A DNA stretch of 63,199 bases, filler included, from Globobulimina sp. (lineage: Eukaryota), in the NCBI GenBank assembly GCA_003354225.1. It is 19 parts of 19 records of this genome, joined end to end, with 100 filler letters (N's around TTAATTAATTAA, not from the genome) between each part and the next. Parts side by side here need not be neighbours in the genome. Positions count along the whole stretch, not along the records: positions 3,336 to 6,569 come from PIVH01003349.1; 18 more parts are not named here. One strand, given 5' to 3'. The notes under the pieces were generated by a model. The model worked only from the letters and a program-made list of their open reading frames with translations, had not been told where the DNA came from and did not search any database. The translations under genes and the position numbers were made by a program. Positions within the stretch are counted from its first letter, which is position 1. The number at the start of each line of letters is the position of its first letter. Below are positions 1 through 63,199 of this stretch, one piece after another.

Positions 1-708
1 TGTTATACAGAAATTGTTTTTAATTTGGTGAAACAATTCGTTTCCAGTAACACCTTTAATTTGTGCCATTGTTAACGTTTCGTAATGGAATTTGTGCATA
101 CATTGCTCATGTAATATATAACCAATTTGCATGATGTGCTGTGCTTCATCGTAATAAAATTTACCACATATTTGATTGATGCAATTTGGAATATATATAT
201 TATCACTAAAAGTAGCAATATATCCATCAACGACCAACTCATAACAATTTATATATGAATGATGCTCAAATTGTTTCAAAAATAACAAATCAATGTTAAC
301 GTGATCGCAGATTGTAATTGTTTGTAGTTTGGGTATCTTAGTGTTTGCGATAGTTTTCCATCCATAATCACAAACAGCATGTTGTTGAAACTCCAGTGTT
401 GGTTTTCGTGTCAATGCATGCTCTAAGAAACTGTCTGATGAGTCTGATAAATATGCATTGTCCGAGTTTGTTGTTTGTGCAATATAATCAGCACTTTGTT
501 GGTTCGAGAAAGAGGATGATTGAGATAAGGATTCTTCTGTTTCATTCTCTATTCGTGGACTATATTCATCTGTGAATTTAAATTCACATTCTGGTGTATC
601 ATTAGAGTACAATGTTAGCGGTGATGCTGAGTCAATCCTTTCGTTTTCTAGAAAATCATCATCGATTTCTCCTGTTATTAGTTCTAGTGCAGGTTGGATG
701 CAGCCCAT
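1..708 (-). CDS. Hypothetical protein, 3'-truncated, N-terminal MGC (possible acylation); paralog of the divergent gene at 902
   Basis: Absent from the ORF track because it runs off the contig. Manual translation from ATG 708 is open to base 1: MGCIQPALEL...CDYGWK...IDLLFLKQFEHHSYINCYELVVDGYIATFSDNIYIPNCINQICGKFYYDEAQHIMQIGY. Confidence 0.8.
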   Translation of the reverse strand, partial: MGCIQPALELITGEIDDDFLENERIDSASPLTLYSNDTPECEFKFTDEYSPRIENETEESLSQSSSFSNQQSADYIAQTTNSDNAYLSDSSDSFLEHALTRKPTLEFQQHAVCDYGWKTIANTKIPKLQTITICDHVNIDLLFLKQFEHHSYINCYELVVDGYIATFSDNIYIPNCINQICGKFYYDEAQHIMQIGYILHEQCMHKFHYETLTMAQIKGVTGNELFHQIKNNFCIT

Positions 709-901
709 GTTTGTTGGCAGTAGCAAGTAGCAACACAGTTTTTCAGCTTTCAAATTCTATCATATGCGAGTTCTATATACATGGTTGTTCTAACATTTTT
801 ACCACAAAAAACGCCAGTAAAATGTTTCAACATTGGTACTTGGACGAAGGTTAGAAAAGTTAGAACGAAGAAACCTAAAATCTAACTAAAAAACTTTAAT
901 C

Positions 902-2958
902 ATGGGTGACTGTCTTTCCTCTCCTCATACAGGATCTAATGTATGTTCTACAGTGTACGCAACGCCACAGAGTCCAATTGAACCGATATATACATTACAA
1001 AAACAGCCATATACAATAGCATCATTGCACCCACGTGAATGGAGCCAACAACAAATAATAGCGTGGCTACACCAAACCGGTAATTTATCAGATTTAATAA
1101 AACCATTTAAAAAACACAAAATAGCTGGTCTAACATTTGCACATTTAACATGCGATGAATTAAAAAACGAATTAAATATAACACAGTTTGGATTGGTTAA
1201 AGAATTTATATTATTACGAGATAAACTCTTATCTCATTATAATAAAGACTTAGAAACACATTCATATTCACATACACCGCATACTGATACCCCGTCGTCC
1301 ACACTCCACAACAAAGAGATGCCGACTTATTTATTAAACCAAATACAAAGTAACAACAACACCAATAACACGCATAATAATGACGACAAACCACGAGAAA
1401 CATCTCCATTGCTATCAGAAACACATAGTACTAATATTGCAGTGGTAAAAGACGATGATTGTTGTCTTGATAATTTAGTGCCGCCTACATCCAATGTAGA
1501 CGCTGATGGGCGAGATTCGATCAGTCGTAACAGACTGTTATGTGCAGACAGACATGGCTGGAAAGTTAAAAATAAAGAAGACAATGCAATGGTTACTGTA
1601 AACGACTTAAAATGGGAACAAATAGAAAACAAAAACTGTTCGACCTGTGTAAATACTAAAAATATCTATGATTATACGTTTATGCAACAATATAGAGACA
1701 TTTCCTATGTCGGTGGCTCCAAATTAGTAATCAATGGATGTATTCGTGCACTTTCATTGCTGATTGGTTGTAATGATTTTAATAATGAAAAAATATGCGA
1801 GTTGACGTATAAATATTATTTCGAACGTGAAAAACATGCATTTCAGTTTGGTTATGATGTATGGAAAATATTGTATAAAATAGATTTTATGTTTTCCGTA
1901 AATGGAGAAGAGTATAAAGCATTTCTTGGCAATTGTTTGGTGTCAGAAACCAGAAAAAAATATTGGAATAAGTACAGATTTGGCAATAATATGAGTTATT
2001 GTAATGATTTACTGTCATATGGTTATATTCAATTAATTGCTAAAAAACAAGGATTGGAAACAGCGGAAGATAATAATAATATGCATAATGAGTACATAAA
2101 TGATAATAAATATTTATACCAATTTATCAAAATCAAAAAACGCCAATTTAAAAAGTATCACAATTTCATAATAAATGGCGTAGATCGCAATAGTTGGTGT
2201 CGAGGTACTTCTGTTGAGATATTCAGCGAATCGTTGAATGGCTGGCAAATAGGTTTGTAAAATATTTATTGTCAGAAACAATTTCAGAGCGTTCTCACAA
2301 AGGCGGGTTTGCATATTTTGAGCACATATAACAAAAATACAAACCTGTTCGAATTTAATTATTCGCTGTTTGCGCAATACATATTTTCTGAACAGGTGAG
2401 ATTATAAATATTGATGTCGATGACAACATTGTTGTGTCATATATTAATGAACATAATGAGAGTGAGATTGATAGTAAATATTTATTAAAAACGGTTGGTA
2501 GAAATGAACTAAATTTAGTACGTTCGACCCGTGAATATGTTTTAAATCGAAATAAATGGGAAATTGGAATGGGAATTGAGATATTTAGCAATTCAGAGAT
2601 GAGATGGTGTGCAGCTATGATTGAATCAATTCGAGCAAAAGATACAAATAATAATGTTTGCATTGATTCGTTTCGGGTAAAATATAAAAAATATAGCGAC
2701 GGATTGTATTATACCAAAATAGTGAATCATTGGAGTTGTAATTGCAGAGATGTGCAAATTATAAATGATAAGCAATTGTTGACATATAAATATCAGAAAC
2801 AATGTCAAATTTGGTCCCAAGACAAACAGAAATGGATTGTGAATAATATAAAGGATATTATACCAAGACATAAATATGTTGTTGTGGAAAATCCAAAAAA
2901 TAAAATGGAAACAATTATTGATATAAATTCTGGATTTATACGATTATTAAATGAGTAA
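902..2958 (+). CDS. SAM-domain protein with three C-terminal Tudor/Agenet-like repeats; exons 902-2252 and 2396-2958
   Basis: SAM-like WSQQQIIAWL...FKKHKIAGLTF...ELNITQFG. A phase-1 intron 2253-2395 (GTTTGT...AACAG) joins the two ORFs in frame. Repeats WCRGTSVEIFSESLNGW, WEIGMGIEIFSNSEMRW, YQKQCQIWSQDKQKW. Confidence 0.8.
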
Positions 2959-3235
2959 TTTCCAAGTATTCAAGTCTTTGTATTTTTTTATGTTTTATGT
3001 TTTTGTTGATTGTTTGTTTTAATTTTAATTTTTGTTCACTCAAAAAATGTATAAAACGTACAGAATAAAAACAAAACATTTGTTATTTTGTGTTCTGTGC
3101 TCTTTGCCTATAAAAAAAACAATATCAACTTCACTGTTTTTCTCTGAAAAAAACAAATAGACAAAATATATTTACTGTTTCTCCACTGCTTCAAAAAATA
3201 GAACTTCATACAAAAAAAAGGTCATCATGATCTTT

Positions 3236-3335
3236 NNNNNNNNNNNNNNNNNNNNNNNNNNNNNNNNNNNNNNNNNNNNTTAATTAATTAANNNNNNNNN
3301 NNNNNNNNNNNNNNNNNNNNNNNNNNNNNNNNNNN
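3236..3335. other. Artificial contig-joining spacer (N44-TTAATTAATTAA-N44), first of 18
   Basis: Identical 100-nt spacers with six-frame stops start at 3236, 6570, 9904, 13238, 16571, 19904, 23236, 26568, 29899, 33230, 36561, 39891, 43221, 46551, 49881, 53211, 56541 and 59871. Contig lengths never increase, running from 3235 to 3229. Confidence 0.99.
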
Positions 3336-3468
3336 GCTATAAACAGGCAGTGTTTCAAAAACGAAATGTTTTGAATTCGTAATTTTAACAGGCAGTGTTT
3401 CAAAAACGAAATGTGTTTCAAACAGGTGTTTTTTTAAATCCCCACCAAAGTCATCGACAAAGCTAATA

Positions 3469-6223
3469 ATGTCAACCACTGAGACAAAAGAAAATGCTCT
3501 TTTTCCAGAATATATTGAAGTATTTGGTAGAATCGGTTACAGCAATGAAATGAATGGAATTTATCGAAAATCTCTAGATTTATGGCACGACCATCCACAA
3601 TGGAGACAAATCAATTTTGATGGTACGGAAATGCAACAATATTTCTGCATTCGTCGTGATCATGACACTGGCATTTGGATATTTGATTGGATAGAAATAC
3701 CAGAATGGGAGAGATATAATGCGTATATACATTGGGACGACAATACCACTGCACAATCACCATTACAATGCAGTAAACAATGGAAATGGTACAATCCAAC
3801 CACTAGCACATATGTCATTGATCCCGCCATCGCCATGCAAGAAAAACCAACCACCGAATATAAAGTTAAATTATATACACACATCATACTAAGTAACACA
3901 TATCATGCATGCATCAATAAAATAAAAAATAAAAAGAAATTACAGACTGCCTATGGTAGCGTCCCTGACGTCTTTGACGAATTAAAGCAGAGAGTGGCTG
4001 AGCTGGAAAGGCAGAATGAAAGTTTACAGACCGCACTGGCCCAACACCAGCAAGCCGACACCAAAGGGTTCAAGCGACATAGCAACGAATTCTGGGACAC
4101 CGTCAAAGGTAACAGCAAGGACCCTGAATATGTGAAGAAACTATTAAAAGATAAGGAAATACGCGTAAACGATGCAAACAGCACTGGAGAGACATTGTTG
4201 ATCTATGCGGCAATTATGGGGCATTATGAAACTGCGCAATTACTGATAAATATGGGTGCGGATATACAGCAGACGGACGACAAAGGACAGACGGCCATCG
4301 ACCATGCCATTGAATGGAATCAACATCACATACAACGCTTGTTATTATTAAACAGCATGGATGCCAACGTTGGTAACAGAATTGAAGAAACCTCGTACGA
4401 TTTGAAGATGCAAAATGGTATCATCTCCAATATAGTGAATACATTGGCGGACTATGACAGTACCACACGGCCATTCTTTCAAAACACAATGATCGATATA
4501 ATGATCAAGGTCATCGAGAAGAAATTGGCATTTTCTGATCAGTTATTAAATCTGTGCTGGCAGTTTATTATCGATAATGGCGAAGATCCGCTACAGTCGC
4601 AGCTATGGAAGACGTTGCAAGAAACGTGCGCCTCCATCATAGAGAGTGGCGATAAGAGGGACTGGTTTTACTTCAAAACGTTCATCAATCCCTCGCTGAT
4701 ATGGTACAGTAAAGTGCAACCAAACGAGGAGAAGACCGATGGGGATGAAGATGGCGCCGTGTATCTGTATTATAAATTATTTGGGCTCGTCAGTGGCGAG
4801 TCGCAGAGTCAAACGCAAGAACTAAAGAATGGCATCGACAGATTAGCAGAGCAGAACAAAGCGTCTTGGGATAGTTTGGTGAAATGGGACATTCCCGACG
4901 GCGAAATGAAGCCGCGACAGGACGCCATACCAAATGGTAATGCTTTATATAACTAATGTACTTATTATTTCATGTATTTTTTTGTTGCTTTAAGGTGTGG
5001 TGTCGCGGTATTCCAAAATTGAGATCTTATCGCAACAGATTTCAACGAATTTCGTGCCAGCTAAGTTTTGTGATTATAACCAGTATCTGTCGCAGTTGGT
5101 GTTGTTGGCGCAAACCGTCGACGATAGCTTCCAGAAATCGGTGCAGCAGATATTTGAAATCGATGATGTGACTAATTTGGGCAGCATTGAGTTGATTGGC
5201 GAGGAAAAGGGCAGCGGTGACGGCGTGATTGAATATATGCGGGGACCCTTGAAACAACTGTCGAGGGCTCGCAGTAAAGCAGAAAACGACTACGCCAAAG
5301 AAGAGTGGCCGACCAGTGCTTGCGTACTAGACTTCAATCGCTGTTCATTGGTATTCAACGACATTGCGACCATGTTGGCCGCCATTGACTTATTTGTCAA
5401 CAAAGTGGAATATTATAAGTCTGGCAATGTGATTGGAATCGTGCGGGACAAGAATGGTTTTATTGACTTTGTGAAAGAGACACAATACGCCGATATCAAA
5501 TTAAATGTGCTGCTGAAAGGCGATAAGAATAATATTATCGGAGAGGTGCAGTTTTTATTGCGCACTATGATGGATTACAAGAATAAAGCGCATAATTTGT
5601 ATGCCATCACTCGAGAACGGGAATACGTAGAAAATTGTGTGTCTGCGGTGTTGCCCATTCTGATGGATCCGGATAAGGAGCTATTCATTGCCGGCTCTAT
5701 GGGGGACACCAAAGCGTTGTGTCGGTTGATGACAATTAGCAATGCGACGCAAGCGGAAATTATGAAGGCTGACAACACGAATGATACCATCTTATCCAAT
5801 ATTTGCTACATTGGACATTTAAAGGCATTCAAATTTGTCAAGAATGTGCTTGATACGCAATTGTTTCTCGACCGCATGTTTATGAAAAGTGTATATATTC
5901 AGAACCCGATCGATTATGCCATTGTTTCGAGTGCTGGCGGCCCACAAAAACGAATCATTGAAATTATATTCAAGGATGCAAATGTTTTGCAGAGATTTGA
6001 AAGCGGTGATTATATGACGGCGACGGTCTGTTTTTGGACATTACAAAATTGCGTTGATATTAAATTAATAAAGTTTATTTTTGGTGCTTTGGGAATGGGC
6101 AATGAGAAATTTCAGAAATTGTTTGATCAAATAGAGGACAGAGGTGTTACTGCGACGGTTGCTATTCAAGGCAATGAAACCGCACAAAAGGCATTGCAGG
6201 ATTTGGGTTTAGTTTGGCAATGA
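3469..6223 (+). CDS. Ankyrin-repeat protein with a RelA/SpoT-like nucleotidyltransferase domain; probable introns 3865-3945 and 4937-4994
   Basis: Ankyrin repeats GETLLIYAAIMGHYETAQLLINMGAD and GQTAIDHA. Intron 4937-4994 (GTAATG...TTTAAG, phase 1) joins ORFs 3469 and 4997 in frame. Motifs GPLKQLSRARSK, LDFNRCSLVF, VRDKNGF, YADIKLNV, EVQF, KAHNLY. Confidence 0.72.
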
Positions 6224-6669
6224 AAAAAAATAAAATAATTATTGAATCGTATATATTTGTTATATATTTTAAATCAGTTCTGAATAACTATTTTTTTTTT
6301 GCTTAAAATGATAATATTTAGTAAACTGTTCATTAATCCGGGGGGGAATAATCCCATATTTTAGACAACAAATAATGATTGACATCATTAGGGGTTGTTC
6401 TTATATTGCGCAATATAAATTTGGACCTAGGACCTATGGTTATTGCAATTTATTGCAATTTAGACCTGAGTTGTGGGCTCTTAACGCAAGCTTATTTAGC
6501 ACAACAATATGGATCACAGACAAGTCTCGAGTTATTGCAATTTATTGCAATTAAGGATACCTAGGTCCTNNNNNNNNNNNNNNNNNNNNNNNNNNNNNNN
6601 NNNNNNNNNNNNNTTAATTAATTAANNNNNNNNNNNNNNNNNNNNNNNNNNNNNNNNNNNNNNNNNNNN

Positions 6670-6778
6670 ATCCAATACAATTCTCATGAACCACTGGCAT
6701 TATAGGCATTTTCATTTCCATGCATGTGTAAAAAATATCTTTAATTTTGTCTGATGACAATAAGTCGGAACTCGCCAT
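6670..6778 (-). CDS. 5' fragment of a divergent gene (MASSDLLSSDKIKDIFY...), truncated by the contig edge
   Basis: gccATGg context, open to the contig end, with a TATA box about 40 bp upstream. Confidence 0.45.
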
Positions 6779-6818
6779 GGCAATAAAGTGTTAGACTGAT
6801 ATCAACTAACAAGTATGT

Positions 6819-6873
6819 TATTTATATAGTGTAATGCGCGCATATCAAATGAATCAACCAGACTATATAAATA
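6819..6873. promoter_or_regulatory. Bidirectional promoter with two mirror-image TATA boxes
   Basis: TATTTATATAGT (6819-6830) and ACTATATAAATA (6862-6873) form a perfect 12-bp inverted repeat. Each points at an ATG in strong context (6778 minus, 6925 plus). Confidence 0.6.
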
Positions 6874-6924
6874 CAAAAACCTCTTTCGAAGTTACTGTGT
6901 TTTCCTGAATGGAAATTGTGGAAC

Positions 6925-7458
6925 ATGGCTGCTGTTGAAAACAATGAAGGCCAAAGCTCAACAACACCCTATGTTAATGATGGTGAGCAGAGCAGTGACA
7001 ATCAGAATGAGGAAAATATTGCTACATGGTTGGAGAAGTATAAGAATTTAATAGATGATTATACTTTTGTACCTAACAATGACCCTAATCATCTTTATAT
7101 AAACTACAACATAGTTGGAAAACAGTTGACAACAGAATTAATTATGATCCATTTACAAGAGATTTATGTAAGATACAACAGAAAAGGCATCAAACTTTAT
7201 GTCCAACCACAATTGGGATTCTTTTTGTATGATAGTATTGGAAACAAAATTGAAAAATACTTCTATAATAGCAGCAATACTTCAATTTTTCCCGCTTACA
7301 GACTTTTAAGTAATAGCACATTTAAAAAGTTAGAAAAGTATGTGAGTACAATATATGTAAAAGATTTTCCATCACAGATGAAGCAGATTGCAATGGAAAG
7401 AAGTACACTTGGATTTACTTTAATTACTAATATTGTTTATAGTGTTATTGTTGTATGA
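6925..7458 (+). CDS. Intronless 177-aa protein resembling the N-terminal region of Polinton/Maverick pPolB ORFs
   Basis: aacATGg start and AATAAA about 35 bp after the stop. KLYVQPQLGFFLYD..EKYFYNSSNTSIF..ERSTLGFTLITNIVY resembles the pattern FKINLSFGFIL..RYY.S.N..F..RP.SKW...TN as I recall it. Confidence 0.5.
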   Translation: MAAVENNEGQSSTTPYVNDGEQSSDNQNEENIATWLEKYKNLIDDYTFVPNNDPNHLYINYNIVGKQLTTELIMIHLQEIYVRYNRKGIKLYVQPQLGFFLYDSIGNKIEKYFYNSSNTSIFPAYRLLSNSTFKKLEKYVSTIYVKDFPSQMKQIAMERSTLGFTLITNIVYSVIVV

Positions 7459-8149
7459 TACTGATAAGTGAAAGTAATTTGTGCTCTGATAAATAAACAA
7501 AACTTAATGTGACAGTCTTCAGATACGTTCACAGTTTAAACTTTGACAATTTTATCTTTGTAATCTTTATCAAATATCGCCATTAACATTATGGGTGCAC
7601 TTTGAGTCCTATACATAAGCAAGACCATATCGCACATTTTACTAAAGTCACTTGTTTGCAACGGCCGATCGATCGACAAGGTGGTTTGTATTAAAATTTG
7701 TAGTTCATAGCTTAGATTTTATTTTGATATAATTACCCTTTTTCTACTTGGCGATAGCCCATAGAAGTTAATAGGAGTTCGTGTTGAGCGTTCTTTCATT
7801 TACTAGAAAACCGAACAATTGCTTAAAGTTTATATTTTAGTTACTGCTGGCTTTTTATTCCTAGATTACTTTGGTTTTGTGGATTTTAAATATACTTATT
7901 AAATATTGATCAAGTGGAATTGGTCAAGAATTTTTAGTGGAAACGGATGGACAACGAAATTGGTTGGCTATTTATATTTATTTATTTATTTAGTGGAAAA
8001 TTTTCAAATACAAATGGATGAACAGGTGAGTGAGTGAATGAGTAGTAAATAATTTTTATAAAAACATCGAGAACCGAGTGAAAAATTGGATACTAAGCCA
8101 GTGAAAATTTAACCAAATAACAAGAAGTGAATAATTTCACAAGGTGACC

Positions 8150-8862
8150 AATTTTCACTAAGTGCCAAAAAGTAACAAATTTTCACTAAGTGGAAAAAAG
8201 TGACAAATTTTCACTAAATGGAAAAAAGTGACAAATTTTCACTAAGTGGCAAAAAGTGAACAATTTTCACTAAGTGGCAAAAAGTGAACAATTTTCACTA
8301 AGTGTCAGAAAGTGACAAATTTTCAATAAGTGTCAGAAAGTGACAAATTTTCAATAAGTGTCAGAAAGTGATAAATTTTCACAAAGTGTCAGAAAGTGAT
8401 AAATTTTCACTAAGTCCCAGAAAGTGAACAATTTTCACTAAGTGGCAGAAAGTGAGAAAATTTCACTAAGTGGCAAAAGGTGAACAAATTTCACTAAGAG
8501 TCAGACAGTGAAAAATTTCACTAAGTGGCAAAAAGTGTCAATTTTCACAAAGTGGCAAAAAGTGTACAATTTTCACTAAGTGCCAGAAAGTGAAAATTTT
8601 CACAAAGTGTCAGAAAGTGAACAATTTTCACTAAGTCCCAGAAAGTGAACAATTTTCACTAAGTGCCAGAAAGTGACCAATTTTCACTAAGTGCCAAAAA
8701 GTGAGAAATTTTCACTGAGTGTCAGAAAGTGACAAATTTCATTAAGTGGCAAAAAGTGTCAATTTTCACTAAGTGGCAAAAAGTGTACAATTTTCATTAA
8801 GTGCCAGAAAGTGAACAATTTTCACTAAGTGCCAGAAAGTTATAAATTTCATTAAGTGGCAA
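8150..8862. repeat. Tandem array, about 25 copies of a 28-bp unit (AATTTTCACTAAGTGGCAAAAAGTGAAC)
   Basis: Directly visible. Units vary by substitutions and have no unique spacers. Confidence 0.95.
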
Positions 8863-9199
8863 ATGTGGAAAATGCCAGCCTGAACTATAGAGACGAATGA
8901 ATCGGTATGAAAATCCGTTCCTTATATATCATTATCATTGTTTGCACAGACGGCGGAAGGAAACATCAAAAATTGACAACTTTACATTATCTTGAAATAA
9001 CTGTCGATCATATGCCGGCAATGTAAATATCGAAGTCTCACCTGTCAATCTAAAATAGTCTATGTCAATAACTGTATAGATATATAAGCAGTGTATTTTC
9101 AGTACAATTCATTGTCTACCGTTACTATGCCTATTTCTCTCCAGTCTGAAGAAGTTCTGCATTTAATGTACTCTTCTTTTGAGACATGGAAATATCCGT

Positions 9200-9370
9200 G
9201 TACTTAGAAATATTCATCTCCTTTTTGTACTTAGAAATATTCATCTCCTTTTTGTACTTAGAAATATTCATCTCCTTTTTGTACTTAGAAATATTCATCT
9301 CCTTTTTGTACTTAGAAATATTCAACTACTTTCTGTACTTAGAAATATTCAACTACTTTTTGTACTTAGA
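9200..9370. repeat. Tandem array, 6 full plus 1 partial copies of 27-bp GTACTTAGAAATATTCATCTCCTTTTT
   Basis: Units start at 9200, 9227, 9254, 9281, 9308, 9335 and 9362. The first four are identical. Confidence 0.95.
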
Positions 9371-9426
9371 GAAATTTTCATCCACTTTTTTTTGGACATA
9401 GAAAATTTCATTCCTTTTTTGTCCAC

Positions 9427-9600
9427 TTTTTTGGATATTTTATTCTTGTAGTTTTCATTTATATATGTTGGTGCGCCAGGATATTATAACTTATTTTTGA
9501 AAATTTTCATCCAATTTTTTGGATATTTTATTCTTGTAGTTTTCATTTATATATGTTGGTGTATAACTTATTTTTGAAAATTTTCATCCACTTTTTTGGA
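9427..9600. repeat. Imperfect tandem duplication of about 85-90 bp
   Basis: TTTTTGGATATTTTATTCTTGTAGTTTTCATTTATATATGTTGGTG and TATAACTTATTTTTGAAAATTTTCATCCA each occur twice. Confidence 0.85.
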
Positions 9601-10109
9601 CATTCATTCATTTTGCATATTTTAATCTTGTAGTTTTCATTTGCGCGTACATGCGCGAGGGTTTTATAACTTATTAGTTTCTTCTGATGAGGTCCTGCTA
9701 ATAAGTTATGAGAGAAATTTTCATCGGAAAATTTATGGTGCGCGCTTATAAATAAAATGTCCAAGGTTGTGTTTGTCCGTTTTCTATGTGTCCAACACTC
9801 CTGTTGAACCGGTGGAACCTAGGGGTGTAATGGCCTTGGACGCCGGTATTATCATGCCAGAGAGTGTGGGATATGTCATTGCTCCAAAATGCCAATTGGT
9901 GTCNNNNNNNNNNNNNNNNNNNNNNNNNNNNNNNNNNNNNNNNNNNNTTAATTAATTAANNNNNNNNNNNNNNNNNNNNNNNNNNNNNNNNNNNNNNNNN
10001 NNNTTTCTTTTCTTTTTTTTTGTAATTAAGTAAGTATACAATTTTAATTCATTTGTACTTTAAGTGGGTTTTAGTAACATTATCCTTGCACATTCTTTAG
10101 ATAATAATG

Positions 10110-10454
10110 CTATATTAATCCCGGAGAATCTGAATGTTTTCTCATCATTTCAAGCATTTCTTGATGATCCTCATTTGTCACTGTGAATACGGATCTTTTC
10201 TCTTGTTTTTCTTTTTCCTTTTCGCTCTCCTCACTTTCAACATTCTCTTTATTTTCATATTCTTTGATTTGATTTGCACTTTGGTACATTATAAGATTTT
10301 TCCTTCGCTCCACATCCACGTAAGACGCCATCAACAAAGCAATTATTGTCAACACTCCAATAAAGACAACAGCCGCAAGTAATATCACAAAAACATCATC
10401 ATCAAATATACTTTCTTTTTCCTGTGGCGGTGCAATTATTGCAACACCCGACAT
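10110..10454 (-). CDS. Small single-pass membrane protein
   Basis: 114-aa ORF with one hydrophobic stretch (VFVILLAAVVFIGVLTIIALLMA) and a charged tail. It starts 43 bp from the divergent ATG at 10498. Confidence 0.6.
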   Translation of the reverse strand: MSGVAIIAPPQEKESIFDDDVFVILLAAVVFIGVLTIIALLMASYVDVERRKNLIMYQSANQIKEYENKENVESEESEKEKEKQEKRSVFTVTNEDHQEMLEMMRKHSDSPGLI

Positions 10455-10497
10455 GACATTATATAATTATATAAAAAAACTCTGACAGTCAAAAAAC

Positions 10498-11808
10498 ATG
10501 GCATACACTTATTATTATTATTATCAAGCAGTAGGTTGTTTGGTGGTGCTGGTCTCCTCAATATGTCTGTTGATACAAATACAAACTGTCTCGCATACGA
10601 CAGATTTAGTATTTGTGGATGGAATGGATATCAAATACAAGTACAACCCTTCGAAACCAAATTGGATGCTGCAACAAATAGCAAGCAAATACAGTGAATT
10701 CAACCGGCGATTCTTTCTCGAAATTAGTAGTTATTCGAATTGGATTGAATTGCTGGGGAAACCGCACATTGACGCCACAAATATTTGCATTCATCTATTG
10801 GACAATGGAGGTGGTTTCGGCAACAGAATCTACCGTGATCCGGTTGCATATTTTCTGGCATACACTCACAACTGCACTCTCTCATTACATTGGGGCAAAT
10901 GCCAAACATACAACAACTATTTTTACAATTTGTTTGAAGATTCATTCGAATTAATTGCATCAAATTGGTCCTATTTGAAATCTTACGGCAATATATTTTC
11001 CACCTCATTTGATTCACGATATGCACGAATCCACCCTCAAGTGTTGAAAATATTGCCCTTTACAGATATAATTGTCGAAATGCATAACAACTCAAACTAT
11101 GACGAAGCTACGATTTACACAGATTGTCCATTTGAGGCGGCTCAAAAGGATCAGTCGAGATCGAGATTGTGGATTGACACCGATATTGATCTCAAATATG
11201 GCGAATTGCGGCCCTGGTCGGGTTATATGAATCTGTTTCCAACTCTGAGAATGTATGGTTTGTTAATTCAACAATTTCGCCCTATTTTTCGTATTGAAAT
11301 GGCGCAATTTCTGCAACGCAAATATTTGAACAAGTTTATCATTGCAATCCATGTTCGCACTGGCTTTGGAGAGAAGGGATATAACCGCGGATCGCCGACC
11401 ATTAAGGATATATTTCATCAAATTGAGTTCATTCTAGATGCAATATTCGATTGTAAGGATTGCAAATGGATCCGATCGATATCAAATAATGAGAGGCAAA
11501 CTGCGCTCTTCATTGCAACAGACAATGTGGATGTTTTTAAGATGTTTAAAAATGAAAGCAAATTGTTTCAAAAGCACAAGTATCGCAATGGTGATAAAGA
11601 TGAGGAGATGGAGATATTTACTCGGACACAAGTGGAATGGACCAAAGATGGAGTGCCGACAAGTAGCTTCGGCAAAGATTTGCAGACAAATAATTGTGTT
11701 ATCGATGCAAAAGATGCTTATATTGATAGTGAATTAGACCGCCAATATTTTGGTTATATTCTTTTTCGACACCGAGCGAAGCGAGGTGTCCCGAGCGGAG
11801 CGAGGTGA
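10498..11808 (+). CDS. Type II membrane fucosyltransferase-like protein (GT23/NodZ/GT11-type motifs); C-terminus probably disrupted near 11737
   Basis: N-terminal TM and motifs GGFGNRI, IAIHVRTG, LFIATDN, AYIDSEL. The third motif breaks off where a GC-rich hairpin sequence begins. Confidence 0.65.
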   Translation: MAYTYYYYYQAVGCLVVLVSSICLLIQIQTVSHTTDLVFVDGMDIKYKYNPSKPNWMLQQIASKYSEFNRRFFLEISSYSNWIELLGKPHIDATNICIHLLDNGGGFGNRIYRDPVAYFLAYTHNCTLSLHWGKCQTYNNYFYNLFEDSFELIASNWSYLKSYGNIFSTSFDSRYARIHPQVLKILPFTDIIVEMHNNSNYDEATIYTDCPFEAAQKDQSRSRLWIDTDIDLKYGELRPWSGYMNLFPTLRMYGLLIQQFRPIFRIEMAQFLQRKYLNKFIIAIHVRTGFGEKGYNRGSPTIKDIFHQIEFILDAIFDCKDCKWIRSISNNERQTALFIATDNVDVFKMFKNESKLFQKHKYRNGDKDEEMEIFTRTQVEWTKDGVPTSSFGKDLQTNNCVIDAKDAYIDSELDRQYFGYILFRHRAKRGVPSGAR

Positions 11809-11820
11809 TATTATATAACC
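11752..11820. other. Nested hairpin element with tandem CCGAGCG(A/G)AGCGAGG; possible mobile-element end
   Basis: Outer stem GGTTATAT/ATATAACC and inner stem GACACC/GGTGTC around GCGAAGC. A second copy lies at 11791-11805. Confidence 0.5.
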
Positions 11821-13614
11821 GATATATTTTTTTGAAAAGTATTGTTTTTGTTTTTTTTATTTTTTTATTTGTATATTTTTTGATTTGTTGTGACTGCGAA
11901 TATACATTGTTTACAATTTTATATGGTTTTTTGTTATATATTGATCGAGTGCACAAAAATCTAAGTTTGAGGAATGATTAAACCAATTGCTATTTTTCGT
12001 AGTTCCAATGCATTTATCCAAATAATAATATTGAAAACATCGATCCATATTTTTAACTGAATCATCGATCCATGACTGCCTTTCGGTTGTGATTGGGATT
12101 TGGATTTAATATCATTACGTTTTCTGTATTTCGCTAATGATAACATCCAACATCAATTTACTGTGTTAATCTTTTCATATTCAATTGTATATGTAAAATA
12201 TCAGGCTTTTCTCGATTTTCAAATTAAACTTTTCTATTTTTTTTACTCAACACTTTTTTCAGAGACTTTGAAATATATTAAATGCAGGCAGCATGGTTTT
12301 CATTTTAAAATGGTTTTGATGGTATTCATTTTATACGGATATTAATTACGGATAGGTGTTTTGGTTCAAATATCAACCGTCGTTGACCAAAATACACGTT
12401 GTCGGCATACTGACAGTAACTGGAGTCGAAATTGGGGTCATGCCTATTCGTCTCTTTATAACTCAGTGCCTGACCGGTTCCCTAATTCGGCTGAGGCTGT
12501 CTCGACAACGTAATTTTATGGATTGATTTGGAATTTGGATATTCTTTATTCTTTATTAAAAATTTGTTTATGCGATCGATTTATATCTATCTATTTTTCT
12601 CTTCTTCTCTTCCTCAAATCTTATTTATTTAAATAAAAAACAAAAATAGCGCAAGTTGCTGACCTGCCTGCTGCTAGCTAGCTACAACAAGAATTAATTG
12701 CAAATTCCTAATCATCAAATTATAATTCTCTTTTGTTTGTACATGCCTCAAAATGTTAAGATGTTTAAAAACTGTATAGTAAGCTGCCTCTTAAATCATG
12801 TGACATGGAAAAGCAATTAAGATACGTTTCGATTATGTTTTGTTTTGTTTTGTGTTTTGTGCATGAATGTAAAAAATAATATTATCAGGACGATGGCGTG
12901 TGGCGGATCGAATTGGTTGATAAATAATAATAATAAAAAATCCCATCCTATCCTATCCAGTGCGCCAATGAATCGCCATTAATCCGAGTCTGCTATCGCG
13001 GACACGACGAAATTGTGTCGTTTAGGTTTGGGACTGTGCTCCGTGACTCATTTAGATACGGTGTTGTTGCGTACGACGGAATTAATCACCGACAGCAATA
13101 AAACACAGAAAGGTGGTGGTGGAGAGTCTCTGTCAATTGATCTTCAAATTGGAGTTTTGGGTGGTTTCCAAGAACATAAATGAGCGGATTTGTGCGCTGG
13201 AAACGTATAAGTTGTTAACGAAGCGGTTTATAGGCATNNNNNNNNNNNNNNNNNNNNNNNNNNNNNNNNNNNNNNNNNNNNTTAATTAATTAANNNNNNN
13301 NNNNNNNNNNNNNNNNNNNNNNNNNNNNNNNNNNNNNGAAGTTGAGAGAAATTTTGGTATGCAAAGTAAATATTTGTGGTTATGGATATGTGCTTGCCAG
13401 AGACATATTCACTAATTACATTTAAAAGAGATCCACACTTTGAGTTCGCAAGTCATTTTTTATTAAGTAAAGTACAAAACAGTTAAAAAACATTTACAAG
13501 AAAAAAAATATTATAAAATCATACGCAAACAAACAACACCAATACGCTTTCATCGATAGGAAATTTGATTGCTTTGTAATATTTAGTCAAAATTAAAAGG
13601 AGCAGAAAAAGAAA

Positions 13615-15423
13615 TTACAACACAAACGATTCCTGTCTGTAATGAGCACCAAATCTAACCGCAACTCTTTGCATGGACTGCAACAACAACTTTGGTCCAG
13701 ACGCCATAATCAATGTAAACGTGCCTAACCCTTCAATATACGACAACTCCTTAATCAAATTCGGTTTCCCATATTCCAGCGTCAATTTTATACTCGACTG
13801 TATCTCCGACACTTCTGACGATTGCACCCTATCCGTATAAAACAAGCGAATATCAAACAAGCGCTCGGGGTCATTATCAAAGCGCGCCGCATATTTGCTC
13901 AAAATCGACTGAAAGCCTAAGAAAACCTGTGGCGATTTTGCCAACCAAACCAAATCAACACTGATCTGTGTCTCCTCCTTAATGGCCCTTTGCAACATAT
14001 ACTCAAAAAAGGAAATGTAACTCACAAATCCCACGCCGCCAACCACTATCAATATCTTCCTATACGCATCGATTATAATTGGTTCGCCATAGGGTCCGTC
14101 CAACTTAATCTCCATCATCCGATCCACCACTTTTTCTTTCTCACGCACCAAATCGCACACTTTCTCGCACCATTCGCCCTCACCCTGTCCCTTTCCGCCA
14201 TCTTTCTGCACAATGAACGTACACTCCTTTGCATGGAAATTGCTGTCCACACAACACATCGGATGCCATTCATACGGCGATATGCACGGTATATTCATCC
14301 AAAAATACTGCCCGAAGGCAAACAGTTTCTTCTCCTCAACGCCCAACGACTTGTTATATACATCCATGCTCGCTTCGTACACCTCGGATTTGAAGATCTC
14401 ATCCACGGAACAGACCACTTTGCAGTACCTCTCGTCCGGCAACGGAACAATGTCCGTAATATGTACGATCCGCGTCGCTTTGTACATTAATAACAACTGA
14501 TCGATCACGTATAAGATCACTGGCGGTATCACGTAATACCACGCACTCTTCGCATGCCACACCACCAACGTCACAGTGACAAACGCGGCGAAGATGTGCG
14601 AATAATAAAATAACTCATACCACCAACGGCGGATTCGTTGATGCGACAATATCATCACCGGCACGATGAGCAATATGAACATATAATACATGGCCGGAAT
14701 GGTGAAATTGCGCTTGTTGTAGCTATACGGCACAGCGCCAAACATGACGTTCGTGGATAACATGCCGGAGATTCCGAAGTAGATCAGCCATAAAAACAAG
14801 TGCAAGACGGTGCAAATCAGGAATAAGAAACTGAAGAATTTGTGGAAACGAATCATGTGCTCATAGCTCATATGGAACACCGTATTCCAGATATTGGTGT
14901 GGCGCGTAATGGGAAACAACGCCAACGATAAGCACAGCATTGCTATCTTACCAATGCCCAAAGCAACGCGTTGCAGCCACTTGTTAGTCGACAAGACATT
15001 GTCATAGCCGTCGTAGATGAATATCCAATATAAGCTCCAGATGCAGACGAATATGAACGAGATGCTCCACAACAACCACTCGCCCTGTTTTACCAAGCCA
15101 CCACACAACGGGATGAAGAAGCGGATTTTGCGCATTTCGATGCGAAACCAGAGCGATTTGCGCGATAAGTACGAGATGTTGCAGACTAGCATGAATATGA
15201 TGTAATAAATCAGTAAATCGGGGTACACGTTCATGCCGTAACCGTTGCGTGTGAAATATATGCGCGTTTCGTAGGAGTTGACCCCGTCTTCTTCCAAAGT
15301 GGCGATGTTGGCGGGAAGGAAGAGCGAGAAGTCAAAGGGGAGCAAGGTGTCCATGAAGAATAGGATGGGAATGGCGACCCATACAAACAGACAAAAGGCA
15401 CAGTCGCCGCGGTAACAGTTCAT
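13615..15423 (-). CDS. Ferric reductase / NADPH oxidase family flavocytochrome (602 aa)
   Basis: Multi-TM N-terminal half with paired haem His (FHKFF..VLHL; YSHIF..VWHA). FAD motif EWHPM, DGPYG, NADPH motif VVGGVG, SGP, terminal ESF. Confidence 0.88.
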   Translation of the reverse strand: MNCYRGDCAFCLFVWVAIPILFFMDTLLPFDFSLFLPANIATLEEDGVNSYETRIYFTRNGYGMNVYPDLLIYYIIFMLVCNISYLSRKSLWFRIEMRKIRFFIPLCGGLVKQGEWLLWSISFIFVCIWSLYWIFIYDGYDNVLSTNKWLQRVALGIGKIAMLCLSLALFPITRHTNIWNTVFHMSYEHMIRFHKFFSFLFLICTVLHLFLWLIYFGISGMLSTNVMFGAVPYSYNKRNFTIPAMYYMFILLIVPVMILSHQRIRRWWYELFYYSHIFAAFVTVTLVVWHAKSAWYYVIPPVILYVIDQLLLMYKATRIVHITDIVPLPDERYCKVVCSVDEIFKSEVYEASMDVYNKSLGVEEKKLFAFGQYFWMNIPCISPYEWHPMCCVDSNFHAKECTFIVQKDGGKGQGEGEWCEKVCDLVREKEKVVDRMMEIKLDGPYGEPIIIDAYRKILIVVGGVGFVSYISFFEYMLQRAIKEETQISVDLVWLAKSPQVFLGFQSILSKYAARFDNDPERLFDIRLFYTDRVQSSEVSEIQSSIKLTLEYGKPNLIKELSYIEGLGTFTLIMASGPKLLLQSMQRVAVRFGAHYRQESFVL

Positions 15424-15790
15424 GTCCGATTTGTAAGACGTCGGGATATAATCTGGTATTTCTTGGGTTTGTTGGCTGTCTTTTGCATGTTTTTGTGCTG
15501 GTATTGGTGGTTGGGAGCGGGTGTTGAGCTGCTGTCCAACAAAGCGGTCGCCTTAATTTGATCGATCGCCTTAATTTGTTATTTTTTATTTTTTTTTTGT
15601 TTCGGATTAATCGTGTATAAAAATTAAAAAAACGCTATAATTATATAATTATATTGATTGTAAGATAACTAGTTAGTTATAAACAGATACAGTATAGTAT
15701 GACAAGTGTGTGCATGTTTCAATAAGTTTTTTGCATTTATCTTGTAATCTACTTGCTTAACTGGAAATCTTTTAGTAGCAGCTAAATGTC

Positions 15791-16570
15791 ATGTGGTTGT
15801 TTACTTATTTATGTTTCCATTTCATCACACAAGTTTTGAGCGATACCATCACATGTAATGGAAACAATGCATGTAAAGATTGGACGAAAACGTGCAAACA
15901 GAATGAAGCATGCACCATCAATTGCAATGGATATCAATCCTGTCAACGGTCAACACTGAATTGTCCAGCTGGTTATTCTTGCACAATTAATTGTATTGAT
16001 GCAGAGAAAAATTGTGAATCGGCTGCGATAATGGCTGCAGATTCATCAGTACTCTGGATCAACGGATGTGACACGACCAGCCCCAGGCAATGTGAAAATA
16101 TGATTGTTTGGTGTCCGGCTGGTGCGCAATCTGCAAATAAATGCCACATTTCAGGTATATGCATACATATATATATATATTGTGATCGATGTGCATTATA
16201 CTACACAAGTACATATCACATATGAAATAACGGAAAAGGCGCTAATAGCAGACCACGATATATCCATATACATGCCATAAATGGATGGTACGATGTACAG
16301 ATGAGTTACAGTGGCAATCTATATGGTTCTGGAGGCTCTGACATGCATTGCGAGAGCTCATCATGCACCATATCAAGTGATGGATGGTATTGTCAACGAA
16401 CTGGAACATTGTCAGCATGCGATGTTCCCACAATGAATCCTACAAAGAGGCCTACAAAATCCCCAACCGAAAATCCAACAAAATCGCCAACTGAAAATCC
16501 AACAAAATCGCCAACCGAAAATCCGACAAAAATGCCAACCAAAAATCCGACAAAAATGCCAACTGAAAAT
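15791..16570 (+). CDS. Secreted Cys-rich protein with a PTxx mucin-like stalk, 3'-truncated; intron about 16155-16238
   Basis: Signal peptide, repeated CxIxC...C units, AINGWYDV, then (PTKS/PTEN)n to the contig end. Confidence 0.75.
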
Positions 16571-16707
16571 NNNNNNNNNNNNNNNNNNNNNNNNNNNNNN
16601 NNNNNNNNNNNNNNTTAATTAATTAANNNNNNNNNNNNNNNNNNNNNNNNNNNNNNNNNNNNNNNNNNNNATTATTCACATCTCTATATAAAAATAGGGA
16701 CCCAAAC

Positions 16708-17125
16708 TGTCTTATTGGCTAGTGGTTGTATGTGTGTGATTTACATTGTGTCTTAATTAAATTACAAACTTCTCGCCCATTTTTGTGTACATCCTTGAAA
16801 GTGAACCAATCGACCTTATGTTGGTCCACGAAGTCTTGAATTATCTGACATTTAACAATATTGATTTGTCCATTCAAATAGGTTCGAAAATTAGGTTTGA
16901 AGTATATTTACAGAATTAATAAATCATCAAAATGTAATGTACCCTTAAATCTTATATGTGGGACATTTGCATTGTGTAATTCATCATTTTGGTTTGATTA
17001 TCATCGGTTACTGCAGAGACAGCATTATTTTTATCACAGGATTTACACAAAAAGGGGCGAGAAGTTTGTAATTTAATTAAGACACAATGTAAATCACACA
17101 CATACAACCACTAGCCAATAAGACA
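16708..17125. mobile_element. Foldback/MITE-like element: 88-bp terminal inverted repeats (2 mismatches) around a 242-bp core
   Basis: 16708-16795 is the reverse complement of 17038-17125. Termini are TGT...ACA and no obvious TSD is present. Confidence 0.6.
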
Positions 17126-17729
17126 TTAATACCGCTCTTTGTCATCATTCATCGAATAATGACCTCGAAATGCACTAGCCCGACGATAATCGTTCCCATT
17201 ATATCCTACATTATTTCCATAATAATGAGATTGCTTTGGCATAACATATGCGTTACCTTCTCGATATTTGGTTAAGTTGCGATTAAAATTTGTTACAAAT
17301 CGTTCCTGATTCGAGCGAAAATGTGATGAAGATCTACGAGGTGAGCCACGCATTGTAAACGAATGTTTATTTTTATATCGCTGCGTTGTTTATAATTTGT
17401 GCCTTGTTTATTCGTATTGCGAGCACCAACGTCACGATAACTCATTGTGAATGGTTGTTGCTGGTATTGGACAGGTAACGGTGCGTTGATTGCTCCATCT
17501 TCTTCCGCAGAATCAGTAATTGTATAATTATTAAGTTGAGCCGGTTGTGGTACTATTGTCGAATATAATTGTTCATTGAAACATAAGCAGGTTGTGCCTG
17601 ATTGACAGCAACAACATCTGTATATTTATTTTATAACCCCGATACCTGCGAACAACTGTCATCAACTTCATGTTTCTCACTATGTTTATGTTTAACTTTA
17701 TTACGTTGTGGGTAAGGCTGTTCAAAAAG

Positions 17730-18610
17730 ATCCATATTTGATACGCATCACATGATACATTTTGATACGTGAAAACGATTCAAAATGTATCATAATGGAT
17801 CAAATATGTATCTTTTTGAATCATTTCAGATCATCACACTTTTTCAAAAACGGAGTCCGTTTCGTATCATTTAAAGTCTCAAATATGAATCTTTAACAAA
17901 GGATCAAAAAAAGAATCGAAGGTCATACGTTTAAGATACGATGCTTTGTATTTTTTGCAAACGAATCAAAAACGATTCATATGTGATCATAAAACGTTTC
18001 TTTTTTGATTCGTTTTCTTTAATTTAACGCTAAAATTCGTTTTATAAGTGCAAAGACTACAAACAACGTCTACTTCAAACAACATTCGACTTTTTTAGTG
18101 TAAGAGGGGTGAAAGTATAAACCCAGCTGCTAAATATACAGCAAAAGCGTATAAAAAGATACTAAAAAAACACGAAAAGATGCTAAATGATGCGAAAAGA
18201 CTCAAAAAGACACTTTATGATACAAAAGGATCATTTTTGATACGCAGTGATTCATTGTGATTCGTCTAAAAGTCTAAAAACTGATTGTTTCAGCTAAAAA
18301 CGAATCAAAAAAACAAAAAAACGAATCACTTTGATTCGTTTTGGTTGATAAAATGATTCGTTTGGCGATCCATTTTTTTCCTAAAAAGATTCAAAGTGAT
18401 ACTTTTCTAAAGATACGCATCATGATGCTTTTTTATACGCATCAGATACGTTTTTGATACATAATTGATGCTATGAAAATGATTCGTTTTTGAACCGTTT
18501 TCAAAGTTTTGATACTTTTTTGGTCAGATTTTACAACGGATCATTTATAAAAGATACTTTTTTCCGATGTATGATCCGTTTTTGATACGTTTTCTGGCTC
18601 AGCTGATACG
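17730..18610. repeat. Cryptic degenerate repeat region built from GATAC/GATTC/GATCA plus A/T tracts on both strands
   Basis: Dense recurrence of TTTTGATACG, GATTCGTTT, CGAATCAAAA and GATACGCATCA. No ORF. Confidence 0.7.
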
Positions 18611-18658
18611 AAGTAAGAAAACGTGTTTTCTATTTGCTCAGTCTAAATTTATATAAAG

Positions 18659-19240
18659 AAAATGTCGACCTTGAAGCAACATTAGCATTAATTAAACCAG
18701 ATTCGTTTGCCAGAAGTGATGAAATCATAGCTCGTATTCTCGCCGAAGGCTTTAGAATTATCGAAAAAAAGCAAGAAGCCTTTTATGCTGAACACAAAGT
18801 TAATTAATTAATTATTTCCCGAAATTTCTCATAATTATAAAAAAAACACAAACAGGGAAGAGGCTTTTTTGATGAATTAGTTTCTTTTATGAGTAGTGGC
18901 CCAATTTACGCATTAAAATTATCGAAAGCTGATGGCATTGCGTCATGGAGAAAATTAATGGGTCCCACCAAGTATGAAACCGCCAAAAAAGATGCGCCCA
19001 ATTGTTTGCGTGCATTGTTTGGCACAAATACCACTAAAAATGCATATGCCACGGCAGTGAATTAAATTTTTATTTCCGTCAACAAGAAACATTGGCGTTG
19101 TTAAAACCGGACGCTGTGATCGCTGGCAATGCGTTGGATATTATTACTCGAATCGCAGTGGATGAACATTTCGAGATTTTAGAGTTTGAGAAATTGGCAT
19201 TAACAAAACAACGCGCCGATGCCTTTTATGCCGATGATGA
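18659..19240 (+). pseudogene. Decayed two-domain nucleoside diphosphate kinase (NME5/7-like)
   Basis: TLALIKPD, FYAEHK|GRGFFDELVSFMSSGP, WRKLMGPT, LRALFG, and a second TLALLKPD. There is a deletion after IEKK, a 2-nt frameshift at NA(C)HGS and an intron at about 18799-18855. The second domain decays. Confidence 0.8.
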
Positions 19241-19573
19241 AACCAGATATTACGAGCCATGAATCGAAGGATGATGACGGCGAACAGAGCAAAGAGATGA
19301 AAGATTTGTGATTGTGGGACGGGCGATCATTTTTTGATGAATTGAATGCTTTTATTATATATACAATACATCGGATGTTGTGATTGCATTGAAGTTGGAG
19401 AGGGAGAATAGTGATTCTGTGCAATCTGCAAAAAGGGAGTTGGATATATATATAGTATGGACTATGGATTGTAGCATAGCTCAAAGCAGAGCACTGGATG
19501 TGATGTGATGTATGGATGAAGCAAATAAATGAAGCAAAATTATATTAATTGGATTTATAATTATATAATTGGA

Positions 19574-19886
19574 TTGAAATTGAAATTGAATAAAGATAAT
19601 GGAATTTGAATTGAATTGAATTGTATTGTATTGGGTGGGGGAGAGTGTGTCAATGAATATGTCTGTTACGGTAAGGTTAAAGATCATTTATTGGAGAATT
19701 TGGAGATTATTTTTGTGACTCTCCTTGCACACAAAAACAAATACAAACAATTATTTTCGTCATTGTGGCCATGCACTAGGCCATAATCATACAATTTTCT
19801 ATTCTTTCTCCTTCAAATCCTTCATTCCTTCATTCCATCCAATTCAATTCAAATTCCATCCAATTTATTCAATTTCAATTTCAATT
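19574..19886. repeat. Imperfect inverted repeat of about 47 bp of TTGAA-rich sequence
   Basis: TTGAAATTGAAATTGAATAAA..ATGGAATTTGAATTGAATTG (about 19574-19620) versus its reverse complement at about 19840-19886. Confidence 0.65.
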
Positions 19887-20003
19887 AATTTAAATCTGAT
19901 TGTNNNNNNNNNNNNNNNNNNNNNNNNNNNNNNNNNNNNNNNNNNNNTTAATTAATTAANNNNNNNNNNNNNNNNNNNNNNNNNNNNNNNNNNNNNNNNN
20001 NNN

Positions 20004-21142
20004 TCGATAATGTCGATATTAAGGTATATAGCAATTAAATAATGCAATTTATGCGGATTTAAAATGTTTTCAACACATAACTTTGCATTATTTAATTGCC
20101 ATACCATTAAGAACTATAATTTACTATTTCTACGCTCCAACATTGGCTATGTCGGCCAAGATGTCAATTTGTTTGAAGGCCGATCGATTGCTGAAAACAT
20201 AAAGTTTCCAATAAATTATGGTTTTAAACACTTTTTGAATTTCGATGATGAATGTTTCGACGATGTCGATTTGATTTCGTGGCGGCAACGCAAAACCGTT
20301 CAAGACAAAGACATTGAGAATGCAGCGCGCATTGCCAACGCTTATAAATTTATTAAAATTTTAGGCAAAAACAACAAAGAGAATAAAAAGCCGAAATATT
20401 GGATGATTATAAGGCGGAATCTGAGTGATGGCGATTTGAAGGAAGCAGAGAGAGATAGAATAATAAAAGAAACGCAAAATATATCTCCAGATATCATCGA
20501 TGTGGTGATCGCCAAAGGCGACATTAAATCGAAAATTAAAAGTAACGTGCTTTTAATGAGTGTGACCACTTCAAATGATAAGGTGAATACGACTGAAATT
20601 GAAAAATTACTTTCGGACAAATTAGATGTTTGCGTTGAAATGAAACAGAAATGTAATTGGTTCCAAATTGGTTCTGAGATTATAATTGGTGGCGCGGATG
20701 GTATACAATTAAGGTACGGTGCCATTTATTTGTGTTTTTATGTTTTGGATTTCGTAAATTGAGCTTTTTATGCTCAATTCAATAACATTTGTGTTACTTT
20801 TATGTAATCATATTATTTAATATGGTAAGTCGTGGAGAAAAACAAAGGATAGCGATTGCAAGAGCAGTTTTGTTGAATCCTAAAATATTGTTACTTGACG
20901 AGGCAATGAGTCATTTGGATCCCATTTCAAAGAATTCGATTCAAACAGCTCTTAACCGGATTATGATGGAAAAGAAAAGATGTGTGGTTGTCATTGCCCA
21001 TCGACTATCTACGGTTCAAAATGCAAAAATGATTTACGTTGTAAATAAAGGTATGATTGATGACTATGGCACACACAATGAATTAATAAAAAAAGAGAAT
21101 GGACTGTACCTTAAGCTATTGCAGCGACAGACACTTGTTTGA
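20004..21142 (+). CDS. ABCB-type ABC transporter, C-terminal NBD, 5'-truncated; introns 20024-20111 and 20714-20829
   Basis: LRSNIGYVGQD (Q-loop), spliced signature LSRGEKQRIAIARA, Walker B ILLLDEA, IAHRLSTV. Confidence 0.9.
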
Positions 21143-21281
21143 AATTAAATCAGATAATTGATGTAAATCTTTTTTGTTCAATCTTTTTTTTTCAAATATT
21201 GTTTTATATGTAATTACTTTCAAGCGAATTAGATGTTGCTTTCGGACAAATGTAAGAAATGCGAAAGAAAGCTCGACTCTT

Positions 21282-22305
21282 TTACTTTTTCAATGGTTCC
21301 TCTTCTTCCACTTTACAATCATCATCAACTGCAGTAGTAACAGCCAATTCTGTTTCAATGTGCTGAGTTTCAAAGATTAAATCAAACACTTTCCGTCTTG
21401 TTGCAGTATTTATAAAAGTTGTATTGCAGTCTTTTATGAATGATATCCCATTGGTTCCATGAACGTGGCCAAATATATGCATAATTGGTTGTATTCTATC
21501 CACACAGTTAAACAACAAGGAATCACTTCCAATATGTCCAGCGGTCTCACGGTCCCTTACACCATATGGCGGATGATGTGATATTAAAATATCAGTGCTT
21601 GAAGGAATAGAATCAAATCGTTTCTGTAGTTCTTTGGTTGATTTCCCAAATGCTTCCGCATGAAAAAAACAACCTCTTTTCGGGTGCCATGGTGTTCCAT
21701 ATATTGATAACCCAAATAATTCTAATACAATGATTATGTATTATATATTACATAAATCCATCAATAAATTGGAGCTCTATAATAATATATATATATATAT
21801 ATATATATATCACACCTATGACATCATCCTGTAAATATATTGCATTACATTTTTCTTTGAATAGTTTAACTGTTTGAGATTTAGTTTTATCGTTCATTTC
21901 AACTTCGTGATTGCCTGCAATTACTATTTTATATTTATATTGTTTTAAAGTAGCAATCCATTCAATGACAGTTTGGATATTTGACTTTGTGCTTCTCCAA
22001 TTTGTTAAATCGCCCGCAATGATTAAAAGATCTGCTTCTGGCATGGAATAATTTTCATGGTACATATGAGTGTCTGATAATGTTACAATTCGAATGCGTG
22101 ATTTTTCAATTTTTTTATTTTTTGATGAGAAATATGATTTGGGTATATGTAGTTGATTGATTTCAACTGTATTATCAAATGAAGTTGGAATGATACGTAA
22201 TGTGTCTAATAATGGTAATGTTTCATTTGATATTGGAACTGTGCAACCACAACAACACCAACCAAAAGTGCTCAAACTAAATGTCCAACAGAAACAACGC
22301 GGCAT
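21282..22305 (-). CDS. Calcineurin-like metallophosphoesterase (MPPED1/2-like); intron 21815-21722
   Basis: SDTH, AGD, AGNHE, IYGTPW, SHHPP, FGHVHG. The phase-1 GT-AG intron contains an (AT)n run and restores the frame. Confidence 0.88.
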
Positions 22306-22946
22306 TATGCTAGGATTAAAACCAGGTTAATGATGAAAATCCCACGAGCTAAAATCCTCAAACGATATATCACATTGGATAACCCCCACCTCCTTTGTAT
22401 ACCGAAAATCCAATTATAAATTTCTTCTGGCTTTGTGCTGGGTTTGCAAACCAGGTCAAAGTTATAACAAACATATAGCAAAAAATGACCGTCATTTATT
22501 GTAACTTATTAAATCAAACTTAAGAGCCAAATAAGAGGGTACAAGACCCTGGAACCCTTGGGAAAACACTCTGCAACTGCCAGTGCAAAGATAAAAATAA
22601 AAAACTGAAAGTAAGTACTAACTCAAAAACTTCAAAATTGAATGGCTGTTATCTTTGCCAAAAATAAGCAGGCAAATTCATATTGCTAATTCCTTTCATG
22701 TATGTTAGTGAAGTACTTTATCTAAAAATATGAAGAAGTTTAAAGGAACTTTTTTTCTTTTTTTTTCTTTTTTCCAAATAAATCCAACTAGTTCCATATT
22801 AAGTAAACAAAACCCATGGGAAGCTCAAAAAATTCGCTTTTCCCCAAGGGAATAAACACATTTAAATATATATTATAAATAAGACAAAAGCAAAATATGA
22901 TCACAAATGACCATAACAATTCACCAAACAAATAAAAAATCATTGT

Positions 22947-23235
22947 TTATAAACACATTGAAGCCAACAATGCACCACAACATTTATCACATTTACCAAA
23001 ATATTTATCATATGTGCTGGCACCACACGTGAACAATAAATAAACACAACAAGACGTAGTCACACAGTCGACACTAAATACATTCATAGGCACTGACAAT
23101 GTTAAACAATTTTGCACCAAAACATAATCAAATGCTGACCACCAAAATGCCACTAAACACGCTGACACTGAGATAAGGAGCACCAAAATAAGGTTTTTCA
23201 CTGTTATATTCATAAAAAATTGCAGTTCACTTCTT
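22947..23235 (-). CDS. C-terminal fragment of a multi-pass (7TM-like) membrane protein
   Basis: Two hydrophobic helices, then YDKYFGKCDKCC. Runs off the contig. Confidence 0.5.
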
Positions 23236-23335
23236 NNNNNNNNNNNNNNNNNNNNNNNNNNNNNNNNNNNNNNNNNNNNTTAATTAATTAANNNNNNNNN
23301 NNNNNNNNNNNNNNNNNNNNNNNNNNNNNNNNNNN

Positions 23336-26163
23336 CTCTCTGGCAATTATTCGAATTTTGCCATTCACACAAGATTTATAAAAAACAATCTCACTTTGAC
23401 TTGCACGAATTTTCCAACATGGCACATTGGACACATCTTTACCAAAACGATATAATTTTGTAAAATGTATGGAAACTATCAATGTCTCGTCTTCATGGCC
23501 GGTGTCTACGCTTTGTTCCTCTAAGCTGACAATTGCGGAAAATGTATTCTTTAAACCATTATCCTCTTTTCCTTTTTCTTTTTCTTCTTCTTCTTCTTCC
23601 TCTTGTTCCTGTGCTTGTGCTTGCGGCTCATTATCATTATTATCATTATTAAAATTCCAATTAATATCACCAAATGAACTGTTATTATTGTTGTTGTTGT
23701 TATTGTTGTTATTGTTGTTATCGGTAATTGTATCTGTCTCATTTTGTTGGAATGCATTTGTCCATTCATTACTGATAAAACTTATTGGTGTCTCCGTTGA
23801 AAAGGTTTCATGTTTTGTGTCGTCTTTAAGATGAAAAGAAAATGGTTTGTCTGTATTGGTGCTATTATTGCTATCATTCAGCTTTCCGTTTATAGACTGA
23901 TTAAATATTTGCATGAATTGTTTTGCTGCGGTTTGATTTTGAGCGAAATTTACTTTCCAATCGCCACGCATAGGGTTCTCTTTATCCATTGTATAGTCCG
24001 CACCAAACCATTCAATGCAATGATCAGACACCGCATCGCCACTCTCTTTATTATTATTATCATTATCCTTATCCTTATCCTTGTCATCCACACTAAATCT
24101 GCATAATTTCTCTCCATTAATATATTGCAATAATCTGGTTTTGCTATGTTTTTCATCGGTAAATATCATCCGCAAATCTTTATTCTTGTCGTTCCAATAA
24201 AGAGCTAATTGTCCCTTACCTCTTCCTCTCCATTTATGCTGCTCTCCGTCCCATCGCCAGGCGCGGACCGGACGATGCTTAAACTCCAATTTATCAGAAA
24301 CACTGTCCACTGTCTCGCTAATCATTGCGCAAATTTCCAACTCTTCCACTTCCAGTTCTTGCTCTTCTTCTTCCTCTTCCTCTTCTTGGTGTTGGTGTTG
24401 GTGTTGGTGTTGCTCTTCTTGTCGAGGTGGTGGCTCGTGAGGTGTCTGTGCTTGTCGATGTTGTTCCTTTTCCTCTTTTTCATTTTCATTTTCATTTTCA
24501 TTTGAATGTTCTAAATGTGGTATGCCACTATGTGACAATGGCTGTGGTTGTGACTGTGGTTGTGGCTGTGGCTGTGGTTGTGTTTGCGGATAGGAATTAA
24601 ATGATGGCTGATTTATTACTCTTGCTTGATATGATGGCGATTGTTGCGGTGACTGATCAATAATAACTGTGGTCGCACTTACATTTGCATTTGCATTTGG
24701 AAACTGATTGTATGGCGAAAATGGATGATTCATATTCATATTATTATTAATATTATTTTCAATATTTTGTTGTTGTAACAATTGTTGATTAAATTGTGAA
24801 TGTTGTTGTTGTTGCGGCTGTTGTGGTTGTGGGGGATGTGCTTGATTTGGATTTGAGTGTTGCAATAATTGAAGAATTTGATGGATTGAATTGTTATTTT
24901 TTTGAGAGTGTTGATGTTGTATTTGATGCTGTAATTTGCTGATTTGTGCATTTAATTGAGATATTTCCGCATTTTTATTAATAATATCTGTTTGTAAATG
25001 ATTAATAATTTTCTCTTTTTTAATGGAAACATTTTTAAGTTCATTCCTTAAATCGTGAAATTGTGATAAACTTTTTTCATTGCTCATTGCGGTTTGTTTT
25101 GCATTTTCTTGCAATGAAAATATTATTTTACTTTTTTCTGTGTCCTGTTTTTGTAAATGAATGGTAAATGCACATTTTTTATTTTTTAATTTTCCAATTT
25201 CATTTTCTTGTTTGGTTAATTTTGATTCAGTTTCAAGTAAAATAGCACCTAAAACGCCATTATATTGCGATCGTTTGGTTGCTTTTTTAATAAAACTAGT
25301 TTTCAGAGTAATGTATAAATTGAAATAATCGTTATCATCATCGACACAGTTATAACTTCGTAAGTCGTCCGCTGAAAATAATAATCTTTGCTTAATAAAT
25401 AATGGATCACAATCACTATTATTATTATTATTATGCGCATCATATGAAATTTCATCAACTTCCTGACTCCATTTTGTATCAAATCTGCTCACATCATCAT
25501 TATTATTATTATCATCATTATCATTATCATTGTCATTGTCATTATGAGCATGGGATAATTTTTCATCATCTTTTTTAATCATTAATGAGGCAGATACGGT
25601 ATAATTTAATTTATAATTTGCGGGCAATTTATCATCTTTGGTGTTTTTAATGGGGAAGACAGACAAAGCAAATTCATTACCATTTTCGCCTTGATTTGGA
25701 TGGATATAAATATTCCATAATAAGCCACCACATACAATTCGTCGATTGTTGCCAGTTTTCAATTTGATATAATGTGTATCACTCCATAACTCTAAATCTG
25801 GATTCTCAAAACAATCTGGTTTACCACAAGCCACCGGAATTGAAAATGTATGATTCCATACATTTCTCTGTTTATTTATTTATTTATTTATAGTGCAAGG
25901 ATCGGGGATAATGTAATGGATATTAATGGATTAACTGATGGTATTTTTTTTGTTTTTTTAGCAATTTGTGATTTCGGATATAACATTGAAGATCCACCAT
26001 TAAATGAACTATTAATGGCTAGTTGTGATTTCATGAATGAATTACTGCCACGAAACGGTGATGAACCAACACCAACACCGCAGGCACCACCACTACCACT
26101 ACCACCACCACCATAACGTGAATTAGGTTGGGTTGTAAATGGAATATTTTGGTTATGTGACAT
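23336..26163 (-). CDS. Ran-binding-domain protein (MATH-like domain, coiled coil, polyQ/N, at least 2 RanBD), 3'-truncated; intron 25935-25868
   Basis: RanBD1 WRGRGKGQLALY..RMIF..WFGADY; RanBD2 FSAIVSL..VDTGHEDE..KLYRF..WK. A phase-0 intron GTTAAT...AAACAG joins ORF 26163 to ORF 25834. Confidence 0.75.
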
Positions 26164-26280
26164 GAGATAAGATTGGGTTAAAGTTAAACGAAGTAGACAA
26201 ATTAAAAAAACTAAAAAAGTTGTTACTTATAAATTACAATATTTTAAATAAGTAGTTTTGTAATTTGTAGATTTGTAGAT

Positions 26281-26567
26281 TTACATAAGACCACCGTCAC
26301 GTAACGATTGTTTAATTAAAATGTCTTTGACAGATTCAAAAACATGAGCAATATTTCCAGGATCAGTGGCGCAGGTAACATGAGTATAAATTTCTTTTTC
26401 TGGACAACGATTTCTTGATTCAAATTTTTCTCTGAAATATTCACAACCAGAATCATAATCATTTTGAGGTCCACAATAATCATCAAAACATTGTGATAGT
26501 GAGACTTTTTGGATTTTCTCCATGAATAAATCTCTTTTGTTTAAGAATAATATGATTGAGGTCTCGG
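26281..26567 (-). CDS. Canonical heterotrimeric G-protein alpha subunit, C-terminal fragment
   Basis: SIILFLNKRDLFMEK...IYTHVTCATD...SLRDGGLM. Confidence 0.93.
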
Positions 26568-26667
26568 NNNNNNNNNNNNNNNNNNNNNNNNNNNNNNNNN
26601 NNNNNNNNNNNTTAATTAATTAANNNNNNNNNNNNNNNNNNNNNNNNNNNNNNNNNNNNNNNNNNNN

Positions 26668-27509
26668 TCATAATTCATATGTTGAATTATGTATTGATAT
26701 TTTCAGATTTCGGCACCCAAATCTTGAAAATATCACTGATATTTTGGTCTGATATTTTGTCATTTAGGCGACAATCGGAGATATCAAATATGGCGGCCAA
26801 TGGCTGTGATTCTTTTGATTTGGTTGTAAATGCATTGCACGACAAAGAATTATTTAAACCAATCATGAATACCTTAAAATGTGCCAAGTTTACGATACGT
26901 CGCGAGGCCGCGTGGGTTATTTTCAATGTGGTCTCCAATTGTGACAGCATTAAAAAGTTAGAAAAAGTTACTGATAAAGCATCGACAATCATTGTTTTAT
27001 TGTTTCGGCTGTTTCGCTGTAAAAACGAATGGGATTTGGATTCGCAGAAAAAATTTGGATGTGCAGTGTTGGAAACAATTGAGAATTTATTAAAATTAGG
27101 CGAAAAATATAATAATTATGGAATTTTGTACAATGCGTTAAAATGTCAAGGATTGGAGATATTGGAAGGTATACAACAGGAAAAGAAAGAAAATAATAAA
27201 TTATTCTTGCAAAAAGTGAATGATGTAATTAAATTGTTAAAATATCAAGAAAATAATGAATTATTATTGGTGAAATGTTGCAATGATAGATGCAATCTGA
27301 CAAAATATGTGAATGGTTATGAAACGTCGTCGGTTCAGGATGGTGAGTGTTCGTCGGCGTCATCTGTATCAGAATCTGGTTATTCACGTGTTAAAATCAG
27401 ACGATTTTATCGATGTAAAAAATGTAATTCTGCCGTTTATTGTTCTAAACGATGCCAGAAACGGCATTGGAAAAATGGACATAAATCTGGTTGCAGAACA
27501 TTGTCATAA
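26668..27509 (+). CDS. ARM/importin-alpha-like repeat protein with a C-terminal MYND zinc finger, 5'-truncated
   Basis: IRREAAWVIFNV, LETIENLLKLGE; CKKCNSAVYCSKRCQKRHWKNGHKSGC. Confidence 0.8.
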
Positions 27510-27545
27510 TATAATTATAATAAAGCTTGTGTTTTTTTCTCCAAT

Positions 27546-28703
27546 TTGTTTGTTGGTTTATCTTACTTTAAATCATATATTTTTTATTCCACTGAAAGTA
27601 ATGTTATGAAGGGGGAATGTGTATATTTTTTCCAGCCAGAATTTTTATATTACACCATATCTTCCAATGAGATGATGTTCACCAAATTAGACGATTTGTC
27701 ACTAAAAGTGGATGATTACATTCCAAAACCATCATATCATCCCACAAAGAAGGATGCCGTGCTTTTATCCACTGCCAATTATGACTATGAATTTGATTCC
27801 GGAATATATGAATTTGATCTCAACACAAATAAATTAAATAAAATATATAAATACCAACAAACATTTAAAATAGAATTTCATGAACAATTTATTGATGCTG
27901 AAAATGAGATATTATATATATTTGGTGGTGGCGAGTCGGCTGCATTTGATTTAAACACTTTTGTTATGGATATAAATGAAGAAAGTGAACTGTGTCATTG
28001 TGAGGATTTGCCAAAAGCAGCGTATATACCATCACCAATCAATCAATGTCATATCTTATCAAATAATTCAACACATTACAAAATGGAAATGAATGATAAA
28101 AATATTAATACAATGATAAATTATCAATTTGAAAATGAAAATATTACATATCCAAAGTTGTCGTATGTTCCATTTAAAAAACAGTTGTTTAGTTTTGGCG
28201 GAGATAAAAGTGACAAAATTTGGTCTTGTGATATTAAGCAAATATCAAATCAAATTGAATATGAATGGAAATTACATGATTTAAAAATGCCACATATTGT
28301 TGAGGATGAAGGGAATTATGACACTTTATTGTGTTTTGAGAATATTATATTTATTTTTTATTTTGAAGAAGATGGCTATTCAGATATTTGGTGTTTTGAT
28401 TTATTGAATGAAAAATTAATTCAAACAAAATTTAATGTGCCAAAATTTAATTTAATGTTCTATGAATTTGGTTGTTATGCAATGAAAGATAGTGATAATA
28501 ATGGACATATTGTTAACTTTCTCACTGGCGAACATTATAAATTTTGTTTAAACGATTTAATACCAAGAGATGTGATGAAATTACATAAAAAACATTATGA
28601 ACCATTAATTATTGGTTATGTCAAAGAACAAGAAAATAATCTTGATAACATTCCATATGTATTGAAACAATTGATATTACATTATTTCCCATTGTTTTGT
28701 TAA
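27546..28703 (+). CDS. Kelch-like beta-propeller protein with C-terminal LIIGY...IP..L motif (true ATG probably 27606 or later)
   Basis: LYIFGGG, LFSFGGD, DIWC repeats; ends LIIGYVKEQENNLDNIPYVLKQLILHYFP. Confidence 0.7.
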   Translation: MFVGLSYFKSYIFYSTESNVMKGECVYFFQPEFLYYTISSNEMMFTKLDDLSLKVDDYIPKPSYHPTKKDAVLLSTANYDYEFDSGIYEFDLNTNKLNKIYKYQQTFKIEFHEQFIDAENEILYIFGGGESAAFDLNTFVMDINEESELCHCEDLPKAAYIPSPINQCHILSNNSTHYKMEMNDKNINTMINYQFENENITYPKLSYVPFKKQLFSFGGDKSDKIWSCDIKQISNQIEYEWKLHDLKMPHIVEDEGNYDTLLCFENIIFIFYFEEDGYSDIWCFDLLNEKLIQTKFNVPKFNLMFYEFGCYAMKDSDNNGHIVNFLTGEHYKFCLNDLIPRDVMKLHKKHYEPLIIGYVKEQENNLDNIPYVLKQLILHYFPLFC

Positions 28704-28810
28704 TCCGTGCAAGGACAGCAAGCTCTTTCTATCCGGACCTCATAATTTATGACACGTAAAAAAGTGCGATATTTAAATATATTTCACACACTACAACACA
28801 CAAATTATTG

Positions 28811-29680
28811 TTACAAACCAGCTTCAAATATTCTTTTTTCTTGATCCATTTTTCTTTGATGACGAATAATTTTACTTTTCTCAACCTTTAAACTCTTATT
28901 CAACGCATATTTCTGTGGAGCACTCAAAGAAGGCTCCTTCAATGAAGCCTCAATTTCCGTGATTTTGCCTTGAATCTCATACATTGGGTTATAACATTCT
29001 TGATTTTTATGTTGTTTATTTATTTTGTTTGTATTTGCACGGATCAAATGTTTTCTTTTTTTCTTTAATAATTTTAATTTATTCGACATTCGCATATTGT
29101 TGGGTTTATTCTCCTGCTGCATAGTCACACCACTTACTTGCATCGATGGTGCTGGATCGCTTGGATAATAATCTATGGATTTGTTCTTATATTTGCGTGC
29201 ATATAACGCCATTTCGTCTTCCTCAGTCAGTTTGTTTTCTGTTATAATATGTGTCAAAAGAAAGAGGATTTGCCTCAAAATTATAGTTATTACAGCATGA
29301 CCAAACTTGGTTTCATAAATTGCATTTGTAAATTTGAGGGTTTATTTTGTTGGATGGCCATCCGATCGACTCTGTGAACACACAACATTTGAAATATTAA
29401 TTGGATGACTAAACAAAATATGTATATTATACCCATCCAATAATGAAGAAAATGTAGTAATGCCGCCCATTGCAGCACAGCCCATTCCGGTGCCCATTGC
29501 CAAATTATCGACACGTTTACCTGCTTTTTGTCTTTCCACTCTCTGTGTGTAGTATTTAGTATTTATGTATACATTTGGTGATAATTTGTATAACTTAAAC
29601 GGTTTCGAATAATGTGTGATGAGAAGAAAAGGGTGAACCACACGCACAGCCAAATGATGATAGAAATCCAAAGCATGCAC
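28811..29680 (-). pseudogene. Hypothetical gene split by one in-frame TAA (29342-29344)
   Basis: ORFs 29342..29680 and 28811..29278 share a frame and are separated only by one TAA and 21 sense codons. Short candidate introns are also present. Confidence 0.4.
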
Positions 29681-30763
29681 ATGTTCCTTTTACTGGGTGT
29701 TTTTTGCAACATTTCCTTGTTGAAATGTTATGCAATTTGTATGAATGCTTGCAGTGACACTTTAGATCTTGAGATCCGCGGATTGGAATATATTCAAATA
29801 ATTTACATTTGCATTTTGATATTTTACAGTGAACATTTTTTTGTTTGTTACATGAATCATGATCACGGAATTTGTGACCACAGAAACATTTTGATGATNN
29901 NNNNNNNNNNNNNNNNNNNNNNNNNNNNNNNNNNNNNNNNNNTTAATTAATTAANNNNNNNNNNNNNNNNNNNNNNNNNNNNNNNNNNNNNNNNNNNNAA
30001 AATAAATATAAAAACAATAAAATATAATCATAAGATATGGATTGGAAAAATAAAAAAACTACACAAAGCGGTGCAGAACCTAAAAATCATAATATAATGT
30101 TTCCTTAACACAAATTATTTGATTGGTGCAGAAACTCCTGCAATATATAAAACAAAACAACATATAACAAAAAACCAAATAAAATTGTAAAAAATATATA
30201 TATCCACAGCTGCAGCAAATCAAAAACAAATATAATAAAATAAAATAAAAAATAAATTATTTTAATATCATAAATAGAAATAATTCATATCCATCCTCTC
30301 ATGGTTGCCGTTTCTTAAATAAAATAGAAAAAAAATAGAATGGAAGAAAGTAAATCATAAAAAAATAATGAGATTGGGCAAAATAATGAGATAATGAACA
30401 CCATCTATATTTCGCATAATTGTAATATATTGTTTCCTTTTTACTCAATGACACATATTCTTTTGTTTACTATCAGCCAATAATGATATTTTTTGTTCAT
30501 GTTTTTTATTTATTAAATCGTGGGGGTTTTCATCATCATTATTATCCATAGAATTGTTTACAAATTTCATTTTTAATACATGAAATAATCTTCAATTGAT
30601 ACATTCAAATTTTAGTAATGAATTTTCTATACAATGCTTGATTTTAGCAATGAATTTTCTATACAAATGATACATAATTGTGGAACCAGCTTAAGTAAGA
30701 TTTTGTTTGTTGGATAAATCCGAGTGGAGTTTTTTTTAAGTTTTTGCTTTTGTGGTTATTAAA

Positions 30764-32716
30764 ATGTTGTTTTCCTGGAACCAAAATACTTATTTATGGG
30801 TTATTAGTATATTTATTGTCGTTTTATATTACGTGATATTAGTACTTTACCATACATTTAATCTTTTTGTTAAATCATACATTGAGGATGTATGGACTGG
30901 GCAATTGATTTTTAGTGTAATTGTAGGATTTGGAATCATTATTTCATTTACACAAACAAGTATTATTATATTTACATCAGACGACAACAAGTCTGTCAGT
31001 AATAAGTCAAATCAACTTAAAACCGATGGTAATGATACGAATGATTTTAGAGCAGATATTGCAAATCAATTAATGCCGGCAATTGGGAGCATAACATATT
31101 TTCAAGTATTAAATGAATATAAATTTGACACATTAAAAGTTGATCATATGATTCTGAAACAGGATGACTTATTCGATTCAGATGATGAGGATATTGATAC
31201 AGATACAGATGATGATAATGATGCATATGATAAAGATAAAGACAATTTATTTTCTTTATCATGTTTCACAGCAAAAATTAAACAATCAAACTGGAATGTT
31301 TTATACCAAAATAAAAATACAAATACAAATGATAATGGCAATGAATATTATTTTGCATTGAAATTAAATCAAAACAACAGAATGGTAAATCAATATAAAA
31401 AGGATAAACATGTACATATTATCATTGTATGGAATGTATTACTTTTCAACAAAGATCTGGATGTTATAAATAATGTGATTGAAATATTATTATTAAACAA
31501 TACAAAATATTTCAACGTAAAAGAAGATAAATTTGGATTAATTGTTTTGAATGTTAAAGACAGAAAAAATAAAATTAATGTTATACAAACATTACAATGC
31601 ATACAAGATATTGATACAAAGAAATTAAAGAATAAAATATTAAATATCGGACAAACAACACAGAAAAACACTGATTATGATTTTATATATAAAAATTGTT
31701 CGGATTTATTTGACGAAACAGAAAAATATGAAAAAAGGATTATTATAATTGATAGCCAGCCAATGATTGAAAATAGCGATAATTTGATTGATTTATCATA
31801 TAAATATGGTGCTGAACGACATATTTTTACAACGTTTATTAATTATAATTGCTTGGTTACAGTTACAGAGAATGATAAAATGTCGAATCTTTCGAATATT
31901 TGTAATATTAAAGGATGTAATTATTATTTTATAAAATCGACACAAGAATTGTTGGATTTGTTTATTGATAGATTTAATTGTTTGGTGAAACCGTTTGCAT
32001 TTAATTTAAATGTACGTATTACAAATAAACTATATTTTATCCACGAAATATATTCGTTCGATAAAAACAAACAAAATGCACAAAATGTGCAAATGCAAAG
32101 TGGTATAATTAAAACACAAAAAAATGTATTTGACACAAAGTGGGATAATATTTTATTGATTGAAATGATAAAAATAAAGAATGAAAAACAGAAAATGGTA
32201 ATGAATGAAATGGATTTAGCAAATTTTATTGATGAAGGATTTGGTATGTTTTATAAAAGTAAAAATCGAAATGATTATTTTGATAAAAATGGCAACGGGA
32301 AATTTAAAAAATATTTGCAATCATTAATTCAAAATGAAACAAACAAAGAAAATAATATTACACTGGAAATAAGTTATAGTGATATGTTTGATAAATTGCA
32401 TAAAATGGAATTTAACATTCAATTCAAATCAAGTCGTTATTATTATCGTAATATTGATCTCAGGAAATTAGTATTATTATGCAAATATGTAAAATTATTA
32501 AAATCATGGAGCAAAACTACAAAAAATATAAACAAACAGAATAAAGTCCCTTTACATGTACCACCTAAATATAACAAGTGGATGAAAATATTTTACAATT
32601 ATTTTAAAACAGAAGCTGGAATAATTAAAGATGAAGAATTAAAAAAGGAGTGTCTTGTATTGAAGCGACTGATCAATTGCAATGTTTCTAGTCAAAAACA
32701 TTTTATTAAAAAGTAA
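30764..32716 (+). CDS. Membrane-anchored, degenerate von Willebrand factor A-domain protein
   Basis: Two N-terminal TMs. ITYFQVLNEYKFDT, DKFGLIVLN, YEKRIII, IFTTFI, IKGCNYY, LVKPFAFNL and RKLVLLCKYV follow the order seen in a vWA family of archaea and protists. MIDAS DxSxS is absent. Confidence 0.6.
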   Translation: MLFSWNQNTYLWVISIFIVVLYYVILVLYHTFNLFVKSYIEDVWTGQLIFSVIVGFGIIISFTQTSIIIFTSDDNKSVSNKSNQLKTDGNDTNDFRADIANQLMPAIGSITYFQVLNEYKFDTLKVDHMILKQDDLFDSDDEDIDTDTDDDNDAYDKDKDNLFSLSCFTAKIKQSNWNVLYQNKNTNTNDNGNEYYFALKLNQNNRMVNQYKKDKHVHIIIVWNVLLFNKDLDVINNVIEILLLNNTKYFNVKEDKFGLIVLNVKDRKNKINVIQTLQCIQDIDTKKLKNKILNIGQTTQKNTDYDFIYKNCSDLFDETEKYEKRIIIIDSQPMIENSDNLIDLSYKYGAERHIFTTFINYNCLVTVTENDKMSNLSNICNIKGCNYYFIKSTQELLDLFIDRFNCLVKPFAFNLNVRITNKLYFIHEIYSFDKNKQNAQNVQMQSGIIKTQKNVFDTKWDNILLIEMIKIKNEKQKMVMNEMDLANFIDEGFGMFYKSKNRNDYFDKNGNGKFKKYLQSLIQNETNKENNITLEISYSDMFDKLHKMEFNIQFKSSRYYYRNIDLRKLVLLCKYVKLLKSWSKTTKNINKQNKVPLHVPPKYNKWMKIFYNYFKTEAGIIKDEELKKECLVLKRLINCNVSSQKHFIKK

Positions 32717-32732
32717 TCCATAAATACAAACC

Positions 32733-33229
32733 ATGGGCTTTCCACCCTACGGAGTTTGTCCTACAAACAAATTGCATTGTATTTGTTTCAAATCAAAAGC
32801 CTTCATTCCCAGCAAGTCATCATCATGTGATAAATGTTTTATTTCCTTTCATAAAATATATTATAACAAAGAAGTGGTCAATCCACATTATTATCATTGT
32901 GCAGAATGTGACAGATCTATATGTTTCAATTGTGCCCAATCTGCTAATATTTCAGACAGACATTGGAATGTACGATGGCTTCCTTGTGTAGGTTATTACA
33001 GATTGCCTCAATTATTTGCACCAAAACAATCAGAACCAATAAACATTGATGGTCTAAAACTGTCCGATATTTTCAATAATATGAACGATAACATATTACA
33101 AAAATGTATCAAAAAAATAATTAAATTATTTGGTGGAAATAAAGCAATGTTAGATTTTATTATCAATAACGTAGCAGCACAACAATTAAAAGCAATTCGT
33201 AAAAAAGTGGCTAAATTATGTACCATTGA
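32733..33229 (+). CDS. Cys/His-rich zinc-finger-like protein, 3'-truncated
   Basis: CPTNKLHC, CDKC, YHCAECDRSICFNC. Confidence 0.55.
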
Positions 33230-33562
33230 NNNNNNNNNNNNNNNNNNNNNNNNNNNNNNNNNNNNNNNNNNNNTTAATTAATTAANNNNNNNNNNNNNNN
33301 NNNNNNNNNNNNNNNNNNNNNNNNNNNNNAATGGTCTGTTGACTATAAACCATCTCCTTTGATGTATCCGAATATCATTTATCATCCGAATGATAATAAG
33401 CAAGTATCAAATGATGATGGTCATGATACGGATTATGGCGATGGATATTTAGATTATATGGATGATATAAATAACAAACAAGATAATGATATGTATACAC
33501 CGACTGCTTTACTGCGTAGTGTAACAAAACACGAAACCGTATGATTATCTCACTGAGAGGTA

Positions 33563-33593
33563 TTCTGTGAAAACCTTTCAAGTAAAGTATAAT
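33563..33593. repeat. Dispersed motif A, TTCTGTGAAAACCTTTCAAGTAAAGTA(TAAT), copy 1
   Basis: Identical to 42128-42158 (31 bp) and 53624-53650 (27 bp) on other contigs. Confidence 0.9.
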
Positions 33594-33704
33594 AATATGT
33601 GTTTCTCGCAAATGAATTGAACAATTTTACATCAAAAGATTCCGTACATTTGTCACAAAAATGAAAGTGTAAATATAGAATTACAATTGAACGTTCTCCA
33701 ATCT

Positions 33705-36560
33705 CTACTGTACAGTAACTGAAACCCAGTCATTGCTTAACACAGACACTGGTGTACTCAGTCCACGGCAATCCACATTAGATACACTCACTATTTCCGC
33801 CAAATTCCGCTCAGTTTCCATCTATTTTATGCATTTATCGTTTCCAAATTATAATCTATAAACAAATAACAAACAAAACTTTAAGCTCCATTCTCTTTTG
33901 CAATTTGCTATTCCAATTAATATTTCCTTTTCTCTCATCCAATGTTGTATTTTCCTGTTGAGTTTTAGCAATAATAGATTTCGAATGCGCTGTATCTAAA
34001 TTATCAATAATGCTGGAAACATCACTTGGTGCATTAACTTCTTTTTTCTTTGATTCAATAAACTGTAAACCAGGGCCAACATCACCTCCATCATCGTCAG
34101 ACTCAACAATCATTGTACTGCTGCCAGGATAGGCATTGTAGCTAAACGGTTCAACCTGATTTCGATCACCAAAATCAGCAATTTCTTCTGACGAACCTGA
34201 TGAACCTGCTGTCAACGATGACATTTTCTTCTGATGAACTGTAAACCACTCAATATGTAAATAACCGCATCAATAAAACTATTCTATACAAACCTGACGA
34301 CATTGTTCGATGTCTAACCGAAGAATTCTTTTTGAAGAAAAACGCTTTCTCGAAAATACCAACAGATAAACGTGGTTCAGATCGAGACCGTTGCAATTCA
34401 AATAAATCTGAGCTCGGCAGCTTTGGATCTTGGTGCAATGTGTCCTGTTCATTGATAACACTCATCGCACTTTGCTGCATTTTGTGCGCATCTTCAATGT
34501 CTGTGCTCCGTTTCTGAGTTTCGAATTCTGCAGTTTTCATGTCTGGATTATTGACTTTAAACAGTATGGATCCATCCCATTCGGTTTGAATTGATTTCCT
34601 GCCATGAAATCGTGCTGTTTTCACCGTGGAAGCAGCATTCAAGAAAGCTGATAATGTATTGTTCAAAGCTAACGTATCTGCATCAGCGTTGTCATCTAAT
34701 TTGGCATTTTCTGCGTTTACGTTCAGATCCGGCATCGGCACTGCATAATGATTTAAGTTATGGTCAGAAAATGTGATGGGATTGCTTTTATATTTTACTT
34801 TCCGAATTTCAAAGCTTTTATGTTGTATATAATTATGGCTCACCACAATGTTTCTGATTTTTTTCCATTTGTTCAGCCATGTGGCGGGATATTCATTCTT
34901 CAAAATGTTTAATATATCGTTAACTTTCAAAATGTAAAATTCCGCCCATGTGCTACATGCAACAGATACTTTTCTTTTGGGTGAAATCAACGAATATTCA
35001 CCGAAAATATGACCACGTTTCAATTCGATCAAATCGTTACTTCGTTGGTCATAAAATCGCATCCTCGACACACCTGTTCGTTGAATATATATTTCCTTGG
35101 CACGGTCACCCACTTTAAACAATTGATAATCTTCGTTGCATGAAATCGATCTCATTTTCAGCGCAAGTTGACCTAATACGGATTTATTCATATGATTAAA
35201 CATATCAATTTGAGTTAGAATCCGATGCGATAAATACTTATGAATATCACTTTGTAAATACGGCGGCAATGATTGAATTAAGTCATGTTCGTTGAAGACG
35301 TAATTATATTGACAATGATACGAAATATGAGTTAGAATAGCACGCGTCAGCTCTTTTGGCAATTTCTTAATCTCACAGAAAGACTGAGCTTCCTCCAATT
35401 TAGCATGTTCGTATGCTCTGTCTTTGTCGCCTTCGGTTATCAGCACTGTCAATGTGCCGATAAAATATGAAAAAAATATTGTTCCAATGATGATGCAAAT
35501 AGAAGAAACCCATTGTTCAGTGGTGTTTGTGGCAACTATGTAATTAACATGTTTTGAGCATTTTGTTAAAGTGTTTCTACAAATATTACGTACCTATATC
35601 GCCATAACCTATATTTGATGAGCACTGATCTTAATATGTTCTGACGATGAAAATAAATGGGTACAATACCTGTGGTAAAAAGTGTGACCACGGCCCAATA
35701 CCACGCGTAAGAATAGCCAGCAAAATTATTTGTTACATCTTCTTTTATTTTGTCAATCCAAGAGGTTTCATGATGTGTATGTTCGCCAACAAACCACCAA
35801 CAACATGCTGTTTATGTATATATACGTTTAAAATTTAAATGTTTTTTTATAGATACACAGACCTGCAAAATGCGCGAACAATAACATGAAAAATATTACT
35901 TTTGAAAGCTTTAAAAATGCTTTAATTTCCCTCCCAAAGTGTCTTGTGAGACTGTCAAAGATATGGACCACTTTCAGGAATCGTAAAATTTTGATGATTC
36001 GCAATGTTTTGAAGAATCGCAAAATGAAAAGAAATTCAAATCCAAGCGCTTCTTCGTTATTCAATAACTGAAATGGAATACACGTCGCTATGTCAATAAT
36101 AAACCATGATTTTAGATATCGAATACTGATTAACTTTGGATCGATAATTAATTTCAATGCGTCTAAACGGTCAAAATATGCAGTACGGAAATTTATGATT
36201 ACATCAATTAATAATGATAGGTCTACAAATAATGCGATTAAACCGATGCCAGTGTTAAGACTTAGATCAATTTCAAATGCTAATGAGACCTGCAAATAAA
36301 TTATGGTATAGACACACAAAGATATTATTTATATATATATATATGGCAATTAACTGGAGCTTCGACGCAGGTGTATAATAATAAAACCATTGTAAATATG
36401 TCCCAGAAATAACGAAATGGACCAAATGGATGAAATAATGGTAAAACATCATTCAACGAACAATTATCGTTTGTTCCATATACTCTCGATTTTGAAAATT
36501 GTTTGTAAAGTCTACCGATGTTGGATGGTTGAGGATTATCAATCATTTCAATTTCATGAT
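33705..36560 (-). CDS. Cyclic-nucleotide-binding-domain K+ channel (EAG/HCN/CNG superfamily), 5'-truncated, multi-exon
   Basis: NFRTAY, YLKSWFIID, S4 LRFFKTLRIIKILRFLK, pore YWAVVTLFTTGYGDIVA, C-linker LPPYLQSDI, CNBD GHIFGE. Introns 36354-36290, 35862-35808, 35669-35609, 35593-35536, plus later ones; the last exon is tentative. Confidence 0.92.
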
Positions 36561-36660
36561 NNNNNNNNNNNNNNNNNNNNNNNNNNNNNNNNNNNNNNNN
36601 NNNNTTAATTAATTAANNNNNNNNNNNNNNNNNNNNNNNNNNNNNNNNNNNNNNNNNNNN

Positions 36661-37625
36661 AACTTATTACATTACAGATAAATGAATGTGTCTTATCCAA
36701 CATTATTGATTTGCAATTAATTCTTAATGGATGTATAAATATAAAATATCTCAATATGTGTTATATCACAATCGCAATCCCAACAGATTTAGAATCGGAT
36801 ATGAACAGTATACCAAATAAGAAGTTTACAGATCGCGTGGAGAGACATAAAGAAGTTCGTAAAAAATCAATTGCAAAATCAAAACATCATCAAATTGGGC
36901 GATTGAATGGCATTCCGATCATAAAAATACCCAAAACTGTAAAATATATGAAAATATATCATACCTTCGGTGCGCAGAATGTATTGCCTAATGATGATGG
37001 AGATGGAGATGGAGATGATGACGAATATGAATACGATGAATATGACTCTACCAATTCAACGCCGGTTTTATTTGCCATGGACGATGTTTACCCCTCACCC
37101 AAAAAAAAGCCAGTTGCCAATAAAAATAAGAGTAACATCTATCCGTTATCATTGCCTCCATTTTATTGCAATTTAGCGGCTTGTCGACAGAGATTAATTG
37201 AAGCCAATGTTGAAATAAATGATGCTTTCATAGTGGATCAGTTATTTGTGAATAACATGCAAGCTCTAAAACATGTCATTTTAAATTACAGCTCGCAAGA
37301 ACATAATCGATATCTTAATTTTACTGAATTTTGTGCCCTTTATTCCAATTTATATGAGAATTGGACCCAAATATACAGTAAAAATATCAAAATTATATTA
37401 AATAATTCGTTGTATGATGAGTTTAAATTATCTGTGAATAAAGTTAAAGGAAAACAGTTTTTCAAGAAGGTATTTAATAAAAATGAAAATGAGATTATTA
37501 AAGAGCAACAATTTGCATATTTAGAGAATCGATTTAATATAAAAAGCCATTCAGAAAATATATTTGTAAATAGATTATTGAAATCTACGGATTTTTTTCA
37601 ATCCAGAATCACTAACAATTTATAA
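36661..37625 (+). CDS. C-terminal part of a hypothetical LRR-like protein
   Basis: Long ORF from the contig edge; LQINECVLSNIIDLQLILNGCINIKYLNM resembles an F-box-type LRR. Confidence 0.55.
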
Positions 37626-37999
37626 TTTGTTACTTTATATTATACTATATTAGAAATCCGAGATCCTTTTTTTTTTGTTATTTTGTTTGTTTTTGTGTGT
37701 GCTGGTTTCGTTTGTTTATTGTTTCATGCACAACAAAGACAGTTACCATTGTTGATAATTAATCGTTGATAAAATTTCTGTCAATCAGAGTGTAGATAAA
37801 ATTATGTAATCTCATCTGACGATGACTAGTTTAATAACTCTGTTTACGTTGCTTTATATTTTTGAGATGTTTCAAATTAATTTATTTTTGGGAAATATTT
37901 CCCTTACTGATTATTTATTGTTTGCCCTTTTCTATGGCAACGCGTTTCAATTAGTTGGGTGAAAAAACACTTTCACTAAAAACTTAAACATCATTCACA

Positions 38000-38925
38000 A
38001 TGTCACAATACATCACAGCGCGAACCCAAACTGTGACCAACTCGCGAACCAAAGTCAGCACCATCGTCAATTTCCTACGTGGTCATCGTGGACCACATTC
38101 CATCCACAACATCCGTGCAAGGACACGTATAGACTTACAAAAGGCAGAAAACGTAAATGTCAAACTGTCCCTCCAACAAAAGCCAAAAGTGTTAGTATCC
38201 GGCACAACATTTGAATATCAAGTTAGCATAAAACACCTCTTGACCTTGCTCCAAAACAAAAATATATGACACACAACTCACAGCCAACCATTCCTGGCAT
38301 AAACAACAAGGACGAGTTACGTCTATACATTCAAAAAAAAGCACAAGGCGTCGCAGTGGAAGCGTTAGAAGACGCGTACGTTTCCGCTAAAACAGACATT
38401 GCCAAATGGTCGCAGACTGGCAGAATCACACAATTTATGAACAATGATACAAAAAAACATGTATGTTATTGGTATTTTGGTCGATTACGAAAACATCCCA
38501 TTGAGTTAGAAAAAGAGCAGGAAAAAAAGGAAAAAAGCAATGAGGAAGAAAAGATAAATGTGGATGAAGCGGAGGAGATAAATGATGGTGATGTGGATAA
38601 GGAATTGTTTCCATTGATTGGTGACTCTATAATTGCGACGTGGAGAGATGTTAAGATACCGGCAACCAAGGAACAGCTACAAAGGCAGTTGGAAGAAGTG
38701 AATCTAATCAGCGGTGCTTTCAGCAAAAAACGTACGCGGCAGAAAGCTGCGAGTTTTGTGGGCAATAAAAAGAAAAAAAGGAAGTTGAATTTTAGTCGAA
38801 TGAATTTGACCAATACTCATATGTTACAAGACGAGCAATTAAAGAAAACAATGACGGCTCAAAATGTAAAGAATAAGGGACAGAATGATCGGGAATTGCC
38901 CGCCTTGCCACCTACGTCCACGTGA
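38000..38925 (+). CDS. GTF2E2: Transcription initiation factor TFIIE beta subunit; intron 38222-38283
   Basis: Winged-helix regions, FEYQ|PTIPGINNKDEL, GVAVEALEDAY, WRDVKIP, basic C-terminus ending TNTHM. The phase-0 intron joins the two ORFs. Confidence 0.8.
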
Positions 38926-38959
38926 TATATATTCATAACAATTGTTCTCTTTTTGTTAG

Positions 38960-39890
38960 TTAAGGATACAGAGTGTTTATCAATGTTTGCATTGGTACTT
39001 TAGGATAATTGTCAAAACTAAAAATATTCCCAATACGTAAACCATTGCTTACCAGCTTATTCGTAGTCCAATTTGCCATTTGATTATCTGCAATTATTGC
39101 CAATTCAAGCAGAGAATGTGGTTCATGTAATTTTACAGATTTTAACAAAGTACTGGCATTTGGTGTTAATGTCCACGATATTTTAAACAATAAATTAGGA
39201 TCCGTACCACCATCATTATACAACTGTACTTGCCTATCATTAAACTGCTCCATTTCTGTAATATTTGGGCTGTTTGCATATGTATTTTGAATTGCTTTAT
39301 ACCATATATTTGGATATGAATCAAAAACAGAAACATCACTCCATTTCATAGATAGTAAAATCCGATGATGAGAGCTTATCATTTCACCATAAGTGGGGAA
39401 TGGATCTGTTGCACTTTGCCTTCTCGGATATAAATAGTCACCAAATTGTTGAGTAAAATTGTTACATAAAGTAGCAACTTTCCCAGACGTTAGATTGCCT
39501 CCACATAAATTATTTGCGGCAATGATAACAATTTCATATGGATGTTCCTCTAAAAATTGTATAATATTTGAGGATAAATAATGTATGGACTGACCCACCT
39601 GATGATGATAAGTGTGCCATTCTTGTGTTACATTCCAAAGACCACAACGCATGTCAATATACCTGGTACCATTTAATAATTGATAATATAAATTGTGTGG
39701 CTGCGCTTTGGACCATAATCTAACTGTACGTGCTTATAATTATATATATATAAAACATAGGAACAGAGCACAAACCAACTTCGTCAGCTGGTAGTCCTAT
39801 TTCATCTGCAATTTGGATGATTACATCTTCGAAATGTGGTTCGCTGCCTGGCATTATGTAATTTGTTAGATTATAAGCACCAGAATCCTA
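38960..39890 (-). CDS. PI-PLC X-domain-containing protein (PLCXD-like), 5'-truncated, one intron at about 39725-39775
   Basis: DSGAY, WSKAQ, QLLNGTRYIDMR, FLEEHPYEIVII, LTP. Confidence 0.85.
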
Positions 39891-40005
39891 NNNNNNNNNN
39901 NNNNNNNNNNNNNNNNNNNNNNNNNNNNNNNNNNTTAATTAATTAANNNNNNNNNNNNNNNNNNNNNNNNNNNNNNNNNNNNNNNNNNNNAAAGCAAAAA
40001 GTCAA

Positions 40006-40746
40006 ATGGCATCAATTGCAAGAAGCCAAGAACCTGCAAAACCGTTAAAAATAAATGAAAACCAACAAGAAAAAAGAAGCAAATCACACTTTGACGAATT
40101 CACAACAATTAAAAAATATCCACCACACAAAAACAACAAGTCAAGTTAATTGATTATTACATTTACGGTCTCATATTCCCATTCCTATAATCCATAACAA
40201 CCGCAGTTTCTAATTCGCTCTCAATAGTGCGAATCCCTGAACTGATCAAAAAACAATGGATATTCATTGCTCGTCAATGTGGATGATACTAAAGATATAT
40301 ATTTGGAAGACAGCAATTATGATTTTAGAATATGGTATGAAAGCGATGAAGGAAAAATATACGTAACACCGCATATAAAAATGAATGCTTTTTGGAGAAC
40401 AGAAGGTTTTGTACGAAATGGTTATTCGCTGTGGATTCAATATGAATGTGTATTTTACGAAGGATATTTGGAAGTAATTAGGGATAAGGCAGTGGAAAAT
40501 GGATTGGTGTTTGGATATTGTGGAACGCAGAAGAATCCAACGTGTGATAAGTGTAACATAAGGATGCGTATATATACTGCGAGAAAAGGTAATGCTTGGA
40601 ATTATGGCAGAAAGTTTTTTAAGTGTTTTAAATGCAAAGCTTTTCTTTGGATTGACGGTACTGAGGCATACAGTGATGCTGCAGGTAGAAGGTGTCAAGA
40701 ATGTGAGACAGATGACTTTGGATATAATGATTGTATGATGATGTAG
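40006..40746 (+). CDS. GRF-type zinc-finger protein (5' exon structure uncertain, possible frameshift near 40250)
   Basis: PTCDKC..TARKGNAWNYGRKFFKCFKCKAFLWID. The ATG exon at 40006 with intron 40145-40206 does not join in frame. Confidence 0.6.
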
Positions 40747-40864
40747 TTTTTGATATTGTATCAATCAGCTGTGTACTTTATAGTTTTTAATTTCATATAC
40801 TTTTGAAACACTTTTCTTTGAAACTGATTTCCAAAGTAGGTAAAATATTTTAACATCAGTGATC

Positions 40865-42121
40865 ATGGGTTGTTTTTTAAACAAGCATATGGCAATTAAC
40901 ACATGGGAGCGAGAGGAAATTAACAAAAGACATATTATGTTGACTGGAACAGCTTGTTCTGGGAAATCAACATTTCTGAGGCAATTATCATTTATTTATG
41001 GCGATGGTTTCCAATTTTATGGCGATGATTCTCTTTATTTTAACTATATTTTTTCTCAAATAGTCTCACAAATGCAACTAGTTATCAGACATATTAATGA
41101 TATTAATATTAACGTGTTTGATTCAAATGAATTGGATGCAATTAACATTGTTTTAAATGTTGCAAATGGTGGATTTGCAGATACATTTCCTGTAAATGTT
41201 GCAAATGCAATACAATGTCTATCTAAAAATGATCAAGTATTGCAACAAATATCTGATTCACATTATGTTGATAGGAATATTATTTCTGCATCGACTATAA
41301 ACTATTTTTGGAATCATATTGATCGAATTAAGGCAGATAATTACATTCCAAATGAAGCAGATGTCCTCGCTGTTCGCATTAGAACTGGTGGATTGATACG
41401 GAAAACATTTGAAATTAATAAAGATATAAAATTAATGGTTTTCGATGTTGGTGGATTGAGACAGTACAGGAAAAAATCGTTGCATGTTTTAAAGACATGG
41501 CCTTTTGATACTGTGATATATACAGTTTCATTAAATGGTTATAACCAACAAATGTTTGAGGATTTGCATGTGAATGTAATGACTGATTCATTAGAACTAT
41601 TTGAAAGAATTTGTAGTATCGAAAATTTAAAGCGTACAAATATCATTTTGTTATTTACTGTGACAGATTTATTTGAGGAGAAAATCAAACATACTCCGAT
41701 TACAGTTTGGGAAAAGTCTGCAGATTTTGATGAATTTGTTGCGCCGTACATGTCTGTAATATGTATAATTTGTAAACATTATTGTTGTAGTTCAAAAAGT
41801 ATAAATATTCCAATAAATATTAAAAATTTAATAACAATTTTTTGTGGATTTGGAATGAATATTTATGATTTAGATGTTTCAAAGTTGAATGAATTGGACA
41901 TTAATATGGATAATATGAATAATATGAGGAGTGATCCTAATGATTATGATTGTGCCCGATTTTACATCAAACATAAATTTGAAGCAAAGAATGAGGATGA
42001 AAATAAAACAATTCATTCATATTTTATCAATCTATTGGATAAGCGAAATGTAGAGGATGTTATAAATGATATAAAACCGATTATGTTACAAAAAACGTAT
42101 ATTGCCCATCAGTTTCTGTGA
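40865..42121 (+). CDS. Highly divergent, intronless G-protein alpha subunit
   Basis: MGC start, GTACSGKST, RIRTGG, DVGGLR, DSLELF, ILLFTVTDLFEEK. Confidence 0.88.
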   Translation: MGCFLNKHMAINTWEREEINKRHIMLTGTACSGKSTFLRQLSFIYGDGFQFYGDDSLYFNYIFSQIVSQMQLVIRHINDININVFDSNELDAINIVLNVANGGFADTFPVNVANAIQCLSKNDQVLQQISDSHYVDRNIISASTINYFWNHIDRIKADNYIPNEADVLAVRIRTGGLIRKTFEINKDIKLMVFDVGGLRQYRKKSLHVLKTWPFDTVIYTVSLNGYNQQMFEDLHVNVMTDSLELFERICSIENLKRTNIILLFTVTDLFEEKIKHTPITVWEKSADFDEFVAPYMSVICIICKHYCCSSKSINIPINIKNLITIFCGFGMNIYDLDVSKLNELDINMDNMNNMRSDPNDYDCARFYIKHKFEAKNEDENKTIHSYFINLLDKRNVEDVINDIKPIMLQKTYIAHQFL

Positions 42122-42127
42122 AAACCT

Positions 42128-42158
42128 TTCTGTGAAAACCTTTCAAGTAAAGTATAAT
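42128..42158. repeat. Dispersed motif A, copy 2 (5' half tandemly duplicated, providing the G-alpha stop codon)
   Basis: TTTCTGTGAAAACC TTTCTGTGAAAACCTTTCAAGTAAAGTATAAT. Confidence 0.9.
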
Positions 42159-42272
42159 GTTTTTTTTTTAATTGACTTTTTGCTTCCTGTGAAATGGTCG
42201 ATGGTAACGTACAGTTTTCTGCAGTTTTCCAAAAGCTTGACTGAATTAGTCTGAATATTCACCAGCTCCAAT

Positions 42273-42641
42273 CTAAATGCACGGCTCACTAATTACATTC
42301 AATTGCGGGATGAATGACAATGATGAATGCCTTGGTGTGGATAGGTTGAACAGCAAATGTGTTAATATGGTAACAGGAAATAGGCAGAAATAGAGATGGA
42401 TATTAATTAAGAATATGTATGACACAATAAATGAGCAAATAATAACAATATTTCTTGTGGTATAAAATCTATAAAAATTGAATAAAGATTCCCACACTGA
42501 TAATATTATAATGCAATAAGCAATGATCCAGTCGACAGCGCCATACATTGTGTCGAGATTAGTAATGGTATTGAATGATAAACGCGTTATTTTGTCAATC
42601 AATAATATCCCAAATGTGAATGTTGTCGCTTCTGCATGCAT
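42273..42641 (-). pseudogene. Fragment of a multi-pass (7TM-like) membrane protein
   Basis: Short hydrophobic ORF with WESLFNFYRFYTT; appears to lack helices. Confidence 0.35.
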
Positions 42642-43320
42642 TGTGGTTTTTGATCAATGTTGGAATGTGTCAATGAAAATGAATCGAATGGAAATCAGCA
42701 ATTAAAACAATGCAAATAATAAATAAAATATAAAATAAAAAAGCTGCAGGGAAGAAATCAAAATCTTCCTCAACACCGAATAAACAAAACTGACATTCAC
42801 GTTTCACTAATTTGTATGGGTCCGATGCGGATGCTATAAACAGTACTTATATTATAATATGATCTTATTATACAGATTCAGATGAGGAAGAATCAGACGA
42901 TAAATTATTTAAAGAGCGCTGGAACCAGAGGCTGAAGATCGAATTAAGCCTAAACCTGAACCAGAATATTTAGCTCCAGAGACAGAGCCAGAATCAGAAC
43001 CGAACGATTAGTGAGTAATAGCCATTTGTGTGATTAGTGAGTAATAGCAATTTTGTAGGTTTTTGTTGTGTGTGTGTTTGTGTGTCTTGATTTGTGTACC
43101 GGTTCTGTTAAATTAAACTGTTAAAAGCAAGTCAGTCTGCGAAAACTGTAAAACTGTAAAATCGTTCTAACCATCGATCATTTCACTTAAAGCAAAAAGT
43201 CAAATGACATCAATTGCAAGNNNNNNNNNNNNNNNNNNNNNNNNNNNNNNNNNNNNNNNNNNNNTTAATTAATTAANNNNNNNNNNNNNNNNNNNNNNNN
43301 NNNNNNNNNNNNNNNNNNNN

Positions 43321-44224
43321 GCCCAAATAGGCGCCGGTTCTCACTGTGCGACACATTCTTGATCTGCAACACCAATATGTTGACCATGGGATGCAAGTCG
43401 ATATGGACGCTGCTACTGATCTCGCGCAGGAAGTCGGATAACACGATCTCGGTTTGTTTGACGATCTCGTTCTTGTCATCCTGCAGCATTTTGAACAGAC
43501 CGTCCAGAAAAGAGGGCAAGTACTCCAACAATTCGATGCCCGGCGTGTTGTTTAGTAATATGATCCATTGCAACAACAATTCGCGGACGTACGGGTTCTG
43601 ATTGTTCATATACGTTTTGAGCAACGGGATGAACAGTTTTAGGTTGAATTGGTCCCCGCTCCGCGTCACGATCTCTTTGATCAATCGGTCCAACAAACTC
43701 GCAGCTTCCTTCACGTTCCCGTCCGGGTCCTCCAACAACGTGCATAAGCCTTCGAATATGCGGTCAAAGTGCTCCAAGATGTGCTCGCGCGCCACTTTGG
43801 AGATATTGTACAGACTCTCGCACGCATAGTATCGAACGCGGGCTTCTTGGTCTTGCAGCAAGGAGCAGACCGCAGGGAGCATGACGTCTAAATATAAGGA
43901 GGTGTCGCGGTTTAAGCCCAAGGCCACGCCGGCAAGCCCGATCAAGCCGCCCTTGCGGTGGTTGGCCTGCGTGGAACGGATGAAAGTCTGGACGAGGAAA
44001 TTGATGGTCAATGCGATTTGGGTGCGGCCCGACACCTTATTTGTTTTCTTGGTGGCTTTGGTTTTGGTGTTGTTTTTTTCCTTTTCCTCTTCGGCGGCGG
44101 CGGCGTTGTTCAATTGGCGGACTAATTGTTCTATGTTTAATGCGCCTTGCTTGCGTTTGTCGTAACTTCGGTCCGAGAGATTACGACAAATGTTGTGCGA
44201 GAGGACTTGTTCTGATTGTGACAT
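43321..44224 (-). CDS. VAC14: VAC14 (PIKfyve complex scaffold), N-terminal part
   Basis: LSDRSYDKRKQGAL, RKGGLIGLA, RVRYYACESLYNISKVAR, LLDRLIKEIV, YLPSFLDGLF. Confidence 0.96.
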
Positions 44225-44471
44225 GACGACAGTGTTTCGACTTGACTGTTTTCTTTAACACATCGCGTATTTCTCTGTTTTTTTTGTACAAACCGTTTGC
44301 GTTAATGTGCAACAGAAACAGAAACCTAGTCCAATAACTGATCAATATTAATTGTGACAATTCATGCTTCTCTGTTTTAGGACAATAATTACCAGCAAAG
44401 AATATACTACAATTACAAATTAAAACATATATAAATACAAACCCGGCCGTATACCCATACGCCACAAATAA

Positions 44472-46359
44472 ATGGACAGCATTCAGCCACACACCACGTG
44501 TGTCTGTGAATTAAACGCTAGCAAGAAATCATTATTAATCGATGGATTTTGCACAACTCATCATTTCGATCCAATTCCCACCGATATTTGTGATCTAATC
44601 GCACAATTTAACAAATCCATCGTATGGATCATCCAAAACGAAGCAGTTCAACAACTATCTCCCATACAAATCAACAATGATCATTTGGTCGAGTTACACC
44701 GGTTAAACGGACCGATATTTTCGATATATCTCAGTGATCATGAAAATAACATTAAGTTCCAATTAAAAATTGAACATACGAGCAAGAACAACATCGAGTT
44801 GCATCTCGTGTTAATCTCCAAATTGCCAGAACGCCACATCAAGAATATGACAATGAGAGTGTCATTGATTTGCAACGAGACCCAGACGGAAAAAAGACAG
44901 TTTTGTCTAATCGATAACGATTATAATTATATTGAGCTATTTGAACAAGATATATTACCCTTTGATGAGATATTAAAGTACAAACAATTAGTCATAAGCT
45001 GTAATGTGGAGATATTATCCATTGAGTATTTGAAGAATACGCACAATCCATACATTAAGCCCATAAAATTAAATCAATACGATAAGGAAACACAGTTTGA
45101 ATGGGATATCACCGAAAATCTTATAAATTCGTTCAAAAACGCAAAATATGGCAAAAGTTATTATAGCAGAGATATCAGTAATATTTGGTGTTTATGCTGC
45201 TATCCAAATGGTGATAATGTTGACAATAAAGGATCTTTGTTATTATCTCTGAAATTGTTAAGGCTGCCACTACAAATATCAACTATTCAAATCACTTTTG
45301 AACTGAAATGTAATCATAAAACATGGACACAAAAACAGTGCTTATTCAGTTATGCTTCGCCGGTTCAAATGTGGCCAAATCACATATTTAAAACATCATC
45401 ATTGTACCCGTTGGATTGTCTGACATTTAGTGCGTCGATACAAATCAATCGAGTTTCTGGTATGAATGGTCAAGAAATTCATAAATCAAACTGGGGTCAA
45501 TCTGGCATTAAGTCAATATTTCAAGATATGGACTTTGCTCAGGATATGGAATTTGACAGCGATCCAATGCACAAATTAACAGAACAAACAGTTGGCATTC
45601 CAGTATGTGATATGTGCATAAATTTAAAATATGATAGCAGCCGTTATAAAATCATGTATATAGCAATTAACGTTATTGAACACAATTGCAATTGCAACAG
45701 ATGATGATCATAAAGTGGATGTACATGAAACTTCGGTTGAAATGCGGTTTAAAGAATGGTTGTGTGATTCATTGCATTTCGATCAATATTTGGTTTTATT
45801 TCAAAAGCATGACCAAGCTGACATTCGTAAGGTAGAATATTTGACAGATATTGCTTTGCAAGATATGGATATTGACAATGAAAGCCATCGTAAAACGATA
45901 CTGAATGCTGTGTATGAATCTAGTTGCACACAACATGCATTCGAGCAAGTATTAGATGGAAATGCTGTGTTGAAACAATATAAACAACAGTTACAAATCC
46001 ATGGTATATTAACTTTAAATGATTTGAAGAGAGAAATTAAATCCAAACATGATGTTGAATGTGTGTTTGGTTTGGATGAAGGGGATGAAAGAATCGATGA
46101 AATATGGAATACGATGCATCCATCTTCTAACAAAGATATTAATTCAGATATTACCACATTACACAACGAATGTAAACAGACCGTATCTTATCTCAATGTT
46201 AAAATATCTGAAATTCAGAAACAATTTGCAAAGTTTCAGAATAATATATTTTGTCAGACCGTGCCTCTGCGAGATAAATCAGGAAGAATTATGAATGAGT
46301 TGATGTGGGATTTGCAGACATTACAAGCATCGTTAAAACGCTTTCAATCTGATGTTTAG
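44472..46359 (+). CDS. Protein with two MATH-like domains, a SAM domain and a coiled coil; intron 45603-45663
   Basis: N-terminal LLIDGF..IPTDICDLIAQF; FEWDI..WCLCCYPNG; SAM EWL..FDQYLVLF..LQDMDI..HRKTIL. The phase-0 intron GTATGT...TATAG joins the ORFs. Confidence 0.72.
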
Positions 46360-46651
46360 TACTTTTTATATACAATTTGAATATTATAACAAGTCCAACA
46401 CCAACACATTTAGTCGCGGCGTACTTCTATGAGTGCTCAACCCGATGTACTTTTAGCCACTACATCAATGAGCTCATCGATGCTGTCATCCACTGTGGGA
46501 GCATTTGAACATCATTCAAAAACTGTTGATGTATTGGATGTTAATACAGANNNNNNNNNNNNNNNNNNNNNNNNNNNNNNNNNNNNNNNNNNNNTTAATT
46601 AATTAANNNNNNNNNNNNNNNNNNNNNNNNNNNNNNNNNNNNNNNNNNNNG

Positions 46652-49045
46652 ATGTCGTTGAAAGCAATCGATTTTGCAGCCCAAGCATTTGATAATGACG
46701 CCACACGCCTTGTAATTCGTCAAATTATAAAAGAAACGCGACCACCGGTAACAACACAATATGCTCCATATTTACAACAAGTAATGCATGTGGCGGATAA
46801 TATCAATTTAGGGTTTAGAATGGAAAAATATGTACGGACTTTCGATGTGCCGGTCGCAAACAGCAACAACGTCAATCATAAACAAATATTTATTTATAAA
46901 GCAGAGCGTGATTTCACGCGTGATGGTATTATCAGGAATACAATCATTAGACAAGCAGTTGAAGGCACTGTTGATATTAAAAAGAATAAGAAATTATTAA
47001 AGGATTTTACAATCCATGTAAGTGAAGACAATCAGGTATTGGTCGACCAAGGCGACATTTTGGCCGCTATGGTAATCAGACAATACAGAGAGTCCATATT
47101 AGATATTTGTGTTGGACATCTATTCACTTTCTTGCTAAAACAAGACAAGCAATTCTTGGATATATTTCTTAATTTAATAATTGTGATTAAATCCTTTTTA
47201 TCGAAAGGTGTCAGTAACTCCGATGCACAAAAATATGATGCATACAAAACGGACATCAATACCATAATTGCCAATTTATGGAATCCTGCGATAAACAGAT
47301 GGAATGAATGGAATTCAAGCAGTCAATCCCCAGATATCATCAATACAAATCCTGAAAATATCCATCAAGAAACGTCTGGTTTATCTGAGATTCGAATTAA
47401 ATATAAAAACACAAATACCTTAAATATGAAAAACACGCAATTAAATGAATGGAATACCTTTATCACTGAATTTACCAAAAATAATCGCATAAAACAATTA
47501 TCCACAACAAAACAATCTGCACAGATACCTTCCACACCAAACACACACACTACAAATACACACACAAATTCAGGTAAATCTATACCATCAGGTGGTTTTT
47601 CTTTGGATTGGCTGACAAAGGGAAATTCCACTAATTATGATGGTGATGAATCGGAAAATAAACAAAATGATATATTATCGCGATTAAATAAGAAAAATAA
47701 GACGCGGAATGCGCGCATACAATTAGAAAACGATAAAATTAAAAATACAGATATTTCACAAGATATTTATAATAAACAACTTATAAATGGAGTTAAAATG
47801 ATGGAAAATGAATTACGCCATACATTACCTAAAGAAAATCCGAGTGCATTGGTTGCAAAGTTAGATCATTTCCATCATGGCGTTGAAACACGAGATGACA
47901 ATGAAAGCACTGCAGAATTATTTAGAAAATATAGTGGTGGCAAAGTTAATTTGGCCGACGTACAACAATCGATTATGAGTAGTTAAGTTATCTCGATATT
48001 GTTTGTACTTTGTGCATTTTTGTATAACTGTTTTGTATGCCTCGTTTTTCATTTTAAAATTTGTATGATGTGGTTTCATAAATAATTATAATTATCAGCA
48101 ATGTGGGCAGCAAATGAGATCTCCAAAGAAAAAGCAAATCTAAAAACGGAGACTGCCGGAAAACTAAATACAAAAAATAGAGCTATGGCCAAAATTTCGT
48201 GGTATAATTTTGTATCGTATGGTGGCTGCGAAGTTTGGGGTCTTTTAAGATATTTATCATGTTCAAATCACATTGATTGGTCGTTAAATCATTTCAGTAT
48301 TGATTCATGTATAAAAGAATACATTATTAAAGATTCAGCACTTACGGACTTATTAAGTTTAATCAGCAATGCATTGAATGATTTAGCCGATAGTCACAGG
48401 AAAATAAATGGTGATGGCAGTGAAATTATGACATCATTATTATTGTCTAAACAGGCACTGCAATGGCAGAAATTCACAACGTGGGTTAAAAAAGAATTAA
48501 AGCCGTGGATTGGTGGAAAGAAAGGCATCATCGCATTAAATCACATATTATCACAACGTAAATTGATTTGTGAGACGAGAGGAAAGAAATATGTCAAAGC
48601 CTTGGATGATGAAACTTATTTATTGTCATGGAAATTAAAATTGATTGGTGGAGGATATGAGAAAAATGCAGAAACGCGTGCATTTGAAGTGGTATTAAAC
48701 AAGGTTCGAAGCGATGCAATCTCAATTAAAATAGATAAAAAAGACAAAGATATTGATTTCAAACAAGAAAAGACGCACAGACCGTGGCGTGGCGGTGGTT
48801 ACAAAGGTAGAGGACGAGGTGGTGGTCGTTATAGAGATCGTAGACAAAGAGATCGTTATTATGAACGTAGACGTGATTATCGACAAAGAGATGGTTATTA
48901 TGACAGAAATCAACATGATTCATATGATGATAAACGGGAAAAAGCAAAAAGTCCGATCAGAAGAAGACAAAGATCGCCATCAAAAAGACACCGTGATGAT
49001 AGAGATAATATCAAATCAGAACCACCAATCAAAAAACATTGGTGA
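46652..49045 (+). CDS. Gag-like ORF1 with RGG/RD/RS-rich tail; probable intron 47982-48098
   Basis: A phase-1 intron GTTAAG...ATCAG joins the 444-aa and 314-aa ORFs in frame. Tail RGGGYKGRGRGGGRYRDRR. Confidence 0.55.
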
Positions 49046-49757
49046 AATATTTCATCCTGAAAATAAAAAGCGACATAACTACGGATTGAGATGCAAAGAC
49101 ATTATAATTTTTCATCGTATTTCTAAAAACAATCAAATTCTTATCATTGAGGACAATAAATGTATGGATCCGCGCTCATTACATGGAGTTCAATTAACAT
49201 TTCAAAACAGTAAAATGCGTAATACCGGGGAGACTGCATATGTTGCAATTGGGAGAACCAATAATGTCATTGATCCAGTATTATTATTATTTAATTTGTA
49301 TCATATAATGCATGCTTTACATAAACAATTAGGTATATTCAAATTACGTGCGAATGATCATTTTTTTCAATATTGTGATGGTACTCCAATGACCACAGTG
49401 AATTTCAGAGATAAATTTGGAGCATTAGTACACTTGTGTGGTTTCAATGAAACTCCACGTTTAGCAAAACCTCATTCGTTAAGGAAAGGTTTTGCGAGTC
49501 AGTTCTCAAGACTTGGAGTTGAAAGTGGCTTAATTGCGTTTATAGGTCGTTGGAAATTGCCGGAAGCTATGTTTGTATATTTAACGTATTCTGTCGGGGA
49601 AATGATTGATTTGAGTAAAAAATATTTTGAAGGTATTGATAATAAAAATATTAAAGTTACGGATTTTGACAAAATAGAAATGAATTATTTTGTTGATAAA
49701 TATCATAAAAAAGGCAAATTAGATTTAGAAGATGAATTCAAGGATTTGAATATTTAG
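48753..49757 (+). CDS. Tyrosine recombinase catalytic domain (homology starts at about 49038)
   Basis: IGEI..LRCKD, NSK, DPV, FQYCDGTPMT, HSLRKG, IAFIGRW, AMFVY (catalytic Tyr). Confidence 0.85.
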   Translation: MISNKKRRTDRGVAVVTKVEDEVVVVIEIVDKEIVIMNVDVIIDKEMVIMTEINMIHMMINGKKQKVRSEEDKDRHQKDTVMIEIISNQNHQSKNIGEIFHPENKKRHNYGLRCKDIIIFHRISKNNQILIIEDNKCMDPRSLHGVQLTFQNSKMRNTGETAYVAIGRTNNVIDPVLLLFNLYHIMHALHKQLGIFKLRANDHFFQYCDGTPMTTVNFRDKFGALVHLCGFNETPRLAKPHSLRKGFASQFSRLGVESGLIAFIGRWKLPEAMFVYLTYSVGEMIDLSKKYFEGIDNKNIKVTDFDKIEMNYFVDKYHKKGKLDLEDEFKDLNI

Positions 49758-49980
49758 TTCTGCGGTCGGGATGTTATGTATTATTTGTATACATTGTAGA
49801 TGTTGTATGTAATAAAAATTATAAAGTTAAATTTAAATAAGTATAGTTTTTCCCATCCGTTGAATTTCTTATTCTATTCTNNNNNNNNNNNNNNNNNNNN
49901 NNNNNNNNNNNNNNNNNNNNNNNNTTAATTAATTAANNNNNNNNNNNNNNNNNNNNNNNNNNNNNNNNNNNNNNNNNNNN

Positions 49981-50848
49981 GAATAAAGGCAAAATTATCA
50001 TAAACGGGAACGGTAGCATAATAATAACACAAACACATTCTGTTTCGACATCGATGGAAAAAACTCAGATCGGAACACCCGTTGCATTGATGTATATTCT
50101 TACAATTTTCACAACATTTACCGCCACGTATCTTTTGATCCCGGCCACGTAACTTTTGATTCCTTTTCACTTCGAATATATTTATTTTTTCTAAATCGCC
50201 TTCTTTTAGATATAATAAGTCTTTATCACAAAAACAACATTGAGTTAAATGTTCAGCAATAATTTTACATTGAGTAGCAAGTTCAGCAATAATTTTACAT
50301 ATTTCTGATGGAAATTTCGTGTTTTTTGATACAACATTAGCAATATTTACATATTGGACCTGATCATCGTAATTTTGAAATACAAATGATGAATCTTTAG
50401 ATAAATCCAAAGAACAACCCCAACGCCGAAATGAATCTTCAGTCCACACTTCCTTTTTTTTTGGTGCTTTCCTTTTTTTTGGAACACCATTACCAAAAGG
50501 CCTAGGTATTATACGACAAAAAGGGCCTGGTTCTTCATCATTTGATGATGAATCAGATGATGAATCAGAATCTAAAGATAAATCATAACCGGAAAACAAT
50601 TGCCCATATATGCGATATAGCACAGTATGTGGTAATGGTAATATATCCTTAATCTCATCAATATCATCATTTCTTTCTGATTTATGTTCCGTCGTTTGGT
50701 GACTTTGGTCATTATCAACAACAATCAATGACTGATTTTCTTTCTCTTCATTATTTGTATCTGTTTTTATTAATTTATTGACTTCAAATTGTTTAAATGA
50801 ATCAAAACTACTCTCTTGTTTAACAATGTTATGGTAATAATTTTTCAT
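49981..50848 (-). CDS. Hypothetical protein with Cys-rich C-terminal region, 3'-truncated
   Basis: Long ORF; FPSEICKIIAEL followed by CCFC, CCENC, CNGC. Confidence 0.6.
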
Positions 50849-51311
50849 TAAATTACTTCTATGTTTCGTTTGATAATGAATGTCATTTTCATGTACTTCT
50901 TTGAAATTTTAATTTTAATGTAAATATTATTTCATGTTGATCATTTAACGAATGTTTTAATACTGTAATAATGTCTTTTTTTGTATATTTTTTAGATCGA
51001 GAGCGCTTCATTTAAGTGTGGTTTAATTGTTGAAACAAACTATTTAAAACTAAACTAAACTAAACAATATATTCCAAAAAATAGCCACCCTCCCCCCCGT
51101 GTATACTGATTTTGGTTCAATTATGAATTTGCAAACCCAAGACAAAGTTATAACAAACACAGAACAAACACAAAAACCTATAGAAAACAGTTTCTGGATT
51201 TGCAAAGCATTTCACAGAACTATTTAGCAACTATTTCGGCAAGTATTTAGGAAAATGTGCTGTAGTTGGTTGATTAAAACTTAGTTCAGTGAACATTTTT
51301 TATCAGTAATA

Positions 51312-53210
51312 ATGTCGTTTGATCATTTAAACCTCGGCAAAGATGATAAAGTACGTTCAATCATACAAAAACATTCAGACGAAATCTTCGACGAAATAAT
51401 CCTATATTCCAACCGCGTAACCAAAGTGAATCGCAAGTCCAAGTCGCAACAACGCATCTTGCTCATCACCAACAAGGCAGTGTATAACTTCACGCCCGGC
51501 GCAGCCAAATCGCGTTCATTCTCAATCAAAACCCTGTTCGACTCGCCCTCACCATCACACACTCAAACACCACACCAGGAACTACTAAACATGAGCAAAA
51601 AAGGCAGCAGCCGCAACCTCAAAACCTCATTAGCCTCGCCAGTGCCCGTCGGACAAATGAAACGACGCATTGCCTTAAAACAAATCCATACCATCTCGCT
51701 CTCGACCACTGTAAACCAGATTGTATTGCATGTCCCCAACGAATATGACTATTTATACCGCGTCGCCAACAAAAAAGACATCGAGCAAATCGTGCGTGTC
51801 ACACAGGAATCGTCCACCAAACTGAACCATACTATGCCAGTATGGCAATTTAAATTGAATGATCTGTCCATAATCTCTGAGAACAACAAAGCGCGCACTA
51901 AAAAAAACGAGACGCAGTCGCAATATATGCAGCGCAAATTACAGCTGTGGCAAAAGAAATATTCACTCAAAAAATACACTGTCAAGAAACGCACCGCCTC
52001 CGCTGCGGTCAAACCATCGCATATTAGGACCGCGACCTCGCCGCACGTACAAGTACAGCGCGCCTCGTATGCCTTTGGTGGTGGCACCGGTGGCCGCCAG
52101 GGCTCATATTTTAATCACTATCCCTCCAATTCAGTAACACCGACCATTACCGGCAACCCTATCAATCCAAACCCGCAGCCAATTGCAAATCCAGCGCCAA
52201 ATAAGCATTCCTATTTCACGCCGCCTCCAAACAATAACAATCTGCAAAACCAGCAGTTCCCTCCGCTGGTACCACTCAATCAGCACAATGTCATGAATCA
52301 GAATGCAAACCAAAACCAGTCGAATCAGTCCAATCTGCCCTCTTTTCGACATGTTCATAGCGACCCTCCTGTTCATATGCATAGTGCCTATGGTATGGCA
52401 CAAGCACAGCACGCGAGGAATTTGACAGGTAATTTTCTTCAGAATCTGACGCTGCATTCAATTTTCTGCATTTTAAGCCAACATTTTTGTTTTTTGTACA
52501 TAGGGAATATGCATTACCCACCACCGAATTATGTCGGTTCTGGCGGGCCACAGCCACAATGCAAAGGGACTAAAAAGCAGAGGAAGAGACGGAGGAAAGT
52601 CAGTGAATCTCGCTCGAGTTCAGGTTCGTGTTCGAGTTCGCGATCACGATCACGGTCTTCCTCATCCTCGTCGTCCTCATCGCGGTCTTCATCGTGTACA
52701 ACAAGTTCCGGTTCGGACAATGTGAGTGATACAGAGAATGGCGATGCAACTCCGACGCCCACACCACAGCAAATACGCGTACAGCCACAGTTACATCCAT
52801 TGCGACCATCCAATACGCGGTTAAGCAAAACCCCCAAGACATCGCCGGATATGCAGTCCATGCAAGCAATGCATACGAATGAGAATCTGATGAATGGTAT
52901 GAATGGAATGAATATCAATAAGTTTGGCCGTAGGAATACAACGAATCATAAGAGTCAGAGTCGACATCAGAACTCGCATAGCGCACAATTTACACGTTCC
53001 AATCTGAATAGATTCCCAATCAGCAAACAAATGCCTAACAAAGCACTGCCATCGGCGCCGAGTACGCCGCCCAATGTGAATATGAATATGAATCAGGGCA
53101 ATAATATGCGGCGTGATTGGAATTGGAAAAGAAATGCAAATATGAACAATGGTGTGGGGGTTAACGATAATAATTGGAATAGAAATGTGAATAACAATAT
53201 GAATATTAAT
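51312..53210 (+). CDS. Stand-alone myosin-I TH1/PH-like domain protein with disordered tail, 3'-truncated; in-frame intron 52429-52503
   Basis: YSNRVTKVNRKSKSQQRILLITNKAVYNF...KRRIAL..I..ISLS..VLHVPNEYDY. Confidence 0.8.
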
Positions 53211-53623
53211 NNNNNNNNNNNNNNNNNNNNNNNNNNNNNNNNNNNNNNNNNNNNTTAATTAATTAANNNNNNNNNNNNNNNNNNNNNNNNNNNNNNNNNN
53301 NNNNNNNNNNATTAGTTGTTATATTGTCTTTTGATGGTTTGGCTGTATTGTCGTTTGTTTGTTGTTGATGGTAATTCCCCATCACAAATTAATTCGTGGT
53401 CGAACGAAATCAGTTCACATAAAAACCGAAGGTAATGTGGTAAAAATGTGAAGTTAGGACTTTAAAAACAATTCTTATTATCCAAAGAGTACTGAAACAA
53501 TCTGAAATCGTAAATAAACGATATGTGAACCATACTTGTTTTAACCAGTAACCAGTAACCTGCCTCCTGATATTCTTTGTTTTTGAATTGCTGCTGGGTT
53601 CCAATATTCTGTACGTATCATCA

Positions 53624-53650
53624 TTCTGTGAAAACCTTTCAAGTAAAGTA
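53624..53650. repeat. Dispersed motif A, copy 3
   Basis: TTCTGTGAAAACCTTTCAAGTAAAGTA, exact 27-bp match. Confidence 0.9.
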
Positions 53651-53741
53651 CTATTTTTCGATATGCCTCCACTGAATACCATAATTTTAAATAAAAAATG
53701 TTTCAAACGAGTCTGTTCTAAAGAAATATGTCAATGCAATG

Positions 53742-54636
53742 TCATTTAACGAATGCTAAAGTGAGTCCATCCCCAATTGCGATCAAACACATTTCCACCC
53801 TTTGATCATTACGTAGATATTGATTAAATTCTTTCATATATTTAATATTCTTTATTCTTCTCTCACTCAAACCATTCGCTTCTAACTCCATATCATTTTT
53901 TACCACATTGCCATCCTGCAACACATTGTCAAATGCCATCACACCGCCTTTTCTCATTAACAATAACAGCTTGTCATAATAATCCATATATTCTGTTTTG
54001 ATCGCATCAATATACGCAAAATCAAAACTGCCTTTTTCCTTTTCATCACAAATAAGTTTATTCAACGCATCAATGCCACCATTTAATTTTAATTCAATTT
54101 TGTGAGCAACACCAGCTTTTTTCCATATGTCTCGTGCGATTGACGTATATTCCTTATTTACATCGATTGCAAGCAATCTTCCATTCTCATGCATTCCTTT
54201 TGCAATGCACAGTGCCGAACTTCCCGTATAAACTCCAATTTCAATGGCTTTGCTACAATTTAATACAGACGTTAACCATTTAAATAAATAACATTGGTCT
54301 TTCGATGTCATCATTCCTGCATTTTGGGGGAATTTGTCGTATGTAATATCGTGAATATCTTGTACTATGCATTTGTGCAGTGGCATTTTTATCATTTTCA
54401 TGCTTTATTGTAATGGATGAAGACATACATTGTGGTATGACTCTGTTGCCCGACGTCATTATATAATCGCACAATGCTTGGTTTATTTTGTGGACTTTTC
54501 CTAGCCGGAATTGTTTTGATTTGTTTTTTTTTTGTGCCGGAATTGCAAAATATCCAATCAACATTCCAATGCCAACCGATACACCACAATACAAAGCTAC
54601 TTCCATCGAATTTGAACCTTTGTTTTGTGAACTCAT
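53742..54636 (-). CDS. Membrane-anchored catechol/caffeoyl-CoA-type O-methyltransferase (COMTD1-like); intron 54428-54365
   Basis: N-terminal TM; IEIGVYTGSSAL, FDFAYIDA, GGVMAFDNVL, IGDGLTL. The phase-1 intron joins the ORFs. Confidence 0.9.
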
Positions 54637-54677
54637 CGTTTAATAAAGATTTTCGAGAACTTAAGTACTTAATAATA

Positions 54678-56416
54678 ATGATTCAATCATCTATGCGCTA
54701 TGGCAACAGTACTAGAACACGCACCAATTCCACACCAATCCACCAGCAATCACTCACCAACAAAAAAAGAGCATGTCCTATAAAATTATCAACTACAATT
54801 ATTGGCACTGTATTGCTCGCTTTGGTTGCATTTTCATTCTATTTATCAACGCAAATTCTGCCCTCAAATCAACAATACATCTCAAACAACGCCAACACAT
54901 CAACTCTCAAAAAAGCAGCATTATCCAACGTCATTGCAAACAATCAAAAAATGCACACCTCAGATGAAATAGAAACGGCATTGCGAAAGTCATTGAATAT
55001 GTACATAAAGCGGCCGGGCCACGACGACAGAGTCGAATATCTGATTGGATTCAGAGGCCAACGCATAAGCAAACCTTCACAGTATCAAACCCTTCGACCT
55101 CGCAACACAAAACAGTTAAAAAAACTTCTTTGCGCAATCTCTAACATCGGAAATATAAAACATTGCACCCAGACACGACAGAGATTATAGAGCTGCGCCC
55201 ATAACAATACCTGGCTGGAAGCACCAACCCGACACAGAGCCCAAATGCGACGCTTTGTGCGCAAAATGCCGTTCTCATTCTCTGTGTGATATTGCAGGCA
55301 TTAAATATTCAATGGAAAACGTAGCTGTTCCTGAAAGTGACAACCGTATCACTGGGAGTACCAAATTAGATTCTCTCGTCCCAGTACCATATTTCTCATG
55401 GCATGACTTCCAATTTATGTCGGCGGTGCAGCCCAAGACCGCGGATGGTTTGGCTGCAGCATTTATCTCAAATTGCGGCTTTCGAAAACGAAATAACATC
55501 GTCCGAGAGTTGCAGGAATATGGTGTTGCCGTGGACTCATTTGGTCGATGCGAACATAACAAGGATGAGCCTAAGAATGTGGATGGGAATCGAGGCTCGA
55601 AAATAGATATCCTGCAGTCGTACAAATTTTCATTGGCATTCGAGAACAGTGAGACCGACGATTATGTGACGGAGAAGTTCTTTGGTTCGCTGCAAAGTGG
55701 TTCTGTGCCGGTGTATATCGGCGCGAGTAATGTGAAATTCTTTGCGCCCGATTTTGGCGAATATGGAAATGGAGCGGGCAAACCGTGGCAGTCAAAAGCT
55801 GTTATTTGGGCTGGAGATTTTGGTTTCGATGCACAGGAATTGGCCAACTATCTACTGTATGTTTCATGTTTTTGTTGAGAGCACTGCAAAGCATTGCGAT
55901 TGACGGAAGAATAGATATTTAGATTCGAATGATAGCGCATATTGCGAGTATTTGAGATATAAAACGGAAGGCTATTCTGGCGATTTTAAAGCAATGATTG
56001 AGTTGACAGCAGGGACACATACGAATTGTAGACAGTGCATATTGGCAACGGATTGGCTGAGATATAGGAACGGTGTTGGAACCTATGATGGAGTGATAAA
56101 TGTGTTTGAGCCATCTGCGATGAATGGAAGTGATGTGATTGCTGCGAAATGGTTTTATGTTCGAGAACGAGGGATGTATAGATTTACATTGTTGAAGCTT
56201 GCTGGAAATACATTGGAATCATTTGTGCGGAGTGTTTTGATATCTGTTAAACCGAAAACTGTCAATTTATGGATAAATAATGAGCACCCACAGTATGCTA
56301 GAATTGGACCTGCATTGTATGCCATATATCATATACCAAGCAAACATGTGATACATTCCGATGTTGCTATTCAAAATTTACCACAATATGCTGAGCTTGA
56401 AGTCATTTTCGTATGA
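54678..56416 (+). CDS. GT10 core alpha-1,3-fucosyltransferase; introns 55082-55172 and 55857-55914
   Basis: Type II TM; AAFISNC, YKFSLAFENSETDDYVTEKFFGSL..GSVPV; C-terminal YVRERG and LEVIFV as in plant core FucTs. Both phase-2 introns restore the frame. Confidence 0.92.
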
Positions 56417-56640
56417 CTCATATTCAAGTTTCAACACTTGCATCAGTTGCATGCATATGCCTTTATTTATCGTTTCACGTTTTTTTCAACTAAACTTAAA
56501 ATCATGTCAAGTCCGAACTAATCTTCGTACGCGTCTAATANNNNNNNNNNNNNNNNNNNNNNNNNNNNNNNNNNNNNNNNNNNNTTAATTAATTAANNNN
56601 NNNNNNNNNNNNNNNNNNNNNNNNNNNNNNNNNNNNNNNN

Positions 56641-57270
56641 GGTAGTGGTCGCTGGGTGGATGGTATAATAATTTGTATTTATGAAAGCAAAGTATTAGTT
56701 CGATATTTTTATGAAAATGGATTGTATGAAGAATGGATTGATTGTGATATAGAAAAAGAAAAAGAAAAAGAAGAGAAAAGAAGGATAACCATTCAGCCCT
56801 TGATTCGGTTACGAAGAGCATTGTCGTTTTCACCTCACTTAAATGTAATTATTTGTAAGTTGAATATAAATGCATTGAAGGAATGGCGATTAAATTTGCA
56901 TGAATCGAGTGTTTGTTTTGCCAGCGATGAAAATGGTGAATGGGCCAAAGCAATCATTAAACACCGATTTGGATGTTTTGTATTTGTTCATTGGGTTCAT
57001 TTTGATGACAAATATGACCAATATTTATCCATTCATTCACAACGCATACAACCACTGAATGCAAGCCATCTTTGCAATCGATTTCGAACCCAATTAAAAT
57101 TTGAAAATGTTTTAAGAATTAAACCACATAAAATCTTGACAAATAATATACAAAACAAGAAAGAAAATTCAAATGAAGATTTTGAAGTTATTGATAAAAG
57201 TAAAAAGATTACTGCTACATCAAATATATTTGGATCTCTTGTTTTACATCTAAAGCCATCTAAAGCCTGA
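56641..57270 (+). CDS. MBT/Tudor-knot-like domain protein, 5'-truncated
   Basis: WAKAII..VFVHWVHFDDKYDQYL..SQRIQPL, with a similar upstream VLVRYFYENGLYEEWI. Confidence 0.6.
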   Translation, partial: GSGRWVDGIIICIYESKVLVRYFYENGLYEEWIDCDIEKEKEKEEKRRITIQPLIRLRRALSFSPHLNVIICKLNINALKEWRLNLHESSVCFASDENGEWAKAIIKHRFGCFVFVHWVHFDDKYDQYLSIHSQRIQPLNASHLCNRFRTQLKFENVLRIKPHKILTNNIQNKKENSNEDFEVIDKSKKITATSNIFGSLVLHLKPSKA

Positions 57271-57380
57271 CATTTTACACTCATTGCTTTATATTGTTAA
57301 TACCAATTGCAACAAACTAAAGTTACTAATTTACGGTGAAGAAAGTTTTCAAGATTCAGAGTAAACTCAGTATTAAAAGT

Positions 57381-59582
57381 ATGTTGAAGCGTTTAACAAA
57401 GCTATCAGCGAACACAATATATAAAGTACAAATACAATGTAAAATATCGTCACCAACTTATTACACATTTTATGAGTTGACAACAATAGCAAAGCAAGGT
57501 ATGATGTGAAATTTCTATAAATTTCTGGTTATTATCAACAAGATTTCTTGATATAAAATTAAAGATTTGAGTGGCAAAAAAGTAATGTCATTGGCGCGAA
57601 GTGGTAAATTGGTGGAAAGTATGGAATTATTTGATATAATTAAGTCAAAAAATACAAAACTTGGCGTTAAATCAGCAATAAAACTTCTAAATGTATTAAT
57701 CCAACAGTCAGAATCAAGTATTTTAAGTATATCACATAATGCAGCCGTTCCATTAGATTTTGGATATAATATTTATAGACTAATAATGGATAATAATCAA
57801 GGAACAGAAACTCAAACTGAAACAGAAACAGAATTCAAATTACAACTTTGGAATACAATGTTTGTGCTATTTAAACAATATCAATATCCAACAGATAAAA
57901 TATATTCAATGTGGAATGATATAAAAAAAAGTGATATCCACATTTCAATGGATATTACAAAACAAATAATTGAGTGTTTTATCGATAAACCTGAATTAAA
58001 ATACACGATGGAAATTGTAAAATGGTTTCATAACAATAATAATAATAATAGTAATAATACAATTGCAATTGATGATGATTTATATGTAAAAATATTGAAG
58101 CAATGCATTGCCGAAAATGAATTGGAATTTGGTAAATATATTTATTGTGAATGTCGCGATGGATTGCAAAGTGTCGATGCATTATGTTTATGCCTAGATA
58201 TTTATAATAAATGTGGCGAGGATATTAATAAAATATGGAATGATATTATTGACAAAGCAAACGATAAAAAAGAAATTGATAATAATGCGTGGAATATAAT
58301 GTGTCAGTTATATGCAAAAAATGGAGATTATGAAAAATTAATGTTTTTATATCAAGAAATGAAAGAGAATGATATTGAAGCAAATAAATATACGTTTATA
58401 TCATTAATAAATGTTTGTAGTAATATTTTAAATTTAGAAAAAGGGAAAAGTATTCATTTGGATATGATAAAAATGCAAAATAAGTCGACGTCGACGTCAA
58501 AACTATTGCAATTGCAACAAGATGTTGATATTTTAACTGCTTTGTTAAATATGTACAGCAAATGTGGTGATTTTATAAATAGTTTGAAACATTGGAATGA
58601 TTTGAAGAAAGAAAAGGAAGTAATAAATATTCAGCATTGGAATTGCATGATAAATGCACATGCAATTTGTGGAAATACGGATGAAATATTGGAGTTATAT
58701 AAGGAATTAAAAAAAGATGTAGATATTAAGCCAAATGATGTGACCTATACAATGATTGTGGATGTATTGAATCGTAAAGGAATGGTGGATAAAGCAAAAG
58801 AGATATTAAATGATATGGATATGGATAACAATAATAATACTAATAATAATGAGGATATTTTAAGCATAAATAGGTTATCTCGGAGTGGTAAATTTGAGGA
58901 AGCAGAAAAAATGATAAATCTAGAAAATATTAAAAGTAGTAACATTATGTGGATGACGTTGTTAAGTGCCTGTCGCAGATATAATGATATTGAGAGAGCG
59001 AAAAAGATTTATAAACATATTGTTTGTATAAATGGCAATGATGAAAATAGTGAATATTGCCAAAGTGCTAAATTATTGTTAGCAAATATTTATGGTGCAA
59101 TAAAACAACCAATTGAAGAGAAACAAATTCGTTTACAATTATCACGAAATGGTGGTTTTAAAAAAACGCCGGGAATATCATTTATTGAAATTGATGGAAA
59201 ACAGCATAAGTTTTTTGCTCATTATAAAGGCCATGAAAAAAATCACGAGATATGGAAAGAAATACGTCGTTTAACAGAAATAATGAAAAATGAGTATGAT
59301 TATGTACCAAATCCGCGATGGGTTACTCGACAATTAAAATCACATGAAACTGTGGAATCATATTTAATGGGACATTCTGAACGTTTAGCATTTGCATTTG
59401 CAAATATTTCAACCCCCGCTGGATCAAAACTAATCATTGGCAAAAATTTAAGAATATGCGGTGATTGCCACGATGTATTTAAATTGTTTTCATCAATTAC
59501 TGGCAGATTAATATTATGTCGTGATGCAAAACGATTTCATCATTTTGAAAATGGGAAATGTTCATGTAATGACTTTTGGTAA
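57381..59582 (+). CDS. PPR protein with E/E+ region and DYW (DFW) cytidine deaminase domain; exons 57381-57498 and 57565-59582
   Basis: A phase-1 intron 57499-57564 adds N-terminal MLKRLTKLSANTIYK. PPR motifs (AWNIMCQLYAKNG, TFISLINVCS, ALLNMYSKCG, WNCMINAHA), WMTLLSACR, PG box KKTPGISFIE, HSERLA, KNLRICGDCH, RFHHFENGKCSCNDFW. Confidence 0.95.
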
Positions 59583-60355
59583 TAAACACTCCAGACTCTA
59601 GTTGAATTATTTAACAAAATCAAGTTTCCAATGCTCTCCATTTAATACTATAACTTTGTGTTGGGTTTGCAAATCCAGCACAAACTAACTTAATGTATAA
59701 CTGAATGGTGATGGGGTCAACCATTGGAATATATTGGTGTGTTGGGTGTGTTCTGTCTGCTCTTTTGTGTGGCGTGAGCTCTGTCTGCTCTTATTTGTGT
59801 GTATGGTCTAACCTAAACTCTAAAAATAATTTTTTTCTGATTGATTGACTCGAACATATGTGTAATCACTNNNNNNNNNNNNNNNNNNNNNNNNNNNNNN
59901 NNNNNNNNNNNNNNTTAATTAATTAANNNNNNNNNNNNNNNNNNNNNNNNNNNNNNNNNNNNNNNNNNNNCAATAAATATTGAGCCCTTCACAGTATTTG
60001 GAAACAACACCGCAGTTTGTGACGCTTAATGATGTTGCATCCTCTGCGCGAATGATGGCATTTTGACAACTGGTGGTGCCGCAATCGTAGGTGCATGCTT
60101 CTCCGCTGGTGCATGTGAGTGTTGTTTGCGAGGTAACTGTTATTTTTTTAGTTATTTTTGCATGAGATGGAGTATAACATAATTATAAAGAAATATAATC
60201 GAACCAGGTGATATTATATACAATATTACAACAAATATCATCATTTGTTGATGATGACGGGATAATCTTGTTTAATCACAGTGTTGGATTTGGTGACATG
60301 GAGCTTAAAATTTTCCTAGATTTAAATCAGTTTACTTTAAACCTCCACCAACACA

Positions 60356-62469
60356 ATGCTACTCTGGTTCTTGTTAACTGTCTCAATAAATCGAATGATA
60401 AGTGTTTCTGTTACATTCAATGCAGGAAACAACAGTTTGCCACGCGGCATTTTTGGTGCTATCACAGCACTGAATTCTCGAAATGAATTAATTTTGATCG
60501 GAGGATGTACTTCCACTTATTCATACAATTCAAATATCGGGTGTCATGCCAGCGGCTGGTCATCAGATATATACAGTCGGCTGGTCATCATTCAATCTCT
60601 GTTCTGAAGTTATGTGAGCATTATTTGATTTTGAAATGTTTAATTACAATGTAATGTGACTTATGTCAGTTATGTGGTATAAGCACACTGCAGATACCAA
60701 CAGTAACCTAATTTATTGCGATTGATCAACTGTAAAAGTCAAAATCCGATATCGCCACAATGAAAATAATTATGTTACTAGCTGTGTCTGGAGTGTCCTA
60801 GGCATCAATTTTAATTACGTATACGTAATATGAAACAACCACTTTTTTATATACAGATACAGCATAGAACAGAACATATGGAGTACATTGAGCTCTGTGG
60901 TATTAGCAGCATGCTTTGGTTGCCGAGTGATTATGTTAAACCAAACAAATATATTTATTTTAGGTGGAGCTGCATTTCGCTCTACTTCTGGTACCTATTA
61001 TTTGTATTATGGTTATGACAGAGTGCAAGCTTTTGACACCATAACAGATTCATTCAGTGTGGTAGCAAATATGAATGTAAAACGATACGCACCACAACTT
61101 GCATTGATCAATCGACATATTTACATTGCGGGAGGTCTCACAATCAGCGATTCATGGTATTCAGGAGCAATAGCATCTGACAGTATCATGTCTTTGGAAA
61201 CATGGACAGAAGATCCGTATTTTACATTCAATCCAACAACAAACACTACCTCAGCTACGACACCCAGGTCAACAACACAAAACCCAACAACTGCTACAAC
61301 ACCAACAACAACCACCACATTGACGACTACCGCCTGGCCAACGTCAACAACTGCACCAACACAAAAGCCGACAACATCTACAACCATCAGCTCAACACCA
61401 ACAACGTTGACAACCACAACAAGCTCATCTACGTCAACAACCACACCAGTCACCACAACATCTGCTCCTACAAATCCAATAAGTACCAGTTCAAGCTGGA
61501 CGCAGCAAACAGAGACCGTGTTATTTGAAACCTGTGTTTATAAATATTCATTAAATTATTCGACGGACTTGGAGACTTTTCGCTTAGCTATAACATGATC
61601 CATAAAAACATGCAAATTAAAATTTCCGCACCAAGTTCTAGATGGTTTTCGTTGGGATTTGGATCTGAAGCAATGGAGGGAACATATGCGATTACGGTTA
61701 GTTTGGATGCTTTTGTGGTCGATGAGAGACGTTTTGGAAATCGAGCTGGTGGTTCAATTTTAACCACACAAAACGCTCTAGAACTTGAAGAAAATGTGGG
61801 TGAAAGAGAAGTAGTGATCACTCGCTATTGGTTTGATGACATTGTAGGTTCGTATGATTTTACAGATTATTTTGAATGCAATGTAGATTCAATGGATATT
61901 ATTTGGGCGATTGGATATGATTTAAACTTTGGACATCATCAGATTTATGGTCATGGTTTACTTGGTTGTGGATGTGGAGCAAATACGAAGGCGATAACAA
62001 CAGTGCATTATAATTATAATGAATCAGAGGTTGAGCAAGAAATTGTATATGAAACATGTATTTATAGATATCAATTATTTGATGGCATTGCAGATTTTTC
62101 TATAAGTTATAACACTTTCAGTCAAAAAATGCAAATTAAAATTGAAGTGCCAGATACTCGATGGTTTGCTGTTGGATTTGGGGGAATACAATGAATGGAA
62201 CGTATGCAATTATTATTAGTTCCGATGGCTTTGTTGTTGAAGAGAGAATGATGGGAAATCATAATGGTGGTTACATTTTGGACACAAACAGTGATACAGT
62301 GAAAGAAGAATATTTGAGTGAAAGAGAAGTTGTTATAACACGTGATTGGTTTGATAGAGAAGGATATGATTTTACAGATTATTTTGAATGTAATACAGAT
62401 TCAATGGATATTATTTGGGCAATGGGATATGATTTAAATTTTGGTCATCATCAATATAAAACTAACTAA
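60356..62469 (+). pseudogene. Frameshifted secreted protein: Kelch-like repeats, Thr-rich stalk and two DOMON-like domains
   Basis: IFILGG, IYIAGG, poly-T/P; two repeats of IKI..P..RWF..GFG..M.GTYAI..WA.G..GHH. Frameshifts near 61545 and 62185 are evident from comparing the repeats. Confidence 0.65.
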
Positions 62470-63199
62470 CTAACTAACTAACTAAGAAAGAAAATAACAG
62501 CAAAATTAATGAAAGCAAATATAGAAATGATATTAACATCAATATCATTATAAATACAAACAATCAAATAATTAAATTATTAATCGACAAAAATCAACAT
62601 TAATCACATAATCTAATACATATTAATTAGTACTGATTTATTATTGAATACATTATATGCAATATGCGATTATTATGGACAGAAATTAATTAAATAAAAG
62701 TAAAAAAAAAAGAATATAATTTAAACATTAATAAAAATCACTTTATATCAAAGTAATTCTTCCGGATAACCAACTTCGTTTTTGATTTTAGTGATTTATA
62801 TGTTTTATTATATTTTAGTATAGCAACCAATTTAAATTAAATGATTTATTATCAATATATAATATAACAGAATGATATTTTATTTTTAATGTTTAAATAA
62901 TCAAAATCAAGCCAGAAAAAAGTAAATGTTTTTATTTTTTATTAAATAATAATGGATTTTCCATACAAAGAAGATAAAACAGCCTTTAATGGTATCAACT
63001 TAAAGTAAACATGGAATTGTTGGTAGTTCCAGACCAAATAACTGAAAATATTGACTTTTTGTTTCTTGAATGTAACATTGTTGCGTTGCGTGTGTCTGTG
63101 TGCTGATTCGGTGCTTTTCCACAATCAATCAATCAAATCTTTTGATTATGGTCATAAATATCTTTAGATTTTGAGAAAGGCCGAAAGCAAATGCATTTA

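Follow-up and report, generated by a model that had tools for sequence, protein, structure and literature searches.

Eukaryotic alarmone synthetases are known mainly as plastid enzymes, together with a few sporadic bacteria-like SAS genes. In RSH enzymes the Tyr of the acceptor motif stacks on guanine. The classical nucleotidyltransferase signature consists of hG[GS] and D-x-D. Atkinson et al. 2011 (PMC3153485) divide the eukaryotic RSHs into plant RSH1-4, Mesh1 and sporadic divRel SAS proteins, the last in Aspergillus, Gibberella, Dictyostelium and two diatoms, where they were detected with RSH models; the word ankyrin has 0 occurrences in that paper. Among bacterial enzymes, PMC12691689 describes Tas1/Apk1 as a (p)ppApp-synthesising type VI toxin and SaEAS as an exported synthetase, both being secreted or injected. 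RelA/SpoT-like toxin domains are also present in bacterial polymorphic toxins and effectors, as described by Zhang et al. 2012 (PMC3482391). Here we analysed a foraminiferal gene, from Globobulimina sp., in which a domain predicted to take the RSH synthetase fold lies within an ankyrin protein.

A spliced three-exon gene on a short contig

The window (the whole stretch of DNA that was analysed, 63,199 nucleotides with filler) comprises about 19 contigs of ~3.2-3.3 kb each, separated by linkers of the form N44-TTAATTAATTAA-N44. One of them, at 3336-6569, is nearly filled by a single plus-strand gene at 3469-6223, which has three exons and encodes a protein of 874 aa. Its CDS segments are 3469-3864, 3937-4936 and 4995-6223, with the start ATG at 3469. 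A tblastn search found no paralogue among the other contigs of the window. The contig and the gene are laid out as follows.

3336..6569, no strand, gene-bearing contig, bounded by N runs
3469..3864, plus strand, exon 1, Trp-rich N-terminal module of 132 aa (translation; run contigs begin at 3453-3457)
3865..3936, plus strand, intron 1, 72 nt, GT..AG (arithmetic on run-contig record coordinates)
3937..4936, plus strand, exon 2 (run contigs)
4937..4994, plus strand, intron 2, 58 nt, GT..AG (joint in X3 and X6 contigs)
4995..6223, plus strand, exon 3, with its TGA stop at 6221-6223 (ORF, translation)
6360..6569, no strand, high-copy repeat at the contig end (run X1 depth 600-2100, against about 4-6 over the gene)

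A second repeat occupies the other contig end (3336-3443), and the contig is likely short because of high-copy repeats at both ends.

The exon boundaries were compared with contigs from public runs. At intron 2, X3 and X6 contigs join 4936 to 4995 and skip 58 nt, and an X7 contig has a loose end that continues into exon 3; splice support for this intron thus comes from three runs of three studies. Removal of intron 2 is required for the reading frame, and the spliced product matches the family consensus RQDxIPNG. Intron 1 is in frame and leaves the reading frame open, so the sequence by itself cannot decide it. We found that record 9 of X3 and record 16 of X6 each end at 3864; they restart with 6 letters ahead of 3943 and 12 letters ahead of 3949, respectively. 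Both restarts fit an acceptor at 3935-3936, which puts the start of exon 2 at 3937. An acceptor at 3945 was ruled out, since the run contigs require exon 2 from 3937. Intron 1 is absent from the reported joints because 3904-3942 is masked as repeat.

The loose ends of X3 contigs at 3453 and 6207 resemble adapters, and for this reason these contigs look cDNA-derived. Among the 39 in-CDS differences listed between runs, with 75 more outside this set, 34 are synonymous and 32 fall at third codon positions. In the core domain described below, six of the seven listed differences are synonymous and the seventh changes V to I. Judged by the run contigs, none of whose runs is recorded as RNA, this is a spliced, expressed protist gene. 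The joints also bear out the initial annotation, which had read the locus as an intron-containing eukaryotic ankyrin gene.

Domain architecture of the 874-aa protein

The protein begins with a Trp-rich module, followed by a long helix, three ankyrin repeats, an alpha-helical middle domain, the RSH/SAS-fold domain and an ankyrin-like tail. The parts downstream of exon 1 have the following positions.

about 3961-4065, plus strand, long helix (exon 2)
about 4072-4368, plus strand, three ankyrin repeats (exon 2)
about 4369-4881, plus strand, conserved all-alpha middle domain (exon 2)
5039..5671, plus strand, predicted RSH/SAS-fold core, exon-3 residues 15-225, which are spliced residues 481-691 (family conservation, AF2 model)
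5672..6220, plus strand, C-terminal 183 aa, conserved, with a weak ankyrin-like pattern (matched by 91 stored relatives)

Upstream of the core, the only Pfam match was to ankyrin (Ank_2, E 3.3e-13), which identifies this region as ankyrin repeats, and a fold search that covered the middle alpha domain returned a list filled by ankyrin matches. The window's own copy of the C-terminal 183 aa had no Pfam match; the family profile matches ankyrin proteins over the equivalent positions. Pfam searches of both parts of the protein, taken to E 10, detected no TGS, ACT or HD domain, in agreement with the earlier statement that an HD hydrolase is lacking. The same annotation had seen no obvious transit peptide, and a transit peptide is putatively absent in view of the acidic N-terminus, where 4 of the 17 leading residues are Glu.

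Exon 1 contains 8 Trp in its 132 aa. We found a similar copy at the start of a EukProt WD40 protein, P0312 (806 aa), with 53% identity over 132 aa and with the same first five residues; this protein has four more, weaker copies of the module ahead of its WD40 region. The module was present in 0 of 188 stored family members and had no named neighbour in the ESM Atlas. By sequence comparison, exon 1 is a separate and mobile module.

The core domain is predicted to adopt the RSH synthetase fold

An AF2 model of the 211-aa core, built on a 38-sequence alignment, reached a pLDDT of 91.6 and a pTM of 0.83. It consists, in order, of a long helix, two short strands, the motif-1 helix, a strand, a helix, three strands and a long helix, an order that we take to match the SAS core topology. 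When the model was compared with the PDB by Foldseek, the check that the initial annotation had put forward for a RelA/SpoT-like domain, the matches were RSH synthetases: among the matches listed, one stood at every rank to 42, all with prob 1.00. The best was RelP (E 1.5e-6), followed by SAS1, SAS2, exported SAS, Tas1, Rel, RelA and SpoT. TM-scores to RSH structures were moderate (0.35-0.58), and the solved RSH enzymes shared 5-17% identity with the core. The structure-match score was 13.3 against RSH enzymes and 8.7 against other Pol-beta folds. The model thus shows a core predicted to fold like the bacterial small alarmone synthetases, closer to them than to any other Pol-beta-type nucleotidyltransferase, and the modelled fold is the RSH variant of the Pol-beta-like alpha/beta nucleotidyltransferase fold.

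Sequence searches do not place the core among RSH proteins

The Pfam RelA_SpoT model (PF04607, cut-off 27 bits) had no match in the window's protein at E up to 10. There was also no match of the core in NCBIfam and PADLOC, and none in a phmmer search against the PDB. A profile of the full-length family alignment (A1) matched only ankyrin proteins in the PDB, through its C-terminal columns, and a core-only profile (A2) matched nothing there significantly; the sole PDB sequence touched by the family profile was motif 1 of Tas1, over 24 residues at E 1.5.

Profile-profile comparison was made with hhalign against an RSH reference alignment of 14 sequences, namely E. coli RelA and SpoT and 12 plasmid-borne long RSH/SAS genes. 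The family scored 16.7-16.9 (P 0.13) and reversed controls scored 12.1-12.6, which is not significant; with SAS-only and long-only subsets included, the ranges were 14.6-16.9 and 7.0-12.6, respectively. As a yardstick, SAS against long RSH scored 168. The single best alignment was collinear over 107-173 columns. A comparison with a narrow RelA profile gave only a 24-column match, which we dismissed as spurious. The ESM Atlas returned mostly unnamed clusters; in the cluster at rank 17 (score 0.91), 34% of members carry PF04607, which is taken as a lead only. None of the sequence methods used, then, supports homology of the core to RSH proteins. Regarding the RelA/SpoT-like domain of the initial annotation, the synthetase fold stands according to the AF2 model and Foldseek, but membership of the RelA_SpoT sequence family fails by Pfam and by profile-profile comparison.

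A multi-domain family named from foraminifera

A HMMER search of 1.84 billion representatives found 630 relatives at E 1e-3 or better, including 81 at 1e-30 or better. The conserved family core corresponds to exon-3 residues 15-225, and the window's core shares 65% identity with its closest relative. The proteins of the source foraminifer are most likely absent from the collections. The relatives are multi-domain proteins, with N-terminal ankyrin repeats about 280-330 residues ahead of the core and with tails that carry further ankyrin repeats, RCC1, RING, coronin-like WD40 or a protein kinase. One relative has two core copies. PF04607 was found in 0/38 scanned relatives and, in precomputed Pfam annotation, in 0/54 long relatives.

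We looked up 30 members, of which 18 had an organism name and 12 were metagenome or NCBI contigs; one more named member came from a cluster. All 19 named members (19/19) are foraminiferal.

Nonionella stella, 10 named members
Bolivina argentea, 5 named members
Elphidium margaritaceum, 2 named members
Ammonia sp., 1 named member
Reticulomyxa filosa, 1 named member, annotated 'hypothetical protein' / 'Uncharacterized protein'

The R. filosa protein is the single family member that was found in NCBI and UniProt, where it bears this 'hypothetical'/'uncharacterized' label. Peptide patterns gave no relative in 185,579 prokaryote genomes (GTDB) or in IMG/VR, a weak test in which patterns only were used. 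Among titles and abstract openings, we found no published description of the family; the literature search likewise found no paper linking foraminifera with ppGpp, and none joining RelA/SpoT, ankyrin repeat, nucleotidyltransferase and eukaryotes. Since the modelled fold fits but RelA_SpoT sequence-family membership fails, the core represents, on the evidence of the model, a new and strongly diverged RSH-fold family that has so far been named solely from foraminifera.

Conserved residues and the putative active site

Residues are numbered along exon 3; adding 466 gives the number in the spliced 874-aa protein. The domain had been placed at 5080-5620, which is exon-3 residues 29-208, on the strength of six motif strings. 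All six are present in exon 3 (translation 4997-6220) and in the order given. We counted their conservation in a 162-row family alignment of domains that are just 30-65% identical.

5243..5278, plus strand, motif 1, GPLKQLSRARSK, in the family G-P-x-K-x3-R-x3-K (family alignment; K86 126/129, R90 127/132, K94 128/132)
5324..5353, plus strand, motif 2, VLDFNRCSLV, with D112 at 5330-5332 (family alignment; D112 135/136, R115 132/137)
5441..5455, plus strand, VRDKN, in the family R-x-K-N (family alignment; R150 132/141, K152 136/141, N153 140/141)
5486..5509, plus strand, YADIKLNV, in the family Y-x-D-x-K-x-N (family alignment; Y164 138/142, D166 139/141, K168 138/141, N170 135/140)
5543..5554, plus strand, EVQF, with E183 at 5543-5545 (family alignment, model strand 166-174; E183 137/139, Q185 133/139)
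5591..5602, plus strand, HNLY, in the family H-x-x-Y (family alignment; H199 129/134, Y202 128/133)

The near-invariant residues are G83, P84, K86, R90, K94, Y99, P105, D112, R115, C116, R150, K152, N153, Y164, D166, K168, N170, E183, Q185, M191, K195, H199, Y202 and R206. The family is large and, from its sequences, under purifying selection. The motifs are not chance resemblances, because they are the most conserved columns of the 162-row alignment and because the modelled fold matches RSH synthetases.

The hhalign comparison, non-significant as a whole, pairs several of these residues with RSH motifs. It sets K86 and K94 against the two Lys of R-x-K-x3-S-x3-K, Y164 against the Tyr of G-Y-x-S-x-H, M191 and H199 against Met and His in the motif of the C-terminal helix, and HNLY against H-x-x-Y-K. 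In both runs it pairs D112 with the Mg-binding Asp of D-x-x-G-x-R, and E183 and Q185 with the E and Q of the E-I-Q-I-R-T strand. The Asp and Glu ligands foreseen for the domain thus have candidates, as the near-invariant Asp and Glu of the family fall at the hhalign-paired RSH catalytic positions (the hhalign score being non-significant). In the model, D112 stands just before strand 100-106 and E183 is within strand 166-174, which agrees with the Asp and Glu placing of the RSH alignment. The R-x-K-N of VRDKN may correspond to RSH R-x-K-D; at this point the alignment is uncertain, with a different register in each of the two hhalign runs. With the pairing resting on a non-significant alignment and on the order of secondary structure, an active-site correspondence between the core and RSH synthetases is likely.

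The family also departs from the RSH motifs. In motif 1, both Lys of the RSH ATP motif are kept, the first Arg is replaced by Pro and the Ser by Arg; the 'R-x-K' that had been read there therefore keeps its Lys and loses its Arg. The acceptor (GDP/GTP) motif G-Y-x-S-x-H is not found, its place being taken by Y-x-D-x-K-x-N with the Tyr alone retained. The motif order of the initial annotation held, whereas the Arg that it expected at +5 after the Asp is at +3 in the family. These departures, including the Arg at +3 and K-N for K-D, are as strongly conserved as the retained residues.

Such divergence could mean that the domain is a pseudoenzyme, in which the RSH fold has been retained as a nucleotide- or protein-binding module without catalysis. 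This explanation would fit the strong divergence of the core from all active RSH enzymes, the loss of several canonical motif residues and the position of the domain among protein-interaction repeats. However, the paired Asp and Glu are retained in >93% of rows, as are six or more basic residues, across paralogues just 30-35% identical, a pattern that is typical of active sites and uncommon in dead domains. We regard a pseudoenzyme as rather improbable. The core is probably an active enzyme of the pyrophosphokinase type, as far as the conserved residues indicate.

A possible pyrophosphokinase with a non-canonical acceptor

On balance, we favour the reading that the 874-aa gene encodes a catalytic-type domain of RSH/SAS fold, which would be an active pyrophosphokinase with a non-canonical acceptor and belong to a foraminiferal family. 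The enzyme would be Mg-dependent and use ATP as donor. K86, R90, K94 and R115 would hold the ATP, and D112 and E183 would be used to pass the beta-gamma pyrophosphate onto a 3'-OH. The acceptor is probably not canonical GDP/GTP, because the motifs on the acceptor side have been rewritten, with R-x-K-N in place of R-x-K-D and Y-x-D-x-K-x-N in place of G-Y-x-S-x-H. Adenine nucleotides (the acceptor type of Tas1/Apk1), RNA 3' ends (that of CapRel) or something new would be candidate acceptors. The flanking ankyrin repeats may place or regulate the enzyme via protein partners; the ankyrin repeats, the middle domain and the variable accessory domains together suggest recruitment or regulation by such partners.

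If the acceptor were canonical after all, the protein would be a eukaryotic SAS that makes ppGpp or pppGpp from ATP and GDP/GTP, like the divRel enzymes. Its nearest folds are the (p)ppGpp-making SAS1, SAS2 and RelP, Y164 pairs with the acceptor-motif Tyr, and eukaryotic SAS-only proteins are on record (Atkinson 2011, PMC3153485). Against this, the RSH sequence models that detect divRel miss the foraminiferal family, G-Y-x-S-x-H is exchanged for an equally invariant Y-x-D-x-K-x-N and K-D for K-N, and the literature yielded no link between foraminifera and ppGpp. We give a canonical (p)ppGpp synthetase a slim chance. A similarly small probability goes to a different chemistry, such as nucleotidyl transfer, in which an RSH-like scaffold would have come to serve AMPylation or the synthesis of oligonucleotides. 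The extra invariant D166 hints at it, whereas the structural scores place RSH enzymes (13.3) above other Pol-beta folds (8.7), the order of motifs is the RSH order, and hG[GS] and D-x-D are not among the conserved columns. Chance resemblance, mis-assembly or contaminant sequence, which has in its favour just the absence of significant sequence similarity to RSH, can be dismissed in view of the confident model with specific fold matches, the hundreds of conserved relatives, and spliced contigs from three studies whose run differences are mostly synonymous.

Returning to the active pyrophosphokinase, the gene could be part of a wider system. This would be a foraminiferal, lineage-specific and cytosolic pyrophosphorylation system, with dozens of RSH-fold enzymes whose products are messengers or modified RNA ends and which serve as signalling or cell-autonomous defence effectors. 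We consider such a system unlikely, and an immune or stress role is conjecture; the cytosolic location, sensor coupling and toxin role put forward in the initial annotation are likewise hypothetical. If the system reading were true, it would provide a plastid-independent eukaryotic counterpart of the bacterial toxSAS/CapRel and Tas1 enzymes, with enzymes coupled to modules of the ankyrin, RCC1, RING, kinase and WD40 types and with a non-canonical alarmone-like messenger.

The findings describe a large multi-domain eukaryotic family with a predicted alarmone-synthetase fold, an apparent catalytic core and a rewritten acceptor site, which standard models miss, and the family illustrates how the RSH fold can drift past sequence detection. 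Should the enzymes prove active, foraminifera would possess a signalling or effector system that modifies nucleotides, a type until now associated with bacteria, phage defence and chloroplasts, and the product could be a new messenger.

Comparison with known systems

Compared with SAS1/RelQ and SAS2/RelP (PDB 5DED, 6FGK, 6EWZ, 6EX0), the core is 12-14% identical and has no significant profile match. Those enzymes carry G-Y-x-S-x-H and an Arg at +5 after the Asp, whereas the foraminiferal family has Y-x-D-x-K and an Arg at +3. They are also stand-alone proteins of about 200 aa, and the core here is one domain within a eukaryotic ankyrin protein of 874 aa. For Tas1/Apk1 and SaEAS (PDB 6OX6, 8VX3), the immunity partner and the secretion signal do not apply to the foraminiferal family, and the similarity is too weak to put the family in that clade. 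The CapRel/toxSAS tRNA pyrophosphokinases (PDB 7ZTB, 9ERV) have different flanking domains, and no PADLOC match was found here; tRNA as a substrate of the foraminiferal family would be pure conjecture by analogy.

Long RSH proteins (Rel/RelA/SpoT) and plant RSHs have flanking HD hydrolase, TGS and ACT domains, none of which was detected here by Pfam. The family resembles divRel in being eukaryotic, in having a synthetase-type RSH fold (here by model) and in lacking an HD hydrolase domain. However, divRel, like plant RSH1-4/CRSH and Mesh1, is within reach of RSH sequence models and the foraminiferal family is not. Set against these eukaryotic RSH proteins, the foraminiferal family is large, multi-domain and named from foraminifera only.

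An N-terminal module shared with a WD40 protein

3469-3864 (+ strand): exon 1 module, about 120 aa, uncharacterised, with recurring motifs; related copies in residues 1-528 of P0312

The exon 1 module is marked by the recurring motifs GR.GYNN.MNGIY ... W[IV]FDW. It matched no Pfam family and had no named neighbour in the Atlas. P0312, an 806-aa protein from EukProt, contains one strong and four weaker copies of the module, all N-terminal to its WD40 repeats. Because the first P0312 copy begins with MSTTE, as exon 1 does, and stops where exon 1 ends, sequence comparison suggests exon shuffling.

Ends of the spliced contigs and of the gene's contig

6199-6240: region with the spliced contig ends, TGA and an A-rich run
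3336-3443 and 6360-6569: high-copy repeats at both ends of the gene's contig, by depth in sequencing run X1

Spliced contigs from all three runs, X3, X6 and X7, had their 3' ends at 6199-6219, just short of the stop codon TGA at 6221, which is followed by the A-rich run. These ends reflect either a very short 3' UTR or assembly breaks at the A run. Depth of X1 was 600-2100 in the terminal repeats, compared with about 4-6 across the gene. At the 5' contig end the unit AACAGGCAGTGTTTCAAAAACGAAATGT, about 28 nt long, is present twice, and the 3' end has inverted ends of the GGACCTAGG / CCTAGGTCC type flanking TTATTGCAATTT repeats, an arrangement that is possibly a small transposon. The window (1-63199) consists of about 19 contigs, each of about 3.2-3.3 kb, linked end to end by N44-TTAATTAATTAA-N44; thus, genes on either side of a linker are not genomic neighbours.

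Partner domains of the RSH-fold core

P0120: 1573 aa, with two core copies, residues 205-378 and 1169-1352

In the family members P0166, P0014, P0104/P0113 and P0049, the core is joined to a protein kinase, a RING finger, RCC1 repeats or a coronin-like WD40 propeller. Such variety is typical of signalling proteins. The two cores of P0120 resemble the arrangement in bacterial XopAD-type effectors, for which a passage in Zhang et al. (2012, PMC3482391) gives two RelA/SpoT domains as typical, and this likeness in domain number may be a coincidence.

Follow-up and report, generated by a model that had tools for sequence, protein, structure and literature searches.

In plant organelles, C-to-U editing is carried out by DYW-type PPR proteins. 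Land-plant members of the PLS class, represented here by OTP86 (At3g63370; structure 7o4e), and a synthetic PLS-DYW protein crystallised with its target RNA (9kfx_A) display the same motif order from L1 to DYW as the protein described in this work, and have in common with it the PG box, the HxE and CxxCH motifs, the C-terminal zinc site and the overall fold. Plant-like DYW proteins are likewise carried by non-plant protists, namely Naegleria, Acrasis and Physarum, which are compared here by description only and in which mitochondrial C-to-U editing is reported as known or later found (PMC4758236, PMC4202320). Physarum carries 16 of these proteins, whose arrays are for the most part of the 'LS-type' (PMC4758236), in contrast to the one orthologue group with P-L-S triplets found in our analysis. 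A further rhizarian host is known in the paradinids (Ascetosporea), whose DYW proteins retain the conserved H, E and two C residues and are predicted to be mitochondrial; according to that report, both C-to-U and A-to-I editing take place in paradinid mitochondria, and C-to-U editing is demonstrated in Rhizaria (PMC11946409). Paradinids constitute a different rhizarian lineage, and their DYW proteins, also compared by description only, were grouped with fungal ones via a shared two-residue deletion (PMC11946409). In both Naegleria and the paradinids, the presence of DYW proteins went together with mitochondrial C-to-U editing (PMC4758236, PMC11946409).

Another source states '31 DYW in Rhizaria' and describes a great expansion of the DYW family in rotifers (PMC13386178), so that for Rhizaria both PPR-DYW proteins and C-to-U editing are on record in the literature (PMC11946409, PMC13386178). 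No published foraminiferan PPR-DYW protein was found in the literature searched, and one may already be tabulated in Table S10 of PMC13386178, which lists the rhizarians that carry the 31 DYW domains.

Gene structure and expression

The window, i.e., the whole stretch of 63,199 nucleotides analysed here from a Globobulimina sp. assembly (GCA_003354225.1), is a pseudo-molecule in which 19 contigs, each about 3.23 kb long, follow one another with an N44-TTAATTAATTAA-N44 spacer roughly every 3.33 kb. Since the window is a chain of unlinked contigs, the physical context of the DYW gene is limited to positions 56641-59870. The features of this contig are as follows:

56641..59870, no strand: gene-bearing contig, 3230 bp, to which the rest of the window is unlinked
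56656..57270, + strand: 204-aa open frame upstream of the DYW gene and separate from it, truncated by the start of this contig
57381..57498, + strand: exon 1, 118 nt, holding the start codon, a presequence-like N-terminus and the opening part of the first PPR-like repeat
57381..57473, + strand: first 31 residues, a basic stretch rich in Ser/Thr and lacking acidic residues, as a putative mitochondrial presequence (5 K/R, 7 S/T, no D/E)
57499..57564, + strand: intron, 66 nt, GT..AG spliceosomal type (GTATGA..TTAAAG), phase 1, GC 0.21
57565..59582, + strand: exon 2, ending with TAA at 59580-59582; open frame 57567-59579, 671 aa
57570..58073, + strand: four divergent PPR-like helix hairpins, ORF residues 2-169 (AF2 helices H2-26, H34-76, H85-121, H128-158)
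58074..58940, + strand: canonical PLS array L1-S1-P1-L1-S1-P2-L2-S2, ORF residues 170-458 (9kfx_A alignment, Pfam PPR, eight helix hairpins)
58941..59162, + strand: E1 and E2 motifs, ORF residues 459-532, near-invariant among orthologues
59163..59579, + strand: DYW cytidine-deaminase domain (PF14432 DYW_deaminase, E 4.7e-33, model positions 2-93 of 93)
59169-59174, + strand: PG box, aligned to the same residues of the OTP86 DYW domain (7o4e)
59373-59381, + strand: HSE, aligned to the same residues of 7o4e
59457-59471, + strand: CGDCH, aligned to the same residues of 7o4e
59571-59579, + strand: terminal DFW, aligned to 7o4e, with HHF..CSC..DFW at the protein end

The start codon at 57381 is the first in-frame ATG past a TAA at 57327-57329, and the joined coding sequence of 2136 nt contains one stop, the terminal one, and encodes 711 aa. 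A sequence-only reading had placed a 66-nt intron here whose removal restores the N-terminus, and this was borne out, as contigs from three of four public runs (X1, X6 and X8, belonging to three studies) skip exactly these 66 nt with their GT..AG ends; the run library types are not on record, X6 and X8 being RNA by guess only. The spliced contigs start at 57355-57397, and those of the fourth run (X2) retain the intron region with 0 differences. Independently of these contigs, the junction is read straight through in transcriptome proteins of two foraminifera, with ..KEDLSGKNV.SLAR.. in place of the ..KQDLSGKKVMSLAR.. of the window protein. Near-identical sequence was found in runs from four studies, and the substitutions among transcript variants comprised 21 synonymous and 17 non-synonymous changes, giving a pN/pS of about 0.18 on the basis of 38 typed substitutions (2 rows past the stop codon and 2 further substitutions were left out). 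The coding sequence has a GC content of 0.28 and a GC3 of 0.21. The DYW gene is a real, spliced, expressed and resident gene, with an intact frame maintained under purifying selection.

Domain architecture of the protein

The protein begins with MLKRLTKLSANTIYKVQIQCK.., and acidic residues start only at position 32. No other acid-free run in the protein is as long as these 31 residues, and given a D+E content of 13.1%, such a run has a chance of about 0.013 at a fixed place. In the Bolivina orthologue (P0005) acidic residues likewise start at position 32, and in that of Nonionella (P0084) at position 34, while the N-terminal sequences themselves are just 18-54% identical among orthologues, versus 58% immediately downstream. 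The hydrophobic moment of this region (0.58) lies slightly below the 95th percentile of the protein's own background (0.61), and a hydrophobic signal-peptide-like start is absent, the segment being a simple, basic, acid-free extension. By composition only, this N-terminus appears to be mitochondrial-targeting-like.

Downstream, repeats were recognised by several Pfam models (PPR, E 3.2e-28; PPR_2, E 4.3e-22; also PPR_1, PPR_3 and PPR_long). ORF residues 174-671 are collinear with residues 143-612 of the synthetic protein 9kfx_A through L1-S1-P1-L1-S1-P2-L2-S2-E1-E2-DYW (E 6e-127), and the PLS motifs have lengths of 33/36/35/46/35/36/36/32 according to our own delineation. The array is thus organised in P-L-S triplets ending in P2-L2-S2, with the exception of the four N-terminal repeats, for which no collinear match to consensus PLS motifs was obtained (ORF residues 2-169). 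The AF2 model (mean pLDDT 82.4) displays 14 helix hairpins and a deaminase fold; 12 of the hairpins are of PPR type and precede E1 in tandem, and E1 and E2 form two more (H459-488, H496-527) between S2 and the DYW domain, in a segment that aligns to 9kfx_A residues 424-480 and in which the Pfam E_motif reached 23 bits, under its gathering cut-off of 27.3. Two poly-Asn runs, one in the N-terminal repeat region (58032-58058) and the other within the PLS array (58827-58850), correspond to low-confidence loops of the model and are variable among orthologues.

The DYW domain is complete, with PG box, HxE, CxxCH, HxxxxxxCxC and a DYW-like end. The match to OTP86 (7o4e) covers the whole 136-aa domain (E 9e-34, residues 4-138), with PG, HSE, CxDCH, HHF and CSC..W all paired, and the DFW ending occurs in 33/180 collected DYW domains. 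In structural searches with Foldseek, the top match was 9kfx_A (E 1e-27), and 7o4e_B aligned with a TM of 0.87 and an rmsd of 3.0. The DYW:KP variant has KP replacing the PG box together with altered active-site surroundings, and its members are candidate U-to-C factors of hornworts, lycophytes and ferns (PMC13386178); the window protein differs from it, with PG in place, a standard HSE..CGDCH and alignment to the canonical DYW domain of OTP86.

These data support the view that the predicted protein is of the plant-type PLS-E-DYW kind, is complete, and keeps its catalytic and zinc-binding motifs intact. The architecture proposed beforehand, namely a complete PPR-E-DYW protein with a basic N-terminus lacking acidic residues in its first ~30 aa, PLS-like PPR motifs, an E region, a PG box, HSE...CGDCH and a terminal DFW, held up in every feature, and the acid-free start recurs in two orthologues. 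Compared with land-plant proteins, the window protein is distinguished by its four non-PLS-like N-terminal repeats, poly-Asn loops, single spliceosomal intron and DFW end.

Relatives and probable host

The close relatives that carry a name all stem from transcriptomes of three foraminifera (Nonionella stella, Globobulimina turgida and Bolivina argentea), with 51-89% identity. Full-length orthologues are 65-66% identical, and the DYW domain is 90% identical to that of Nonionella P0084. The best plant relatives have identities of 23-31% along the full protein and 45-51% within the DYW domain. All the close relatives that were found appear to form one group of orthologues, in which the E1-E2-DYW module hardly varies. 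In JGI metagenome contigs, a scan with a four-sequence alignment produced 375 pattern matches, 0 of which were confirmed by tblastn.

A DYW phylogeny against plants and protists had been proposed as a check; in the tree built, which was composed without paradinid sequences and without named sequences of Naegleria, Acrasis or Physarum, the gene falls outside every named plant group and inside a supported group of 13 domains (SH-aLRT 92), together with rotifer and unnamed protist-like sequences. The bdelloid rotifer Adineta ricciae (P0087) belongs to this same group; its domain is about 41% identical, rotifer members end in ..NF or ..HF, and their PPR arrays differ. The window protein carries just ahead of HSE a stretch, ..WVTRQLKSHETVE.., which is common to the rotifer (..W(V/I)TR....E(T/S)(V/I)..) and the unnamed sequences and absent from OTP86 and the synthetic PLS-DYW protein.

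Regarding composition, frames on other contigs of the window range in GC3 from 0.22 to 0.70 and fall in two classes, about 0.2-0.35 and 0.45-0.70, so the assembly may hold more than one organism. The DYW gene shares its codon style with frames encoding a G-alpha protein (GC3 0.22) and a RanBP protein (GC3 0.26), with a codon frequency correlation of 0.85; for the G-alpha frame (40844-42121), located on a different, unlinked contig, no homologue was found at E <= 1e-30. From the relatives of the gene, an indirect line of assignment, the host is very probably a rhizarian and most likely a foraminiferan. The earlier suggestions of a probably rhizarian host and of a resident gene instead of plant DNA have therefore gained support, the former from the origin of the named relatives, and the latter from the GC content and GC3, the low plant identity, the spliced intron and the pN/pS.

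Putative function and competing explanations

Taking these findings together, we consider it likely that this is a nuclear, two-exon gene of the foraminiferan lineage, encoding a 711-aa PLS-class DYW protein that acts as a putative mitochondrial C-to-U editing factor. The acid-free basic N-terminus would direct import into mitochondria; about 12 PPR repeats together with E1 and E2 would, as in the family at large, bind one or few mitochondrial transcripts just upstream of the target cytidine; and the C-terminal DYW domain, whose zinc site and catalytic glutamate are intact, would deaminate this C to U. Because the relatives appear to form one orthologue group that hardly varies in its E1-E2-DYW module, few, conserved editing sites would be expected, unlike mass editing of the plant type. 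Standard 5/last combinations occur only in P1 (N/N), the second S1 (T/N) and P2 (N/N), which according to the plant PPR code would read pyrimidine, A and pyrimidine. The specificity positions vary among orthologues, with T, K or A at position 5 of the second S1 and N, D or E as the last residue of P1, which fits poorly with one strictly conserved target.

This variability would also suit an organellar PPR-DYW protein with a non-editing role, such as RNA cleavage, stabilisation or processing, in which the DYW domain is retained for binding RNA or for some further activity. For some plant DYW proteins, a link to RNA cleavage instead of editing has been described, and the literature searched contained no report of editing in Foraminifera. 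Nevertheless, no catalytic or zinc residue of the deaminase is lost and the domain keeps 90% identity from one genus to another, a pattern expected of a conserved enzyme, and in other protists the possession of such proteins accompanied editing, so that we regard a non-editing role as unlikely.

If both assembly and transcriptomes were mixtures, the gene might instead belong to another AT-rich eukaryote co-sampled with the foraminifera, such as prey, a parasite or a commensal. The contig is just 3.2 kb long and unlinked to the remaining window, the GC3 spread on other contigs suggests mixed sources, and the foraminiferan transcriptomes derive from picked environmental cells. In opposition to this, the divergence of the orthologues across three foraminiferan genera is consistent with genes diverging along with their hosts and not with a single contaminant common to all, near-identical sequence recurs in the runs of four studies, and other window frames have the same codon style; we thus find a co-sampled source rather improbable.

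Action in a non-mitochondrial compartment, for instance on the diatom plastids sequestered by some benthic foraminifera or on cytosolic or nuclear RNA, seems very improbable; some genera carrying orthologues retain kleptoplasts, but the N-terminus is simple and lacks a signal-peptide-like start, and the orthologue group spans genera irrespective of lifestyle. Finally, despite an architecture equal to that of plant PLS-E-DYW proteins, plant contamination or a recently transferred, decaying plant gene has a negligible likelihood and was rejected based on the low plant identity, the coding GC of 0.28, the intron removed as predicted, the intact frame under purifying selection and the tree placement with protist-like and rotifer sequences.

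Under the preferred explanation of a mitochondrial editing factor, the gene hints at mitochondrial C-to-U editing in Foraminifera. A broader proposal, to which we would give slightly less than an even chance, is that foraminiferan mitochondria share plant-type C-to-U editing as a conserved trait that has so far gone unreported, kept by a single, deeply conserved PLS-E-DYW factor from a non-plant DYW lineage shared with bdelloid rotifers and unnamed protists. If true, this would point to the spread of an editase among non-plant eukaryotes and not to repeated direct transfers from plants. The gene introduces no new mechanism, and represents a second rhizarian lineage in the scattered non-plant distribution of DYW proteins, bearing on how frequently these genes moved between eukaryotes. 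For Foraminifera, which are major calcifiers in the sea, mitochondrial genomes have been described only in recent work and at the DNA level alone (PMC10127745). A conserved, expressed DYW editase predicts differences between DNA and mRNA in some mitochondrial genes, including barcoding and phylogenetic markers such as cox1; mitogenomes and RNA-seq data already available allow this prediction to be tested directly. The conserved cox1 frameshift of Miliolida (PMC10127745) was considered as a possible connection and rejected, because base conversion cannot restore a reading frame.

As for the rest of the contig, a high-copy stretch at 59649-59684 had no second copy within the window at <=5 mismatches. 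The 204-aa frame upstream of the DYW gene had no Pfam match, and it gave a weak Tudor/Agenet-like lead (score 0.85).

Structure, splicing and expression of the gene

The window is a pseudo-molecule of 19 contigs of ~3.23 kb each, ordered by slightly falling length and joined by artificial spacers. Gene order across the spacers is without meaning; the frames for G-alpha, Vac14, NADPH oxidase and myosin are not neighbours of the PPR-DYW gene, since they lie on separate joined contigs. The sole feature physically linked to this gene is an upstream frame, in which a Pfam search found no match and for which a Tudor/MBT/Agenet-type lead from the protein atlas was weak (score 0.85, below the level that counts).

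Features of the window referred to in the text
3236-3335, 6570-6669, and so on to 59871-59970: spacers, N44 + TTAATTAATTAA + N44
56656-57270, + strand: upstream open frame, 204 aa, cut by the contig start
57381-59582, + strand: DYW gene, two exons
57381-57498, + strand: exon 1, 118 nt, starting at ATG 57381
57499-57564, + strand: intron, 66 nt, GTATGA..TTAAAG, GC 0.21
57565-59582, + strand: exon 2, joined to exon 1 to give a 711-aa frame
57818, 57941, 58223-58224 and 58825: length variants in contigs of runs X1, X6 and X8
58032-58058 and 58827-58850, + strand: poly-Asn runs, lowest-confidence loops of the AlphaFold2 model
43268-44254, - strand; 13618-15552, - strand; 40844-42118, + strand (G-alpha): example frames on different contigs in the composition comparison

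A TAA at 57327-57329 precedes the first in-frame ATG (57381), and the spliced CDS comprises 2136 nt, encoding 711 aa with a single stop at the end. The intron, which the sequence-only reading had restored, was assessed by comparing Logan contigs from four public sequencing runs with 57300-59700. An exact 66-nt skip with GT..AG ends was displayed by a contig in three of the four (X1, X6 and X8, from three studies), one spliced X6 contig (2126 nt) spanning 57376 to 59561; the contigs of the fourth run, X2, cover the intron region with 0 differences to the window, the pattern that genomic DNA would give. As the library types of these runs are not on record, the joined contigs alone would indicate only that an intron-less copy exists. 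The same junction is read through by the transcriptome-derived proteins P0005 (Bolivina argentea) and P0084 (Nonionella stella), with ..KEDLSGKNV.SLAR.. against ..KQ|D|LSGKKVMSLAR.. in the window, and P0078, a gene call on a relative's contig, begins exactly at the exon-2 border. The intron is therefore genuine and the gene is expressed.

From the variant table, 38 substitutions were typed, two rows past the stop codon and 2 unshown rows being outside the count; 21 were synonymous and 17 non-synonymous (pN/pS ~0.18), which indicates purifying selection. In-frame indels relative to the window (+6, +3, +12 in total, and -6 nt) were also observed in the X1, X6 and X8 contigs; these fall within the PPR array, at loops or low-complexity segments, and show allelic or strain length variation.

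In the 3' flank, a 36-nt stretch (59649-59684) displayed a summed X2 contig depth of ~2889 versus 3-5 for the gene, and many contigs break on either side of it. The stretch resembles a repeat present in very many copies in the source genome, although the window holds it only once.

Domain architecture and N-terminus

The PLS-like PPR motifs, E region, PG box, HSE, CGDCH and terminal DFW that had been recognized from the sequence alone were all recovered by profile and structural comparisons. Pfam searches returned DYW_deaminase (E 4.7e-33, model positions 2-93 of 93) together with PPR (E 3.2e-28), PPR_2 (E 4.3e-22), PPR_long, PPR_1 and PPR_3, and E_motif at 23 bits, below its cut-off of 27.3. 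The top match among solved structures was the synthetic PLS-DYW protein 9kfx_A (E 6e-127), in a collinear alignment of residues 174-671 with its residues 143-612 that spans L1-S1-P1-L1-S1-P2-L2-S2-E1-E2-DYW. The OTP86 DYW domain (7o4e) was aligned over its residues 4-138 (E 9e-34), with the PG box, HSE, CxDCH, HHF and CSCxDxW each paired with 7o4e residues. DFW ends 33 of the 180 collected DYW domains, versus 97 ending in DYW, and is thus a common variant.

An AlphaFold2 model (21 aligned sequences as input, mean pLDDT 82.4) displays 14 helix hairpins, which may be read as 12 PPR-type hairpins plus E1 and E2, followed by a beta/alpha deaminase domain. Foldseek ranked 9kfx_A first (E 1e-27) and matched 7o4e_B with TM 0.87 and rmsd 3.0 A. 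The poly-Asn runs differ in length between orthologues, and the four N-terminal repeats are divergent, without match to consensus PLS motifs.

The acid-free, basic N-terminus described earlier was also confirmed: the first acidic residue is residue 32, preceded by 5 K/R and 7 S/T, and no longer acid-free run occurs anywhere in the protein (chance at a fixed position ~0.013). In the full-length orthologues the first acidic residue lies at 32 (Bolivina, 7 K/R) and 34 (Nonionella, 6 K/R); N-terminal identity to them is 54% and 18%, versus 58% over the next 120 residues. Such kept character with drifting sequence has the look of a targeting peptide, and would be consistent with import.

Relatives, phylogeny and host

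Identity to the DYW protein was 61% for the database proteins P0001 and P0002, 59% for P0003, 48% for P0004 and 49% for P0005; among shorter proteins, it was 86% (P0079), 89% (P0081) and 51% (P0080). All named close relatives come from EukProt foraminiferan transcriptomes (Nonionella stella, Globobulimina turgida and Bolivina argentea), in support of the proposed rhizarian host; for land plants, identity falls to 23-31%. A 15,155-nt contig is listed for both P0004 and P0082, which cover successive stretches of the protein, and P0003 turns to unrelated residues after ..DGVQHKFY. This suggests additional, differently placed introns in the genes of relatives, a possible sign of a long-resident eukaryotic gene.

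The 140-aa DYW domain was searched against 1.84 billion representatives, yielding 2293 matches at E <= 0.001 and 27 at E <= 1e-30, and taxon names were attached to 10 matches. The top single-domain matches, P0088 (57%) and P0090 (53%), were followed by the bdelloid rotifer Adineta ricciae and many matches at 45-51%; the four of these looked up were plants (Carica, Tetracentron and two Selaginella). P0086 (Carica), P0087 (Adineta ricciae) and P0089 (Tetracentron) each hold two DYW domains, which inflates their search scores, and probably reflect gene fusion in tandem or errors in joining gene models.

A quick maximum-likelihood tree (LG+G4, 138 columns kept) comprised 179 rows, namely the query and 178 proteins, leaving out 8 of 187 DYW-bearing proteins (<120 of 140 query positions) and P0002 (duplicate of P0078); the 178 proteins include no named Naegleria, Physarum, paradinid or fungal sequences. 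The four foraminiferan-type rows group at SH-aLRT 89, joined by P0088 (79), P0090 (93) and seven rows, the rotifer among them (92). The tree, which has a short alignment, 87 of 174 inner branches unresolved and an arbitrary root, argues against a recent plant origin and names no donor.

Base composition also bears on residence. The CDS has GC 0.279 and GC3 0.21, which places it in the AT-rich class alongside G-alpha, SAM and RanBP; frames on other contigs range in GC3 from 0.22 to 0.70.

GC3 classes among frames of the window
Low, 0.21-0.35: DYW, G-alpha (40844-42118, +), SAM, RanBP, cNMP
High, 0.45-0.70: Vac14, NADPH oxidase, myosin TH1, fucosyltransferase, ankyrin

This spread means that the assembly may be a mixture; the two classes could reflect mixed organisms or strong within-genome heterogeneity. 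Splicing, selective constraint, AT-rich composition and the distance to plant proteins uphold a resident gene rather than plant contamination.

Known rhizarian PPR-DYW proteins and predicted function

Non-plant PPR-DYW proteins have been on record since 2010 (cited in PMC4758236, PMC11946409), 16 being listed for Physarum (PMC4758236). In paradinids (Rhizaria), mitochondrial C-to-U and A-to-I editing was shown in 2025 together with PPR-DYW transcripts, in a study that describes C-to-U editing as previously unreported for rhizarians (PMC11946409), and the rhizarian total in a 2026 survey is 31 DYW domains (PMC13386178). Full-text literature searches, which did not cover the species table of PMC13386178, found no report of a PPR-DYW protein or C-to-U editing in Foraminifera, Reticulomyxa included; the retarian mitogenome paper is DNA-only (PMC10127745). 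The gene thus adds to PPR-DYW proteins already known in Rhizaria and is not new in kind, and its value lies in a concrete, cheap prediction for foraminiferan mitochondria.

The best-supported reading is that the protein would be a mitochondrial site-specific C-to-U editing factor. The data establish its architecture, the integrity of its catalytic residues, its expression from a spliced gene and the selective constraint on it, and import, RNA target and activity are the predicted parts. In this reading, RNA upstream of the target would be recognized by the PPR array, and deamination of the target cytidine would fall to the DYW domain. One orthologue group was found, with an E1-E2-DYW module almost invariant across genera, so few conserved editing sites would be expected. 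Some PPR specificity positions vary between orthologues, which would count against a single fixed target.
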